Shown here in pieces: positions 1-64,000 of a stretch of DNA of 64,000 bases (position 1 is its first letter; each line of letters starts with the position of its first letter). Source of the stretch: a bacterium (lineage in GTDB: Bacteria; UBA8248; JACPRG01; G963555815); assembly GCA_965261595.1 (NCBI GenBank), contig CBDHDG010000002.1, forward strand, positions 64,001 through 128,000. The letters are read 5' to 3'. A program made the translations under genes and the position numbers. The notes under the pieces were generated by a model. That model made no database searches and had not been told where the DNA came from. It saw only the letters and a program-made list of their open reading frames with translations.

Positions 1-1501
1 GCCGGCGTCGGCCAACCTCGCCGAGACCGCCGCCTTCATGGATGCCCGGAAACGCATCCTGGTGTTCTCCATGGCCGGCGGGACCGGGCGCAGCTACCAC
101 GCCGATCTCGGCTGCGCCAACACCGACCGCCGCATCCACTACCTGCTCGAGCCGGGCTGGCGCGCCGACCAGGCGATCCAGGGGCTCGGCCGGACCCACC
201 GCACGCACCAGGCGTCGGCGCCGCTGTTCCGGCCCGTCACCACGGACGTGAAGGGCGAGCGGCGCTTCATCGCCACCATCGCAAGGCGGCTCGACAGCCT
301 CGGCGCCATCACCCGCGGCCAGCGCGATTCCCAGACCGCCATGGGCGGCGACGACCAGGCGCTCTTTCGCGAGAGCGACAACCTGGAGAGCCTCTATGCC
401 AAGGCGGCACTCAGGCGCTTCTACATCGCGCTCTGGCGCGGCAACATCCCGGGCTGGTCGCTCGACCGTTTCGCGGACGCCACCGGCCTCAAGCTGGTCC
501 ACGAGGGCAACCTCAAGGAGGACCTGCCGCCGATGCCGCGATTCCTCAACCGGCTTCTGGCGCTGCCGATCGACGAGCAGAACCAGCTCTTCGCCGAACT
601 GGAAGAGCGGATCGCAGCCAACATCGAGCAGGCCATGGAGGCCGGCGCCTACGAGGTCGGGGTCGAGACCGTGCGCGCCGACTCGCTCGCCATCGCCGGC
701 CGGGAGACGCTCTACGAACATCCCGGCACCGGGGCGGTCACCGAGCTAGTCGAGATCGTGTGGCGCGACAGGCTGGAACCGCTCGATGCCGATACCGCGC
801 TCGAGATCGGCGCCTGCGAACCCGGACCCGACAAGAAGCCCCGGCTGGCGGTCAACACCCGCTCGAAGCGCGCCGCCGTCATTCTGCCGGCGCCGTCGCG
901 CATGTTCGACGATGGCGGGGTGCAGGAACGCGTCCGCCTCGTCCGGCCGGCCACACGCGAGACCATGGCCCGCGCCGAGCTCGACGCCTCCAACTGGCGC
1001 CCGGCCGACGAAGCCCGCTGGCGCATGCTATGGGAGCATGAGATCGGCGAGCTGCCGACGCACCGGGAGTCCCGCTTCTGGCTCGCCGCCGGCCTGCTGC
1101 TGCCCGTCTGGGACCGGCTGCCGGCCGAGAACATGCGGGTACGCCGGCTCGCCACGGATACCGGCGAAACGCTGATCGGGCGCGTGCTCGACGCCGAACA
1201 GGTCGCGGCCGTGCGCGCGAGTTTCGGGCTCGACGGCGGGCTCGCCATGACCGGCGCGGAGGCCTTCGAGGCCGTCATGAGCCGCGGCTCGGCACTCGCC
1301 CTTGCCAATGGCTGGCGCCTTGCCCGCCGGCGCATCATGGGCGCCGACCGGGTCGAGATCGAGGGGCCGGCCGATACCGATACCGCGCTCCTGAAGCGCA
1401 TCGGCTGCACGGTCGAGATCGTGTCCTGGCGCGCCCGCGCCTTCGCCCCCGGCGCCGAGGTCCTCGACCGCGTCCTCGAACGCTGGCCGCTCGCCGCCTG
1501 A
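1..1501 (+). CDS. Strawberry-notch-like SF2 helicase, C-terminal part (5' end lies outside the window); typical of plasmids and ICEs
   Basis: Motifs AGGTGRSYHAD, LLEPGWRADQAIQGLGRTHRTHQ, ERRFIATIARRLDSLGA and FLNRLLAL match the strawberry-notch C-terminal domain; the frame is open from the window start. Confidence 0.85.
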   Translation, partial: PASANLAETAAFMDARKRILVFSMAGGTGRSYHADLGCANTDRRIHYLLEPGWRADQAIQGLGRTHRTHQASAPLFRPVTTDVKGERRFIATIARRLDSLGAITRGQRDSQTAMGGDDQALFRESDNLESLYAKAALRRFYIALWRGNIPGWSLDRFADATGLKLVHEGNLKEDLPPMPRFLNRLLALPIDEQNQLFAELEERIAANIEQAMEAGAYEVGVETVRADSLAIAGRETLYEHPGTGAVTELVEIVWRDRLEPLDADTALEIGACEPGPDKKPRLAVNTRSKRAAVILPAPSRMFDDGGVQERVRLVRPATRETMARAELDASNWRPADEARWRMLWEHEIGELPTHRESRFWLAAGLLLPVWDRLPAENMRVRRLATDTGETLIGRVLDAEQVAAVRASFGLDGGLAMTGAEAFEAVMSRGSALALANGWRLARRRIMGADRVEIEGPADTDTALLKRIGCTVEIVSWRARAFAPGAEVLDRVLERWPLAA

Positions 1502-1601
1502 ACCGCGCGCGTGATACGTATTGCCGGCCCGTCGTCCGCCAGGCGTCCGCAATACGTATCGCCGGCCCGTCGCCCACCGGATTCGCTATTTGAAACGGAG
1601 C

Positions 1602-1674
1602 ATGGCCATGACCATCCAGACCCTGCCGGACGATCCGAACTACGCCTTCTGCCCGAGCTACGACCTCGGCGACG
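1602..1674 (+). pseudogene. N-terminal stub of a gene (MAMTIQTLPDDPNYAFCPSYDLGD) cut off by an IS3 element
   Basis: GGAG RBS then ATG at 1602; the frame runs into the IS end at 1675. Confidence 0.45.
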
Positions 1675-1728
1675 TGGAGTTGACCCGTTTTTGTGGACAC
1701 CTTCAGACTGTTCGGAGGAGGTGTTCAG

Positions 1729-2043
1729 ATGCCGAAAACTCATTCACCCTACGCGCCGGAATACCGACGCCAGATGGTTGAGCTGGTTCGCTCGGGCCGT
1801 ACGCCCGGGGAGCTGGCCCGGGAGTTCGAGTGTTCCGCTTCGGCGATTCGCAACTGGGTGCGCCAGGCCGACCGCGACGAGGGCCGTCGTGAGGACGGTC
1901 TGACAAGCTCAGAGTTCGAGGAGCTACGGCGGCTTCGTCGGGACAATCGTCAGCTTCGTGAAGAACGCGAGATACTGGCAAAAGCTACGGCTTGGTTCGC
2001 TCGGGAGACCGGCTCGGTCCGGGCGAAGTCTTCGAGCTCGTGA
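1729..2043 (+). CDS. IS3 transposase OrfA (HTH)
   Basis: YAPEYRRQMVELV...IRNWVRQ...EELRRLRRDNRQLREEREILAKA; GGAGG RBS. Confidence 0.9.
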   Translation: MPKTHSPYAPEYRRQMVELVRSGRTPGELAREFECSASAIRNWVRQADRDEGRREDGLTSSEFEELRRLRRDNRQLREEREILAKATAWFARETGSVRAKSSSS

Positions 2044-3080
2044 AGGCGAATCAGGCCTGCCATCGAGTGGCCACGATGTGCCGTCGGCTGGGTGTCTCCC
2101 CCAGCGGATACTACGCGTGGCGAAGCCGTAGGCGTTCGAATCGTGCGAAGCGCGAGGAGGCGTTGCGTGGCACGATCCGGGCCATCCACGAGGTATCTGG
2201 TGGCACCTACGGGGCGCCTCGGGTCCATGCCGAGCTGATGGCCGGCGGCTGCCGGGTGAGCCGCAAACGGGTGGCTCGTCCGATGCGCGAGGCAGGGTTG
2301 GCCGGGGTGAGCCGACGCCGAGGCATGCGCACTACGCGCGTGGACCAGAGCCATTGTGTGGTCCCGGACCGGGTCGAACGCCAGTTCCAGGCCGATGCGC
2401 CGGATCGGCTTTGGGTGGCCGACGTGACCTACGTGCCGACCTGGACGGGGTTCGTGTACCTGGCCATCGTGCTCGACGTGTTCAGCCGCCGGGTGGTGGG
2501 ATGGTCCATGACCCACCATCTTCGCACCGAACTGGTGCTCGGGGCGCTGAACATGGCGTTGGGACAGCGCCGCCCCGACGGGGTCGTGCATCACTCCGAC
2601 CAGGGCTCGCAGTACACTTCGCTCGCCTTCGGCAAGCGGTGCCGGGAGATGGGGGTGGTTCCCTCGACCGGGTCGGCCGGGGATTGCTTCGACAACGCCA
2701 TGGCCGAGAGCTTCTTTGCCACGCTGGAGTGCGAGCTCATCGACCGGCGCTCGTTCCGTACCCAGGCCGAAGCGCACATGGCGATCTTCCAATTCATCGA
2801 AGGCTGGTACAACCCACGCCGTCGTCATTCGGCCCTGGGTTACCTCAGCCCCAACGACTACGAGCGGTCCGCGGCGAAGGAAACGCCACGTGCAGTGCGC
2901 AACGCTCATCGTCCGGCTCGAGCCGTCCCCGGTGCTTCCCGGAGCAGCGAGCCAAAGGTCAAGACATACCCCCCGGGGGCACCCTATCTATCGGATCGGG
3001 AGAAGACTTTACGTCCACCGGCTGTCGCCCACCTCAGGGCTGGGGACGACAGCCATAAACTGTCCACTGAAACGGGGTAA
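2040..3080 (+). CDS. IS3 transposase OrfB (rve/DDE)
   Basis: WVADVTY, HHSDQGSQY, DNAMAESFFATLECE; GTGA overlap with the orfA stop. Confidence 0.9.
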   Translation: MKANQACHRVATMCRRLGVSPSGYYAWRSRRRSNRAKREEALRGTIRAIHEVSGGTYGAPRVHAELMAGGCRVSRKRVARPMREAGLAGVSRRRGMRTTRVDQSHCVVPDRVERQFQADAPDRLWVADVTYVPTWTGFVYLAIVLDVFSRRVVGWSMTHHLRTELVLGALNMALGQRRPDGVVHHSDQGSQYTSLAFGKRCREMGVVPSTGSAGDCFDNAMAESFFATLECELIDRRSFRTQAEAHMAIFQFIEGWYNPRRRHSALGYLSPNDYERSAAKETPRAVRNAHRPARAVPGASRSSEPKVKTYPPGAPYLSDREKTLRPPAVAHLRAGDDSHKLSTETG

Positions 3081-3085
3081 CTCCA

Positions 3086-4073
3086 GTCCCAGCTTCCAGC
3101 CTGATACCGGAAGTCGTGATAGAAGATGATGGGTCTCTTGGGCGGGCGACCGACCGGGCGAGTCAGCAGGAAGTCGATCCGTGGGTAGAGCACTTCGTTC
3201 GCAGGGAGCCGGATGGCGTAGAGGAAGCCACGCTCTTCCAAGTACTCATAGACCTCGGGGCTCGTAAAGGCGGCATCGGCCCGAAAGTAACGGCGAACAT
3301 CAGCGTGCTCATAGCGGGCCGTGATGGGCTCCAACTACTTTCGCCACCCATCGGCGCTGTGAACGTTGCCCGGACGCAACATCGCCCCCTCGCAGTCCCC
3401 AAACTGGTTGAAGCAGAATAAGGGATGGTAGCAGAGGGAACCGAAGTGACCGTTATAGGCAGTCCCTTCCTGCTGTCCGTGCACCCGGCTTTCCGAGCTA
3501 TCCATGTCCAGGATGACCCGCTGATGCGGCGTGCGGCTCATGGCCCGCTCTACCCATTCCGCGTTCAGTTGCCTCAGCCTGCTCAGGTTCTCCTCGCTGC
3601 AGAGAACTTCCGTCTCGAACCGGCTCCATGTGTTGGTACTGGCCGCCTGCTTCTCAAGTGCCCGCCGGCCAACTACGGCTTGCCTGGCAGGGTCTCTCGC
3701 CAATCGCTCGGCATCGTTGGTGTCCTCGTACCCGGCCAGGCGACTATAGAGTGACTGGCGCAATAGCGGCACCAACTCATGCTGGACGTTCCGGCCATGA
3801 CGGATCTCTTGCAAGTGGGCTGGCGCTCTCACCGTCAAACCCAGCACATCATCCAACTCCCGGCAGGCCAGCAATCCTGCATCTGAAGTGATTCTGGCTC
3901 CGTGAAAGTCAAGCCTCAGCCTACGGTTACAATGGACCCTCAATGCCGTCTTTTTCGCTTCACCCATAGGGGTACCCCGCGAGAACGTGGCAGGGGGAAG
4001 CCAACACGCTGATTTTACATGAGAAAGCGCCTTTCGGTCTGTCGAATCTTATGATCTAAATGAGAAATGCGGG
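3086..4073 (-). mobile_element. IS1380-family element, defective: transposase (ATG 3967) has an in-frame TAG at 3337-3335 and is truncated by IS3 at 3085
   Basis: ITSDAGLL, GYEDTND, ILDMDSS, CYHPLF, LRPGNVHSADGW, RADAAF; left end CCCGCATTTC resembles the copy at 14494. Confidence 0.88.
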
Positions 4074-4082
4074 GATAAATGG

Positions 4083-4196
4083 GGCAGACTATTGGACTAG
4101 ACATAGGTGCAGGCCACTGCCCGCTACGTCCACCTCGCGCGTCACACCGAAAAAGCGTTCACTGCCCGAACCGGTGATAGGATCGATGATGCTCTC
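4083..4196 (+). pseudogene. Degenerate C-terminal remnant of a tyrosine recombinase/integrase
   Basis: Manual translation GRLLD*T*VQATARYVHLARHTEKAFTARTGDRIDDAL resembles the integrase box II pattern LLGH...TTARYAHL. Confidence 0.65.
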
Positions 4197-4259
4197 GTGG
4201 AAAAGTACGCACGATGACAGCCCGCACACTGCTTCAGAGCTATGTTGGGATTTGAATTA

Positions 4260-4802
4260 ATGGCAATTCACCTAGAGGGACCCGGCGTAAATCCACATTG
4301 GAACATACATCGTTCGTTGGAGATGTTGCAGGGCCTTCAGAAGGCAGCGCTGTTCTTGATTGAAAAGATGGATAATCACATTGCTCAACGTGATTCTGGC
4401 GGCGGGAAGCACCCAGACATGATGGGGAATGCTACGGCAGCAATAATTTTGACCTCGTATACAACAGAAATAGCGATCAAGACCTTACATGCTCAGACTA
4501 AACCAAAGCAAGCTCCTGCACGGGGTCATTACTTACTGGATTTGTATGATACCTTGGACCACGATATAAAGTTGGAAGCCCAACACATGCTTGAGTCTCT
4601 GCCACCCATCGGTGCCCCTACGTGGATAGGACAAAATCTGGACATCCGAGAGCTAATCAAACAAGGGAATTCTAATTTCTCTGACTGGAGATATCTTCCA
4701 GAGAAGCCCAATATGGGCGGCGGTGTCCCCAAGGTGCTAATAAATGTAACAAATGCGTTGCAGGCATTGTGTCTTCGGCACGTAATGACCTTATCAAAAT
4801 AG
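4260..4802 (+). CDS. HEPN-like domain protein, low GC
   Basis: EIAIKTL, RGHYLLDLY and FSDWRYLPE follow the E..K / H.L / RY pattern of HEPN folds. Confidence 0.6.
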   Translation: MAIHLEGPGVNPHWNIHRSLEMLQGLQKAALFLIEKMDNHIAQRDSGGGKHPDMMGNATAAIILTSYTTEIAIKTLHAQTKPKQAPARGHYLLDLYDTLDHDIKLEAQHMLESLPPIGAPTWIGQNLDIRELIKQGNSNFSDWRYLPEKPNMGGGVPKVLINVTNALQALCLRHVMTLSK

Positions 4803-5071
4803 CTAACCTAGCAATCGCATAATGGGATGAGATGGCTCCGGTTTGTTGGACAGCCTTGACCTGTCCCCCGGTTTGCCGAACCACGCCTTCCCCGTTCGCG
4901 ACCGGGCCGCCGAGCTCATGCTCGTTCCCGGCAATCGGCGTTTCACCACCGGGAGCTTCCGGTGGATCGCCTTCACCGTATTATCCAGGAACTATTGCAC
5001 TGTGAGTTCGGCGGCAAGTCCAAATTCACGGCCGCCATGGGGCAATCGCCGCCAATTTCGAAGACATCGAG

Positions 5072-6927
5072 TTATTGCGGTATATCCAACCATTTCAATT
5101 TCCTGAACTTTCCAAAGAAATGTTTTTCATAAAACTTCGTGTCCGGAGGCTTCTGCCATTCGCCTGTCCCGAAATCCAGCGCACCGACGATACCGTCAAT
5201 CTCAATCAGTATCGTCTTTATTTCATGCACTTCCTTGAAGTTAAGGGAATTCGCCCGATACCTTAACGCATCGTCTATGTCCCGCATGATATTCTTGAAG
5301 AGATGATATTGAAGGATATCGGCCGGTATGACCTTCTCCCGGTGCTCGAAGCCGGTCTCCCCGATGATTCTGTCGTATCCTCGAGAGATCAGATTCCCCC
5401 GCTCTAGGGTTTTGTTGGACACTCGATTGATCCATGATTCATGGAGAAAGGGGTGTCGCGATGAACGAACAAAAGCAAGAGGGGGCTTTGGCGGAGGGCG
5501 CCCGCAGGGCGAACGGAGCCAAGGCCCCAGGGCATCGCAGTGAGCGGGGTCGGTTCTCCTGCCAGGCGCAAGCGGGAGGCGGTCCTGCGTCTTTTGCGGG
5601 GCGAGAGCCTGGAGACGCTCTGCCGCGAGTTGGGCACGACAGCGGCTCGGCTTTCCGCCTGGCGCGAGGCGTTCCTTCGCGGGGGCGAGGCGGCGCTCAA
5701 AGCCCGCCCGGCGGATGAGCGGGCCGAGGAGAACGCCCGGCTCAAGGCCAAGGTGGGCGAACTCACGATGGAGGGCGAGGTCCTGCGGGAGAAGATCGAC
5801 CGCCTGGAGGCCGGCCGCCCTTTAGCCGGCAGGAGGTGGAGGCGATGAGTCAGGCCCGCTTCACCTCCACGGGCAGAGCCTACGGCCTGAAGCGGGTGTG
5901 CGCCCTTTGGGGCTTGGCGCGCTCCACGGTCTACGCGCAACGGCGGCGAGAGGCGGTCCCCGTTCATGAACGCCCCACGCCCAATAAGCGCGGCCCTGTG
6001 GGCCCGTGCACCGATGCGGAACTCCTCGGCCACATCCGGCAGGTCCTGGAGGACTCTCCCTTCCATGGCGAGGGCTACCGCAAGGTGTGGGCGAGGCTGC
6101 GCTTCGCGGGCATCCGCACCAGCAAGGAGCGGGTGCGTCGCCTGATGCGGGAGGCGGGGCTTCAGGCCCCCCACCGGGTGGGCAAACCCCGAGGTCCCAA
6201 GGCCCACAACGGGACCATCCGCACCGAGCGGCCCGACCGAATGTGGGGCACGGACATGACGACGACGGTGACCACCGAGGAGGGGGTGGCCTCGGTGTTC
6301 GTGGCGGTGGATCACTGCTCGGTGGACTGCGTGGGGATCCATGCGGCCAAGAGCGGCAACCGCTTCGAGGCCCTGGAGCTGATCCGGCAGGGGGTCGCCG
6401 AGCGCTTCGCCGGCTTGGAGGCGGACGTCGCCGAGGGGCTTAAAGTTCGTCACGACCACGGCCCCGCCTATCTGTCCGATGACTTTCAGCGGGAGATCGC
6501 CTACCTGGGCATGACCAGTTCGCCCAGCTTCGTGCGGGCGCCCGAGGGAAATGGCTACTGTGAGTGGTTCATCCGCATCTTGAAGGAGAATCTCCTGTGG
6601 GTGCGCTCTTTCGCCACCGTAGAGGAACTGCGGTGGGCGCTGCTTGAGTTCAAGAACCTGTACAACCATCATTGGATTCTCGAGGGCTACGGCTACCGAA
6701 CGCCGGCCCAGGCAAGGCAGGAAAAACTCGCTCAAGTTGCGGAGGCCGCATGAGGTCGAATACCCTCACCCGAGTGTCCAATAACCCAGGGGCGGTCCAA
6801 GATGCCGTAGGTGATTGACCTGCTTCCGTCTTGCCACACGCCTCGTGGACCACGCGTATATCCCCAGGATGATTGCGATCGTGATGCCGATCGTAACGCC
6901 TTCGACGAACTCGGATAACGAAATCAT
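5072..6927 (-). pseudogene. About 150-aa hypothetical protein with an N-terminal TM helix, split by IS3 copy A
   Basis: Removing 5395-6799 plus one AGAT restores the frame ...KQVNHLRHL-ISRGYDRIIG... Confidence 0.8.
5395..6799 (+). mobile_element. IS3-family element (type Y) copy A, 1405 bp; orfA frameshifted by an extra G near 5566; orfB about 5845-6753
   Basis: Ends TCCCCCGCTCTAGGGTTTTGTTGGACAC and GTGTCCAATAACCCAGGGGCGGTCCA; 4-bp DR AGAT; DDE motifs WGTDMT, RHDHG, EGNGYCE. Confidence 0.95.
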
Positions 6928-7198
6928 TCGTGCCTGAACTTCGAGCACTCGCCTCGACTCCTCGATCGACGTCTACCGGGAGCGGCATGGAACGCCGGCC
7001 TCCCTGGCGCCGTCCGCACGCCCGAAACGCCGGGCCGGACCGCAGGCCCAACGTGCCACGCCTTCGAGCCGATGTCCACAGAATTGACTTCTGCGTCGCG
7101 AGGAGGCCGAGCCGGGCCGTGAGCGGGGCGGCGGACGAATGTCCCGGGAGAGGGCGTCGCCGCCTCTCGCAAACACCGACCCGAAGGAGGACCACACC

Positions 7199-7525
7199 AT
7201 GCACACGGTCCAGACCCATCCCGGCAACGCAAGCACCTTCCTCACTCACCTGTTCGGCCGCGGTCTCGATGACGATCGCTACGTGGTCGAGCGCTTCCAG
7301 TCCATGGCCGACGGCGACATCCGACCCCTGCGCGCCAAGGGGCCGGGGACCAAGGGCCGATCCAAGGCGCCGGGGACGATCGTGTCCCGGCAGGTCGTCC
7401 GGAAGATGCGGCCCGCGCGGGACGAGATCATCGTTGCAACCGGAATCAACCTCCGGAACTCCGGGGTCCAGTACTGGGGCTCGATCGCAACGGGATTGTT
7501 CTGCGACCGCAAGCAGAAGCGCTGA
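7199..7525 (+). CDS. Small hypothetical protein (108 aa)
   Basis: Strong AAGGAGG RBS before ATG 7199; GC3-rich codons. Confidence 0.6.
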   Translation: MHTVQTHPGNASTFLTHLFGRGLDDDRYVVERFQSMADGDIRPLRAKGPGTKGRSKAPGTIVSRQVVRKMRPARDEIIVATGINLRNSGVQYWGSIATGLFCDRKQKR

Positions 7526-7598
7526 GTGGCGTTTTCCGTGTGGACGTCCGGCCGGCCGACCGTCCTTCGTCTGGACCCCAACCCCGGCAGGGAGAACC

Positions 7599-8417
7599 AT
7601 GCCGATGCCCAATAAGGACCCCGACAAGGCCCGCGGGCATGACCGGGAACGCTACCGCCGGCGCACGGCCGAGCGCCTCGCCAGCGGGATGTGTCCGAAG
7701 TGCGGGAAGGAGCCCCTCCCTCCCGCTCGCAGCTTGTGCGGCTCCTGCGGGGAGAAGCGGCGCAAGTCCGAGCGCGCCCGGTACGCCAAGGCCAAGGCCG
7801 CCGGCAGGCTCTACGGCGGCCGGGACCCGAAGGACCGCCGCAGGATCGGGCGAGAGAGAAGCAGGCGGCACCTCAGGGCACGCCGGGGCGCCGGTCTGTG
7901 CACGCGCTGCGGCCACCGTTCCCCGGTCCGGGGCGGTGCGACCTGCCAGGTTTGCCGTGACGCCCGGCAAGCGGCCGAACGGAAGCAGTATGCCGCTCGG
8001 CGGGCCGGAGGCCGGTGCGGCCGCTGCGGCGGATCGGCCTTTGGAGGCGTCTCGCGCTGCGGTCCCTGCGCGGCCCTCGAGGCCGGGCGCCATCCAAAGA
8101 AGAACGTGGTCAGCCGAAGGCGCTACGCCCACAGGCGCTTGAGGTGGCGTTGCACTGACTGCGGCGAGCCCTCGCAGGGAGCGGCGCGGTGCGTGCCGTG
8201 CGCACACCGGTCCTGGGTGCGCTCGGCCGAGCATCGGGGCCTTCCGATCCTTCCGCCGCGGTACACCGTGATCGAGGTCGCCACCGGCAAGGACCACGGG
8301 ACCTGGGACAGCTGGGAGGAGGTGGCCATGTGCCTGGCCTTCACCCGGCTGTCTCACGACGAGGTGGAAATCATCTCCGATGCCTCATTGATGGCGACCT
8401 TCACCGCGTGGTCATAG
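7599..8417 (+). CDS. Arg-rich protein with eight CxxC motifs (four putative zinc fingers)
   Basis: GGAG RBS; CPKC/CGSC, CTRC/CQVC, CGRC/CGPC, CTDC/CVPC in repeated units. Confidence 0.75.
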   Translation: MPMPNKDPDKARGHDRERYRRRTAERLASGMCPKCGKEPLPPARSLCGSCGEKRRKSERARYAKAKAAGRLYGGRDPKDRRRIGRERSRRHLRARRGAGLCTRCGHRSPVRGGATCQVCRDARQAAERKQYAARRAGGRCGRCGGSAFGGVSRCGPCAALEAGRHPKKNVVSRRRYAHRRLRWRCTDCGEPSQGAARCVPCAHRSWVRSAEHRGLPILPPRYTVIEVATGKDHGTWDSWEEVAMCLAFTRLSHDEVEIISDASLMATFTAWS

Positions 8418-8580
8418 GCGTTCGACGGCGGCCGCGTGAACGGGCGCTTATCCGTATCGCCGACCTGCCGCCCGCCAGTGGGGGGGAGCGGACGTCCCAC
8501 GGCCCTCATTCGTATGGCCGGCCCGGAGCCGGCTAGCGCCACTTCGACCCCGGGGGCGCGGAGCACGTCGAACGCGTGCA

Positions 8581-9220
8581 TCAGGCGGGTTCGGCCGATT
8601 CGCCAGTGTAGAACGCGGTTGTGCGCCTTGTGGCTGCACGCGCGGCGTCGGGGTCCGTTCCGAGCGGACCGCCGCTTGGCCCCACCCCTCGCTGCTGCCT
8701 GTGATGAACGCCTTGCCGTCCCGTGAAGCGGCAAAAGCGGCTTCGTCGGGCTTCGGCGCGGTCGGTTGCATGAGATGGAGCGCGAGTCCCATGAGACCCA
8801 GCTCCCAGCCGACGCCGACCGCGCTTGGCCCGTACTCTCCCCAGTGTTCCGAAAGGCGCGCGGTGTGCGTGAGCGTAAGCCGCGCGCGTCCGGCTCCATC
8901 GTCCGAGAGACGTACCTCCACCCAACTGACGTCCTCGCCGAACTCCCATGTGAGCGCGAGATGGGATGGTCGTTCGCACGCCGTGATCACGCCCCCTGCG
9001 TTGCCTTCCAACTGATAGCGCCGCCAGGCTCGAGCTGGCCGCTGACCGACAGAAACCAGCGCGGAATACGCTGGCTGTTCGTCACGGCGTCCCACAAGTC
9101 CTCGACGGTCGTCGCGTAGCTGCGGGAAAGAGTGACCGCGCGAGCGGGTTGTCCATCGCGCTCCAGCGGCGACACGGAGCGCTCTACGGCGCCGAGGTGC
9201 CCTTCGACATCGAAGTCCAT
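8581..9220 (-). pseudogene. SRPBCC/AHSA1-like protein with two frameshifts, followed by a 7-codon ArsR-like stub (MHAFDVL)
   Basis: DLWDAVT..RIPRWF, YQLEGNAGG, VGVGWEL and TTAFYTG lie in three frames; TGATG overlap at 8583-8579. Confidence 0.8.
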
Positions 9221-9588
9221 GTTTCCCCCCACATTTTCAGACACTCACAGTTCCCCCCGTCCGGGAACCCGCTACCGGGGGGGGAGGGGCATCCGTTGCC
9301 CGCGCCACACGTGCCGGATGTCCTCGTCGGTCAGGAGCCGTTTGCACTTGCGCCCGGTCGCCGCGCCGTTCGATCAGTCTCCGTTCATCCCTGCCTCATC
9401 TGATTCGAATCCCGAACCAGGCGCAAGCCCGGGCGGGTGTCCGTGGGCGTCTCCTCACTATCCGCCGCAACGTGTTCCCGCCGTAGAGGCGGAGCGAAGC
9501 AGGAGCCGGGCGAACGCCCGGCATGGGAGAGGGAGACGGTCTCCCGGTTCCGATGCCGGGAACGGCAACCCGAACAGGAGACCAGCCC

Positions 9589-9729
9589 ATGCTCGACCGT
9601 GACTTCGAACCCGACATCCCGACCCATGACGAACTGCTCGCCGAGATCGGCCTCGACTCGCACACGATCCGCAGGATCCTCACCGAAGCGGTCCATGCCG
9701 ACACCGGCGAAGGAGAGGAGCTTTCATAG
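9589..9729 (+). CDS. Small acidic hypothetical protein (46 aa)
   Basis: AGGAG RBS before ATG; plausible codon usage. Confidence 0.4.
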   Translation: MLDRDFEPDIPTHDELLAEIGLDSHTIRRILTEAVHADTGEGEELS

Positions 9730-10094
9730 GGTGAACCGAAGGGGGCCGGGGAGAGAGGACCCCGGTCCCGGTCGCTCCCATCACCCGTTGTCATCCACAC
9801 CCTCAACCCTAAGGAGAACCGTCATGGCATTCGGTTTCAGCATGTGGCCCAACCCTACACCGCTCACTGTCCTGTAACATGCTCATATTGCGTGTGTTTT
9901 AAAGGTCTTGCCTCGGACAACGGATACAGCGTTTCTCCGGAGTCAACACTATGCCAACACGGCGCTTCGACCATAGACAGGCGATGGTCTGACGCCGATT
10001 GTCGATAGCTATTCGGGAAAACCGCCGTAGCGGACGAATCCCGCAGATTGTGGAGCGAAAACCCATACCCGAGGTCCGCGGCGGTTGACGGAAG

Positions 10095-11498
10095 TCCCCC
10101 GCTCTAGGGTTTTGTTGGACACTCGATTGATCCATGATTCATGGAGAAAGGGGTGTCGCGATGAACGAACAAAAGCAAGAGGGGGCTTTGGCGGAGGGCG
10201 CCCGCAGGGCGAACGGAGCCAAGGCCCCAGGGCATCGCAGTGAGCGGGGTCGGTTCTCCTGCCAGCGCAAGCGGGAGGCGGTCCTGCGTCTTTTGCGGGG
10301 CGAGAGCCTGGAGACGCTCTGCCGCGAGTTGGGCACGACAGCGGCTCGGCTTTCCGCCTGGCGCGAGGCGTTCCTTCGCGGGGGCGAGGCGGCGCTCAAA
10401 GCCCGCCCGGCGGATGAGCGGGACGAGGAGAACGCCCGGCTCAAGGCCAAGGTGGGCGAACTCACGATGGAGGGCGAGGTCCTGCGGGAGAAGATCGACC
10501 GCCTGGAGGCCGGCCGCCCTTTAGCCGGCAGGAGGTGGAGGCGATGAGTCAGGCCCGCTTCACCTCCACGGGCAGAGCCTACGGCCTGAAGCGGGTGTGC
10601 GCCCTTTGGGGCTTGGCGCGCTCCACGGTCTACGCGCAACGGCGGCGAGAGGCGGTCCCCGTTCATGAACGCCCCACGCCCAATAAGCGCGGCCCTGTGG
10701 GCCCGTGCACCGATGCGGAACTCCTCGGCCACATCCGGCAGGTCCTGGAGGACTCTCCCTTCCATGGCGAGGGCTACCGCAAGGTGTGGGCGAGGCTGCG
10801 CTTCGCGGGCATCCGCACCAGCAAGGAGCGGGTGCGTCGCCTGATGCGGGAGGCGGGGCTTCAGGCCCCCCACCGGGTGGGCAAACCCCGAGGTCCCAAG
10901 GCCCACAACGGGACCATCCGCACCGAGCGGCCCGACCGAATGTGGGGCACGGACATGACGACGACGGTGACCACCGAGGAGGGGATGGCCTCGGTGTTCG
11001 TGGCGGTGGATCACTGCTCGGTGGACTGCGTGGGGATCCATGCGGCCAAGAGCGGCAACCGCTTCGAGGCCCTGGAGCCGATCCGGCAGGGGGTCGCCGA
11101 GCGCTTCGCCGGCTTGGAGGCGGATGTCGCCGAGGGGCTTAAAGTTCGTCACGACCACGGCCCCGCCTATCTGTCCGATGACTTTCAGCGGGAGATCGCC
11201 TACCTGGGCATGACCAGTTCGCCCAGCTTCGTGCGGGCGCCCGAGGGAAATGGCTACTGTGAGTGGTTTATCCGCATCTTGAAGGAGAATCTCCTGTGGG
11301 TGCGCTCTTTCGCCACCGTAGAGGAACTGCGGTGGGCGCTGCTTGAGTTCAAGAACCTGTACAACCATCATTGGATTCTCGAGGGCTACGGCTACCGAAC
11401 GCCGGCCCAGGCAAGGCAGGAAAAACTCGCTCAAGTTGCGGAGGCCGCATGAGGTCGAATACCCTCACCCGAGTGTCCAATAACCCAGGGGCGGTCCA
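10095..11498 (+). mobile_element. IS3 type Y copy B, 1404 bp, intact (orfA about 10161-10547, orfB about 10544-11452)
   Basis: Same ends as copy A; 4-bp DR GAAG; ATGA overlap between orfA and orfB. Confidence 0.95.
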
Positions 11499-11503
11499 GA
11501 AGT

Positions 11504-11791
11504 CTATGCGGCGACGATTCGTTCGACTTTGATCTTCTGTTCCAAATCACGCGAGCGGGCAAGGTCGAAGGCCAACTGCATGCTGAGCCACGTCTCGGGG
11601 GTTGAGCCGAACGCCTTCGATAGCCGGTAGGCCATCTCGATCGAAACGGACGCTTTTTCGTTGACCAGATTGGAAAGTGTCTGACGCCCGACGCCGAGCC
11701 GTTTCGCGGCCTCCGAAATCGACAAACCCAAGGGTTTCAGGCAGTCTTCGCGCACGATGGCGCCGGGATGCACGGGGTTTTTCATGGCCAT
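11504..11791 (-). CDS. higA: HigA-family antitoxin (HTH XRE)
   Basis: NPVHPGAIVREDCLKPLGLS...SIEMAYRLSKAFGSTPETWLSMQLAFDL. Confidence 0.92.
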   Translation of the reverse strand: MAMKNPVHPGAIVREDCLKPLGLSISEAAKRLGVGRQTLSNLVNEKASVSIEMAYRLSKAFGSTPETWLSMQLAFDLARSRDLEQKIKVERIVAA

Positions 11792-11802
11792 CTCACGACC
11801 TC

Positions 11803-12081
11803 CTAATGGTAATCGATATAGTCGGCATCCACAGCGTGTCCCTCCTCGAACCGAAACGTCACTCGCCAGTTGGCCGAGACGGAAACCGCGTAGCGACCCT
11901 TCATGCGGCCCTTGAGAGCATGGAGGCGAAAACCTGGAAGGTCCATCCCTTCAGGGCCATCGCTCCGGTCCAAAGCGGTCAGAATGCGCAAGAGTTTCTC
12001 AGCGTGGTCCTGCGCCACTTTCGCAGAGTGTCCACGCTCGTAGAGCTCTTTCAGGCCGCGATGCCGGAACGTCTTGATCAC
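11803..12081 (-). CDS. higB: HigB/RelE-family toxin
   Basis: IKTFRHRGLKELY...PGFRLHALKG...AVSVSANWRVTFRF...DYIDYH; GTG start; lies upstream of the antitoxin. Confidence 0.92.
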   Translation of the reverse strand: MIKTFRHRGLKELYERGHSAKVAQDHAEKLLRILTALDRSDGPEGMDLPGFRLHALKGRMKGRYAVSVSANWRVTFRFEEGHAVDADYIDYH

Positions 12082-12088
12082 TTGCGTG

Positions 12089-12117
12089 ATTGTACGGTGT
12101 CTATCGACAATGGTCAA
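12089..12117 (-). promoter_or_regulatory. higBA sigma70 promoter with an internal operator palindrome
   Basis: TTGACC-17 bp-TACAAT; TGTC-GATA-GACA in the spacer; GTG start 7 nt after the -10. Confidence 0.7.
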
Positions 12118-12630
12118 TGACCGTTGAACGTCAGGAAACTTCCGGTCGAAAGATTTGACAGGTGGGGTCTTGGTTCATGGAACGAACTCGTCGCTCAAAG
12201 GGACGGATGTCTACTGGCGGCTAACGAGGCGTGGTTCAGATAGTCTCGAGCGCATTTCAAAGGACAGGATGGTTCTATAGGCGCGACCACTCCGGGGTTA
12301 AAGATGCTCCTGCCTGGGCGGCAATGTCCGCTACGTATTTTCCGAGCGTCATGACCAGGAAGTGCGGGGAACAACGCAATGGGGAGACGCGAGCGGCCAG
12401 CGGCGGCGTTGTTCAGATGATCCGTTCCCTGTGTGTATCGGCCAAGTGGTGCCTGCCCGTCCGCGCGGTTGGATCAGGATTTGATCCCGCGCCCGGCCAG
12501 GCAGACGGACTCACGAGGCGGGACACCCGGCGTGCCCCACCGTCGCGCAGCTTGCCGGTCCTTACGGGTTAAGTGCTTCCTGTTCTTCCTATCTGCCAGA
12601 CTAACTTTTTGGATCGACAACGGGAACGTG

Positions 12631-14493
12631 TCACGAGGAACGATCTCTCATATTTCTACCATGCAAACTTACGGCGTGACATGCAAAGAATACCTTATTT
12701 TTTCTTTGCTGTTCTCCCCATTCTGGATGGATATCCAGTACCTTCTTTACCTCTGGATAACGCCTGAGTAAGTCGTCTTCGTCATACATCTGGACCGCCC
12801 CTGGGTTATTGGACACTCGGGTGAGGGTATTCGACCTCATGCGGCCTCCGCAACTTGAGCGAGTTTTTCCTGCCTTGCCTGGGCCGGCGTTCGGTAGCCG
12901 TAGCCCTCGAGAATCCAATGATGGTTGTACAGGTTCTTGAACTCAAGCAGCGCCCACCGCAGTTCCTCTACGGTGGCGAAAGAGCGCACCCACAGGAGAT
13001 TCTCCTTCAAGATGCGGATGAACCACTCACAGTAGCCATTTCCCTCGGGCGCCCGCACGAAGCTGGGCGAACTGGTCATGCCCAGGTAGGCGATCTCCCG
13101 CTGAAAGTCATCGGACAGATAGGCGGGGCCGTGGTCGTGACGAACTTTAAGCCCCTCGGCGACGTCCGCCTCCAAGCCGGCGAAGCGCTCGGCGACCCCC
13201 TGCCGGATCGGCTCCAGGGCCTCGAAGCGGTTGCCGCTCTTGGCCGCATGGATCCCCACGCAGTCCACCGAACAGTGATCCACCGCCACGAACACCGAGG
13301 CCATCCCCTCCTCGGTGGTCACCGTCGTCGTCATGTCCGTGCCCCACATTCGGTCGGGCCGCTCGGTGCGGATGGTCCCGTTGTGGGCCTTGGGACCTCG
13401 GGGTTTGCCCACCCGGTGGGGGGCCTGAAGCCCCGCCTCCCGCATCAGGCGACGCACCCGCTCCTTGCTGGTGCGGATGCCCGCGAAGCGCAGCCTCGCC
13501 CACACCTTGCGGTAGCCCTCGCCATGGAAGGGAGAGTCCTCCAGGACCTGCCGGATGTGACCGAGGAGTTCCGCATCGGTGCACGGGCCCACAGGGCCGC
13601 GCTTATTGGGCGTGGGGCGTTCATGAACGGGGACCGCCTCTCGCCGCCGTTGCGCGTAGACCGTGGAGCGCGCCAAGCCCCAAAGGGCGCACACCCGCTT
13701 CAGGCCGTAGGCTCTGCCCGTGGAGGTGAAGCGGGCCTGACTCATCGCCTCCACCTCCTGCCGGCTAAAGGGCGGCCGGCCTCCAGGCGGTCGATCTTCT
13801 CCCGCAGGACCTCGCCCTCCATCGTGAGTTCGCCCACCTTGGCCTTGAGCCGGGCGTTCTCCTCGTCCCGCTCATCCGCCGGGCGGGCTTTGAGCGCCGC
13901 CTCGCCCCCGCGAAGGAACGCCTCGCGCCAGGCGGAAAGCCGAGCCGCTGTCGTGCCCAACTCGCGGCAGAGCGTCTCCAGGCTCTCGCCCCGCAAAAGA
14001 CGCAGGACCGCCTCCCGCTTGCGCTGGCAGGAGAACCGACCCCGCTCACTGCGATGCCCTGGGGCCTTGGCTCCGTTCGCCCTGCGGGCGCCCTCCGCCA
14101 AAGCCCCCTCTTGCTTTTGTTCGTTCATCGCGACACCCCTTTCTCCATGAATCATGGATCAATCGAGTGTCCAACAAAACCCTAGAGCGGGGGACATCCC
14201 TGATACGCGATTCATTGCCGTTGGTGAAGATGACCACAACCTCTTGATATCTTTTTCTTTCCAGCCCGCTTCCCTGATTACGTCGTATGCAATCTTACCG
14301 CTACAGATCACCAACTCGGGATTGAGTATACTAAGCATTTCACGCCATAGATCTGACGATAAACGTTGCAGATCGCTATCCGGATTGGCGTTTTTGTTAG
14401 GGTTGTCTGGATCTCGCTGAGACCATAGAACGGCGTTAGAAACAGCCGTTTCTTTTGCCTCTACTCCAAACGCTGCTTCAATAGCCAATTTAA
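12631..14493 (-). pseudogene. Uracil-DNA-glycosylase-like fold protein, low GC; split by IS3 copy C and 5'-truncated at the IS1380 end
   Basis: Removing the IS and one CATC joins ...NRVSGM-YDEDDLL...; motifs VSNAV, NANP, EMLSILNPELVICSGKIAYDVI. Confidence 0.6.
12791..14194 (-). mobile_element. IS3 type Y copy C, 1404 bp, intact
   Basis: Same ends and ORFs; 4-bp DR CATC. Confidence 0.95.
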
Positions 14494-15964
14494 CCCGCAT
14501 TTCCCATATGGATCATAAGTTTTGTCGGACCGAATGCCGTTTTCTCGTGTAAGATCAAGGTGTTGGCCTCTCCCTGCCATCATCTTGCGAGGGGACCCAA
14601 TGGGTGAAGCGAAGAAGGGGGCTTTGAAGATCCGTTTTGACCGTCGGCTGAGGCTTGAGTTTCACGGAACCAGAATCACTTCGGATGCGGGATTGCTGGC
14701 CTGCCGGGAGCTGGATGATGCGCTGGGTTTGACGGTGAGAGCGCCAGTGCAATTGCAAGAGATCCGTCATGGCCGGAACATCCAGCATGAGTTGGCGCCG
14801 CTATTGCGCCAGTCGGTCTATAGCCGCTTGGCAGGGTATGAAGACACCAACGATGCCGAGCGGTTGGCCCAGGACCCCGCGATGCAAGCCGTGGTCGGCC
14901 GCCGAGCGCTTGAGAAGCAGGCGGCGGGCGCCAACACCCTGAGCCGGTTCGAGACCGAGGTTCTCACCAGGGAGGAGAATCTCAAGGGGCCGGAGCGAGC
15001 TGAACCGGGAGTGGGTGGACCGGGCCATGGCACACTCACCCCATCAGCGAATCATCCTGGACATGGACAGCTCGGAAAGCCCCGTCCATGGGGAGCAGGA
15101 AGGTACGGCCTACAACGGCCACTTTCGTTGCACCTGTTATCACCCTCTTTTTTGCTTTAACCAGTTCGGGGACTGCGAAGGGGCGATGTTGCGCCCCGGC
15201 AACGTGCACAGCGCCGATGGCTGGCGCGAGTTGCTTTCGCCCATCGCGGCCCGGTATGAGCGGGCGGGTGTTCGCCGTTACTGCCGAGCCGATGCCGCCT
15301 TTGCGCGCCCGGAGGTCTATGAGTGCCTGGAAGCGCACAGCTTCCTTTACGCCATCCGCCTTCCCGCCAACGACGTGGTGCAGCGAGAGATCGACTTCCT
15401 CCTCACCCGCCCGGTCGGTCGCCCGCCCAAGAGACCCATCATCTTCTATTACGACTTCCGGTATCAGGCTGGAAGCTGGGACCGTTCCCGGCGGGTCGTG
15501 GCGAAGGTGGAATGGCACTCAGGCGAACTCTTCCCTCGCGTCGGATTCATTGTCACGAACCTGACGGCTCGACCCGAGGGGGTCGTGCACTTCTACAACC
15601 AGCGAGGCACAGCCGAGCAATGGATCAAGGAAGGCAAGTACGCCCTGAACTGGACACGCCTTTCCTGTCACCGGTTCGTGTGCAACCAGGTGCGGCTCCT
15701 TCTCTTCGTCCTGGCGTACAACCTGGGCAATTTCCTGCGCAGGCTAGCCTTGCCCAGGGGGCTCAAGCACTGGTCGCTCCGAAGCCTCCAGGTCAAGCTC
15801 ATCAAAATGGGCGGGAGGATTGTGCGGCACGCCCGGCAGATCATCTTTCAATTGGCCGAAGTAGCGGTGTCCAGGGAAGAGTTCGCCATCATCCTGGACC
15901 GAATCAACCGATTACGGCCGGTGCCGGTCTAACCTTGTGCAGAGGGTTCCCGGCAGCATGAGGT
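14494..15964 (+). mobile_element. IS1380-family element; transposase 14600-15932 frameshifted near 14990; right end missing
   Basis: Left end CCCGCATTTCCCATATG; full motif set including YNQRGTAEQWIKEGK across two frames. Confidence 0.9.
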
Positions 15965-17368
15965 TCCCCCGCTCTAGGGTTTTGTTGGACACTCGATTGA
16001 TCCATGATTCATGGAGAAAGGGGTGTCGCGATGAACGAACAAAAGCAAGAGGGGGCTTTGGCGGAGGGCGCCCGCAGGGCGAACGGAGCCAAGGCCCCAG
16101 GGCATCGCAGTGAGCGGGGTCGGTTCTCCTGCCAGCGCAAGCGGGAGGCGGTCCTGCGTCTTTTGCGGGGCGAGAGCCTGGAGACGCTCTGCCGCGAGTT
16201 GGGCACGACAGCGGCTCGGCTTTCCGCCTGGCGCGAGGCGTTCCTTCGCGGGGGCGAGGCGGCGCTCAAAGCCCGCCCGGCGGATGAGCGGGACGAGGAG
16301 AACGCCCGGCTCAAGGCCAAGGTGGGCGAACTCACGATGGAGGGCGAGGTCCTGCGGGAGAAGATCGACCGCCTGGAGGCCGGCCGCCCTTTAGCCGGCA
16401 GGAGGTGGAGGCGATGAGTCAGGCCCGCTTCACCTCCACGGGCAGAGCCTACGGCCTGAAGCGGGTGTGCGCCCTTTGGGGCTTGGCGCGCTCCACGGTC
16501 TACGCGCAACGGCGGCGAGAGGCGGTCCCCGTTCATGAACGCCCCACGCCCAATAAGCGCGGCCCTGTGGGCCCGTGCACCGATGCGGAACTCCTCGGCC
16601 ACATCCGGCAGGTCCTGGAGGACTCTCCCTTCCATGGCGAGGGCTACCGCAAGGTGTGGGCGAGGCTGCGCTTCGCGGGCATCCGCACCAGCAAGGAGCG
16701 GGTGCGTCGCCTGATGCGGGAGGCGGGGCTTCAGGCCCCCCACCGGGTGGGCAAACCCCGAGGTCCCAAGGCCCACAACGGGACCATCCGCACCGAGCGG
16801 CCCGACCGAATGTGGGGCACGGACATGACGACGACGGTGACCACCGAGGAGGGGATGGCCTCGGTGTTCGTGGCGGTGGATCACTGCTCGGTGGACTGCG
16901 TGGGGATCCATGCGGCCAAGAGCGGCAACCGCTTCGAGGCCCTGGAGCCGATCCGGCAGGGGGTCGCCGAGCGCTTCGCCGGCTTGGAGGCGGATGTCGC
17001 CGAGGGGCTTAAAGTTCGTCACGACCACGGCCCCGCCTATCTGTCCGATGACTTTCAGCGGGAGATCGCCTACCTGGGCATGACCAGTTCGCCCAGCTTC
17101 GTGCGGGCGCCCGAGGGAAATGGCTACTGTGAGTGGTTTATCCGCATCTTGAAGGAGAATCTCCTGTGGGTGCGCTCTTTCGCCACCGTAGAGGAACTGC
17201 GGTGGGCGCTGCTTGAGTTCAAGAACCTGTACAACCATCATTGGATTCTCGAGGGCTACGGCTACCGAACGCCGGCCCAGGCAAGGCAGGAAAAACTCGC
17301 TCAAGTTGCGGAGGCCGCATGAGGTCGAATACCCTCACCCGAGTGTCCAATAACCCAGGGGCGGTCCA
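15965..17368 (+). mobile_element. IS3 type Y copy D, 1404 bp, intact, no target duplication
   Basis: Same ends; flanks AGGT and GGCC differ. Confidence 0.95.
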
Positions 17369-18125
17369 GGCCCATTATCTTCTACCACAGCGTCTCCCCT
17401 ATCAGGCGGCTAGTTGGGAGAAGCCTCGCCGGGTGGTGGTGGCGGTCGAGTGGCACCAGGGCGAGTTGTTTCCAAGAGTCAGCTTCATCGTGACCAACCT
17501 GCACTGGCGGGAAGAGAACGTCGTGAGGTTCTACAACCAGCGTGGGACGGCGGAGCAGTGGATCAAGGAGGGCAAGTACGCCCTGAACTGGACGCGCCTG
17601 TCCTGCCACGGCTTTGAAGAGAACCAGGTTCGCTTGCAACTATTTGCCTTGGCGTACAACCTGGCAAACTTCCTGCGGCGGCTGGCGTTGCCCAGAGCGG
17701 TGAAGCACTGGTCGCTGACGACGTTACGCGAGAAGCTGATTAAGATTGGGGCCAAGGTGGTCACCCACGCCCGGCACACCACCTTCCAGATGGCCGAGGT
17801 GGCCGTGCCGCGTCAACTGTTCAGGGCAATCCTTGAACGAATTCGACGGTTGTGGTTACCGCCTCCCGTACCAGATACCGGATGACGGAGCAGATGGCCC
17901 GGAAGCTTAGTGACGTGGTGGAGACGGGGGATCAGTCTGTGCCGAACTCCCCTGAGTGTGCCGGTAGAGCTGGGTTTTCAAGGGATTGCGGCTTTAGGAC
18001 GGCCGTTGCCCCTCGATTGAGCAGAGGGTTCTGCAAAGAGACCCTGAATCTGTAGTAAAATGGGGTACTTTGATGACACAGGAGGACCGCAGGATGGCTA
18101 AGAGTGGTCATCTGGGAAATCCCGG
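17369..18125 (+). mobile_element. 3' fragment of a different IS1380-family element (transposase C-terminus to 17885, right IR ending 18125)
   Basis: VEWHQGELFPRV, YNQRGTAEQWIKEGK, LREKLIKIGA; CATCTGGGAAATCCCGG is a near reverse complement of the left IR at 14494. Confidence 0.88.
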
Positions 18126-18132
18126 TTTAAAT

Positions 18133-18734
18133 CAAGACAACTCTTGTATTGACCACCCGTTGCTCTTTAACTCAATTAGAGCCCTCTTTACCGGGGCTGT
18201 CAACACCATTTCGGGCGCCTGAAACCCTGATCGGAGCGGTATCCGCCATTGGAAAACCATGTCAGCGCCGGCGTGTAAACGGGCTTGACCACCAGGTTTG
18301 GAGTCTTCGTCATTTTGCCCTTGTGTGGACTCCGCTTAGGGTCGCTAGACAGGCACCGGGCATCATCGCTTGATTCTCTCCAAGATAAGGGCAAATGTCT
18401 TCCTGGATACACCGACCTCGGCCAACTGGAAGGTGATGTGGCGGGCGTACCGCACGAGCCGGCCGCCCATTTTGAGGAGCTTAAGCTGAAGGCCGCGTAA
18501 CGACCAGTGCTTGATCCCTCTCGGCAGGCCAGCAATCCCGCATCCGAAGTCATTCTGGTTCCGTGAAACTCAAGCCTCAGCCGACGCTCAAAACGGACCT
18601 TCAACGCCCACTTTTTCGCTTCACCCATTGGATTACCCCGCGAGAGGATGGCTCGGGGAGGCTCATGCATTGATTTTACTCCAGAAAATGTCCTCCGGTC
18701 CGACAAAAGTTATGATCCATATGGGATATCTGGG
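18133..18734 (-). mobile_element. Internally deleted, non-autonomous IS1380 derivative
   Basis: Left end CCCAGATATCCCATATGG; MGEAKK...SDAGLLACRE jumps directly to C-terminal coding sequence; right boundary approximate. Confidence 0.75.
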
Positions 18735-18795
18735 TATATATGGGTTTCAATGGCATTCAGCGGCGTACTTGCGTTAACGAAGGGAGAAACATGTG

Positions 18796-20947
18796 ATGGG
18801 AATTATCAGGAAAATGTTATTTCCGGCTTTTCTTTTGTGCACTTTGACTTGGCTCCAGCTGTTCAATCACCCAGCGTTGGGCCAGCTTCCCCCCGGCATG
18901 AAACCTTTCGAGACAACCAAGATCGCGGAAGGGGTTTACTCCTTTCGCTTCTTTTTTCACCGTAATATTTTCATCGTCACGGACGACGGTGTGATCGCGA
19001 CGGATCCTTTGAATCCCAAGGCAGCGCCGGCATCCTCATGCGGGAAATCAAAAAGATTACGGACAAGCCTGTGAAGTACCTCGTCTACAGTCACAACCAT
19101 TGGGACCACGTTCTCGGCGGGAAAATATTTCAACAAGCGGGCGCCGGGTGATCAGCCATGAAAATTGCGTCAGGGATTTCAAACGAAACCCCAACCCGGC
19201 GTTGGCCATGCCCGATGGAACGTTCAAAAGGCGGTATGACATCAAGTTGGGCGGGAAGACGTTGGAGCTTCACTATTTTTTTGGCCGCAGTCACGGGAAT
19301 TGCCTGATCGTAATGCGATTGCCGAAGGAAAAGATCCTTTTCACGGTTGACATCGTAGCGCCGAAGCGGGTGGGATTTCGATCCCTGCCGGATTACTATC
19401 CTGTCGATTGGGTGCGGTCCCTCAAAGAAATTGAAAAGCTCGATTTTGGACTTACCCCGGTTTCGTGGAGAGTTAAGCACTTGGGTTTTCAGGGTGTGCG
19501 TTGTTGTCTCCTTTCGTAGTTAACGGGTGACAGGTTGTCGATGGAGGAGTGCCGACGATGCGGGTTGTAGAAGCCCTTGATGAACCCGAACACCTCCATG
19601 CGCGCCTCGGCCCGGGTGCGGAAACTGTGGCGAGCGAGGAGCTCGCACTCCAGCGTGGCGAAAAAGCTCTCACAGAGCGCGTTGTCGTAGCAGTCCCCGA
19701 CCGAACCCATGGAGGGACGCCCGCCCGCCTGCCGGCAGCGCTGCCCAAAGGCGACCGAGGTGTACTGCGTGCCCTGGTCGGAGTGGTGGATGACGGCCCG
19801 GGGACGGCGCTTATACAGCGCCATGTCGAGCGCGTCGAGCACCAACTCGGCCCGCAGGTGTGTGGCCATCGACCACCCCACGATGCGCCGGCTGAACGCA
19901 TCGAGCGCCACGGCCAGATACAAAAACCCCGCCCATGTCGGAACGTAGGTGATGTCGGCCACCCACAGCCGGTCGGGGGCCTCGGCCGTGAAGTTGCGGT
20001 CCACCAGATCAGGGGCCGGCCGCGCCTCCTGCCGGCGCTGCGTCGTGCGCGCTCCCTTGCGCCGACTGACGCCCGCAAGTCCCGCCCCACGCATCAGCCT
20101 GGCGACGCGCTTGCGGCCCACACGCACTCCCTCAGCCTCCAACTCGGCATGGACGCGCGGCACGCCGTAAGTCCCCCGAGAACGCTCGTGGATCGCCTGA
20201 ATGCGTTTGGTGAGCGCCCGATCGGCACACGAGCGGGCACACGGCGCGCGCCTGCGCCACGCGTAGTAGCCGCTGGAGGAGACGCCCAGCACCCGGCACA
20301 TGGTGGCGGTCCGATACATGGCCTGGTTCGCCCTCACGAACCCGTAGATCCGGACGGGATCGAATCGGTATCCCGAGCAAACCAGGCCGCGGCTTTTGCT
20401 AAGATCTCCCGCTCCTGGCGGAGCTGTCGGTTCTCGCGGCGAAGTCGGCGCAACTCCTCCCGCTCATCGCTCGTGAGCCCGTCTTTGCGACGCCCCTCGT
20501 CAACGTCGGCTTGATGGGCCCAGGTGCGGATCGTCTGCGCCGAGGGCTCGAACTCGTGCGCCAGCGCCTCGGGCGTGCGTCCCGCCCGGACCAACTCTAC
20601 CATCTGGCAGCGGAACTCCATTGGATAGCGTGGGTGAGTCTGTGGCATCGTGAACACCTCCTTTACCCCCAAATCATCAGGTGTCCACCAAACCGGGTCA
20701 ACTCCATTTCGACCGTATCGTCCCGGGCCACGGACCTGTTGTTGCGCCTGCGTCCGCCGTCAGGGAGCAACGGGAATTTCTCGAGGATCTCCTTGCCGCC
20801 GTCAAAGACGCCATGATGAAATCGCGAAATTCCAATAAAGTGCGGGAAATGGTCAGGCTTCCCAAGTATGAGAAATGGGCGTTCTACAAAGGGTGGCTCG
20901 GCATGAATGTCGAGCGGATATGGGTTTATTACAGAACGGGTTGGTAA
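18796..20947 (+). pseudogene. Secreted MBL-fold metallo-hydrolase with at least two frameshifts and an IS3 insertion
   Basis: Signal-like N-terminus; SHNHWDH motif in a shifted frame; removing the IS restores KLDFDRIVPGHG. Confidence 0.85.
19447..20706 (-). mobile_element. IS3-family element related to type X, 1260 bp (orfA 20648-20334, orfB 20337-19489)
   Basis: Ends TGGACTTACCCCGGTTTCGTGG and GTGTCCACCAAACCGGGTCAACTCCA; 3-bp DR TTT; WVADITY, HHSDQG, DNALCESFF. Confidence 0.93.
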
Positions 20948-21089
20948 GTCATATATGTGTCCGGTTGTTTACATGAAGTCTGGATTGAACGATGAGTAAA
21001 CTTCGGGGGATTCTGTTAGCGTTCGTCGCGTTTTTGGCGGCCATTGGCATCGGCGGCGCGTTTATCTACTTGTTGGAATCCCGTCGGGA

Positions 21090-21470
21090 TCAGGAAAAAC
21101 GTCTGGTCGTTGGTGAGTTGGCCGCCGCGCAGGCCTGAAGGGCCTTGTCTTTGGTTTCCGCGTCCAAGCGGCCGGTGACGAGGATGACCTGAAGGCGGGG
21201 ATCCCGGGTCTTGATTAGTTTCAGGTAGGTGATTCCGCACTCACCGGGCAACACGGCGTCGAGCAAAATCAAGTCGGGAGGGTCGTTCGACAGGAACGTC
21301 TCGGCCTCGTCCAGGTTCAAGGCGATATCCACATCAAATTGCTCGCCCAACAGGTCCGCCAGAATTTGGTTGGACAGCTCTTCGTCATCGATGATTAAAA
21401 TGCGGGCTTTGGAAGGCTCCCCCACCAATTGTTCTCCCTCCTGAGCCAATGAACCCCCATCATGACCCAA
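21090..21470 (-). CDS. Single-domain response regulator receiver; C-terminus looks degenerate; start uncertain
   Basis: ILIIDDE, PDLILLD, LPGECG, VILVTG; the usual KP motif is not seen. Confidence 0.7.
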   Translation of the reverse strand: MGHDGGSLAQEGEQLVGEPSKARILIIDDEELSNQILADLLGEQFDVDIALNLDEAETFLSNDPPDLILLDAVLPGECGITYLKLIKTRDPRLQVILVTGRLDAETKDKALQACAAANSPTTRRFS

Positions 21471-21775
21471 ATGTGTCGCCAGCCACGCAATGTATCATAC
21501 TTCGGCGCCCGTTGGCTTTTGAATTCCTTTTTCACCTCTGAACCCTTGGGTCGGTGGACCCTTTCCGGAGGAGCGGGCCGGGCGATCGGCCGATGGAATT
21601 CCCCGAGGCGATCCCGGCGGTGGACGCGCTTTGTCAAATGATTATTGTTCCTGTTAATATTCAAAGGGTTGCGGCCGGAGAAGCGTTTTGAGCGGCAAGG
21701 GTGTCCGGGCCGGGTGAAAGTCGGTGCGCTTGCCGGCGGGTTGCGGAAAGCGCCTGGAAGAAAAGGGGATTCGAT

Positions 21776-23539
21776 ATGGGGCCGGGTCAAGGCGGGGGAA
21801 GGGGGGGGGGAGCGCCGGGTCGGACCGGCGCGGAATTCCTTGTGGAGTTCCTTCGTGAAAAGAAGGTGGACACCATTTTCGGGGCCGGCGGCTCCACCCT
21901 CATTTCGCTGACCGATGCCCTGCTGGACGCCCCCGACATCCGTTACATCCTCTCGACCCACGAGTTTTGCACGGTCGCTATGGCCGACGCGTACGCGCGC
22001 GCCTCGAACCGTCCGGGCGTGGCCGCCGTTCACGTGGGGCCGGGAACGATGAACGCCCTCGGCGCCATGTACAGCGCGCTTCGCGAGCGGTCGCCCGTCG
22101 TGATCCTGTGCGGGCAGCGGAGTACGCGAATACTCGGCCGGGACAGCCTCAACGAGGTCCGCGACCTCGCCGAGGTCCCCAGGGAATGCGTCAAGTGGAG
22201 CGTTCAGGTCGAGCGGCCGGATCGGTTGCCCGAGGTCCTGGACCGGGCCTTTCAGATCGCCCTCTCACCGCCCCAGGGGCCTGTTTTCATCTCTCTGCCG
22301 AAAGACGTGATGATGGGAGAAGTTCCCGAAGACGCGAGGCGGACCGGGCTCGGGGAGGAGGAGGGGGGGAAGGGGGAGGCGGTTCCCCGGCTCCGGGGGG
22401 ATCCGGGCCGGGTGAGGGAGGTGTCGGACAGGCTCCGGCGGGCCGCGCGGCCGCTCCTCCTGATGGGAAGCGGCGTCGCCCGAAGCCGGGCGTCGCGGGC
22501 CTTGGTCGGCGTGGCCGAGCGGGTCGGTGCGCCCATCGTGAGCGAGGTCCCCTTTTCGAGTCTCTGGGAATTCCCTACGGACCATCCGCTTTACCAGGGG
22601 GATTTCTCTCCCCGCTCGCCCCTCGTGTTGGAATGCGACCTGATCCTCTCGATCGGCGGGTCGGTCTTCCAGGAAAAGGATTTCACGCCGGAGACCGTCT
22701 TTCCGCCCGGCGTTCCGCTCCTCCAGATCCATCCGGACCCCTGGGAGATCGGCAAGATGTTTCCCGTGGAGGTCGCTGTCGTCGCGGATGAGCGGTCCGC
22801 CCTCGAGGACCTGGCGGCGCTGTTGGACGCGGACCCGATGGACGAAGAGAAGAAGGCCTCCCGGACCGCGGAATGCAGGGAACGCAAGGCGTCGGCCCGG
22901 GCGGCGCTCGAAGAGAAGGCCGAGCTTGGATGGGGGGAGGCGCCCCTCAAGGCCTGGCAGGTCGTTAAAGAGATCATGGACGTCGCCGGGCCGGACGCGA
23001 TCGTAATCGAGGAGTGCGTCACGGCGGCGGAGAGCGTCCGCGCTTTCGGAAACACGGGGACCCTCATCCCCGAGAACCGCGCTGGCCACCTGGGGTGGGG
23101 GGTCTCGGGCGCCATCGGGACGAAGCTCGCCCTCCCGGACCGCCCCGTCGTGGCCTTTCTCGGAGACGGCTCGTTCATGTTCGGCGTCCAGGGCGTGTGG
23201 ACGGCGGCCAAGTTCGGCGTCCCGGTCTTGTTCGTGGTCTTCCGGAATCGGGCGTATATGGTGGATCGCTCTCGCAAGGCGTTGGAGCGGGAGGTTTTTA
23301 TCGGGACCGACCTGGGCAATCCCGACATCCGCTTCGCGGAGCTCGGCCGGAGCCTCGGGGTGGATGGGTTCCGGGTGGAAGACCCCGCGGACCTACGGCC
23401 CACCGCCGAAAAGGCCCTCGCGAGCGGCCGGCCGGCCCTCATCGAGTGCGTCATGGAAGAGAAGAACGCGCGCCGGATCTTCGAGGATATTCAGTGGCAG
23501 CCCTGGCTGGCGATCCACTCATCCGGCGGGCCGGGCTGA
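21776..23539 (+). CDS. Thiamine-pyrophosphate-dependent enzyme (benzoylformate decarboxylase/ALS family)
   Basis: HEFCTVAMADAYARAS, GPVFISLPKD, GDGSFMFG...N TPP-binding motif. Confidence 0.88.
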   Translation: MGPGQGGGRGGGAPGRTGAEFLVEFLREKKVDTIFGAGGSTLISLTDALLDAPDIRYILSTHEFCTVAMADAYARASNRPGVAAVHVGPGTMNALGAMYSALRERSPVVILCGQRSTRILGRDSLNEVRDLAEVPRECVKWSVQVERPDRLPEVLDRAFQIALSPPQGPVFISLPKDVMMGEVPEDARRTGLGEEEGGKGEAVPRLRGDPGRVREVSDRLRRAARPLLLMGSGVARSRASRALVGVAERVGAPIVSEVPFSSLWEFPTDHPLYQGDFSPRSPLVLECDLILSIGGSVFQEKDFTPETVFPPGVPLLQIHPDPWEIGKMFPVEVAVVADERSALEDLAALLDADPMDEEKKASRTAECRERKASARAALEEKAELGWGEAPLKAWQVVKEIMDVAGPDAIVIEECVTAAESVRAFGNTGTLIPENRAGHLGWGVSGAIGTKLALPDRPVVAFLGDGSFMFGVQGVWTAAKFGVPVLFVVFRNRAYMVDRSRKALEREVFIGTDLGNPDIRFAELGRSLGVDGFRVEDPADLRPTAEKALASGRPALIECVMEEKNARRIFEDIQWQPWLAIHSSGGPG

Positions 23540-23616
23540 AGGAGGGAGAGAAGTTTTTGTCGTAAAGATCAGGGAGGGGGGGAGAACGTTCCATCATCGA
23601 ACGGAGGAGAGAGGCA

Positions 23617-24888
23617 TTGGAAAGGTCACTGGCCTTAACGGGCGCCCGGCTGATTGATGGCACGGGCCGGGAACCCATCGAGGACGCCTGCGTCCTGATT
23701 GAAGGCGGTGAGATCAAGGCGGCCGGCGGAAAGAGCGAGGTGCGGGTTCCGGACGGCGCGCGGGTGATCCAGGCCGGGGGGAAGACCGTCATGCCCGGCC
23801 TTGTGGATCCCGAAGTCCACCTGAGATCCGGCCCGCCCCCCACCGATGACGCCCCCCTGGAGACCCAGGCGCTCAAAGCCGCCTGCAACGCCGTCCGCAT
23901 TCTCCGGGCGGGGGTGACCACGATCGGGAACGCGGGCTTCGGCGAAAATACGGACGTCAGGATCCGGGACGCCATTGCCGATGGGATTGTCGCCGGGCCC
24001 CGGATTCTCGCATCGGGAAACCCCGTCCAGTGCACGGCGGGCCATGGCTTCATGCGCTCCCCGGGCGTCGCGGGACTTCGGGCCGATGGGGTCGAAGGCG
24101 TGCGCAAGGCCGTGCGCGCCCAGTTCGAGGCGGGCGTGGACTGGATCAAGATAAACGCCTCCGGCGGGATCGAGTGGATGGGCCAGTTGCCGATCCGGAA
24201 CTTTCCATCGTGGTTGAACTTTTCGTTGGCGGAGCTCCGGGCCATCGCGGAGGAGGCCCACGCCTTCGGCATGAAGGTCAACGCGCACGTCCAGTGCAAA
24301 GAAGGGATCAAGCGGTGCCTGGAGGCGGGAATTGACACCTTCGAGCACGGCTCAACCCTGGACGATGAAGACATCGAGAAAATGGTCACGCAGGAGACCT
24401 TCCTGCTGCCCACGTTCGCTCACTGCCGGATGATCCTCGAGAAGTTCGAAGCGGCGGGCGCGCCGGGGCGGGCCCTGGACATCGTGAAGCGGCACAACGA
24501 GGCCCATGCCCGAAGCTTCGAGATGGCGCGGAAGGCCGGGGTGAACTATGCCATGTGCTCGGATTCCGGGAGCAGCCCCGTCCACGGGGCCAACGCCATC
24601 GAGTTGGAGGAGCTGACGCGCCAGGGACTGTCTCCGCTGGAAGCCGTTCACGCGGCCACCGGCCGCGCCGCCGAGGCCCTGGGGCTTCAGGAGCATATCG
24701 GGACGCTGGAAGCGGGAAAACGGGCCGACCTGTTGCTGATCGACGGGTCTCCCCTGGAGGACATCCGGATTCTTCAGGACGCGGACCGGATGCTCATGGT
24801 GATCAAAGACGGAGAGATTGTTTGCGAGGGGGAGGGGGTGAGCGCCTCGCGGTGTCCGCCCCTTCAGGGCTGGCCCGCCGGGGACTGA
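23617..24888 (+). CDS. Amidohydrolase family protein (prolidase/imidazolonepropionase-like)
   Basis: GKTVMPGLVD, GVDWIK, VNAH, FEHG, CSDSG, GTLEAGKRADLL; TTG start. Confidence 0.88.
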   Translation: MERSLALTGARLIDGTGREPIEDACVLIEGGEIKAAGGKSEVRVPDGARVIQAGGKTVMPGLVDPEVHLRSGPPPTDDAPLETQALKAACNAVRILRAGVTTIGNAGFGENTDVRIRDAIADGIVAGPRILASGNPVQCTAGHGFMRSPGVAGLRADGVEGVRKAVRAQFEAGVDWIKINASGGIEWMGQLPIRNFPSWLNFSLAELRAIAEEAHAFGMKVNAHVQCKEGIKRCLEAGIDTFEHGSTLDDEDIEKMVTQETFLLPTFAHCRMILEKFEAAGAPGRALDIVKRHNEAHARSFEMARKAGVNYAMCSDSGSSPVHGANAIELEELTRQGLSPLEAVHAATGRAAEALGLQEHIGTLEAGKRADLLLIDGSPLEDIRILQDADRMLMVIKDGEIVCEGEGVSASRCPPLQGWPAGD

Positions 24889-25037
24889 CTAAGCCCCGGG
24901 CCGTTTTCAGACGTGCGCGTCTCACTGAATCCCCCCCCCTTCCCCTCCGCGTTATCGGCGGGGCCGGGGGTCTTTGAGAGAGCCCCCTCCATTCCCCCCC
25001 GTTGCGGCGGTTTCCCCAACCCGGAGGACGAGTGCGA

Positions 25038-26029
25038 ATGCCGGCCATTGACATGCACTGTCACTTCTTCCCGAAGGCGTACATCGCCGAAGCGCTCCGG
25101 GGGGAGGTGTACGGGGAGGGGGAGGCGGGCCGGGAAGCCGCGTGGAGGGGTCTGCTTCGCCACCGCGTGATGACCGATCCGGCGATGAGCGACGTGGACC
25201 TCCATCTGGAGGCCATGGAGGAGGCGGGGACTGAAATTCAGGTCCTTTCCGTCGTCGGTCCCAGCGTCTATTTTCAGGACCCGGAGCGCAGCCTTTCCCT
25301 GAGCCGTCTTTGCAACGAAACCCTTTCCGGCATTCGCCGAAACATCCGGATCGGTTTCGGGCGTTGGCCTCCGTCCCGATCCATTGCGGCGGCCGCGGTC
25401 TGGACGAGCTGGCCTACGCGTTGGATGACCTGGGGCTGGACGGCGTCCTGCTGGGTTCGAACATCCGCGGCCGCTACCTGGACAGCCCCGAGTTCGCTCC
25501 GTTTTTCGAGGAGGCCGATCGGCGGGGGCTTCTGGTTTTCGTCCACCCGATGGCCCCCCCGGCGGCGGACGTGATGGGAGAGTACAACATGCTGCCCATC
25601 GTGGGGTTCATTTTCGATACGACGCTTTCCGTGACCAGGCTGATCTTCTCCGGCGTCTTTGAGCGGTTTCCCCGGATTCGAATGGTCGTCGCCCACCTCG
25701 GGGCGGCCGTTCCCTACCTGATCGGCCGGATGGACCGGAATTATCATTTGCGGGAAGCCTGCCGGGAACACATCCCCCGCCTCCCGAGCCATTACCTGCG
25801 GCGGCTCTATCTGGACTCGATCGGGAGCGACCCGGAGGCCCTGGCATTCGCCGCCGGGAAGGTGGGCGCGGACCGGATCGTGTTTGGAACGGACTACCCG
25901 TTCGTCAAATCCATCGCCGAGGCCGAAGCGAACGTCCGGGAATCGGGACTGGAGAACGGGGTCTGTGAAGGGATCCTCAAAGGGAACGCCCTCGGCCTTT
26001 TGGGCGGCCTTGAAAGCAACGGGAAATAA
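25038..26029 (+). pseudogene. Amidohydrolase_2 (ACMSD-like decarboxylase/hydratase), frameshifted near 25340; may be a sequencing error
   Basis: IDMHCH in one frame; HPDRF, VFVHP, AHLG, FGTDYP in the next frame. Confidence 0.8.
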
Positions 26030-26258
26030 CCCTTCAATCCGTTTGATTGCGCCGTTTCGAATGTGAAAGGTCTACGCGCTCCGCGAGCCGGGTGGAGACG
26101 CCGGATTTCGTTGACAGTTATTGGGCCTTCTGTTAGCGCGATCGGCCTTCCGAAGGTGGAATCCTTGCATCCGGTAGGGTTCAGAAATCCGGGCGGAGCG
26201 TTCAAGATTTTCGCCCATGGGAAGCGCTTCGCGAATTTCGTTAAGGAGGGACAGTGTG

Positions 26259-27272
26259 ATGATGGCTGGAATGCTGAAGAGAAGTCTCAGGCGTGCGGCG
26301 GTTCTCGTCTTACTTTGGATGGGCGTTTTCTCCATCTCGACATTCACCCAGTGGGGATTCCCGCCGGAGGCGGAAGCGGCTGAATCCGTCACGGTCAGCA
26401 TGTCGTGGCTCTTCTCCGGACGGCACTCCTGGTATTTTGCCGCCATGGATAACGGATATTTCAAGAAAGAGAACCTGACGGTCAAGATCATCCGTGGATA
26501 TGGCGGGGGAGACACCGTGAAGAAACTCAGCACGGGCGCGTTCCAGGCCGCGGAGATTGATGCGGGCAATACGATCATCGCGCGATCGAGGGGCGCCAAG
26601 GTCAAGATGATCAGCGTCCATTTGATTAAGGCCCCCTTTGGGATATTCTCCCTCAAGCCCGCCGGCATTAAAAAGCCCCAAGACCTGCATGGCAAAACCA
26701 TCGGAGCCGGAAAGATCGACGCGATGCGCGTCCTGTTCCCGGCGTTTGCGAAAAAAGCGGGCATTGACGCCTCCAAGGTCACTTGGATGTCCATGATTCC
26801 CTCCGGCAAGGTGGGCGCCCTGAAGCGGAAGAAGTTGCATGCCATCACCGGGTACGTCGACTCCTTCGGCGGCGCGCTGATGGTCAAGGGTTTCAACTTC
26901 CAAATCCTCCGATTCGCCAACTATGGCTTTGACGTCCTTTCCAATGGAATCGTGACCACCGACAAGGTCATCGCGGACCGGTCGTCGATGCTGAAGAGTT
27001 TGACGGGGGCCGTGAATCGGGCAATCGTTTGGACAATGGCCAACCAGAAGGAAGCCGTCCGGATTATGTCCAAGCACCACCCCGAGTCGAACGCCAAGAT
27101 CTTCAGCAAGCAACTGGAAATCACCGCCGAGTTCATGGGTGACATCAACCGGCCTCATTTCGGACGAATCGATCGGGATCGGATGAAGGTCACCCGGGAT
27201 CTGTTGGTGAAGGCGATGAACCTGAAGCCAGTGGCCTTGGACGATATCTACACGAACCGGTTTGTCGATTAG
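26259..27272 (+). CDS. NMT1/THI5/SsuA-like ABC substrate-binding protein
   Basis: AAGGAGG RBS, signal peptide ending AEA, GYFKKENLTVKI, IKKPQDLHGKTIG, DDIYTNRFV. Confidence 0.85.
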   Translation: MMAGMLKRSLRRAAVLVLLWMGVFSISTFTQWGFPPEAEAAESVTVSMSWLFSGRHSWYFAAMDNGYFKKENLTVKIIRGYGGGDTVKKLSTGAFQAAEIDAGNTIIARSRGAKVKMISVHLIKAPFGIFSLKPAGIKKPQDLHGKTIGAGKIDAMRVLFPAFAKKAGIDASKVTWMSMIPSGKVGALKRKKLHAITGYVDSFGGALMVKGFNFQILRFANYGFDVLSNGIVTTDKVIADRSSMLKSLTGAVNRAIVWTMANQKEAVRIMSKHHPESNAKIFSKQLEITAEFMGDINRPHFGRIDRDRMKVTRDLLVKAMNLKPVALDDIYTNRFVD

Positions 27273-27408
27273 ACGGCCGCCGTTTTTCCATCGGCCGAAA
27301 ATCCGCTTCTTGCGCCCGCGGTGCGACGCCCCGGCGGGAAAGGCGCGTGTCCGCTCGGTTCTCCCAGGCGTCTCTCCGTGAACCCCTAGACTTCCCAGGC
27401 CACCGAAG

Positions 27409-29673
27409 ATGCCGACGCCACTGAAGGTCGGGACATCCACTCCCCGGTTTGACGCCTACCCGAAAGCGGAAGGGGCGCCGTTCTTCGGCGGGGACCTGGC
27501 GCCCGCGGGGTCTCTGATCGGCGGGGTCCTTCGGTGTCCGCACCCCTCGGCGGCGGTCCTCCGAATCGAGACGGGTCCCGCGAAGGAGGTGGCGGAGGCC
27601 GTCCTCACCGCCGCCGACATCCCCGGGTTGAACGCTCATGAAAACCGGTTCGGGCCGGACCAGCCGGTTCTGGCCGGGGACCGGGTGAGATTCCGGGGGC
27701 AGGCCGTGGCGCTGGTTGCGGCCAAGACCCGGCCGCTCGTCGAGGAGGCTCTCCGGCGAATCGAGGTTCGATACAAAACGCATCCGGCCGTCTTCGACCC
27801 CGCCGAGGCCATGCGCCCGGAGGCCCCCCCCGTCCACGAAGGCGGGAACGTCGCCCGCCATTGGTCGCTGCGCCGGGGGGACGTCGAGGAGGGTTTCCGC
27901 AAAGCCCGCCGGATTGTCGAGGATACGTACGAGACGCCGTTCGGCGAGCACGCCTTCCTCGAGCCCGAGGCCGGGTCCGCGTGGGTGGAGGCCGACGGGC
28001 GGATCACGGTCCGCCTCGCGACCCAACAGGTGGAGAATCACCGGGCGGTGGCGAAGGTCCTGGGCGTTGGCGCGGATCGGGTCCGCATCCTCGGGACGTT
28101 CGCCGGCGGGGCCTTCGGGGGGAAGGAAGATCCCTGCCTGGAGATCTACCTGACGCTGCTCGCCCGGGAGACGGGAAGGCCCGTTTCCATCACCCTCAGC
28201 CGCGAGGCCTCCTTTCTCGCCCACAGCAAGAAGCATCCTTTCCGGATGAAATACCGGATCGGGGCCGACGCCGAGGGGCGGTTGACCGCCCTGGAGGTCG
28301 AGATGATCGCCGACGTGGGCGCTCATCTCTATCTGAGTCCGATGATCACGCTGAACGCCACCCTCCTGGCCCAGGGGCCTTACCGGGTTCCCGCGGTCTC
28401 GGTGGAGACGTACGCCGTTTTCACGAACAACCTTCCGACGAGCACCATGCGCGGCGTCGGAATCACACAGGTCACCTTCGCCCTCGAGTCTCAGATGGAT
28501 GAGCTGGCGAGGGCGTCGGGGATCGACCCGCTGGAGTTCCGCCGCCGTAACTTTCTCCGCGCCGGGGACTTCATGGCCGCCGGCCAAAAGGTTGCGCGGC
28601 GCCTGCCGCTGGAGGAGACGGCGCGCCGGGCGTGGGAGGCCCTCGGTCCCGCTTCCGGATTCGACGGACGCGCCCGCAAGGTGCGCGTGGGCCGGGGGAT
28701 CGCCTCGAACCTCTCCGGTTACGCCAAGCCCGGACGCGCGGCCGAGGCCGAAGTCTCTTTGGACGCCCGGGGACGGGCCGTCGTCCGGACGAGCGCGACG
28801 GACCTGGGCTCCGGCCAGAGCGCCGCCTGGGTCCAGATTGTGGGCGATACGCTGGGCCTGGGTGAATCCGAGGTTGTTCTGGAGCCTCCGGACAGCGCGG
28901 CGTCTCCGTCGGCCGGGATCACGGCCGGGAGCATGCAGCTCACCAAGGCGGGCAACGCCGTTCTCCGGGCCGCCGCCGAGGTGCGCGGGCGCATCCTGCG
29001 GCGCGCGGCCGAGATGCTCGAGTCCGGAGAGGAGGACCTGATTCTGGAGGGAGGGGAAGTCCGGCACCGGGCCGCGCCGGAGCGGGCCGTCTCGTTGGCC
29101 GAAGTCGCGGCCGCCGAGGCCGGGAAGGGGAAGGGGGAGGGGGAGGGAGGAGAGATCTCCTCCCGGGCCGAATACGCCTTTCCCCCGGGGAGCTTCGACA
29201 AGGCCGGAACGTCGGATGGGAACGGCTGGCTGGATTACACGCCGGGAACCCACGCCGCCGAGGTGGCCGTGGATGAGGAAACCGGAGAAATCGTCGTTTT
29301 GAGGCTGGCCGCCTGCCACGACGTGGGCCGGGCTGTTCATCCCCAGACGGTCGAGGGACAACTCGAAGGCGGGGGTGTCATGGGATTGGGGTACGCCCTG
29401 ATGGAAGAAGTCGTTTTGGAAGAGGGGACGCTCAAGACCGAGAATTTGGAGCAGTTCCTCATCCCCACCGCCCTCGACGCACCGGAGGTCTTGCCCATTT
29501 TGTTGGAGTCCGGCGCCGGCATCGGCCCGTATGGCGCCCGGGGGATCGGGGAGCCTCCTTGCAACGTCCCCGCCGCCGCCGTGGCCAACGCCGTCCGGGA
29601 CGCTGTCGGGGCCCGCGTCACATCTTTGCCCATGACACCGGAGAAGGTGCTTCAGGCGATGCGGAAGGGGTAG
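27409..29673 (+). CDS. Xanthine dehydrogenase-family molybdopterin-binding subunit
   Basis: HAFLEPE, GGAFGGK, MRGVG, DLGSG, HDVGRAVHP..VEGQLEGG, GARGIGEPP. Confidence 0.92.
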   Translation: MPTPLKVGTSTPRFDAYPKAEGAPFFGGDLAPAGSLIGGVLRCPHPSAAVLRIETGPAKEVAEAVLTAADIPGLNAHENRFGPDQPVLAGDRVRFRGQAVALVAAKTRPLVEEALRRIEVRYKTHPAVFDPAEAMRPEAPPVHEGGNVARHWSLRRGDVEEGFRKARRIVEDTYETPFGEHAFLEPEAGSAWVEADGRITVRLATQQVENHRAVAKVLGVGADRVRILGTFAGGAFGGKEDPCLEIYLTLLARETGRPVSITLSREASFLAHSKKHPFRMKYRIGADAEGRLTALEVEMIADVGAHLYLSPMITLNATLLAQGPYRVPAVSVETYAVFTNNLPTSTMRGVGITQVTFALESQMDELARASGIDPLEFRRRNFLRAGDFMAAGQKVARRLPLEETARRAWEALGPASGFDGRARKVRVGRGIASNLSGYAKPGRAAEAEVSLDARGRAVVRTSATDLGSGQSAAWVQIVGDTLGLGESEVVLEPPDSAASPSAGITAGSMQLTKAGNAVLRAAAEVRGRILRRAAEMLESGEEDLILEGGEVRHRAAPERAVSLAEVAAAEAGKGKGEGEGGEISSRAEYAFPPGSFDKAGTSDGNGWLDYTPGTHAAEVAVDEETGEIVVLRLAACHDVGRAVHPQTVEGQLEGGGVMGLGYALMEEVVLEEGTLKTENLEQFLIPTALDAPEVLPILLESGAGIGPYGARGIGEPPCNVPAAAVANAVRDAVGARVTSLPMTPEKVLQAMRKG

Positions 29674-29753
29674 GATCGGCGGAGCGCGTTCCGGCCCTCA
29701 CAAGAGGATGCGGGTCCGGTCAAGAATTCGGTTGTGAAAGCGGAGACCAAGAG

Positions 29754-30470
29754 ATGTCGGACGTCCTGGAGCTGAGAGAAAAGCTGGTGACGTGCCTGAA
29801 GATCTTCGATCACGGAGGGCTTTTGGGGATGTACGGCCACGTCAGCGTCCGGCTGCCCGAGACAGAGGGGGAAGGGGGAGGAGGGGAGTTCCTCATCAAC
29901 CCCGGCGCGGGGTCCGACAAGTCCGCGCTTCGGCCCGAGGACCTGCTGCGTGTGGACTACCGGGGGGAAAAGCTGGAAGGAGAAGGGGGGCTCCCCATGG
30001 AGGTCGTCATGCACACCGCCGTTCATCGCCGGTATGAAGACGCCGTCGCCATCGCCCACCTCCATCCCCCTTGGGCCACGCTCTTTGCCATCGCCCGGAC
30101 GCCCATCCGGCCGGTGGTCCTCCACGGCGCCCTGTTCGGGGACGGGATTCCCGTCTACGACAAAGCGGAGTTCATCATCACCGAGGAGGAAGGCGAGGAC
30201 ATGGCCGAATTCCGGGGCGATCACCGTGTGATCCTCCTGAGGTGCCACGGCACGATTGGGGTGGGGGGATCGCTGGAGGAAGTCGTTTTCACATCGTTCA
30301 CGCTGGAAGAGAACGCCGAGATGCAGTATCGCGCGGCCTCCCTGGGTGAGCTGGACCCCATGCGCCCGCATGAAGTGGAGAAGATCCGTTCCTCTTTAGG
30401 ACAGGAGATCCGCTGGAAGAAGTTCTGGGACTACCATGCCGGCCTGCTTGAGAGCGGCGACTTCGCGTAA
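29754..30470 (+). CDS. Class II aldolase/adducin family protein
   Basis: GHVSVR, PMEVVMHTAVH, AIAHLHP, LLRCHG. Confidence 0.88.
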   Translation: MSDVLELREKLVTCLKIFDHGGLLGMYGHVSVRLPETEGEGGGGEFLINPGAGSDKSALRPEDLLRVDYRGEKLEGEGGLPMEVVMHTAVHRRYEDAVAIAHLHPPWATLFAIARTPIRPVVLHGALFGDGIPVYDKAEFIITEEEGEDMAEFRGDHRVILLRCHGTIGVGGSLEEVVFTSFTLEENAEMQYRAASLGELDPMRPHEVEKIRSSLGQEIRWKKFWDYHAGLLESGDFA

Positions 30471-30663
30471 AGGAGAAATGGGGGGGAGGGGAGGGGGGGG
30501 AGCAGTTCTTCATTTCAATACTTCCCCCCCCCCCATGTTTCAAAGGAGGCGGGCCGCTGCCCCTTCCCGGTTTGCGCGGGACGCTCATTGCCGGCCCCTG
30601 ACGCGCTTCCTATATAATCCTTCCAACGAGCAACCTCCGTCCCCTCAACGTGAAGCGTCAAGG

Positions 30664-31680
30664 ATGAGCCATTCCCCAGGTGAGGTTCCCGAGAAGTCTC
30701 CGGATGGGCAGCGGGCCGGATCCCCTCGAAACGGGGCGGGTTCCGAGCGCGAGACAGAGGTCCTCCGGAATATCCGCGTCGTCCTGGTCGATCCGCAATA
30801 CTCCGGCAACATCGGCTCCTCGGCCCGGGCGATGATGAACATGGGGATCACCGACCTGCGGCTGGTCTTCTCCGGCCCCCCCACCGACCATGTGAACGCC
30901 GAGGCCCGGAAGATGGCGATGGTCGCCAAGGACATGCTCTTCCGCGCACCGGTCTACGCGAGCCTGGCCGAAGCGGTCGCGGATTGCGTCCTGGTGGTCG
31001 GGACGACGCGGCGTCAGGGCAAGTTCCGTCACGTGACGGTCGCCGCCAAGGACATCGCCGGGCAAATCCTCCAATCGGCCCGGCGGCGCCCCGTGGCCCT
31101 GGTTTTCGGTCCGGAGAATTTCGGGCTTTCCAACGACCATCTGCGCTCCTGCCACGAGCTGACGTTCATCCCCGCCCATTCGGATTTCGGTTCTCTGAAT
31201 CTGGGGATGGCCGTCCTCATTCTTTGTTACGAGGTCTACCAGATCGCGAGGAGCGGCGCGGACCCCTCGGCCGCCCCCGCCCCCCCCGTCTCCTCCGCTT
31301 CCGTCGCCACCGCCGAAGAGCTGGCCGGGTTGTTCGGGCACATGAAGGACACCCTTCTGAGAATCAATTTCCTCGACAAACAGAACCCCGAGCGGATGAT
31401 GACGCACTTGAGGCGGCTGTTCTCCCGATCGGATCTGAGCTTCAAGGACGTGAAGGTTCTGCGGGGGATCTTCCGGCAGGTGAACTGGGCGCTGGGGGAG
31501 GGAGAGGGGAGGGGGGAGGGGGAGTTCAAGACCTCCGCCGACGATTTGGATATGGATGAAATCCCGGCCCCCCCGGCCGCCCAGGCTCCCCCGGCCGTCT
31601 CCGCTCTTGAAGAAGAGGAGAGGCCCACGGATGATTCCCGGAGGAGCTTCTTGAAAGACGGCTCCCCGGAGAAAAAATGA
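30664..31680 (+). CDS. trmJ: TrmJ/LasT-type SPOUT tRNA methyltransferase
   Basis: VVLVDPQYSGNIGSSARAMMNMG, LVFGPENFGLSN, SLNLGMAV..LCYE, LRRLFSR. Confidence 0.85.
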   Translation: MSHSPGEVPEKSPDGQRAGSPRNGAGSERETEVLRNIRVVLVDPQYSGNIGSSARAMMNMGITDLRLVFSGPPTDHVNAEARKMAMVAKDMLFRAPVYASLAEAVADCVLVVGTTRRQGKFRHVTVAAKDIAGQILQSARRRPVALVFGPENFGLSNDHLRSCHELTFIPAHSDFGSLNLGMAVLILCYEVYQIARSGADPSAAPAPPVSSASVATAEELAGLFGHMKDTLLRINFLDKQNPERMMTHLRRLFSRSDLSFKDVKVLRGIFRQVNWALGEGEGRGEGEFKTSADDLDMDEIPAPPAAQAPPAVSALEEEERPTDDSRRSFLKDGSPEKK

Positions 31681-33422
31681 TGAACCGGACTCCGACAACG
31701 GGCGACCCGGAGAAACTGGCAGATTTCATCCGCGTGGCGCGCGGGGATAAGCCGGCCGACCTCGTTCTCCGGGGCGGAAAGGTGGTCGACGTCTTCTCCG
31801 GCGAGATCCGGGAGACGGGCGTCGCGGTTTATCGGGGGCGGATCGCCGGGCTGGGCGATTACGAGGGCAAAGAGACCCACGATCTCGAAGGCCGCTGCGT
31901 TTCCCCGGGCTTCATCGACGCCCACTGCCACATCGAAAGCTCCCTGCTGCCCCCGGCCGAGTATGCCCGGGCTGTTGTCCCGCACGGGACGACCACCGTC
32001 ATCGCCGACCCGCATGAGATTGCCAACGTTCTCGGCTTGGAAGGCGTCCGTTTTCTCCTGGAATCGAGCCGCCACTGCCCGCTCGACGTCTTCCTCATGG
32101 CGCCCTCGTGCGTCCCGGCCTCCCCGCTAGAGACGGCCGGGGCGGTGCTGGAGGCCGAGGACCTCTTCCCCCTCCTGGCGGACAGCCGGATCCTGGGTCT
32201 CGGGGAGATGATGAACTTTCCGGGCGTGGTGAACGGGGACCCCGGCGTGATGGCGAAGCTCGCCGGAGGCGCGGCCCATATCGACGGCCACGCCCCGGGG
32301 CTTTCGGGCCGGGCCCTTTGCGCCTACGTCGCCGCGGGTATCCAGTCCGACCACGAGTGCGTGACGGCGGAGGAGGCCAGGGAAAAGCTGGGGCTCGGGC
32401 TTCACATCATGATCCGCGAGGGATCGACGGCCCGGAACCTGGAAGCCCTGCTGCCCGCCGTTCGGCTGGAGAACGCCGGCCGCTTCTCCCTGGTCACCGA
32501 CGATGTGGACCCCGCGGACCTTTCATCGAAGGGACACCTGGATTACGTCGTGAACCGGGCGGTCCGCTTCGGTCTCGACCCCGTCCTCGCCCTTCAGATG
32601 GTGACGATCAACTCCGCCCGGTGCTTTGGCCTGCGGGACCGGGGGGCCATCGCCCCCGGCCTTCGCGCGGATCTCGCTGTTTTCGAGGACCCGCGCGATA
32701 TCCAGGTCCAACAGGTGTACAAGGAAGGGTCTCTCGTAGCCACCGGCGGGAGGATGGCCTTCTACGGCGACCACGCGCCCGCCGGACGCGTCCGGAACAC
32801 CGTGAGCTTGCGGTGGGACCGTCTTGAGGATTTCTCCGTGCCGGCGGCCGGGAAGCGTTTGCGGGTGATCGGAGTCGTGCCGGGACAGATCGTAACGCGG
32901 ACCCGGGTGATGGAGGCCCGCGTCGAAGCCGGCCTGGTCCTGTCGGATGTGGACCGGGACGTTCTCAAGGTCGCCATAGCCGAGCGGCACGGACGGATGG
33001 GCCACGTCGGATTCGGTTTCGTTCACGGATTCGGCCTGAAGCGGGGGGCCCTGGCCTCCTCCGTCGCCCATGACTCCCATAACGTGGTCGCGGCGGGCGT
33101 CGGCGACGAGGACCTGCGGGCGGGCTTCCGCGCCGTCGAGGAGATGCAGGGCGGGCTGGCCGCCGTCCTGGACGGCCGCCCGATCGCCCGGCTTCCCCTG
33201 CCCATTGCCGGGCTGATGAGCGATTCGCCCATCGAAGTCGTCACCGCGCAGCTTGAAACGCTCCACGCGGCGGCGAGAGATTTGGGCTGCGGGCTCGATT
33301 CACCCTTCATGACCCTGTCGTTTTTGGCCCTGGCCGTGATTCCCGAGCTGAAGATCACGGACCTGGGCCTGGTGGACGTGACAAAATTCGATTTCGTTCC
33401 GCTTTTCGAGGATGAAGACTGA
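31677..33422 (+). CDS. ade: Adenine deaminase
   Basis: DAHCHIESS, DPHEIANV, EMMNFPGV, DGHAPG, DHEC, SVAHDSHN, LAVIPELKITD. Confidence 0.93.
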   Translation: MMNRTPTTGDPEKLADFIRVARGDKPADLVLRGGKVVDVFSGEIRETGVAVYRGRIAGLGDYEGKETHDLEGRCVSPGFIDAHCHIESSLLPPAEYARAVVPHGTTTVIADPHEIANVLGLEGVRFLLESSRHCPLDVFLMAPSCVPASPLETAGAVLEAEDLFPLLADSRILGLGEMMNFPGVVNGDPGVMAKLAGGAAHIDGHAPGLSGRALCAYVAAGIQSDHECVTAEEAREKLGLGLHIMIREGSTARNLEALLPAVRLENAGRFSLVTDDVDPADLSSKGHLDYVVNRAVRFGLDPVLALQMVTINSARCFGLRDRGAIAPGLRADLAVFEDPRDIQVQQVYKEGSLVATGGRMAFYGDHAPAGRVRNTVSLRWDRLEDFSVPAAGKRLRVIGVVPGQIVTRTRVMEARVEAGLVLSDVDRDVLKVAIAERHGRMGHVGFGFVHGFGLKRGALASSVAHDSHNVVAAGVGDEDLRAGFRAVEEMQGGLAAVLDGRPIARLPLPIAGLMSDSPIEVVTAQLETLHAAARDLGCGLDSPFMTLSFLALAVIPELKITDLGLVDVTKFDFVPLFEDED

Positions 33423-33473
33423 GGCCCGTCGCCCGGTTGACCCAACCCGCTGATTGAGAGAAGAGAATCCGTC

Positions 33474-34199
33474 ATGACCGATTCCTGCAAGATCAGATAC
33501 TACATTCCCGCCCACGACGAGGACGTCCTGCGGGAGGCCATCGAGTCCGACGCCGAGGTCATCATCATGGACCTGGAGCAGAACTGCCCGTCCGAGAAGA
33601 AGGACGCGGGCCGGGCGCTTGTCCAGCGGGCGTGCGCGGAGATGGATTTCAAAGGGTCGGCGAAATGGATCCGGGTCAACATCGTCGGGTCCGCCGAGCT
33701 GGACGAGGACCTGAAGAGTCTCGAACGCCTGCCGGACGGAATCGTCCTCGCCCAGGCCCGGAACGGCCAGGAGGTGATGACGCTGGCCGCGGCGCTGGTG
33801 GACGTCGAGCGGCGGGCCGGGGTCGGGCTGAACTCGATCCCCATCGTTCCGAACATCGAGTCGGCCGACGGGCTTCGGAACGCCTACGAGATCGCCTCGA
33901 CCAGCGCCCGTGTGTCGGAGCTCGGATTGGGCGGGGGCGACATGCTCAAAGACCTCGGAGGCATCCGGACGCCCAAGGGCGGGGAGCTTTTTCACGTACG
34001 CGCCCGCCTGGCGGTCGAGGCCACGGCCGCGGGGGTCCGGCTCATCGATACCGTCACGCCCGTAAACGCGAGCGACGAATACCTCGAGCGAGACACCCGG
34101 GAGGCTTTCAAGCTGGGTTTTCAGGGAAGGGGAACACTGACCACGCGCCACATCGCCCCCATCCGCCGGATCTGGGCGGAGATGACCCAGGGCGGCTGA
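33474..34199 (+). CDS. CitE/HpcH-HpaI aldolase-citrate lyase family protein
   Basis: IIMDLE...KKDAGR, WIRVN, IESADG, LGGGD; short for the family. Confidence 0.75.
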   Translation: MTDSCKIRYYIPAHDEDVLREAIESDAEVIIMDLEQNCPSEKKDAGRALVQRACAEMDFKGSAKWIRVNIVGSAELDEDLKSLERLPDGIVLAQARNGQEVMTLAAALVDVERRAGVGLNSIPIVPNIESADGLRNAYEIASTSARVSELGLGGGDMLKDLGGIRTPKGGELFHVRARLAVEATAAGVRLIDTVTPVNASDEYLERDTREAFKLGFQGRGTLTTRHIAPIRRIWAEMTQGG

Positions 34200-34246
34200 T
34201 CATCCGCGGCGGGGCTTTGGGCGTTTATGGATAGGAGAAGAATCAA

Positions 34247-34300
34247 TAAAAAAAGAGCCGGGAAGACCGGAGGCCGAGGCTCTCCCGTCTTCCAGGCTCT
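34247..34300 (-). terminator. Rho-independent terminator downstream of hup, possibly bidirectional
   Basis: Long GC hairpin (AGAGCC..GGAAGAC / GTCTTCC..GGCTCT) followed by a U-tract on the minus strand. Confidence 0.6.
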
Positions 34301-34381
34301 GTGTGAGACCGGATCCGCGCACAAGGCGGAAATTACATGACCGAATCCCGGACCCGTCCGAAGACCGGGTGGAAATAACCG

Positions 34382-34654
34382 TTAGCTGACCGCTTGTTTC
34401 AGCTTGCCGCCCGCTACAAATTTGGGGACCTTCTTTGCGGAAACGGAGATGGATTCACCCGTTCTCGGGTTTCTCGCCATACGGGCCTTCCGCTCCGCGA
34501 CCGTAAAGGTGCCGAATCCTGACAGGACCACCCGCTCGCCCCGCTTCAGGCCCCGGACGATCTCTTCCAGGACGCCGTCAATGGCGAGCTCCGCCTTGGT
34601 CTTCGGAATCTCGGCGCTTCTGGATACGGCATCGATGACATCGGCTTTATTCAT
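34382..34654 (-). CDS. hup: DNA-binding protein HU
   Basis: MNKADVIDAV...GFGTF...ARMARNPRTGE...VPKFVAGGKLKQAV. Confidence 0.95.
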   Translation of the reverse strand: MNKADVIDAVSRSAEIPKTKAELAIDGVLEEIVRGLKRGERVVLSGFGTFTVAERKARMARNPRTGESISVSAKKVPKFVAGGKLKQAVS

Positions 34655-34755
34655 CCTCTTTTCCTCCCTCCCGGAGATTGAATCGCGCCCGTTATTCCAA
34701 TGATCAGGCCGATTCTCTTCCTGATTCGTTCACGACCCCTAAGGTGCGTTAAGTT

Positions 34756-34820
34756 CCCCTACATCTAGGGATATTCCACAGGCCAGCCACAATATGTGGT
34801 ATTTAATATCAACTTGTCAA
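34756..34820 (-). promoter_or_regulatory. hup promoter (TTGACA 34820-34815) overlapped by tandem NrdR-like boxes
   Basis: CCCCTACATCTAGGGA (34756-71) and CCACAATATGTGGTAT (34787-802), 31 bp apart. Confidence 0.6.
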
Positions 34821-34974
34821 GATATTTCTTCTACGTTTTGTCGAGGGGCCGAAGCACTATTCTTTCGAGGGGGGAGGGGGGGGAGTGGAAGGGACTTCCA
34901 CAATCACGCGGGCGCCGGCGCTGCCGGCCGTTCGATGTGCGGCCCGGCCGGACCTTAATCCGGCGCGGGGCGGG

Positions 34975-35703
34975 TTAAGGATTTTTGGAGTCCGAAGGGA
35001 GGTCGGGGGCCGGAAGGCCCGAGTCTTCAGCCGTCGTGCTTTCCTGAATCAGCCGATCTGCTTCCCGCAGTCCCGCCTCGACCCGCGCGACGGCCATCTC
35101 AGTGGAGAAATGGCGGGAGGGCTTGGCGAATGCGCGCGGATAAGAGGTCCGGGCGATTTGTTCCGTGTTCTCTCCGGTTTGGCGCTTGTCCCAAATCTCC
35201 AGGTACCATTCATAAATGCGGAGGTCCTCGGGAGGTGCGGCGTCTTGATCGGGAAGAAAGTCCGGGTGTCGGTCGATTCTGCGCTGTGTCAGATCCTCGA
35301 GGACCGCGTCGAGGACGGGCAGGAGGTTGGCCCGGGGGGTTCGGAGGTCCACTTCGATGGTCACCCGGAATTGGCCGCCGTCCTCCCCGTTCCCTTCCAA
35401 GCCGTCCGGGTCGAGCACTTTCAGCCCGGGAAAACCCGAGACCTCCGGCCGGTCCCCGAAGGGATACACGATGGGCAGACGAATCCCGTCCGGGGTTTCC
35501 GACGGGTCGGGGAGCGCGCCGAGGAGATACTTCGCCATCAACCGAAAGGCCTCCCGCCGCACGGGTTGGGCTTCCTCGGAGCCGTGGCGGGAGATCAGGG
35601 CCCTGTAAGCGGCATGGTCCGCCTGGTACGCTTCGCTCCTCCGCAGAAATTCCCAGCGCAGATCGAGCAGCTCCCGAAGGAGGAGGAGGGATTCTCTTTT
35701 CAT
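34975..35703 (-). CDS. Putative transcriptional activator with a DUF6499-like WEFLRR motif (FseA/RovC-like)
   Basis: LRWEFLRRSEAYQADH near the N-terminus; HTH-like C-terminus (TEQIARTSYP...RVEAGLREADRLI). Confidence 0.55.
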   Translation of the reverse strand: MKRESLLLLRELLDLRWEFLRRSEAYQADHAAYRALISRHGSEEAQPVRREAFRLMAKYLLGALPDPSETPDGIRLPIVYPFGDRPEVSGFPGLKVLDPDGLEGNGEDGGQFRVTIEVDLRTPRANLLPVLDAVLEDLTQRRIDRHPDFLPDQDAAPPEDLRIYEWYLEIWDKRQTGENTEQIARTSYPRAFAKPSRHFSTEMAVARVEAGLREADRLIQESTTAEDSGLPAPDLPSDSKNP

Positions 35704-36717
35704 TGAGCGGGACACCGGTGTTCTCCCTTTTCACCCGATTGAGCCCGCCGCGCTCCGGCTGTTCCGCGCCTCCGTTCTTCCCGGGGGCGAGCCAGGACGC
35801 GGTTGGGGGAGAAAGGCATGGAATGTCCTTCCCCATTGTACCCCTATTTCTCACAACCGATATGATTTGCCACTTGGCGTCCCGAGCCCGCGTTATCCAT
35901 CCGCGACGGGCGGATCGGACGAGAGAAGGTTGCCGCGCCTTTCTATGGGAAGCGCGGGTCGCCCCGTGGGTGGGATTTTTTGGTTCTTGGAAAAGCAAAG
36001 GCGGATTGGGAAACGCCCAAGATACAAAATGGCCCGGGTCCCGCCACACGGAGAAGACTTTGTCTTCTTCAGTGCCTCAGCAGACGAGACCCAGGCCGGG
36101 GGTCTATACTCTTAAATCCCCGATTTAGAAGTTCAATTAAATCAAAACGTTAAATCTGTCGTCCTTATAAAGAGGATGAGCTTTCTACGCCACCCATCCG
36201 GAACCACGTTAATGTATCAAATTTAAAGCGAGTTGGCTACAAACTTTTTAAAAAAACATTGCTTTCTCCATTCACCGAACCGGAAATCAGGGGGTCTCTC
36301 CCTTCCTCTTCCCGGGCTTTTCATCTTGAGGTTGGGGTGATCCCGGGGCAGGTTATGGATAAGAATGATCGGCGTAACCGGATTTCTCGGGGCGCTGGGA
36401 TGACAATCACACCGGGGGTCGCACGTCCTCCGATTCATCCCGCGGGCGTTGGATTCGTACGGCGAAGTGTCAGGAACGGGTATAAGTTATCCGGGGAGGG
36501 GATGGGAACAAGGAAAGCGTTTGATTCGGCTCCCGATAGCGGGTTGAACGGGCTTCGAGCGTGTTGTTCCGGCTTGGCCTGATCGCGGGGGCGCGAATCC
36601 GGATTCTTCGAGTTCGGACCGGCCCCGGTTTCTCGCGCCGGGAACCCAAGCGGCCAAGTGGCGCGATTTATGCATTCAACTTGACATTTGAAAGAGTTGC
36701 GTGCTGAATATTGAAGC

Positions 36718-36746
36718 TTGACGAGAGGTTCACTCCCCTTTAGAAT
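36718..36746 (+). promoter_or_regulatory. sigma70-like promoter of the amidase-der operon
   Basis: TTGACG-17 bp-TAGAAT. Confidence 0.5.
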
Positions 36747-36751
36747 CCTAA

Positions 36752-38134
36752 ATGGGAGGAATGGTGAGGAAGACTTTGGTTGTGAACATGCGGAGGAGAT
36801 ATTTCGGGTTCGGCGCGGCGCTTGCGGCGGTGGTCTGCCTGCTGTCCGGCTCTCTTTCCTCTATCGCCGGGGCCGAATCGGCGTCGGTGATCGACATCCG
36901 GGTGTGGTCCAACCCTCAATCCGCGAGGGTTGTTGTCCATCTGGATGGCGCGGCGAAATTCGCCCATGACCGCCTGCGATCGCCCAGCCGCATCTTCGTG
37001 GATATTCAGGGAGTGACGTTGAATCTCCGGGATGTGGAGAAGATGCGGATACGTGGCGGCGGCGTGCTGAAGGGAGTCCGGATCGGGCGCCGCGCGCCTT
37101 TGACGCCGCGGATCGTCCTGGATCTGAAACAGTTTCAGTCCTACAAGGTTTTTTCTCTCACGGCCCCCGACCGGATTGTGATCGACATCAACGCCCGGCG
37201 CCGAAAGCGGCCGGTCCGAGGCGCCGGGGTCAGGACGACGACGGCCGTTCCCTCGCTGAAGCCATTGCCGGCCTCGTCCTTGTCCTCCGCCGCGACGCTG
37301 AAGCGAATACGGCCCGCCACGCCGAGACGGTCCGGCGGAATCCCTCGCCGTCTCTCGGGGGTTCCGGCCCGGGACGCTCCGCGGACATTGAAAAAGGAAG
37401 CCCCGGCCGGGCCGGAGGAGATGAGCCTGGCCGAGCGGTTCCGGCGGGGGCTGGGAAAGATCGTCATCGATCCGGGTCACGGGGGGAGGGACCCCGGGGC
37501 CATCGGCCATTCCGGTATTTACGAAAAGCACGTTGTTTTGGACATTGCCAAGCGGATGGCGCGGTCCCTTCGCGGAAAGCTGCGGGCCAAGGTGTTCTTG
37601 ACGCGCCGAGGGGATCGGTTTGTTTCCTTGAAGAGGCGAACGATCTTCGCGAACCGGAAAAAGGCCGACCTGTTCATCTCGGTTCACGCCAACTCCGCCC
37701 AGAACCGGCGGTTGGGCGGGATTGAGACTTATCTCCTCAGCGAGGCCACCGACGAACGGGCGAAGAAAGTGGCGGCCCGTGAAAACAACATTCCCGTAGA
37801 AGACCTGGATGACTTGCAGATTATCCTGGCCGACCTTCGGATGCGGGGGTTGAGTTACGGCTCCTTTCCCCTGGCGGAATCCATCCATCAAGCCATTCTC
37901 TCGAATCTATCCCGCCGATACAGAGGCATCCGAAACCTGGGCGTGAAGCGGGCGCCCTTTTACGTCCTCCTGGGCGCCGAGATGCCGAGTGTTCTGGTCG
38001 AGGTGGGATTCCTGACCAACCGCGCGGGCGAGCGGCGGCTGAGGTCGGGGAGGTATCGCCAGGCGCTGGCCGTCTCCATGGTCCGTGGAGTCCGGAAGTT
38101 CATCAGGCGCAAGCGCCTGGCCCAAGTCAACTAA
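36752..38134 (+). CDS. N-acetylmuramoyl-L-alanine amidase, AMIN + Amidase_3 (AmiC-like); start uncertain
   Basis: Signal peptide, PSRIFVDI, IVIDPGHGGRDPGA, ADLFISVHANS, MPSVLVEVGFLTN. Confidence 0.9.
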   Translation: MGGMVRKTLVVNMRRRYFGFGAALAAVVCLLSGSLSSIAGAESASVIDIRVWSNPQSARVVVHLDGAAKFAHDRLRSPSRIFVDIQGVTLNLRDVEKMRIRGGGVLKGVRIGRRAPLTPRIVLDLKQFQSYKVFSLTAPDRIVIDINARRRKRPVRGAGVRTTTAVPSLKPLPASSLSSAATLKRIRPATPRRSGGIPRRLSGVPARDAPRTLKKEAPAGPEEMSLAERFRRGLGKIVIDPGHGGRDPGAIGHSGIYEKHVVLDIAKRMARSLRGKLRAKVFLTRRGDRFVSLKRRTIFANRKKADLFISVHANSAQNRRLGGIETYLLSEATDERAKKVAARENNIPVEDLDDLQIILADLRMRGLSYGSFPLAESIHQAILSNLSRRYRGIRNLGVKRAPFYVLLGAEMPSVLVEVGFLTNRAGERRLRSGRYRQALAVSMVRGVRKFIRRKRLAQVN

Positions 38135-38158
38135 TCCCTCGCAGCGGACAGTCAGCCC

Positions 38159-39520
38159 GTGAGTTCTCCCCCCTTGGTCGCCATCGTCGGCCGGCCCAAT
38201 GTGGGCAAGTCCACCCTGTTCAATCGAATCATCGGACGCCGCGCGGCCATTGTAGAGCCGACGCCCGGTGTCACCCGGGACCGGAATTTCGCTGACGCCT
38301 CGTGGAACGGACGCGATTTCACCCTCGTGGACACCGGCGGCATCGGCGGCGTCCGGGAGGAAGATCCCCTCGACGAGGCGATCCGGGAACAGACCGAGCT
38401 GGCGGTCTCCGCCGCGGATGTGATTCTGATGGTCCTCGATGGGCGGGAGAGCCTGACGCCCGGGGATGAGGAAGTCATCGGGGAACTGCGCATCTCCGGC
38501 CTGCCGGTCGTCGTTGCCGTCAACAAGATGGACAGCCCCAAGCAGGAAGCGGGCGCGGCCGAGTTCTACCGGTTGGGCGTCGAGCGTTTCCGCCTGATCT
38601 CGGCCGAGCATGGCCGCGGGGTGGGCGACCTGCTCGATGAGATCGTCACCCTGCTGCCGGAGAGCGGGGAGACGGAAGAAACGGGCGGCCGGGTGGCGGT
38701 CGCCATCGTCGGACGGCCCAACGTCGGAAAATCCTCTCTGGTGAACCGGCTGCTGCGGCAGGATCGGCAGGTCGTGAGCGAGCTGCCCGGCACGACCCGC
38801 GACGCAATCGACACCCCGGTCCGGATTGACGGCCGGGAATATCTTCTCATCGACACGGCGGGGATGCGGCGAAGGGGGAAAGTCGATACGCGGCTTGAAC
38901 ACCTGAGCGTGCGTTTTGCGTTGAAGGGTCTCGACCGGGCGGATGTCGCGGTTGTCCTGATTGACGGTGAAGAAGGGGTGACGGCGCAGGATGCCCACAT
39001 CGCCGGCGACGTTGTCGAGGCGGGCGTTGCCTGTGTGTTGGCGGTCAACAAGTGGGACGCTGTTCCCGCCGGGCGGAAGGACGTGGATCGCGCGACCCGG
39101 GAGTTGAGGGAGCGCATGAAGCACGTCACGTTTTCACCCGTGGTGACCATCTCGGCCCTGACCGGGACCCGCGTGCGGAAGATCTTCGACCTGGTGGATC
39201 GCGTAGCGGCCGAGCGAGGGAAAAGGGTGGAAACGGCGGATCTGAACCGCTTCGTCGAAGAGGCGACGAGGCGAACGCCTCCTCCGCCGGTTCGGGGCCG
39301 GGACGTCAAAATCTATTACGTCACGCAGTCGTCGATTCATCCGCCGACATTCGTTTTTTTCGTGAACCGGCCGGCCGCCTTCCACTTCTCCTACCAGCGG
39401 TTTTTGGTGAATCAGCTCAGGAGGCGCTATGGGTTCGAGGGGACGCCGTTGCGGCTATATTTTCGCCATCGATCGGGTCGAAACACCTATTCGGCCAACG
39501 CTACATCCTTCAAGCGGTAA
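38159..39520 (+). CDS. der: Ribosome biogenesis GTPase Der (EngA)
   Basis: Two GRPNVGKS G-domains, DTGG and DTAG, NKMD and NKWD, C-terminal FEGTPLRL. Confidence 0.96.
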   Translation: MSSPPLVAIVGRPNVGKSTLFNRIIGRRAAIVEPTPGVTRDRNFADASWNGRDFTLVDTGGIGGVREEDPLDEAIREQTELAVSAADVILMVLDGRESLTPGDEEVIGELRISGLPVVVAVNKMDSPKQEAGAAEFYRLGVERFRLISAEHGRGVGDLLDEIVTLLPESGETEETGGRVAVAIVGRPNVGKSSLVNRLLRQDRQVVSELPGTTRDAIDTPVRIDGREYLLIDTAGMRRRGKVDTRLEHLSVRFALKGLDRADVAVVLIDGEEGVTAQDAHIAGDVVEAGVACVLAVNKWDAVPAGRKDVDRATRELRERMKHVTFSPVVTISALTGTRVRKIFDLVDRVAAERGKRVETADLNRFVEEATRRTPPPPVRGRDVKIYYVTQSSIHPPTFVFFVNRPAAFHFSYQRFLVNQLRRRYGFEGTPLRLYFRHRSGRNTYSANATSFKR

Positions 39521-39551
39521 TTGAAGAATGGGTAAGCATCTCGTTGACTCC

Positions 39552-39580
39552 TTGACATTTCTACGTCGATCGCTTAACAT
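39552..39580 (+). promoter_or_regulatory. sigma70-like promoter upstream of the EF-G paralog
   Basis: TTGACA-17 bp-TAACAT. Confidence 0.55.
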
Positions 39581-39638
39581 AAATTCAAAATGCACAGGAC
39601 CGAAAATTGCCATGCACCTCATGGAGGCCCGCTAGCGT

Positions 39639-41726
39639 ATGAAGAACTATGGCATCGATCTCCTTCGCAACGTCGGCCTGATCGGCCACGGGGGGGTTGG
39701 AAAGACATCGCTTGCGGAGGCCATGCTTTTTGTTGCCGGGGCGACGAAGCGGTTGGGACAGGTGGATAACGGGTCGTCGATATTCGATTACGAGGCCGAG
39801 GAAATCAAGAGACAGGTCAGCATCAGTGCGATGCTTGGGTTTTGCGAGTGGAACAAATTTAAAATCAACATCATAGACACCCCGGGGTATTCCAACTTCG
39901 CGGCCGACGCCAAGGGTTGCATGGGTGTCATGGACGGGGCCGTGGTTGTGATCAATGCGGAAGAAGGCGTTCAGACCCAAACGGAGAAAGTCTGGGGGTG
40001 GGCGGAGGAGTCCGAGGTCAGACGGCTGGTCTTTTTCAACGGAATGAATCGGGAGCGGGCGGATTTCACGGCGGCGCTTGCCGGCACGGGGGATTTGCTG
40101 ACGCCCAAGCCCGTGGCCGTGCAGCTCCCGATCGGGTCGGGAGACGGGTTTCGCGGGGTGGTCGATGTCATCCGGGAGACGGCGCACCTGTTCGCCGCGG
40201 ACGGCAGCGGAAAGATGGAGAAGTCCGAGATCCCCGAAGACCTCGCGGACGCTGTTTCCGAGGCCCGCGAGCTGCTCATGGAGGCCGCGGCCGAAGGGGA
40301 GGACGAGCTCCTTGAGAAGTACCTGGAAAGCGGAGCGCTGAGCACCGAGGAGATTGTGGCGGGTCTTACCGCGGGGGTTCGGGAAGGCCGGGTGGTTCCC
40401 GCCCTTTGCGGCGCGGCCGACAAGCTGATCGGCATCCAGCCCCTCCTCGCCGCCGTCGTCGAGATGCTCCCCTCGCCGCTCGACCGGCCGGCCATGGGCG
40501 CGAAGGACCAGGACAGCGGAGAGGCCGTTGCCGTTGAGGCCGATGAGAAGGGCCCGCTCCTCGCACAGGTCTTCAAGACCGTGTCGGACCCCTATGCGGG
40601 GAGACTGACTTTCTTCCGCGTGTTCTCGGGAACACTGAGCTCGGATTCCAACGTCATGAACGGGTCACAGGATGAGCGGGAGCGCATCGGGCAGCTTTAC
40701 TGCGTCCAGGGGAAAGAACAGATTTCGGTGGAATCCTTGTCCGCGGGGGATCTGGGCGCGGTCGCCAAGCTCAAGGCGACCAAAACGGGGGACACCCTTC
40801 GCGAGGAGAAATCCACCGTTTTGTTCAACCCCATTGATTTTCCGAAACCCGCCATCTCCTTCGCCGTGGTTCCCAAGGCCAAGGGGGATGAAGAAAAGGT
40901 CAGCACCTCCATTCAACGCCTCATGGAGGAGGATCCGACCCTGAAGCTCTCCCGGGATCCGCAGACCAAAGAGATGATCCTGTCGGGCATCGGCGACCTG
41001 CACCTGGAAGTCGCCATGGAGAAGATGAAACGGAAATTCGGCGTGGAGGTCGAGTTTCACACCCCCCGGGTGCCCTACCTGGAGACGATCCGCCGCTCGG
41101 CCCAGGCCCAGGGAAAATACAAAAAACAGACAGGGGGGCGCGGACAGTACGGGGACACCTGGATCGAGATCACCCCGATGACTCGGGGGGGGGGGGTCGA
41201 ATTCATCAACAAGATCGTCGGCGGGGCCATTCCCAAGCAGTACATCCCGGCCGTGGAAAAGGGAATCGTCGAGTCGATGGAGACCGGCCCGGTGGCGGGA
41301 TATCCCGTGACGGACATACAGGTGAGGTTGTACGACGGAAGCTTCCACAACGTGGATTCCTCGGAAATGGCCTTCAAGATAGCGGGTTCCATGGGGTTCA
41401 AAAAGGCTTTTATGGAAGCGAGGCCGGTCTTGCTCGAACCCCATACGAATATGGAAATCTCCGTGCCGGGGGACATGGTCGGGGATGTCATCGGAGACCT
41501 GAATTCCCGCAGGGGAAAAGTGTTGGGCATGAAACCCATGGGCGCCGTCCAGGTGGTTCAGGCCCAGGCGCCCCTGGCCGAGGTCTTGACGTATGCCATC
41601 TCTTTACGGGCCCTCACGGCCGACCGCGGCAGCTTTACGATGGAGTTCTCCCATTACGAAGAGGTGCCGGCCCTGATGGCCGAGAAGGTGATCGCCGAAT
41701 CCGGGGTCGGTGTAAAGGAAGCATGA
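39639..41726 (+). CDS. fusA: Elongation factor G paralog (EF-G2 type)
   Basis: GHGGVGKT, DTPG, KKQTGGRGQYG, DGSFHNVDSSEMAFK; G1 and G2 diverge from canonical EF-G. Confidence 0.88.
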   Translation: MKNYGIDLLRNVGLIGHGGVGKTSLAEAMLFVAGATKRLGQVDNGSSIFDYEAEEIKRQVSISAMLGFCEWNKFKINIIDTPGYSNFAADAKGCMGVMDGAVVVINAEEGVQTQTEKVWGWAEESEVRRLVFFNGMNRERADFTAALAGTGDLLTPKPVAVQLPIGSGDGFRGVVDVIRETAHLFAADGSGKMEKSEIPEDLADAVSEARELLMEAAAEGEDELLEKYLESGALSTEEIVAGLTAGVREGRVVPALCGAADKLIGIQPLLAAVVEMLPSPLDRPAMGAKDQDSGEAVAVEADEKGPLLAQVFKTVSDPYAGRLTFFRVFSGTLSSDSNVMNGSQDERERIGQLYCVQGKEQISVESLSAGDLGAVAKLKATKTGDTLREEKSTVLFNPIDFPKPAISFAVVPKAKGDEEKVSTSIQRLMEEDPTLKLSRDPQTKEMILSGIGDLHLEVAMEKMKRKFGVEVEFHTPRVPYLETIRRSAQAQGKYKKQTGGRGQYGDTWIEITPMTRGGGVEFINKIVGGAIPKQYIPAVEKGIVESMETGPVAGYPVTDIQVRLYDGSFHNVDSSEMAFKIAGSMGFKKAFMEARPVLLEPHTNMEISVPGDMVGDVIGDLNSRRGKVLGMKPMGAVQVVQAQAPLAEVLTYAISLRALTADRGSFTMEFSHYEEVPALMAEKVIAESGVGVKEA

Positions 41727-41730
41727 GTTC

Positions 41731-42786
41731 GTGAAGACCATCAACCTGATGATTTCGAGGTTGCCCCTTCCGGCGGCGGGTCCGGCGCTGGACTTCGGGG
41801 ACATGGTTGCGGACGCGGGATATGTAGAGGAGGCGGAAGTCCTCGAGGAGCGAGGCGGGCCGCCTTTGTTTGTTCGTGGAAGCATCCTACTGACCTTTCT
41901 GATTGCGGGAGTCATTCTGTTGGCGGGAGGCGCGTACTACACGCTGATTCGGCCGTTGGACTTTTCCGGAACCCCGGTTCCGGCGCCGGTGAAGCGCGCG
42001 GGGGTTGGGCCGAAGGAGGGGGCGGTCTCCGTCCCCGCCGTTCGGCCGCCGGCCTCCCCCACCCCGGCCCGGCCCATGGCCCGGAAGATCGATGCGAGCC
42101 CTCCCCCCCCGACCCGACCCGTCTCGCCCGGCGCCAAGCGGGCCATCGGAAAGCCCGGCGCGTCCCCCCCTTCTTCGCCGAAGAAGCCTTCTCCCGGGGT
42201 CCCGGCGGCCGCGCTTGTGATGACCGGGACCGGCGAGAAGGAACGGAAATCTCCGGTTGGCGGGCCGCCGTCCGGTGAGCTGAAAAATGTGACCCCCGAT
42301 CCGACGATCAAGGCATCCATTGCGCCCGGGCCCGTTCCGGAAGCGGCGAAGCCCGCTCCGAAGACGGCGAAGGTCGTCCCGGCGCCGCCGCCCGAATCGG
42401 CCAAGTTGGTCGAAAAGCGGCCGAAGGCTGAAAAAGACAAGGTCCGTCCCCCCGCGAAGCGGAAGGCGCGTATGACGGCGAGTCCGGCGATGAAGGCGGA
42501 TCGGGTTGTCCGAAAGAAGGGGGGATCTTCCAAGCCCCCGCGCGTCGCGATGGCGGGAGGCGGCCGTTATAGCATTCAGGTTGGGGCGTGCAGAACGGCG
42601 AAATGCGTCGCGGGCCTGAGTCGGCGGCTCAAGGAGGCGGATCTCGAGCCCATGACCGCCAAGTCGAAGAGCGGAAAGCTGACCTATGTCCGGACGGGGA
42701 CCTATCCCACGTGGGCCGCGGTTATCGCGGAGTTGAAAAAAGTGAAACTAAGGGGGTTCAAGGATTCGTATGCCGTCAAGCGATAG
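41731..42786 (+). CDS. SPOR-domain membrane protein (TM helix, Pro/Lys-rich linker)
   Basis: TM segment [20 protein letters not shown]-terminal YSIQVGA...YVRTGTY...GFKDSYAV. Confidence 0.75.
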
Positions 42787-42799
42787 GAATCGGGCGCCA

Positions 42800-43240
42800 A
42801 TGAACCAGCCTGCGGAGAAGCCCAAAATCCCGGACAAGCTCTTTTTCAAGATCGGAGAAGTGGCTTCGATCGCGGATACGAAGCCCCATGTTCTTCGGTA
42901 TTGGGAAACCGAGTTCGGGATTCTCAGGCCCGTCAAAAACGCCTCGGGCCAGCGGGTGTATCGGAGACGGGACGTCGAAGTCGTTCTGGAGATCAAACGC
43001 CTGCTTCATCAGGAGCGGTTCACCATCGCGGGGGCCAAGAAGCGTCTCGGCGGACGCAGGAGCGTGAAGCCCGAGGTTTCGGCCGTGGAGGAAAAGCCGG
43101 TGCTGTCGCCGGCGCCGGATTCAACCGCCGGCTCGGCGGAGACCGAAAAAATCCAGGGGCTTCTGAGCGAGTTGGAAAAAGGCCTTCGAGAGATTCTGTC
43201 CGTTCTGGACGAAACTGACCGACAGCTTGAAGGGCGTTGA
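42800..43240 (+). CDS. MerR-family transcriptional regulator
   Basis: [13 protein letters not shown]...[16 protein letters not shown]...GQRVY...[10 protein letters not shown]. Confidence 0.9.
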
Positions 43241-43414
43241 GGCCATCCGGAGAATTCTCAGCCACGAAGGATCGCTGAGGGGGAGGGTCTTCGGCGGACG
43301 CGGGACCCCCGCGGGCCCGCCGTCGATCTGGATTCATCGGACCCTGTGCGGGTAGCGAGCGTGTAGTGTGCACCCGAAAACGGCGGGGCCGGATTCACGA
43401 AGGAGTTGTTCGGC

Positions 43415-45349
43415 ATGAGCGTTTTCCGGAAAATTATCCAAGAACACCTCCGCGAGGGGAAGATGGAGGCCGGTGAGGAGATCGGAATCGAGATCGACCA
43501 GGTGCTGATCCAGGACATCACCGGCACCGTCGTGATGCTCAATTTCGAGGCCATGGGCCTGCCCCGGGTCCGGTGCCGGGTGGCGGCCGCCTACGGCGAT
43601 CACAACGTTCTCCAAGTCGATAGCCGCAACACCGAAGACCACCTCTATCTGGCGAGCGCCGGGCGGAAGTACGGCATCTGGTGGGCGAAGCCCTCGAGCG
43701 GCATCGGTCATCAGATTCATCAGGAGCATTTCGCGATCCCCGGTGTGACGGCCTTGGGGGCGGATTCCCACACGCCCCATTGCGGGGGGATGGGCATGAT
43801 CGCCATCGGCGCGGGCGGTCTCGACGTGGCCGTCGCCCTGGCGGGCGGGTTGTATTTCGTGAAGATGCCCCAGGTGGTGAACGTCCACCTGAGCGGCGAG
43901 CTGCCCGCGTGGGGGACCGCCAAGGATGTCATTCTGGAAATGCTCCGAACACTGACCGTGCGGGGCGGCTTCGGCAAGGTGATGGAGTACACCGGACCCG
44001 GCGTGAAGAGCCTCAACGCCCAGCAGCGCTGCACCATCACGAACATGGGGGCCGAATTGGGCGCCTCGACGTCGATCTTCCCTTCCGATGAGGTCACGCG
44101 GGATTATCTCCGCCGCGTCGGCCGGGAAAAGGATTGGCGGGAGGTCCTGCCGGACGCGGACGCCGAATACGACGATCGGGTGGACCTCGACCTGGGCCGG
44201 ATCGAGCCCCTGGTGGCGCTGCCCAGTTTGCCGGACAAGGTGGTCCCTGTCACCGAGGCCGCCGGAATCCCGATCCAGCAGGTCTTCGTCGGAAGCTGCA
44301 CCAACGGGTCCTACATGGACATCAAGGCCGTCGCCCGGATCATGAAGGGCCGAAAGGTTCATCCCCAAGTGGACTTCTTCATTCACCCTTCGAGCAAAAA
44401 GGACCTGGAGCTGTTGTGCCGGGAGGGATACGTGACCGACCTGCTCGAAGCGGGCGTCAACGTGGCGGAGCCCACTTGCGGGGCCTGCATCGGCAGCGGC
44501 CACGTGCCGGCCTCCGGGACGAACTCGCTCCGCGTGGCCAACCGGAATTTTCAGGGCCGGAGCGGTTTGAAGGAAGACCAGGTGTACCTGTCGAGCGCCG
44601 AGGTGGGCGCGGCCACGGCGATCGCCGGGGTCATCGCCGACCCCCGGGACTTGGGGATCGAGGCCCCGGGCCAGGATCTCCCGGACCGGTTGACGCAGGA
44701 CAACCCCAACCTGGTCGCCCCCGCCTCGGAGGAGGAGGCGAAGGGCCTTGAGGTGATCCGGGGGCCCAACATCCGGCCGGTTCCCGCCAAAGACCGGTTG
44801 GAGGACACGATCTCCGGCGAAGTCCTTCTCAAGGTCGGCGACGACATCACCACCGATCACATCATGCCCGCCGCGTCGAACATCCTGATCTTCCGCTCCA
44901 ACATCCCCAAGCTCGCCGAGTTCGTGTACCACCGGGTGGACCCGACCTTCGCCGAGCGCGCCAAGGCCAAGGGGACCGGGTTCATCGTGGGCGGCCTGAA
45001 CTACGGGCAGGGAAGCTCCCGGGAGCACGCGGCCCTGGCGCCGATGTTCCTGGGCGTCCGCGCGGTGATCGCGAAATCGTTCGCCCGAATCCATATGGCC
45101 AACCTCATCAACTGGGGGTTGATCCCCTTGCAGTTCGTCGAGGCGGAGGATTTTGACCACATCGAGCAGGGCGACGAGCTGGAGCTGAACGGCGTCCTGG
45201 ATTTCGTGAAAGACCGGGAGTCCATCGAGCTGCTCAACAAGACGAAGAACACCCAGTACCAAGTGCGGTTGGTCGCCACGCCCAGAGAGCGCCGCGTCCT
45301 CACCGCCGGCGGCAGGCTCACCGAGGCGAAGACCATGGGGAAGAATTAA
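43415..45349 (+). CDS. Aconitate hydratase (short single-chain type)
   Basis: QDITG, DHN, GADSHT, GSCTNGS, CGACIG, NRNFQGR, ITTDHI, GQGSSREHAA. Confidence 0.9.
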   Translation: MSVFRKIIQEHLREGKMEAGEEIGIEIDQVLIQDITGTVVMLNFEAMGLPRVRCRVAAAYGDHNVLQVDSRNTEDHLYLASAGRKYGIWWAKPSSGIGHQIHQEHFAIPGVTALGADSHTPHCGGMGMIAIGAGGLDVAVALAGGLYFVKMPQVVNVHLSGELPAWGTAKDVILEMLRTLTVRGGFGKVMEYTGPGVKSLNAQQRCTITNMGAELGASTSIFPSDEVTRDYLRRVGREKDWREVLPDADAEYDDRVDLDLGRIEPLVALPSLPDKVVPVTEAAGIPIQQVFVGSCTNGSYMDIKAVARIMKGRKVHPQVDFFIHPSSKKDLELLCREGYVTDLLEAGVNVAEPTCGACIGSGHVPASGTNSLRVANRNFQGRSGLKEDQVYLSSAEVGAATAIAGVIADPRDLGIEAPGQDLPDRLTQDNPNLVAPASEEEAKGLEVIRGPNIRPVPAKDRLEDTISGEVLLKVGDDITTDHIMPAASNILIFRSNIPKLAEFVYHRVDPTFAERAKAKGTGFIVGGLNYGQGSSREHAALAPMFLGVRAVIAKSFARIHMANLINWGLIPLQFVEAEDFDHIEQGDELELNGVLDFVKDRESIELLNKTKNTQYQVRLVATPRERRVLTAGGRLTEAKTMGKN

Positions 45350-45465
45350 AAACCGGGAAGCTCGATCTTGGGGCCGTCCGATGGGGGCGGCCCGTCTTTT
45401 TCGGACGAGGTCCGGCCGCGCCGGGTCCGTGACCGGCCTCGGCCGGCCAATCAGGGAGTGGGTTT

Positions 45466-46857
45466 ATGGAGTACAGGGTGGAGAAGGACTCGATGGGCGA
45501 GATGCGGGTGCCCGTGGATTCGCTCTTTGGGGCGTCCACGCAACGCGCCGTGTTGAATTTTCCGGTGAGCGACAAGCGCTTTTCCCGGGTCTTCCTCGAA
45601 GCCCTGGGCGCGGTGAAGGCGGCGTCGGCGTCGGCCAACATGAAGCTGGGGAAGCTTGATCCCGCGCTGGGCGAGCCTGTCCGCAAGGCGGCCCTGGCCG
45701 TCCGGGACGGCGAGTATGACGCCCACTTCGTTGTGGACATCTACCAGACCGGATCGGGCACCTCGACCAACACCAACGCGAATGAGGTGATCGCCAACGT
45801 GGCCAACGTCGGACTCGGCGAGCCCATCGGCAAGAAGTCGCCTGTGCATCCGAACGATCATGTGAACATGGGGCAGTCGAGCAACGACGTGATTCCGACG
45901 GCCATACACGTCTCGGCGGTCCTGGATGTCGAGCGGAGTCTGCTGCCGGCCCTGGACGCCCTGGAGGAAGCCCTGTCGAAAAAGGCCGAAGCCTTCCGGG
46001 ATGTGGTCAAAACGGGACGGACCCACCTCCAGGACGCGACGCCCGTGACGCTGGGACAGGAGTTTTCCGGATACGCCGTCCAGATCAAGAACTGCCGGGG
46101 GCGGATCGGGCGGAGTCTGGAGAACCTGAAAGAGCTGGCCATCGGCGGCACGGCCGTGGGGACCGGAATCAACACGCATCCGAAATTCGCGGGGCTTGTC
46201 TGCGCGGACCTGAGCAAGCAGTTCGGGACCGATTTCCGCGAGGCCCCCAATCACTTCGAGTCGCTGGCGGCGAAAGACACCTGCGTCGAGGCGAGCGGGA
46301 CGCTCAAGGTGCTGGCCGTCGCCCTGACCAAGATCGCCAACGACATCCGCTGGCTCTCCTCGGGGCCGCGGACGGGTCTGGGCGAGATCGCGATCCCGGA
46401 GACCCAGCCCGGATCGTCCATCATGCCCGGCAAGATCAATCCGGTCATCGCCGAGTCGGTCTTGCAGGTGGCCGCGCAGGTGATGGGAAACGACGTGACC
46501 ATCGGGGTGGGCGGGGCGTCGGGCAACTTCGAGCTCAATGTGATGATGCCGGTGATCGCTTTCAATCTCCTCGACTCCACCCGCCTCCTGGCGAACGTGT
46601 GCGGGATCTTCAAAGAGAAATGCATCGACGGCATCGAGGCCAACGCGGAGCGCGCGGCCGAGACCATCGAGCGCGGGCTGTCGCTTGTCACCGCCTTCGC
46701 GCCCGTGATCGGGTACGACAAGGCGGGGGCGCTCTCTCAGCAGGCCTTCCGGGAGAACAAGACCATCCGGGAGCTGGCCAAAGAGCAGAAGCTGTTCTCC
46801 GATGAGGAGCTCGACCGGCTGCTCGACCCCCGGTCCATGCTTCATCCGGAGGAGTAA
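45466..46857 (+). CDS. fumC: Fumarate hydratase class II
   Basis: QTGSGTSTNTNANEVI, HPNDHVN, GRTHLQDATP, GSSIMPGKINP. Confidence 0.93.
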   Translation: MEYRVEKDSMGEMRVPVDSLFGASTQRAVLNFPVSDKRFSRVFLEALGAVKAASASANMKLGKLDPALGEPVRKAALAVRDGEYDAHFVVDIYQTGSGTSTNTNANEVIANVANVGLGEPIGKKSPVHPNDHVNMGQSSNDVIPTAIHVSAVLDVERSLLPALDALEEALSKKAEAFRDVVKTGRTHLQDATPVTLGQEFSGYAVQIKNCRGRIGRSLENLKELAIGGTAVGTGINTHPKFAGLVCADLSKQFGTDFREAPNHFESLAAKDTCVEASGTLKVLAVALTKIANDIRWLSSGPRTGLGEIAIPETQPGSSIMPGKINPVIAESVLQVAAQVMGNDVTIGVGGASGNFELNVMMPVIAFNLLDSTRLLANVCGIFKEKCIDGIEANAERAAETIERGLSLVTAFAPVIGYDKAGALSQQAFRENKTIRELAKEQKLFSDEELDRLLDPRSMLHPEE

Positions 46858-46905
46858 GGGCCGCCCTCCATCCGGGAGATCGCGATTCCGCCGGAGGAGA
46901 CATCC

Positions 46906-47751
46906 GTGGAACAGGTGAGCGCCAACGTTTTCATCGACGCGACGACCTCGGGCCTGTGCACCGTCGGCGCTGTCCGGACGCCGGAGGGAGTCGTCCTGAT
47001 CTATTCGCCCAACCAGCCGACCCGCGCGGTGAGATGGCGGGGGGAGGTGGAAAGTCTGGGCGAGGTCCGCTACCTGATCAACACCGAATTTCACATCGAC
47101 CACATCTTCGGCAACGCGTTTCTTCCGGGGACCGTGATTGCGCACCGGAAGACGAAAGAGTTGTTCTACACGGACTCGGTGATCGGCCCCAGCCCCATGA
47201 AGGAACCCGAGCCCTACGTGCGGAAGATCGATCCCGAAGGTCTCGGTCTCACGGCGGATTACCGGGCCCGCGGACCGGAGGTCGCCTTCGACGGCCGCCT
47301 CACGCTCAACCTGGGAGGCGTGACCGTCGAGGCCTTCGTGGCGCCCGGCCACGTCCCGTTCCAGCTGGCCGTCCATGTGCCGGGGGAAAAGGTCCTGTTC
47401 GTCAGCGACAACGTTTTCAACGGTGTGATGACGTGGTACCACGATTCCGTCCCGTTCGAATGGCTCGAATCGCTGGACCGCTTCCGGCGGATGGACGTCG
47501 AGGTTGTCGTCCCGGGGCACGGACCGGCTTCCGGGCCGGAGGTGTTCGACGAGATGAAGGAGACCGTCGGCGAGGCCATCGGCCGCGTCCAGTCGGCCAT
47601 CGATTCCGGGATGAGCCGGGAGGAGGCGGGGGACCGGATCTCCTTCCTGGATCGCGTGCCTGTCACCGAGGGGTTCCGGTCCGCCGCGGACAGGCTCCAG
47701 CGGCTCTTCGTCGAGCGGATATACGACCAGATCATGGACCGGAGCGCCTGA
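46906..47751 (+). CDS. MBL-fold metallo-hydrolase (cyclase-like)
   Basis: INTEFHIDHIFGN, APGH, FVSDN, VPGHG; GGAGG RBS with GTG start. Confidence 0.85.
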   Translation: MEQVSANVFIDATTSGLCTVGAVRTPEGVVLIYSPNQPTRAVRWRGEVESLGEVRYLINTEFHIDHIFGNAFLPGTVIAHRKTKELFYTDSVIGPSPMKEPEPYVRKIDPEGLGLTADYRARGPEVAFDGRLTLNLGGVTVEAFVAPGHVPFQLAVHVPGEKVLFVSDNVFNGVMTWYHDSVPFEWLESLDRFRRMDVEVVVPGHGPASGPEVFDEMKETVGEAIGRVQSAIDSGMSREEAGDRISFLDRVPVTEGFRSAADRLQRLFVERIYDQIMDRSA

Positions 47752-47819
47752 GGGACGGGCGAATTCCGCCGTCCGGAGCGCGGCATCCGAACCGGGGATC
47801 GATCCCCAAGGAGACAGCA

Positions 47820-48506
47820 ATGAGCGATCTTCCCAATATCGACATTTATCACGAATATCACTGACCGTGGGCTTACATGGCCTCGGCGAGGCTGAAGGCG
47901 ATCTTCCCTGAGTTCAAGGACCGGCTCACCATCCACTGGCGGGCGTTTCCACTGGATGTGATCAACGGCCGGCCCCTTCCCCGTCACATCGTGGACCAGG
48001 AGTGGCCGCACGTCGCCAACGAGGAGCCCCTGTGCGCGTTTCGCCCGTGGGACAACATCGGCTTCCCCGATACGAGCATTTTGGCTTACGAGATATACGA
48101 TTGCGCTTATGCCCAGGACCCAGTGAAGGCCTTCGACCTCGATTACCGGATCCGGCGGGCGTTTTATTACGAAAGCCGGTGGATCCATCTCCGGAATACG
48201 CTGCTGGAGATCGGCGGCGAGGCGGGCCTCGAGATGGACCGGCTGACCGAAAACTTCGACACCGGCCGTTACAAGGCCCGGGTGATGCTCGACTGCAAGG
48301 AGGCCCTGCGGAAGCGCGATGAAGAAGGCAAGTCGATGACGAGCCCGACCCTCATCCTGCCCAACGGCGAGTTCTACTACAACCCCTTCGCGACCGAGAA
48401 GACCTTCAACGAAGACAAGGTGATGATCGTTCTCAAGCAGCCCGAAAAGACGGGAGAGGACGCATTGGAGGGGTACCGGGAGATCCTGCGGGGGGTGTTG
48501 GGATAG
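47820..48506 (+). CDS. DsbA/FrnE-like thioredoxin-fold protein, probable selenoprotein (Sec at TGA 47862-47864)
   Basis: AAGGAG RBS and ATG 47820; MSDLPNIDIYHEYH-TGA-PWAYMAS continues in frame to 48506; WRAFPL and cis-Pro SPTL motifs. Confidence 0.8.
47865..47897 (+). promoter_or_regulatory. Candidate bacterial SECIS hairpin
   Basis: GGCCTC-GGC-GAGGCT stem-loop with the loop G 21 nt after the TGA; lower stem CTT/AAG. Confidence 0.55.
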
Positions 48507-48514
48507 AGTCAGTA

Positions 48515-49918
48515 TGGACCGCCCCTGGGTTATTGGACACTCGGGTGAGGGTATTCGACCTCATGCGGCCTCCGCAACTTGAGCGAGTTTTTCCTGCCTT
48601 GCCTGGGCCGGCGTTCGGTAGCCGTAGCCCTCGAGAATCCAATGATGGTTGTACAGGTTCTTGAACTCAAGCAGCGCCCACCGCAGTTCCTCTACGGTGG
48701 CGAAAGAGCGCACCCACAGGAGATTCTCCTTCAAGATGCGGATAAACCACTCACAGTAGCCATTTCCCTCGGGCGCCCGCACGAAGCTGGGCGAACTGGT
48801 CATGCCCAGGTAGGCGATCTCCCGCTGAAAGTCATCGGACAGATAGGCGGGGCCGTGGTCGTGACGAACTTTAAGCCCCTCGGCGACGTCCGCCTCCAAG
48901 CCGGCGAAGCGCTCGGCGACCCCCTGCCGGATCGGCTCCAGGGCCTCGAAGCGGTTGCCGCTCTTGGCCGCATGGATCCCCACGCAGTCCACCGAGCAGT
49001 GATCCACCGCCACGAACACCGAGGCCATCCCCTCCTCGGTGGTCACCGTCGTCGTCATGTCCGTGCCCCACATTCGGTCGGGCCGCTCGGTGCGGATGGT
49101 CCCGTTGTGGGCCTTGGGACCTCGGGGTTTGCCCACCCGGTGGGGGGCCTGAAGCCCCGCCTCCCGCATCAGGCGACGCACCCGCTCCTTGCTGGTGCGG
49201 ATGCCCGCGAAGCGCAGCCTCGCCCACACCTTGCGGTAGCCCTCGCCATGGAAGGGAGAGTCCTCCAGGACCTGCCGGATGTGGCCGAGGAGTTCCGCAT
49301 CGGTGCACGGGCCCACAGGGCCGCGCTTATTGGGCGTGGGGCGTTCATGAACGGGGACCGCCTCTCGCCGCCGTTGCGCGTAGACCGTGGAGCGCGCCAA
49401 GCCCCAAAGGGCGCACACCCGCTTCAGGCCGTAGGCTCTGCCCGTGGAGGTGAAGCGGGCCTGACTCATCGCCTCCACCTCCTGCCGGCTAAAGGGCGGC
49501 CGGCCTCCAGGCGGTCGATCTTCTCCCGCAGGACCTCGCCCTCCATCGTGAGTTCGCCCACCTTGGCCTTGAGCCGGGCGTTCTCCTCGTCCCGCTCATC
49601 CGCCGGGCGGGCTTTGAGCGCCGCCTCGCCCCCGCGAAGGAACGCCTCGCGCCAGGCGGAAAGCCGAGCCGCTGTCGTGCCCAACTCGCGGCAGAGCGTC
49701 TCCAGGCTCTCGCCCCGCAAAAGACGCAGGACCGCCTCCCGCTTGCGCTGGCAGGAGAACCGACCCCGCTCACTGCGATGCCCTGGGGCCTTGGCTCCGT
49801 TCGCCCTGCGGGCGCCCTCCGCCAAAGCCCCCTCTTGCTTTTGTTCGTTCATCGCGACACCCCTTTCTCCATGAATCATGGATCAATCGAGTGTCCAACA
49901 AAACCCTAGAGCGGGGGA
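48515..49918 (-). mobile_element. IS3 type Y copy E, 1404 bp, intact
   Basis: Same ends and ORFs; 4-bp DR AGTA. Confidence 0.95.
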
Positions 49919-50034
49919 AGTAGACCGATGGCGCCCGGGCCTCGGGAGGCTTCAGGCTCTCCGGCGGCAAATAGGATGCGCAAAGGCCGTATAATGATTG
50001 ACCTCTGGAGACGGAAGCCCGGGGGTGAGATTGC

Positions 50035-51180
50035 ATGAGAATTCTTAGGCTGAAATTGGAGAATTGGCGGAACTTCACGAAGGTAGATGTTCGTCTACAG
50101 CAACGTGTTTTTATCGCGGGGCCGAACGCCTCGGGTAAGTCGAATTTTCTTGACGCCCTACGTTTCCTCCAAGACATCTCTACCACTGGCGGGGGACTGC
50201 AAAATGCGGTGCAAGATCGGGGCGGGGTTTCTAAAATTCGATGTTTGGCGGCCCGGAGGCATCCAGACGTTGTGATCGAAATTGAGTTGGGTGTTGATCC
50301 TGAGAATCCGGAATGGACTTACAGGATCGCGTTTAAGCAGGACAATCAACGCCGTCCCATTTTGAAAAAAGAGCTTGTTCTCCGCAACGGAAATATGGTT
50401 CTTGAAAGGCCGGACAGTAAAGATCAGGATGACGCAGAGCGACTCACGCAAACCCATCTGGAGCAAGTCAGCGCCAATTTCGATTTCAGGGAAGTTGCGG
50501 ATTTCTTCGGTTCCGTGAGGTATCTTCACGTTATCCCACATCTGATACGTGATTCTGAGTTGCATCCTCCAAGGAAAGACAAAGCAAGAGATCCCTTCGG
50601 GGGTGATTTCCTGGAGCGGATTGCTCGGACCCCAGTAAGGACTCGGGAGTCTCGCCTGGAAAAAATGCGACAGGCGTTGACGATTGCTGTTCCCCAGTTG
50701 AAAGAACTGCAGCTCGAACGTGATAAGTATGACGGAACGCCCCACCTTTCCGGACGGTCAGAACACTGGCGCCCCAAAGCCGGCTGGCAAAGGGAAGACC
50801 AATTTTCTGATGGAACCTTACGTTTGATGGGTTTACTTTGGGCCGTTCTGGACGGTTCTGGCCCGCTTCTCCTTGAGGAGCCGGAACTTTCTCTACATCC
50901 TGAAGTCGTTCGCTTCATTCCCCTAATGTTGTGGCGTGTCAGCCGGAGAAAGCAGCGTCAGATCTTCATCTCGACACATTCACCGGATTTACTTGGAGAC
51001 AAAGGCATCGCGCCCGATGAAACATTGCTGCTCCACCCCTCAGGAGAAGGCACTCAAGTGGAGTTGGCAAGAAACAATCAAGCAATCACGGCATTGTTGG
51101 AAGAAAGATTATCCATAGCGGATGCCGTGCTTCCAGCAGTGGCGCCAAAGCGCGCCGATCAGTTGGCTCTTTTTGATTAA
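50035..51180 (+). CDS. ABC-type (AAA_21-like) ATPase, lower GC
   Basis: LENWRNF, Walker A GPNASGKS, signature FSDGTLR, Walker B LLLEEPELSLHP, ISTHSP. Confidence 0.88.
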   Translation: MRILRLKLENWRNFTKVDVRLQQRVFIAGPNASGKSNFLDALRFLQDISTTGGGLQNAVQDRGGVSKIRCLAARRHPDVVIEIELGVDPENPEWTYRIAFKQDNQRRPILKKELVLRNGNMVLERPDSKDQDDAERLTQTHLEQVSANFDFREVADFFGSVRYLHVIPHLIRDSELHPPRKDKARDPFGGDFLERIARTPVRTRESRLEKMRQALTIAVPQLKELQLERDKYDGTPHLSGRSEHWRPKAGWQREDQFSDGTLRLMGLLWAVLDGSGPLLLEEPELSLHPEVVRFIPLMLWRVSRRKQRQIFISTHSPDLLGDKGIAPDETLLLHPSGEGTQVELARNNQAITALLEERLSIADAVLPAVAPKRADQLALFD

Positions 51181-51184
51181 TTTG

Positions 51185-51781
51185 ATGAACCTAGGGATTA
51201 ACGTGGCGACTGAGGGATATCCGGACGAAATCGCCGTTCGTTCTCTTTGTCGCACCGTAGGCCTTGGGATCGCAACAATTTATAACTTGCGCGGGAAGTC
51301 CACGTTGGACAAAAACCTGCGCGGTTACAACAATGCGGCGAAAAGTTGGTACTGGTTCGTCCTGCGGGACCTGGACCATGACGCCGAGTGCGGCGCCGCG
51401 TTGCGTCACCAATTAATTCCCTCACCGTCGCAATTCATGCATCTACGGATCGTGGTCCGAGAAATCGAGTCTTGGCTATTGGCGGATTCGGCGAGGTTCG
51501 CGCAATTTCTCGGCGTGGCTCGGTCGAAGTTTCCTGAGGATCCCGAATCGTTGGATTATCCGAAGCGGGAATTCATTCGTTTGGCCTCTGGTTCCTCTAA
51601 ACGGAATATTCGTGATGATATGGTTCCTCGCCCCGGGAGCGGCGCCGCACAAGGTCCAGGTTATGGGGCGCGTCTTGCGGAATTTATCGAAAGTCACTGG
51701 AGACCGGACGTGGCGGCGCAGTCGTCCGACAGCCTAAGACGCTGTCTGGGAAGGCTGACGGAATGGGTCGCTGATGTTTGA
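51185..51781 (+). CDS. TOPRIM-like (DUF4276-like) partner protein
   Basis: VATEGYPDE, LRDLDHD, VREIESWLLAD, PEDPESL..PK, SDSLRR. Confidence 0.7.
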   Translation: MNLGINVATEGYPDEIAVRSLCRTVGLGIATIYNLRGKSTLDKNLRGYNNAAKSWYWFVLRDLDHDAECGAALRHQLIPSPSQFMHLRIVVREIESWLLADSARFAQFLGVARSKFPEDPESLDYPKREFIRLASGSSKRNIRDDMVPRPGSGAAQGPGYGARLAEFIESHWRPDVAAQSSDSLRRCLGRLTEWVADV

Positions 51782-51945
51782 TGAAGATGTAAGGTCAACT
51801 AAAAGATTCGATCTATGAAGTGAACTACTTGCGGAAGGGGGCGACCCTGAGGGACCGGCCCCCTGCGCGAAATGAAAGATTTCGAAGGGGTTTGGGGGAC
51901 AGACCCAACCGGGTCGGGTTTTCAAATATCCCTCAAGAACTTTTC

Positions 51946-53112
51946 CTAAGAGCAGCAGGTCTCCGCCCCCGGGGCTTCCGTTCCCGCGCGGTCCAGGATT
52001 CCGAAGAACGGCGCGTAGTGGGGATGTCTCAGGACGTTGGTGGTCTTCGAGCAGATCTCCAGGGCCTCGCCGCGAGGATACGCGTGGCCGTCGTCGTCCT
52101 CCGCGCGAAGGAACGGCCCGCCCAAAAGGGCGAACCGGCCTGTCCAGACGCACGGGCCCGAGTCGGGAAGCACGGGTTCCGTCCCGTCCACGGGCGCGTC
52201 GTCCTTTTGCGGAACCGCCCCCTCGAAGAGGCCGCGGTATCCGGGAAGGCCCAGGACGCGGGCCGTTTTCCCGTCCACCGTCCGGCGGACCCCCCGCGCG
52301 TACTCATTGCCCAGCTCATCCCGGGCAGCGGAGAACGGTCCCTGGAAAACAACTTCCACGTCTCCGGATCCCTCCTCCTTCCCATTCTCGATCTTGTATC
52401 CGAGGAGCGTCACCGAGATGAAGTGGATGCCGTCGATGGACTGCCAGGGGGCGAACTTCTCCTGCGTCAGCCCCCGAAACCCGGCCCGGTTGAGGCCGTC
52501 CAGGTAATCTCTCATGGGCAGCGCGCCGGAAAGGCAGGCGCCCCACTTGTCGGGGTCGTGGATGAGGTAGTTCGGCACGGATTGGTCGGCGACGATGTCG
52601 GAGATGCAGAACCGGCCCCCGGGGCGAAGGACCCGGAAGATCTCGCCGAACACCCGGTTCTTATCGGGCGTGAGGTTGATGACGCAGTTCGAGATGACCA
52701 GATCGACCGTCCCGTCCTCGACCGGCAGGTCGTCGGCCAGACCCTTTCTGAAATCGACCCGCACCTCATCGTGCCCCAGGTTTTCCGCAACCGCCGGGGC
52801 GTATTTTTGGGCGACGGCGAGCATTTCGTCCGTCATGTCCACGCCGATGACCCGGCCCGAGCTCCCCGTCCGGCGCAGGGCGTCGAAGCAGTCAATGCCG
52901 CCTCCGGACCCGATGTCGACCACCGTCTCTCCCGATCGGATGTGGCCGATGCCGGCCGGGGAGCCGCATCCGTAAGAGATCTTCATGACTTCCTCGGGGA
53001 TGAACGATTTCAAATCGGCCGCGTCGTACCCCGTCGGACAGCAGAGGGCCTCTTCCCGCCGGCCCGCCGCCGAGGAATATCTTTGCCGGACGATTTCTTC
53101 CGTGGTCGCCAT
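51946..53112 (-). CDS. arsM: Arsenite S-adenosylmethionine methyltransferase-like protein with an extended C-terminus
   Basis: LCCP, SYGCGSP, VDIGSGGGIDC, GVDMT, ISNCVINL, WGACLSGA, terminal CCS. Confidence 0.82.
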   Translation of the reverse strand: MATTEEIVRQRYSSAAGRREEALCCPTGYDAADLKSFIPEEVMKISYGCGSPAGIGHIRSGETVVDIGSGGGIDCFDALRRTGSSGRVIGVDMTDEMLAVAQKYAPAVAENLGHDEVRVDFRKGLADDLPVEDGTVDLVISNCVINLTPDKNRVFGEIFRVLRPGGRFCISDIVADQSVPNYLIHDPDKWGACLSGALPMRDYLDGLNRAGFRGLTQEKFAPWQSIDGIHFISVTLLGYKIENGKEEGSGDVEVVFQGPFSAARDELGNEYARGVRRTVDGKTARVLGLPGYRGLFEGAVPQKDDAPVDGTEPVLPDSGPCVWTGRFALLGGPFLRAEDDDGHAYPRGEALEICSKTTNVLRHPHYAPFFGILDRAGTEAPGAETCCS

Positions 53113-53257
53113 GCTTGATTCCTTTCCCCCGCCGGACTGAAAATGTCCTTGTATCTTTATTAAGCGTTCACAGCTTTTAAATCAAGATGGGCGGGGAGAT
53201 GAGGAAAGGCGGAGACATGACGAGTCCGAAACGCGGAACGGACCGGAGGAGGCGTCA

Positions 53258-54706
53258 TTGGACCTGATCATTCGCAACGGCGACGTCGTGACGGCGTCGG
53301 CCGTCTACCGGGCGGACATCGGGATAACGGGCGGGAAGATCGTCCGCATCGAAAGGGGGCTTGCCGGCGCGGCCGCCAGCGAAGCCGGGATGGCCCCCAA
53401 CGCGGCCGCCCGGATGAAGGTGTATGACGCAACCGGCAAGTTCGTCCTGCCCGGCGCCATCGACGTTCACACCCACTTCGACATGCCGCTGCCGGCCACC
53501 CGGGTCTCCGACGATTTCCGGACCGGGACCCTCGCCGCCGCGTGCGGAGGGATCACGTCGATCATCGACTTCGCCAACCAGGTCCAAGGAGAGAGCCTCG
53601 CCAAGACCCTCGACGACTGGCGGGAGCGGGCGCACGGCAACGCCGTCGTGGATTACGGCTTTCATATGACCATCACCGACGCCCGGGATGAAGTCCTGGA
53701 CGAGATCCCGCGGATCCGCGATCAGGGGATCACGACGCTCAAGATCCTCATGGCGTACAAAGGGACCCTCATGCAGGACGACGCCGCGATCTGCCGGATC
53801 CTGGAGCGGGCGGTGAAGGAGGGGCTCCTCGTCCTGGTCCACTGCGAGAACGGGGGGGTCATCGACGCGCGCCAGAAACAGTTCGCGGCGGAGGGTAAGC
53901 TTTCCCCCGTCTGGCATCCCCGGAGCCGCCCGCCCATCCTCGAGGGCGAGGCCACGGGCCGGGTCATCGACATCGCGGAGATGGTCGGGGCGCCTGTCTA
54001 TGTCGTACACCTCACTTGCCGGCAGGCCCTGGAGCGGGTGCAGGCCGCGCGCGCGCGCGGGCTTCCCGTGTTCGCGGAAACGTGCCCCCAGTACCTCGTC
54101 CTGGACGAATCGATGATCGACGCGCCCGGCTTCGAGGGGGCCAAGTTCGTCTGCTCCCCGCCGCTTCGGGAGAAGTCCCACCAGGCGGTTCTGTGGGCCG
54201 GTCTGCGGAACGGATTCCTTTCCGTCGTGGGATCGGACCACGCCCCCTTCAACTTCAAGGGCCAAAAGGAGCTTGGACGGGAGAACTTTCTCCTGATCCC
54301 CAACGGCCTTCCCGGCTCGGAGACCCTCGTGCCGATCCTCTATTCCGAAGGCGTCCGGAAGGGCCGGATTTCGCTCAATGAGATGGTCGCCCTCACGAGC
54401 GCCAACCCGGCGAAGCTCTTCGGGCTGTTTCCGGAGAAGGGGACGCTGTCGGTCGGGAGCGACGCCGATCTCATGATCCTCGATCCGGAAAAGCGGGTCG
54501 TCCTCGGCCGCGACACCCTGCACCACCGTGTGGATTACAGCCCCTATGAGGGGATGGAGGTTCAAGGGGTCCCCGTGGCGACCCTCTCGCGCGGGGTCTT
54601 CCTGAACCGCGACGGGGAGGTCACCGCGCCCGCGGGCCACGGCCGGTTCCTGGCGCGCGGACAGAGCGCGGCCTTCGATGGACTGACGGAACGTGCCGGT
54701 CTCTGA
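53258..54706 (+). CDS. hydA: Dihydropyrimidinase / D-hydantoinase
   Basis: IDVHTH, VVDYGFH, VHCENG, AETCPQYL, FVCSPPLR, GSDHAPF, DYSPYEG. Confidence 0.9.
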   Translation: MDLIIRNGDVVTASAVYRADIGITGGKIVRIERGLAGAAASEAGMAPNAAARMKVYDATGKFVLPGAIDVHTHFDMPLPATRVSDDFRTGTLAAACGGITSIIDFANQVQGESLAKTLDDWRERAHGNAVVDYGFHMTITDARDEVLDEIPRIRDQGITTLKILMAYKGTLMQDDAAICRILERAVKEGLLVLVHCENGGVIDARQKQFAAEGKLSPVWHPRSRPPILEGEATGRVIDIAEMVGAPVYVVHLTCRQALERVQAARARGLPVFAETCPQYLVLDESMIDAPGFEGAKFVCSPPLREKSHQAVLWAGLRNGFLSVVGSDHAPFNFKGQKELGRENFLLIPNGLPGSETLVPILYSEGVRKGRISLNEMVALTSANPAKLFGLFPEKGTLSVGSDADLMILDPEKRVVLGRDTLHHRVDYSPYEGMEVQGVPVATLSRGVFLNRDGEVTAPAGHGRFLARGQSAAFDGLTERAGL

Positions 54707-54813
54707 GGGGGGCGAATTCAAGGGCCGACCGGTCCCGGACCGCGCCGCCCCCCCCTCCCCCCCCGTCCCCCCCCCCCCCTCCCCCCTCCCCCCCCGGGGA
54801 CGCGGTTCTCGTC

Positions 54814-55524
54814 GTGATGGCCAAGGCCCCCCGTCCGGGGGAGGTCAAGACGCGCCTGGTTCCTCCTTTGCGGCCGGAGGACGCCGCCGCGCTGCACCGG
54901 TGCTGCGTGCTCGACACCCTGGAGAAGGTCTCGCGGCTGGATGGGGTCGACATCGCGCTGGCCTATTGGCCCCCAGACGCGGAGGCCGAATTCGATAAGC
55001 TTTGGTCCGGGGAGGGGGGGGGGCTTCGATTTTCCCAGGCGGGACGCGACTTGGGCGAGCGGATGCTGACCTGTTTCAGACGGGTCTTCGACGCGGGATA
55101 CCGGTGCGCCGCGCTCCACGGGACCGACATCCCGCTCGCGAGCGCCGGGGAGCTGGCCCGGGGCTTTGAGCGGCTCAGGCGTGATTCGGCCGATCTGGTT
55201 CTGGGCCCGACGGACGACGGGGGTTATTACTTTATCGGGGCGCGCGCTGTCCATCCCGAGTTGTTCGAGGGGGGGGGGAGGGGGGGGGGGATTCGGTGGG
55301 GCGCGCCGGAGGTCCTGGAGAGCACGCGGAGACGCGCGGAGGCCCTCGGCCTGCGTACGGAAGAGATCGCCCGGGCCCGCGACCTCGATACGCCCGAAGA
55401 CCTGCGGGCGCTCCGCGACGCCTTCGCCCAGCCCGGTTTCCTGAAGGGAAAAACGTCCCCCCATCCCCACCCGGCTCCGAGGACGCGCGAGTTTCTGATG
55501 AATCTCCCGGAAGAAATCCGGTAG
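54814..55524 (+). CDS. DUF2064/TIGR04282 CofC-like glycosyltransferase (arsenosugar-associated); true start probably upstream
   Basis: [50 protein letters not shown]. Confidence 0.85.
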
Positions 55525-55603
55525 GTCTCAGTGGCGCGTCCGGGCCGATTTCACTATCATGATTCATGGGGGGGATAACGGGGGCGGGGCGAGTGGATAT
55601 GCC

Positions 55604-56011
55604 ATGGAAGAATCCAAGATTCGCGTGTTGATTGCCAAGCCCGGCCTTGATGGCCACGACCGGGGCGCGAAGGTGGTGGCCCATGCCTTGCGCGACGCGG
55701 GGATGGAGGTCATCTACACGGGCATCCGCCAGACCCCCGATCAGATAGCTCGGGCCGCTCTCCAGGAGGACGTGGACGCGGTGGGTCTCAGCTCGCTGTC
55801 GGGGGCGCACGCCACACTGTTTCCGCGCGTTTTGGAAAGCCTGCGGGAGCGGGGTCTGGGGGACATCGTGGTCTTCGGCGGGGGGATCATCCCGCCGGAG
55901 GACGCCGAGGAATTGAAAGGGAAGGGCATGCACGCCTTGTTCGGGCCGGGAACCGGCACCGGAGAAATCATCGAGTTCATCCGCAAGGCGGTCAAGCCGA
56001 GGTCCGCCTGA
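55604..56011 (+). CDS. Cobalamin-binding domain protein (methylmalonyl-CoA mutase small subunit type)
   Basis: [33 protein letters not shown]. Confidence 0.92.
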
Positions 56012-56102
56012 ATTGTCCCGGCCCTCCACGCGATACGCGGACAGGCCATTCATCATTCAGGGAACCATCGTCTTCTTTGAGAGAAATATTGGATAGGGAG
56101 GT

Positions 56103-56957
56103 GTGTTCTTGCCCCTTCAGATTTTGATGGAAGAGGAGTTGGAGCGTGAGGCGGGTCTGAAGCGCGAGGAGATCTCGGCGCCCATCGAGGAGGAAAAGGA
56201 CAGCGCGCTCCTGGATGGGGACCGTTGGAAGACCGTTTCCATCTCGGCGATGGCGGGGTTGGCGTTCTTCGGTTGGCTTTGGATGTCCGTCCTGGGTCCG
56301 AAGCTGAACTGGTTCGGCGCCCCGGGTCCGTCTTCGGCTGATCGCGGGTCGGTCGAAGAGGCGCGGGGCGATCAATCCTCCTACCTCCACGCCGACACCA
56401 ACCTGGTGAAGTTCGTGCAAAGCCGGCTGAACCAATTGGGGTTTCGCGCCGGAAGTGTGGATGGCGTCGTCGGCCCCAGGACGATGGAAGCCCTGGAGCG
56501 CTTTCAGATGAGTCAGGGTCTCCTGGTCACCGGCGTTATCGACCGGAAGACCAAAGAGGCCCTCGACAAGCTCAATCTGCCGAAGGGAAAATCGGAGCCC
56601 TACCAAGTCGCGCGGGCGCGCCGGGAAAAGTTCCGGAGCGGGCCGCGGTTCATTGTCGACCTCTCGATGGACCCGGCCTTGAGCCGGAAGGGCGTCGAGA
56701 AACACGTCCGCCGCGTCACCGTCCGGTACGCCAAGGCCAACCCCGACGTGAAGCGGTTTCACGTGCGGGGCTACCTGGGGATCGCCTCCCTGTCCGCCGG
56801 GGCGTACGCCATCGCGGACTGGAATCGGAAGGGAAAGGACGTCTCCGCGCTTCAGGGGTTCAAAATCCGGTTCCAGGAGTGGGTCCGCAAAGACATCGCC
56901 GGAACCCTTCCCCCCCCTTCCCACCCTCCGACAATGAAACCGGCGGCCGGGAATTGA
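56103..56957 (+). CDS. Membrane-anchored peptidoglycan-binding domain protein
   Basis: TM helix then VQSRLNQLGF..GSVDGVVGPRTMEALERFQ...L.VTGVID..T. Confidence 0.8.
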   Translation: MFLPLQILMEEELEREAGLKREEISAPIEEEKDSALLDGDRWKTVSISAMAGLAFFGWLWMSVLGPKLNWFGAPGPSSADRGSVEEARGDQSSYLHADTNLVKFVQSRLNQLGFRAGSVDGVVGPRTMEALERFQMSQGLLVTGVIDRKTKEALDKLNLPKGKSEPYQVARARREKFRSGPRFIVDLSMDPALSRKGVEKHVRRVTVRYAKANPDVKRFHVRGYLGIASLSAGAYAIADWNRKGKDVSALQGFKIRFQEWVRKDIAGTLPPPSHPPTMKPAAGN

Positions 56958-57015
56958 CGCGCGGGTCGGCGGCGATCCCTTCGCCGCGCCGGAGAACACC
57001 CGGAAGGAAGGGCCG

Positions 57016-57837
57016 TTGCTGAACCTCGGCATTGTGGGCCTTGGGGCCATCGGGCGGACTGTCTGCCGGGCGGTCGTGGCGGGGGAGGCGGAGGGGGGGG
57101 GCGAACTCCGCGCGCGCGTCGCGGCCGTCACGAGTCGGGACCGCGCCAAGGCGGAGGATTTCCTGCGCGCCCTCGGCGGCTCTCCGCCTCCCTGGATGCC
57201 GCTTGAGGACCTGATCGCCCGCTCGGACCTGATCGTCGAGGCGGCGGGCGGGCCGGTGGTTCCATCCCTCGCCGAGGCCGTTTTCGACGCCGGGAAGGAC
57301 CTCATGGTCATCAGCGTCGGGGCGTTCCTGAGCCGGCCGGACTTGGTGGAGCGGGCCCGGCGGGAAGGGCGGCGTCTCTACATCCCGACGGGGGCCCTGG
57401 CCGGGCTGGACGGTGTGAAGGCCGCCATGGCGGGGCGGGTGGACCGGGTGGTGATGACCACGCGGAAGCCGCCGCGCGGACTCGCCGGGGCGCCGCATCT
57501 GGTGCGGAACAACATCTCCCTCGATGGCCTCCGGGAGCCCAAGGTGGTCTTCGAGGGGTCCGCCCAGGAGGCCTTGCGCGGTTTTCCCGAGAACGTCAAC
57601 GTGTGCGCCGGGTTGAGCTTGGCGGGGATCGGGCCCGAGAAGACGCGAATCCGGGTCATTGCCGATCCCGGGATCGAGCGGAACATGCACACCTACGAAG
57701 TCGTAGGCGAGGCGGGCCGGATGACGGTCCAAATCGAGAACATCCCGACGGAAAATCCCAAAACCGGCCGCTTGACGGCCATGGCAATCATCGCCGGCCT
57801 GAGGGAGATTGCGGATTCCCTCCACGTCGGCACGTAG
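57016..57837 (+). CDS. nadX: L-aspartate dehydrogenase
   Basis: GLGAIG, VEAAG, SVGA, TGALAGLD, TRKPP, FPENVNV, ENPKT. Confidence 0.88.
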   Translation: MLNLGIVGLGAIGRTVCRAVVAGEAEGGGELRARVAAVTSRDRAKAEDFLRALGGSPPPWMPLEDLIARSDLIVEAAGGPVVPSLAEAVFDAGKDLMVISVGAFLSRPDLVERARREGRRLYIPTGALAGLDGVKAAMAGRVDRVVMTTRKPPRGLAGAPHLVRNNISLDGLREPKVVFEGSAQEALRGFPENVNVCAGLSLAGIGPEKTRIRVIADPGIERNMHTYEVVGEAGRMTVQIENIPTENPKTGRLTAMAIIAGLREIADSLHVGT

Positions 57838-57878
57838 GGGTTTCCACATCCCGACACACCCATGCCCCCGACAAACCC

Positions 57879-59510
57879 ATGCCGATGAATAACGCAGAGC
57901 TGATTGTGGCCATCCTGGAGCGGGCCGGGGTCCGGCGCGTCTTCGGCGTTCCCAGCGGGCCGACCCTCCCTCTCATGGAGGCCCTGCGGAACAGCCCGCT
58001 CGAATACGTTCTTACCGCGCACGAGTCGAGCGCCGGGTTCATGGCCGACGCCACCGGCAGGCTCACGGGCGCGCCGGGGGTCTGCGTCTCCACCCTCGGT
58101 CCGGGCGCGACGAACCTCGCGACGGGGGTCGGGAACGCGCTTCTGGACGCCGCGCCGATCCTCGCGTTCACCTGCACGGTGGACACGCGCCTGCGGAACC
58201 GCCGGGTGCAGATGCGCATCGACCACCACGCCCTGTTCGCCCCGCTCACCAAGGCCTCTTTCCGGATCGAGCGGGGGAAGGTCGGCGAGACCGTGGCCCG
58301 GGCCGTCCGGATCGCCCTGTCGGAGCCGCCGGGGCCGGTCCACCTGGACTTGCCAGAGGACGTGGCGGTAGCCGAGACCGAGGAGCCGGTCCCCGACCTC
58401 GCGGCGCCCGAGCGCGCCCCCCCGGCCCCGGCGGAAGCATTGCGCCGGGTCGCGGACGCCTTGGCGCGTTCGGAAAGACCCCTCGCCATCCTGGGGATCT
58501 CCCTCACCCGCGCGAACGCCCGCGACGACCTGTTGGCCTTCATCGAAGAGCGGAGCCTGCCCTTCGTCACGACGTTGATGGCCAAGGGTTATCTCCCAGA
58601 CGACCATCCCCTGAACGCCGGCGTCGTCGGCCGCGCGCGCCGGACCGACGTGGAGCGATTCACGGACCGGGCGGACTTCATCCTCGGCATCGGTTACGAC
58701 GTGATCGAGATCAATTACGAGGACTGGGTCCGCGGCGGGGTCCCCGTGGCGTCGGTGGACGTCCGTGCCGCCGACGTGGACGGGTCGGTCGATCTCAAGG
58801 CGGAGGCGGTCGGCGGTCTGGAAGGGTCGCTCCGGCATCTGCGCGACCTCCCCGCCGGAAAGACGGTCTGGACGGAAGGTGAGATCAAAGAACACCGCGA
58901 ACAGTTCGAGCGGAATCTCAGACCCACGGGTTACGGGTTTTCCCCCCACGAGGTCATCGACGTGTTGCGGGAGGAGCTTCCGGACGACGGGTTGATGGTT
59001 TGCGACGTGGGCGGGCACCTCCACCAGGTCGCTTCCCAGTGGACGGCCCGAAGGCCGTTCACCTCTCTTTCCACCAACGGCTGGTCTTCGATGGGGTACG
59101 CGATCCCCGCCGCCCTCGCCGCCAAGCTGGCTCGGCCGGAGCGGGAAGTCCTCGCCATCGTGGGGGACGGGTGCTTTCAGATGATGGCCGGCGAGATGGC
59201 GACGGCCCGGCGCCTCGGCCTGAGGGTTCTCTTCGTCGTCCTCAACGACGGCGACCTGGCCCTCATCCGTGTGAAGCAGGAGCGGAAGGGCCTCGAAGTT
59301 TACGGCGTGGACCTGGGCCCGGAAGGGGGAGGGGGAGGGAGGGAGGAGCCGGTTGAGCCGCCCCCGCACTACTTCGGCGTTCCCTGTGCGGCAGTCCGGT
59401 GCCCCGAGGAGCTTCGCAAGGCGATCCGGGAAGCGTTCGAGGCCGACGGGCCCACGGTCATTGAGGCGATCGTCGACGGCCGGGAATACTCCGAGACGGT
59501 TTACGACTGA
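57879..59510 (+). CDS. Acetolactate-synthase-like TPP-binding protein
   Basis: FGVPSG, HESSAGFMAD, TLGPGATN, GPVHLDLP, SMGYAIP, GDGCFQM. Confidence 0.88.
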   Translation: MPMNNAELIVAILERAGVRRVFGVPSGPTLPLMEALRNSPLEYVLTAHESSAGFMADATGRLTGAPGVCVSTLGPGATNLATGVGNALLDAAPILAFTCTVDTRLRNRRVQMRIDHHALFAPLTKASFRIERGKVGETVARAVRIALSEPPGPVHLDLPEDVAVAETEEPVPDLAAPERAPPAPAEALRRVADALARSERPLAILGISLTRANARDDLLAFIEERSLPFVTTLMAKGYLPDDHPLNAGVVGRARRTDVERFTDRADFILGIGYDVIEINYEDWVRGGVPVASVDVRAADVDGSVDLKAEAVGGLEGSLRHLRDLPAGKTVWTEGEIKEHREQFERNLRPTGYGFSPHEVIDVLREELPDDGLMVCDVGGHLHQVASQWTARRPFTSLSTNGWSSMGYAIPAALAAKLARPEREVLAIVGDGCFQMMAGEMATARRLGLRVLFVVLNDGDLALIRVKQERKGLEVYGVDLGPEGGGGGREEPVEPPPHYFGVPCAAVRCPEELRKAIREAFEADGPTVIEAIVDGREYSETVYD

Positions 59511-59560
59511 TGCTCTCGCCCCCCCCCTCCCCCTCGTCCCGATGTTTCAAGAGAGTGTGC

Positions 59561-59672
59561 CACTGGCGGCTTGTCCGCCAGTGCCGCCTTTGGCCCGCTG
59601 GTCCGCCCTGCATGTCATTCCGAGCGAGGGGTCGGCAGACCCCGAGGGTCCACCGACCCCGAGGAGGAATCT
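59561..59672. repeat. Two REP-like palindromic elements
   Basis: CACTGGCGG-CTTGT-CCGCCAGTG (59561-83); GTCATTCCGAGCG...GGGGTCGG..CCGACCCC...GGAATCT (59614-72). Confidence 0.5.
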
Positions 59673-59772
59673 CGCAGTGCCGCTCCTGTTTTCTTTGACC
59701 TCTTTTGCGGACTCCGTTAATATTTCCGGTGTCTAATCCAGAATGACGAATATGCAAATGGAGGGGCTGGGG

Positions 59773-61062
59773 ATGAGGTCAATCCTGCGCGGTGCGGTGT
59801 TTTCCGTTCTGGGGGTTCTTTTTCTCGCATCGGCACTCTTCGCCCAGACGTTGACCGTCCGGGTCCCACGGGGCAATGTCCGCGCCCGGCCGGCGACCAC
59901 TTCCCCGATCATCGGCAAAATCAAAAAAGGCGAGCAGTACGACGTCGAGGCCCGGCGTGGCGACTGGTTCAAGATTCTCCTGGAAACCGGTCAGGAAGGT
60001 TGGGTGTTCAAGTCGCTTGTGGGTGTGTCAGGCAAGCGGACCGTTGGAGTCATGCCGGTAGCTCCCGCCACGTCTGTCTCAAGTCCCTACGGGAACTCCT
60101 GGGCGGTGATCATCGGCATTGATCAATACAAGACCGCGCCGGGCCTGCAATATGCGGTGAACGATGCCAGATCCATTGCCGCCGCGCTTCCCGCTCTCGG
60201 ATTTCCAAAAGAGAACATTTTCCTGCAGCTCAATGAGAAAGCCACAAGGGGGAACATTGTAAGCCTCTTGGGTGACGCGCTCCCCAAGAAGGTCAAGGCC
60301 GATGATCGGCTTTTCGTCTTCTTCGCTGGGCATGGCGCAACCCGCTCTCTGCCGGGGGGAGGAAACCTGGGGTATTTGGTCCCCTATGACGGTGACCTGG
60401 ACCGCCTCCACGGAAGCGCGTTATCCATGCGCGAGCTTCGGGACATCTCCCGCCTCATTCCGGCAAAGCATATTTTCTACGCTGTAGACGCCTGCTACTC
60501 AGGTCTTCTGCTTGAGAGAGCTGTCCCCTCCCTCAGCCCCACGGCCCAGGGCTACCTGGAGGTCGTGACGAAACGACGGGTCCGGCAGATTCTTACCGCC
60601 GGGTTGAAGGACCAACCTGTGCTGGAGGAGGCCGGGCACGGCGTATTCACTCGTCGGCTTTTGGAAGGCTTGAATGGCAAGGCCGACCAGAACAGTGACG
60701 GAATCATAACCGGTCTTGAGCTTGGCTCATGGGTTGCCTCCAGGGTTGCATCCTCTACCGAAAACCGCCAGACCCCGACGTTCGGGACCATTGAAGGGGA
60801 TGGGCAGTTTGTATTTATGACCGCGAGGGCAGTCGATCCTTTGTATGCCGAGAGGCGAAATCTGAAAAGAATGCGGGCCGGCCTCGTGCGACTCCGGAGA
60901 GAGGCGGAGGAAGCCAAGCGGATGGCGCTGGAAGCGGCCCGGCTCACGCTCGAACAGGGGAAACGGCTGGCGGATGAGCGGCGAGAATTAGAGAAGTTGA
61001 AAAGGGAGGTCGCAAGCCAGACAGAGATTCAAGAGCGGTTACGGAAAACTAGGCTGCAATAG
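59773..61062 (+). CDS. Secreted SH3 + caspase (peptidase C14) + coiled-coil protein; frame continues past the TAG to 61404
   Basis: Signal peptide, NVRARP...GWV (SH3b), WAVIIGIDQY, AVNDA, FAGHG, DACYSG, HGVFT. Confidence 0.88.
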   Translation: MRSILRGAVFSVLGVLFLASALFAQTLTVRVPRGNVRARPATTSPIIGKIKKGEQYDVEARRGDWFKILLETGQEGWVFKSLVGVSGKRTVGVMPVAPATSVSSPYGNSWAVIIGIDQYKTAPGLQYAVNDARSIAAALPALGFPKENIFLQLNEKATRGNIVSLLGDALPKKVKADDRLFVFFAGHGATRSLPGGGNLGYLVPYDGDLDRLHGSALSMRELRDISRLIPAKHIFYAVDACYSGLLLERAVPSLSPTAQGYLEVVTKRRVRQILTAGLKDQPVLEEAGHGVFTRRLLEGLNGKADQNSDGIITGLELGSWVASRVASSTENRQTPTFGTIEGDGQFVFMTARAVDPLYAERRNLKRMRAGLVRLRREAEEAKRMALEAARLTLEQGKRLADERRELEKLKREVASQTEIQERLRKTRLQ

Positions 61063-61455
61063 CGCAAGTTACAAGCAAAAGTAAGAGTTCCTGCAATACC
61101 TGTTAAGAATCGAATAGAGCTAAATCGTCTATCGCCGGGCGTGCGCTACCGTATTTGCCTTTACCGCAATGAGGCATCAATTGAATTCTCAATAAATGGG
61201 AATACATTGAGCGGACAGGTTATCTATAGAAAAAGCAATAAACCAATAATTATCAGGTGGTGTTATTTTGGCGCTTGTCATAGATATCGCAAAGACAAAA
61301 CCACTATCATTGCTTTGCCAAATCGGGCTCCATTCGCAGGTGATACATTTACGACTAGAATTCCTCACTACATGAAGGCAATTGACCTCTCCACCACGCC
61401 ATAACCAAAAATTCTGCCTCAGCTTCACCAGTGGATAATCGCGGGGACACCATAC

Positions 61456-61789
61456 TTATTTCTCCCTATGCCCCCTTTTTTGTCCTGGCTTCTGCCGTTG
61501 CAGGATACGACCCAATGCCTGTTCAAGCTTTTCAACAAAACCGTCATTTCCCATGGGTCTGCCTGTCCTCAAGCCCTCCTCCGATTGCGGCAGCACGACC
61601 ATATGCACGTGGTCAGGCATCAGGCAGGAGGCCCAGGTCTGCACGGTCCAGCGGGAGGACCACTCAGAGATCAGACGGATGTATTCCTTATAATCCTCTT
61701 CACAGAAAAAGGTCTCCTGCCTGCGACCTTCCCCGCTGAGTGACGTGATGGGGTAAACTTGGCGCAACGACCCGTGCGATTCTTGGCAT
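61456..61789 (-). pseudogene. REP-associated tyrosine transposase (RAYT, Y1) remnant with a frameshift and an internal deletion
   Basis: MPRIARVVAPSLPHHVTQRG, then RRQETFF...CLMPDHVHM fused directly to RTGRPMG...LGRIL..QKPG; the catalytic Tyr region is absent. Confidence 0.8.
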
Positions 61790-61863
61790 GCACCGACACC
61801 ATGGCGGAGCAAGACAAAAGTCAAGAATTATGTGTGGCGCCCCTAGAATACTACATGTGAATC

Positions 61864-64000: not shown

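Follow-up and report, generated by a model that had tools for sequence, protein, structure and literature searches.

The stretch of DNA analysed here, 64,000 nucleotides in length and referred to below as the window, carries on its forward strand at 47820-48506 a coding sequence for a predicted selenoprotein of 228 amino acids. The sequence opens with an ATG, ends with a TAG (48504-48506) and contains an in-frame TGA at 47862-47864, which would specify residue 15 (U15), the first residue of a UPWA motif. Between the ATG at 47820 and this TGA are 14 sense codons (MSDLPNIDIYHEYH), and 3' of it the frame continues as PWAYMASARL..., with 213 in-frame codons in all. A Shine-Dalgarno-like AAGGAG can be read directly at 47808-47813 on the same strand, 6 nt before the ATG. 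The program-made list of open reading frames (ORFs) splits the gene, the first ORF ending at 47864 and the second opening at an internal ATG at 47877-47879 (Met20), the start chosen by gene callers for a product of 209 amino acids. A sequence-only reading of the window had described this layout of ribosome-binding site, ATG, 14 codons, TGA, PWAY, long downstream frame and split ORF, and both the sequence and the ORF list agree with it.

Genes that precede the selenoprotein gene on the forward strand encode, in turn, a MerR regulator, an aconitate hydratase (TIGR01342, 908 bits), a lyase of the class II fumarase/aspartase family and a generic hydrolase of the MBL fold. The sequence-only reading had suggested that the gene product might be a redox partner for the last three. 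When the neighbours were located by tblastn, the aconitase/fumC/MBL arrangement recurred in 1 of 80 related loci (L016 only), and relatives keep different neighbours: those of the main clade are a cupin, an alpha/beta-hydrolase, CoA_binding_2 and an aldo-keto reductase, none of which occurs in the window. A partnership with TCA enzymes therefore has no comparative support, and we rejected an operon link to the three genes as unsupported. No promoter-like or terminator-like sites were found in 46700-48700. Outside the gene, starting 8 nt past the stop codon, an insertion sequence (IS) of 1,405 bp occupies 48515-49919 on the reverse strand, with IS3-type transposase orfA/orfB (Pfam HTH_Tnp_1, rve). 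Contig depth jumps at 48515, and the element is present in five copies at least 99.6% identical within the window. A crude screen of the window for TGA read-through returned 49 candidates, chiefly IS copies and high-GC noise.

Related DNA was collected from GTDB representative genomes, giving 80 loci. The active-site column was counted in the window and in the 78 loci that retain the N-terminus (79 sequences); two loci without the active-site region were left out, L016 because of a deletion and L047 because its contig ends there. The sequence-only reading held that the TGA encodes selenocysteine (Sec) at the first position of a CxxC-type motif, in which case homologues should carry either Cys or TGA at this column. 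All 79 sequences did so, with TGA in 52 and TGC or TGT in 27, and neither TAA nor TAG was found in any of them. The TGA sequences read UPWA (37), UPWC (14) or UPWS (1), and the TGC/TGT sequences CPWC (22) or CPWT (5). L094, a close relative of the window, reads UPWS. In Deinococcus radiodurans FrnE (PDB 5cnw) the column is occupied by the first Cys of CPWC.

A search of 5.8 billion proteins gave 52 matches, the nearer of which were mostly 208-211 amino acids long and started with MA[SA]ARL just past the TGA. The sole full-length protein among them, P0010, is 62% identical to the read-through product and reads EYQ-C-PWAYV, that is, CPWA. A metagenome scan for DNA of this CPWA form yielded two loci, both Sec-type or N-terminally cut. 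Column codons, the CPWA protein and the Sec machinery described below all agree with the proposed Sec assignment, and TGA 47862-47864 very probably encodes selenocysteine.

Both flanks of the TGA are conserved at the protein level. Of 35 loci in the UPWA clade, 31 have their start 14 codons 5' of the TGA and the other four have it 11 or 13 codons 5', and in many related loci a stop codon immediately precedes the predicted start. The 14 upstream codons show protein-level conservation among relatives; codons -5 to -1 encode F-H-E-Y-H across the clade with changes at the third position (CAC 24 and CAT 13, for instance). Codon +5, which is Met20 in the window, is Met in just 21 of 37 clade members, which excludes Met20 as a general start. 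The reading frame 3' of the TGA is intact and conserved among relatives. Window positions 47820-48506 on the forward strand are thus an intact, conserved gene that is mis-annotated as a rule. Public annotations cut the protein to about 209 amino acids, with loss of the active site. As the deposited proteins mostly begin past the TGA and have no catalytic residue, functional or structural inference from them would be wrong.

We searched for the Sec machinery in the window's own genome (6.17 Mb, 7 contigs), as the sequence-only reading had proposed, and recovered the complete set of tRNA-Sec, selA, selB and selD. The tRNA-Sec scored 72 bits and was called SeC with anticodon TCA by ARAGORN, and selA adjoins selB. 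The selD gene itself has one in-frame TGA, within AGGUGSK, and so serves as an internal positive control for the decoding of UGA as Sec in this organism. Among genomes of relatives, selA was above the cut-off in 5 of 5 with a Sec form and also in 4 of 5 with a Cys form; its presence therefore seems necessary but is not discriminating.

The TGA was also compared with independent sequencing, as TGC or TGT in other reads had been named as evidence against Sec. Contigs of a second study (run X5) have the same TGA, although the strain there differs at four other positions. The TGA is retained as well in metatranscriptome contigs of two further studies, which span 47700-48012 and 47741-47956 and include the start, the TGA and the hairpin. 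These RNA-library contigs are consistent with transcription, contigs alone being no proof of it.

The hairpin that had been noticed 3' of the TGA, GGCCTC/GAGGCT with a three-nucleotide loop beginning with G, is present at 47879-47893 on the forward strand as a candidate bacterial SECIS-type element. Its stem of 6 bp (47879-47884 with 47888-47893) closes an apical loop GGC (47885-47887), giving GGCCUC-GGC-GAGGCU in the RNA. The loop starts 20 nt after the TGA, and the 19-nt core folds with a minimum free energy (MFE) of -8.2 kcal/mol. Loop size, stem length, spacing and MFE all fall within the constraints for bacterial SECIS elements as set out in the portion of PMC13188914 available to us. Compared with shuffled sequences, the folding energy had z-scores of +0.31 (71 nt), -0.52 (44 nt) and -2.21 (the 19-nt core). 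The values for the two longer segments are unremarkable, and we dropped folding energy, which is not exceptional for such G+C-rich DNA, as evidence for the hairpin. A scan of the whole window with Rfam at gathering thresholds gave no matches, and Rfam may hold no fitting model of a bacterial SECIS.

What raises the putative hairpin above chance is comparative evidence and not thermodynamics. In 36 sequences (27 distinct), 98.1% of pair cells held standard pairs, a level reached by none of 500 shuffles; when the 3' partners were shifted by 1-3 columns, 21.6-52.5% remained paired. A single compensatory pair, G-C to U-A, was found in the window and in L014 and L015, where Ser-TCG/Arg-AGG replace Ala-GCG/Arg-CGG. 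This is one event in one subclade, and covariation rests on that single pair. At the four-fold-degenerate sites of the hairpin the codons are frozen: Ala +6 is GCC in 37 of 37, Ala +7 GCG in 34 of 34 and Ala +8 GCG in 36 of 36, and Arg +9 is NGG in 37 of 37. Control codons vary, with four codons each for Pro +1, Ala +3 and Ala +27 and five for Arg +26. Frozen synonymous sites beside variable control codons point to selection at the RNA level over the coding sequence. The UPWS relative L094 has an identical hairpin. In the sister xPWC clade, Sec and Cys forms could not be told apart by local MFE (means -8.6 and -9.4; Mann-Whitney p 0.49). Sec forms of that clade had GTG in 15 of 15 and CGC in 15 of 15 and Cys forms had mixed codons, a contrast that is confounded by relatedness.

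For the Pfam scan the read-through product was translated with Cys in place of U. It matched DSBA (PF01323) with 31.8 bits against a cut-off of 25.6, and no NCBIfam model matched it. A profile built from 42 read-through homologues matched FrnE (5cnw) with an E value of 1.7e-13 (phmmer, 3.8e-06). The AF2 model had a pLDDT of 93.4 and a pTM of 0.91; strand 1 begins at residue 6 in this model, so that nothing suggests a signal peptide. Foldseek grouped the model with DsbA-like proteins of the cytoplasm, the matches being 2in3, FrnE, DsbM, HCCA isomerase, kappa GST and Rv2466c. The protein is predicted to be small and cytoplasmic with a DsbA/FrnE fold, and a function as thiol-disulfide oxidoreductase is likely.

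FrnE of D. radiodurans (DR_0659; PDB 5cnw, 5co3, 5xwh), a cytoplasmic disulfide reductase/isomerase, is the best solved-structure match by sequence. The two resemble each other in fold (Foldseek TM about 0.64), in an xPWx motif where helix 1 begins and in the apparent absence of a signal peptide, at about 15% sequence identity over the fold. They differ in that FrnE has CPWC and a C-terminal CxxxxC; in the window protein the motif opens with Sec and its fourth residue is Ala, and there is no CxxxxC. Likeness is also seen with DsbA-like proteins that have a single Cys (CxxA) and with the branch of GSH-dependent HCCA isomerases and kappa-class GSTs (2in3, 7dk9 DR_2335, 3fz5, 2imd, 1r4w). These proteins share the fold, and their fourth residue is Ala or another non-Cys residue, as in UPWA; the S-G-Y-A of 3fz5 aligns with the U-P-W-A of the window. 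The nucleophile is Cys or Ser in those proteins and Sec here, and the Nitrospinota clade adds a Cys at 72/74. A single nucleophile in CxxA-type proteins implies dependence on an external thiol. In the accessible parts of the literature on the CxxA group, no characterised function was found for any member.

The family is small. An exhaustive phmmer comparison with 1.84 billion representatives yielded 233 proteins with E <= 1e-3, of which 68 reached E <= 1e-10. A motif regex was applied to 148 of the proteins listed by phmmer and matched 95: CxxA in 57, CxxC in 28, CxxS in 6, CxxG in 2, CxxR in 1 and SxxI in 1. The 53 of 148 with no recognisable motif were mostly fragments or N-terminally short proteins. 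Among 41 full-length Cxx[ASG] proteins the active-site Cys was the only universal one, and seven had one Cys in total. Because CxxA is the commonest motif and the active-site Cys the sole universal Cys, UPWA is the Sec version of a mainly monothiol DsbA-like branch, with one conserved nucleophile, Ala, Ser or Gly at the fourth position, and Sec replacing Cys.

A maximum-likelihood tree of 76 rows was divided into two clades, each with 100/100 support. The xPWA clade consisted of 35 UPWA rows and the CPWA protein P0010, with labels Nitrospinota, Nitrospinaceae and Tectomicrobia. Bacteria of the Nitrospinota/Tectomicrobia type include marine nitrite oxidisers. The window, L015, L014 and P0010 share a starred subclade. 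Counted by locus, the UPWA clade has 37 TGA forms (the window and 36 motif-bearing loci) against one known Cys form, P0010. Sequences from Chloroflexota, Thermomicrobiota and Gemmatimonadota that read xPWC, xPWT or xPWS made up the sister clade. Its Sec and Cys forms are intermixed, and its starred branches require at least four changes for UPWC.

Other explanations of the TGA were weighed against decoding as Sec. If it were a true stop, the product would be the 209-residue protein from Met20, without the motif, and the 14 codons would be a leader peptide or non-coding; public gene calls give just such a product, and the 208-211 residues of most of the nearer database matches fit it. We consider this highly improbable, since codon +5 is so often not Met, the ribosome-binding site precedes the ATG at 47820 and not that at 47877, the upstream codons keep their amino acids while changing synonymously, and Cys-form homologues run through the position. 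It is also implausible for a thioredoxin fold to lack strand 1 together with the active site. The gene could instead be a pseudogene, or the TGA could stem from faulty assembly or from recent nonsense mutation in a codon for Cys: a single substitution turns TGC or TGT into TGA, and the close relative L016 has a 74-nt deletion that takes out the region. Against this, TGA occurs in 52 independent assemblies, never as TAA or TAG, the runs of other studies have it too, and the downstream frame is intact and conserved, which makes such an origin the most remote of the explanations considered. Low-level UGA read-through occurs in bacteria, and the codon could be read by a near-cognate standard tRNA (Trp or Cys) or under a TGA-sense code, with no selenium involved. 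Nothing specific favours that reading, and it is very unlikely, as TGA terminates the neighbouring MBL gene and numerous further ORFs, a dedicated tRNA-Sec is present with selA, selB and selD, every Sec-form genome examined had selA above the cut-off, and the RNA-level constraint on the hairpin would be needless for simple read-through. The best explanation overall, to which we assign a probability of about 0.9, is an intact gene for a Sec-decoded UPWA oxidoreductase of the DsbA/FrnE fold; action as an externally resolved monoselenol is its likeliest mechanism.

Under this explanation SelB and Sec-tRNA(Sec) would insert Sec at UGA 47862-47864, directed by the hairpin at 47879-47893. U15 would be the catalytic residue at the N-terminus of helix 1, where its selenolate would be solvent-exposed and could attack a disulfide, an S-thiolated protein or an oxidant, giving a selenenylsulfide or a selenenic acid. 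An external thiol, either a low-molecular-weight thiol or a partner protein, would then resolve the Se-S or Se-OH intermediate. The monoselenol UxxA site proposed from the sequence is borne out to the extent that the fourth residue is Ala in the window and in all 37 clade members, and an external thiol would be needed because the motif has no vicinal (resolving) Cys. Monothiol glutaredoxins and the GSH-dependent kappa-GST/HCCA-isomerase relatives provide a model for such resolution here, and the 3fz5 alignment together with the kappa GST fold matches makes it plausible that the enzyme depends on a low-molecular-weight thiol. Among the mechanisms considered we prefer resolution by an external thiol, at somewhat better than even odds.

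The statement of the sequence-only reading that the site has no resolving Cys holds for the UPWA motif itself; elsewhere in the protein, lineage-specific cysteines stay candidates. A distal Cys might resolve the intermediate through an intramolecular selenenylsulfide, either Cys72/74 or, in the window's subclade, Cys95 or Cys159. Such a residue would stand in for the lost CxxC partner as well as for the CxxxxC relay seen in relatives of the FrnE type. In the window the candidate is Cys72 (codons 71-72, L-C, 48031-48036, forward strand), and most relatives have Cys74. A Cys at column 72 or 74 was found in 36 of 36 xPWA-clade loci and in 0 of 40 sister-clade sequences. Conversely, the pair C210 and C215 (CxxxxC) is present in 39 of 39 xPWC/xPWT sequences and in none of 36 xPWA-clade sequences; the xPWA clade has lost both the CxxxxC pair and Cys18. 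Cys95 and Cys159 never vary among the 12 members of the window's subclade, the only group in which they are invariant. In FrnE, the C-terminal CxxxxC, of which the sister-clade pair is reminiscent, reportedly helps to regenerate the active site, according to the excerpt of PMC8945050 at hand. On the other side, two of 12 metagenomic relatives of the window (P0009 and P0011) have no Cys at 72/74, fewer than three of the 41 wider Cxx[ASG] homologues have one there, seven of the 41 have a single Cys in total, and the clade-level pattern could stem from a single evolutionary event. We therefore rejected a universal distal Cys at column 72/74, which fails in those two relatives and is missing from the wider CxxA homologues, and we regard intramolecular resolution as possible but clearly less likely than the external thiol. 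A more far-reaching proposal, more doubtful still, is that the UPWA clade represents a rewired, effectively obligate-Sec enzyme that lost the CxxC partner and the CxxxxC relay and recruited Cys72/74 as distal resolver. If true, this would be a natural instance of Sec making up for a minimal one-nucleophile site, with a new intramolecular Se-S relay.

DsbA-like selenoproteins are a class known since 2005, of which UxxA/S is a further variant; the principle is not new. In the sections of the literature available to us, a DsbA-like selenoprotein of COG2761 with UxxC was described from nine Sargasso Sea sequences in 2005 (PMC1088965), DsbA-like selenoproteins were recorded in several genomes (PMC1794560), the 2008 GOS study listed DsbA 1 and 2 with UxxC and DsbA 3 with UxxV, the last from five sequences (PMC2398784), and a 2026 review distinguished form 1 (UxxC) from form 2 (DxxUP) (PMC13188914). 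The published proteins share with the window protein PF01323, Sec first in the motif, a G-bearing small-loop SECIS near the UGA and Cys homologues. UxxA was not among the DsbA-like motifs in those sections of the same four papers (PMC1088965, PMC1794560, PMC2398784, PMC13188914), in keeping with the suggestion of the sequence-only reading that this is a known class in an unannotated variant. The published UxxC form fits the UPWC members of the sister clade (Chloroflexota, Gemmatimonadota). The window differs from form 1 in having UPWA (UPWS in L094), in which the resolving Cys is absent. DsbA 3 (UxxV), which may belong to the same lineage, is an earlier example of a DsbA-type selenoprotein that lacks the resolving Cys.

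As bacterial SECIS elements of this type and DsbA-like selenoproteins are already well described, the result is useful rather than surprising. One small family offers natural U/C and xxA/xxC comparisons that could bear on why Sec stays without a resolving cysteine. With this gene, bacteria already reported to be among the most selenoprotein-rich (PMC13326102) gain one more selenoprotein, conserved and lineage-wide. The text strings 'DsbA', 'FrnE' and 'PF01323' were absent from one supplementary file of BSepDB. The metagenome-assembled genome (MAG) of one related locus, L033, is listed in BSepDB with 54 selenoprotein genes (PMC13326102), and that database may therefore already include the gene under 'DsbA-like'.

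The sister clade of the xPWA proteins comprises loci L049-L093, from Chloroflexota, Thermomicrobiota and Gemmatimonadota. UPWC, CPWC, CPWT and UPWS forms are mixed within it, with several Sec/Cys switches, and a CxxxxC motif near the C-terminus is conserved in every xPWC and xPWT member. In the Sec forms of this clade, codons +8 and +9 after the TGA are fixed as GTG-CGC; the sequence therefore suggests a second, different SECIS element, GC[CG]-GUG-CGC-CUG. Eight more distant representatives in the protein library (P0067, P0074, P0093, P0100, P0110, P0137, P0161 and P0198) start directly after the active-site motif ('M..RL...'), the same point at which truncated Sec forms begin, and may represent further unrecognised Sec-containing subfamilies. 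The selD gene of the window's genome (contig C5, 89297-90265, minus strand; L012) is a selenoprotein gene itself, with an in-frame TGA inside AGG-U-GSK. A second SelD-like paralogue was found nearby (C5, 85711-86454), scoring 95.6 bits, below the cut-off.

Two relatives of the selenoprotein gene appear to be disrupted. L016 is the closest GTDB relative, with 92% protein identity, and shares the aconitase-fumC-MBL context with the window. When L016 (2990-3010) was compared with window positions 47824-47908, it was missing 74 nt flanked by a pair of direct repeats, each 11 nt long (47824-34 and 47898-908 in the window). Codons 2-26, including the TGA, and the SECIS are lost as a result, and the frame is shifted; this could reflect either true gene loss or an artefact of MAG assembly. 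The metagenomic close relative L094, whose upstream region is similar, is intact. The UPWA locus L061 (2983-3264), from a complete-chromosome MAG, reaches a stop after only 93 codons, yet its tblastn match spans residues 7-224. A frameshift is likely here, arising from an assembly error or marking a pseudogene.

The upstream gene at 45466-46857 (plus strand), labelled fumC in the sequence-only reading, was compared with aspartase and fumarase subfamily models. It scored 554.7 against the aspartate ammonia-lyase model NF008909, above the cut-off of 510, but 589.9 against TIGR00979 (fumC_II), below the cut-off of 664.75. The product may thus be either a fumarase or an aspartase.

A crude screen of the window looked for further TGA codons read through in frame that have C, S or T two or three residues away on either side (±2 or ±3). 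Among the 49 candidates were 'ASGCUPVSD' at 55067 and 'PPPDUKCPC' at 53138, both on the plus strand; the majority came from repeated IS elements or reflected noise in high-GC sequence. An insertion sequence of the IS3 type, 1.4 kb long and encoding orfA (HTH_Tnp_1) and orfB (rve), is present in five copies within the window, at least 99.6% identical (5394-6799, 10095-11498, 12791-14194, 15964-17368 and 48515-49919). The last, on the minus strand, starts 8 nt past the selenoprotein stop codon. Two DNA runs show contig depth rising abruptly at 48515, from ~5-20 to ~2000, implying that copy number in the sample is very high.
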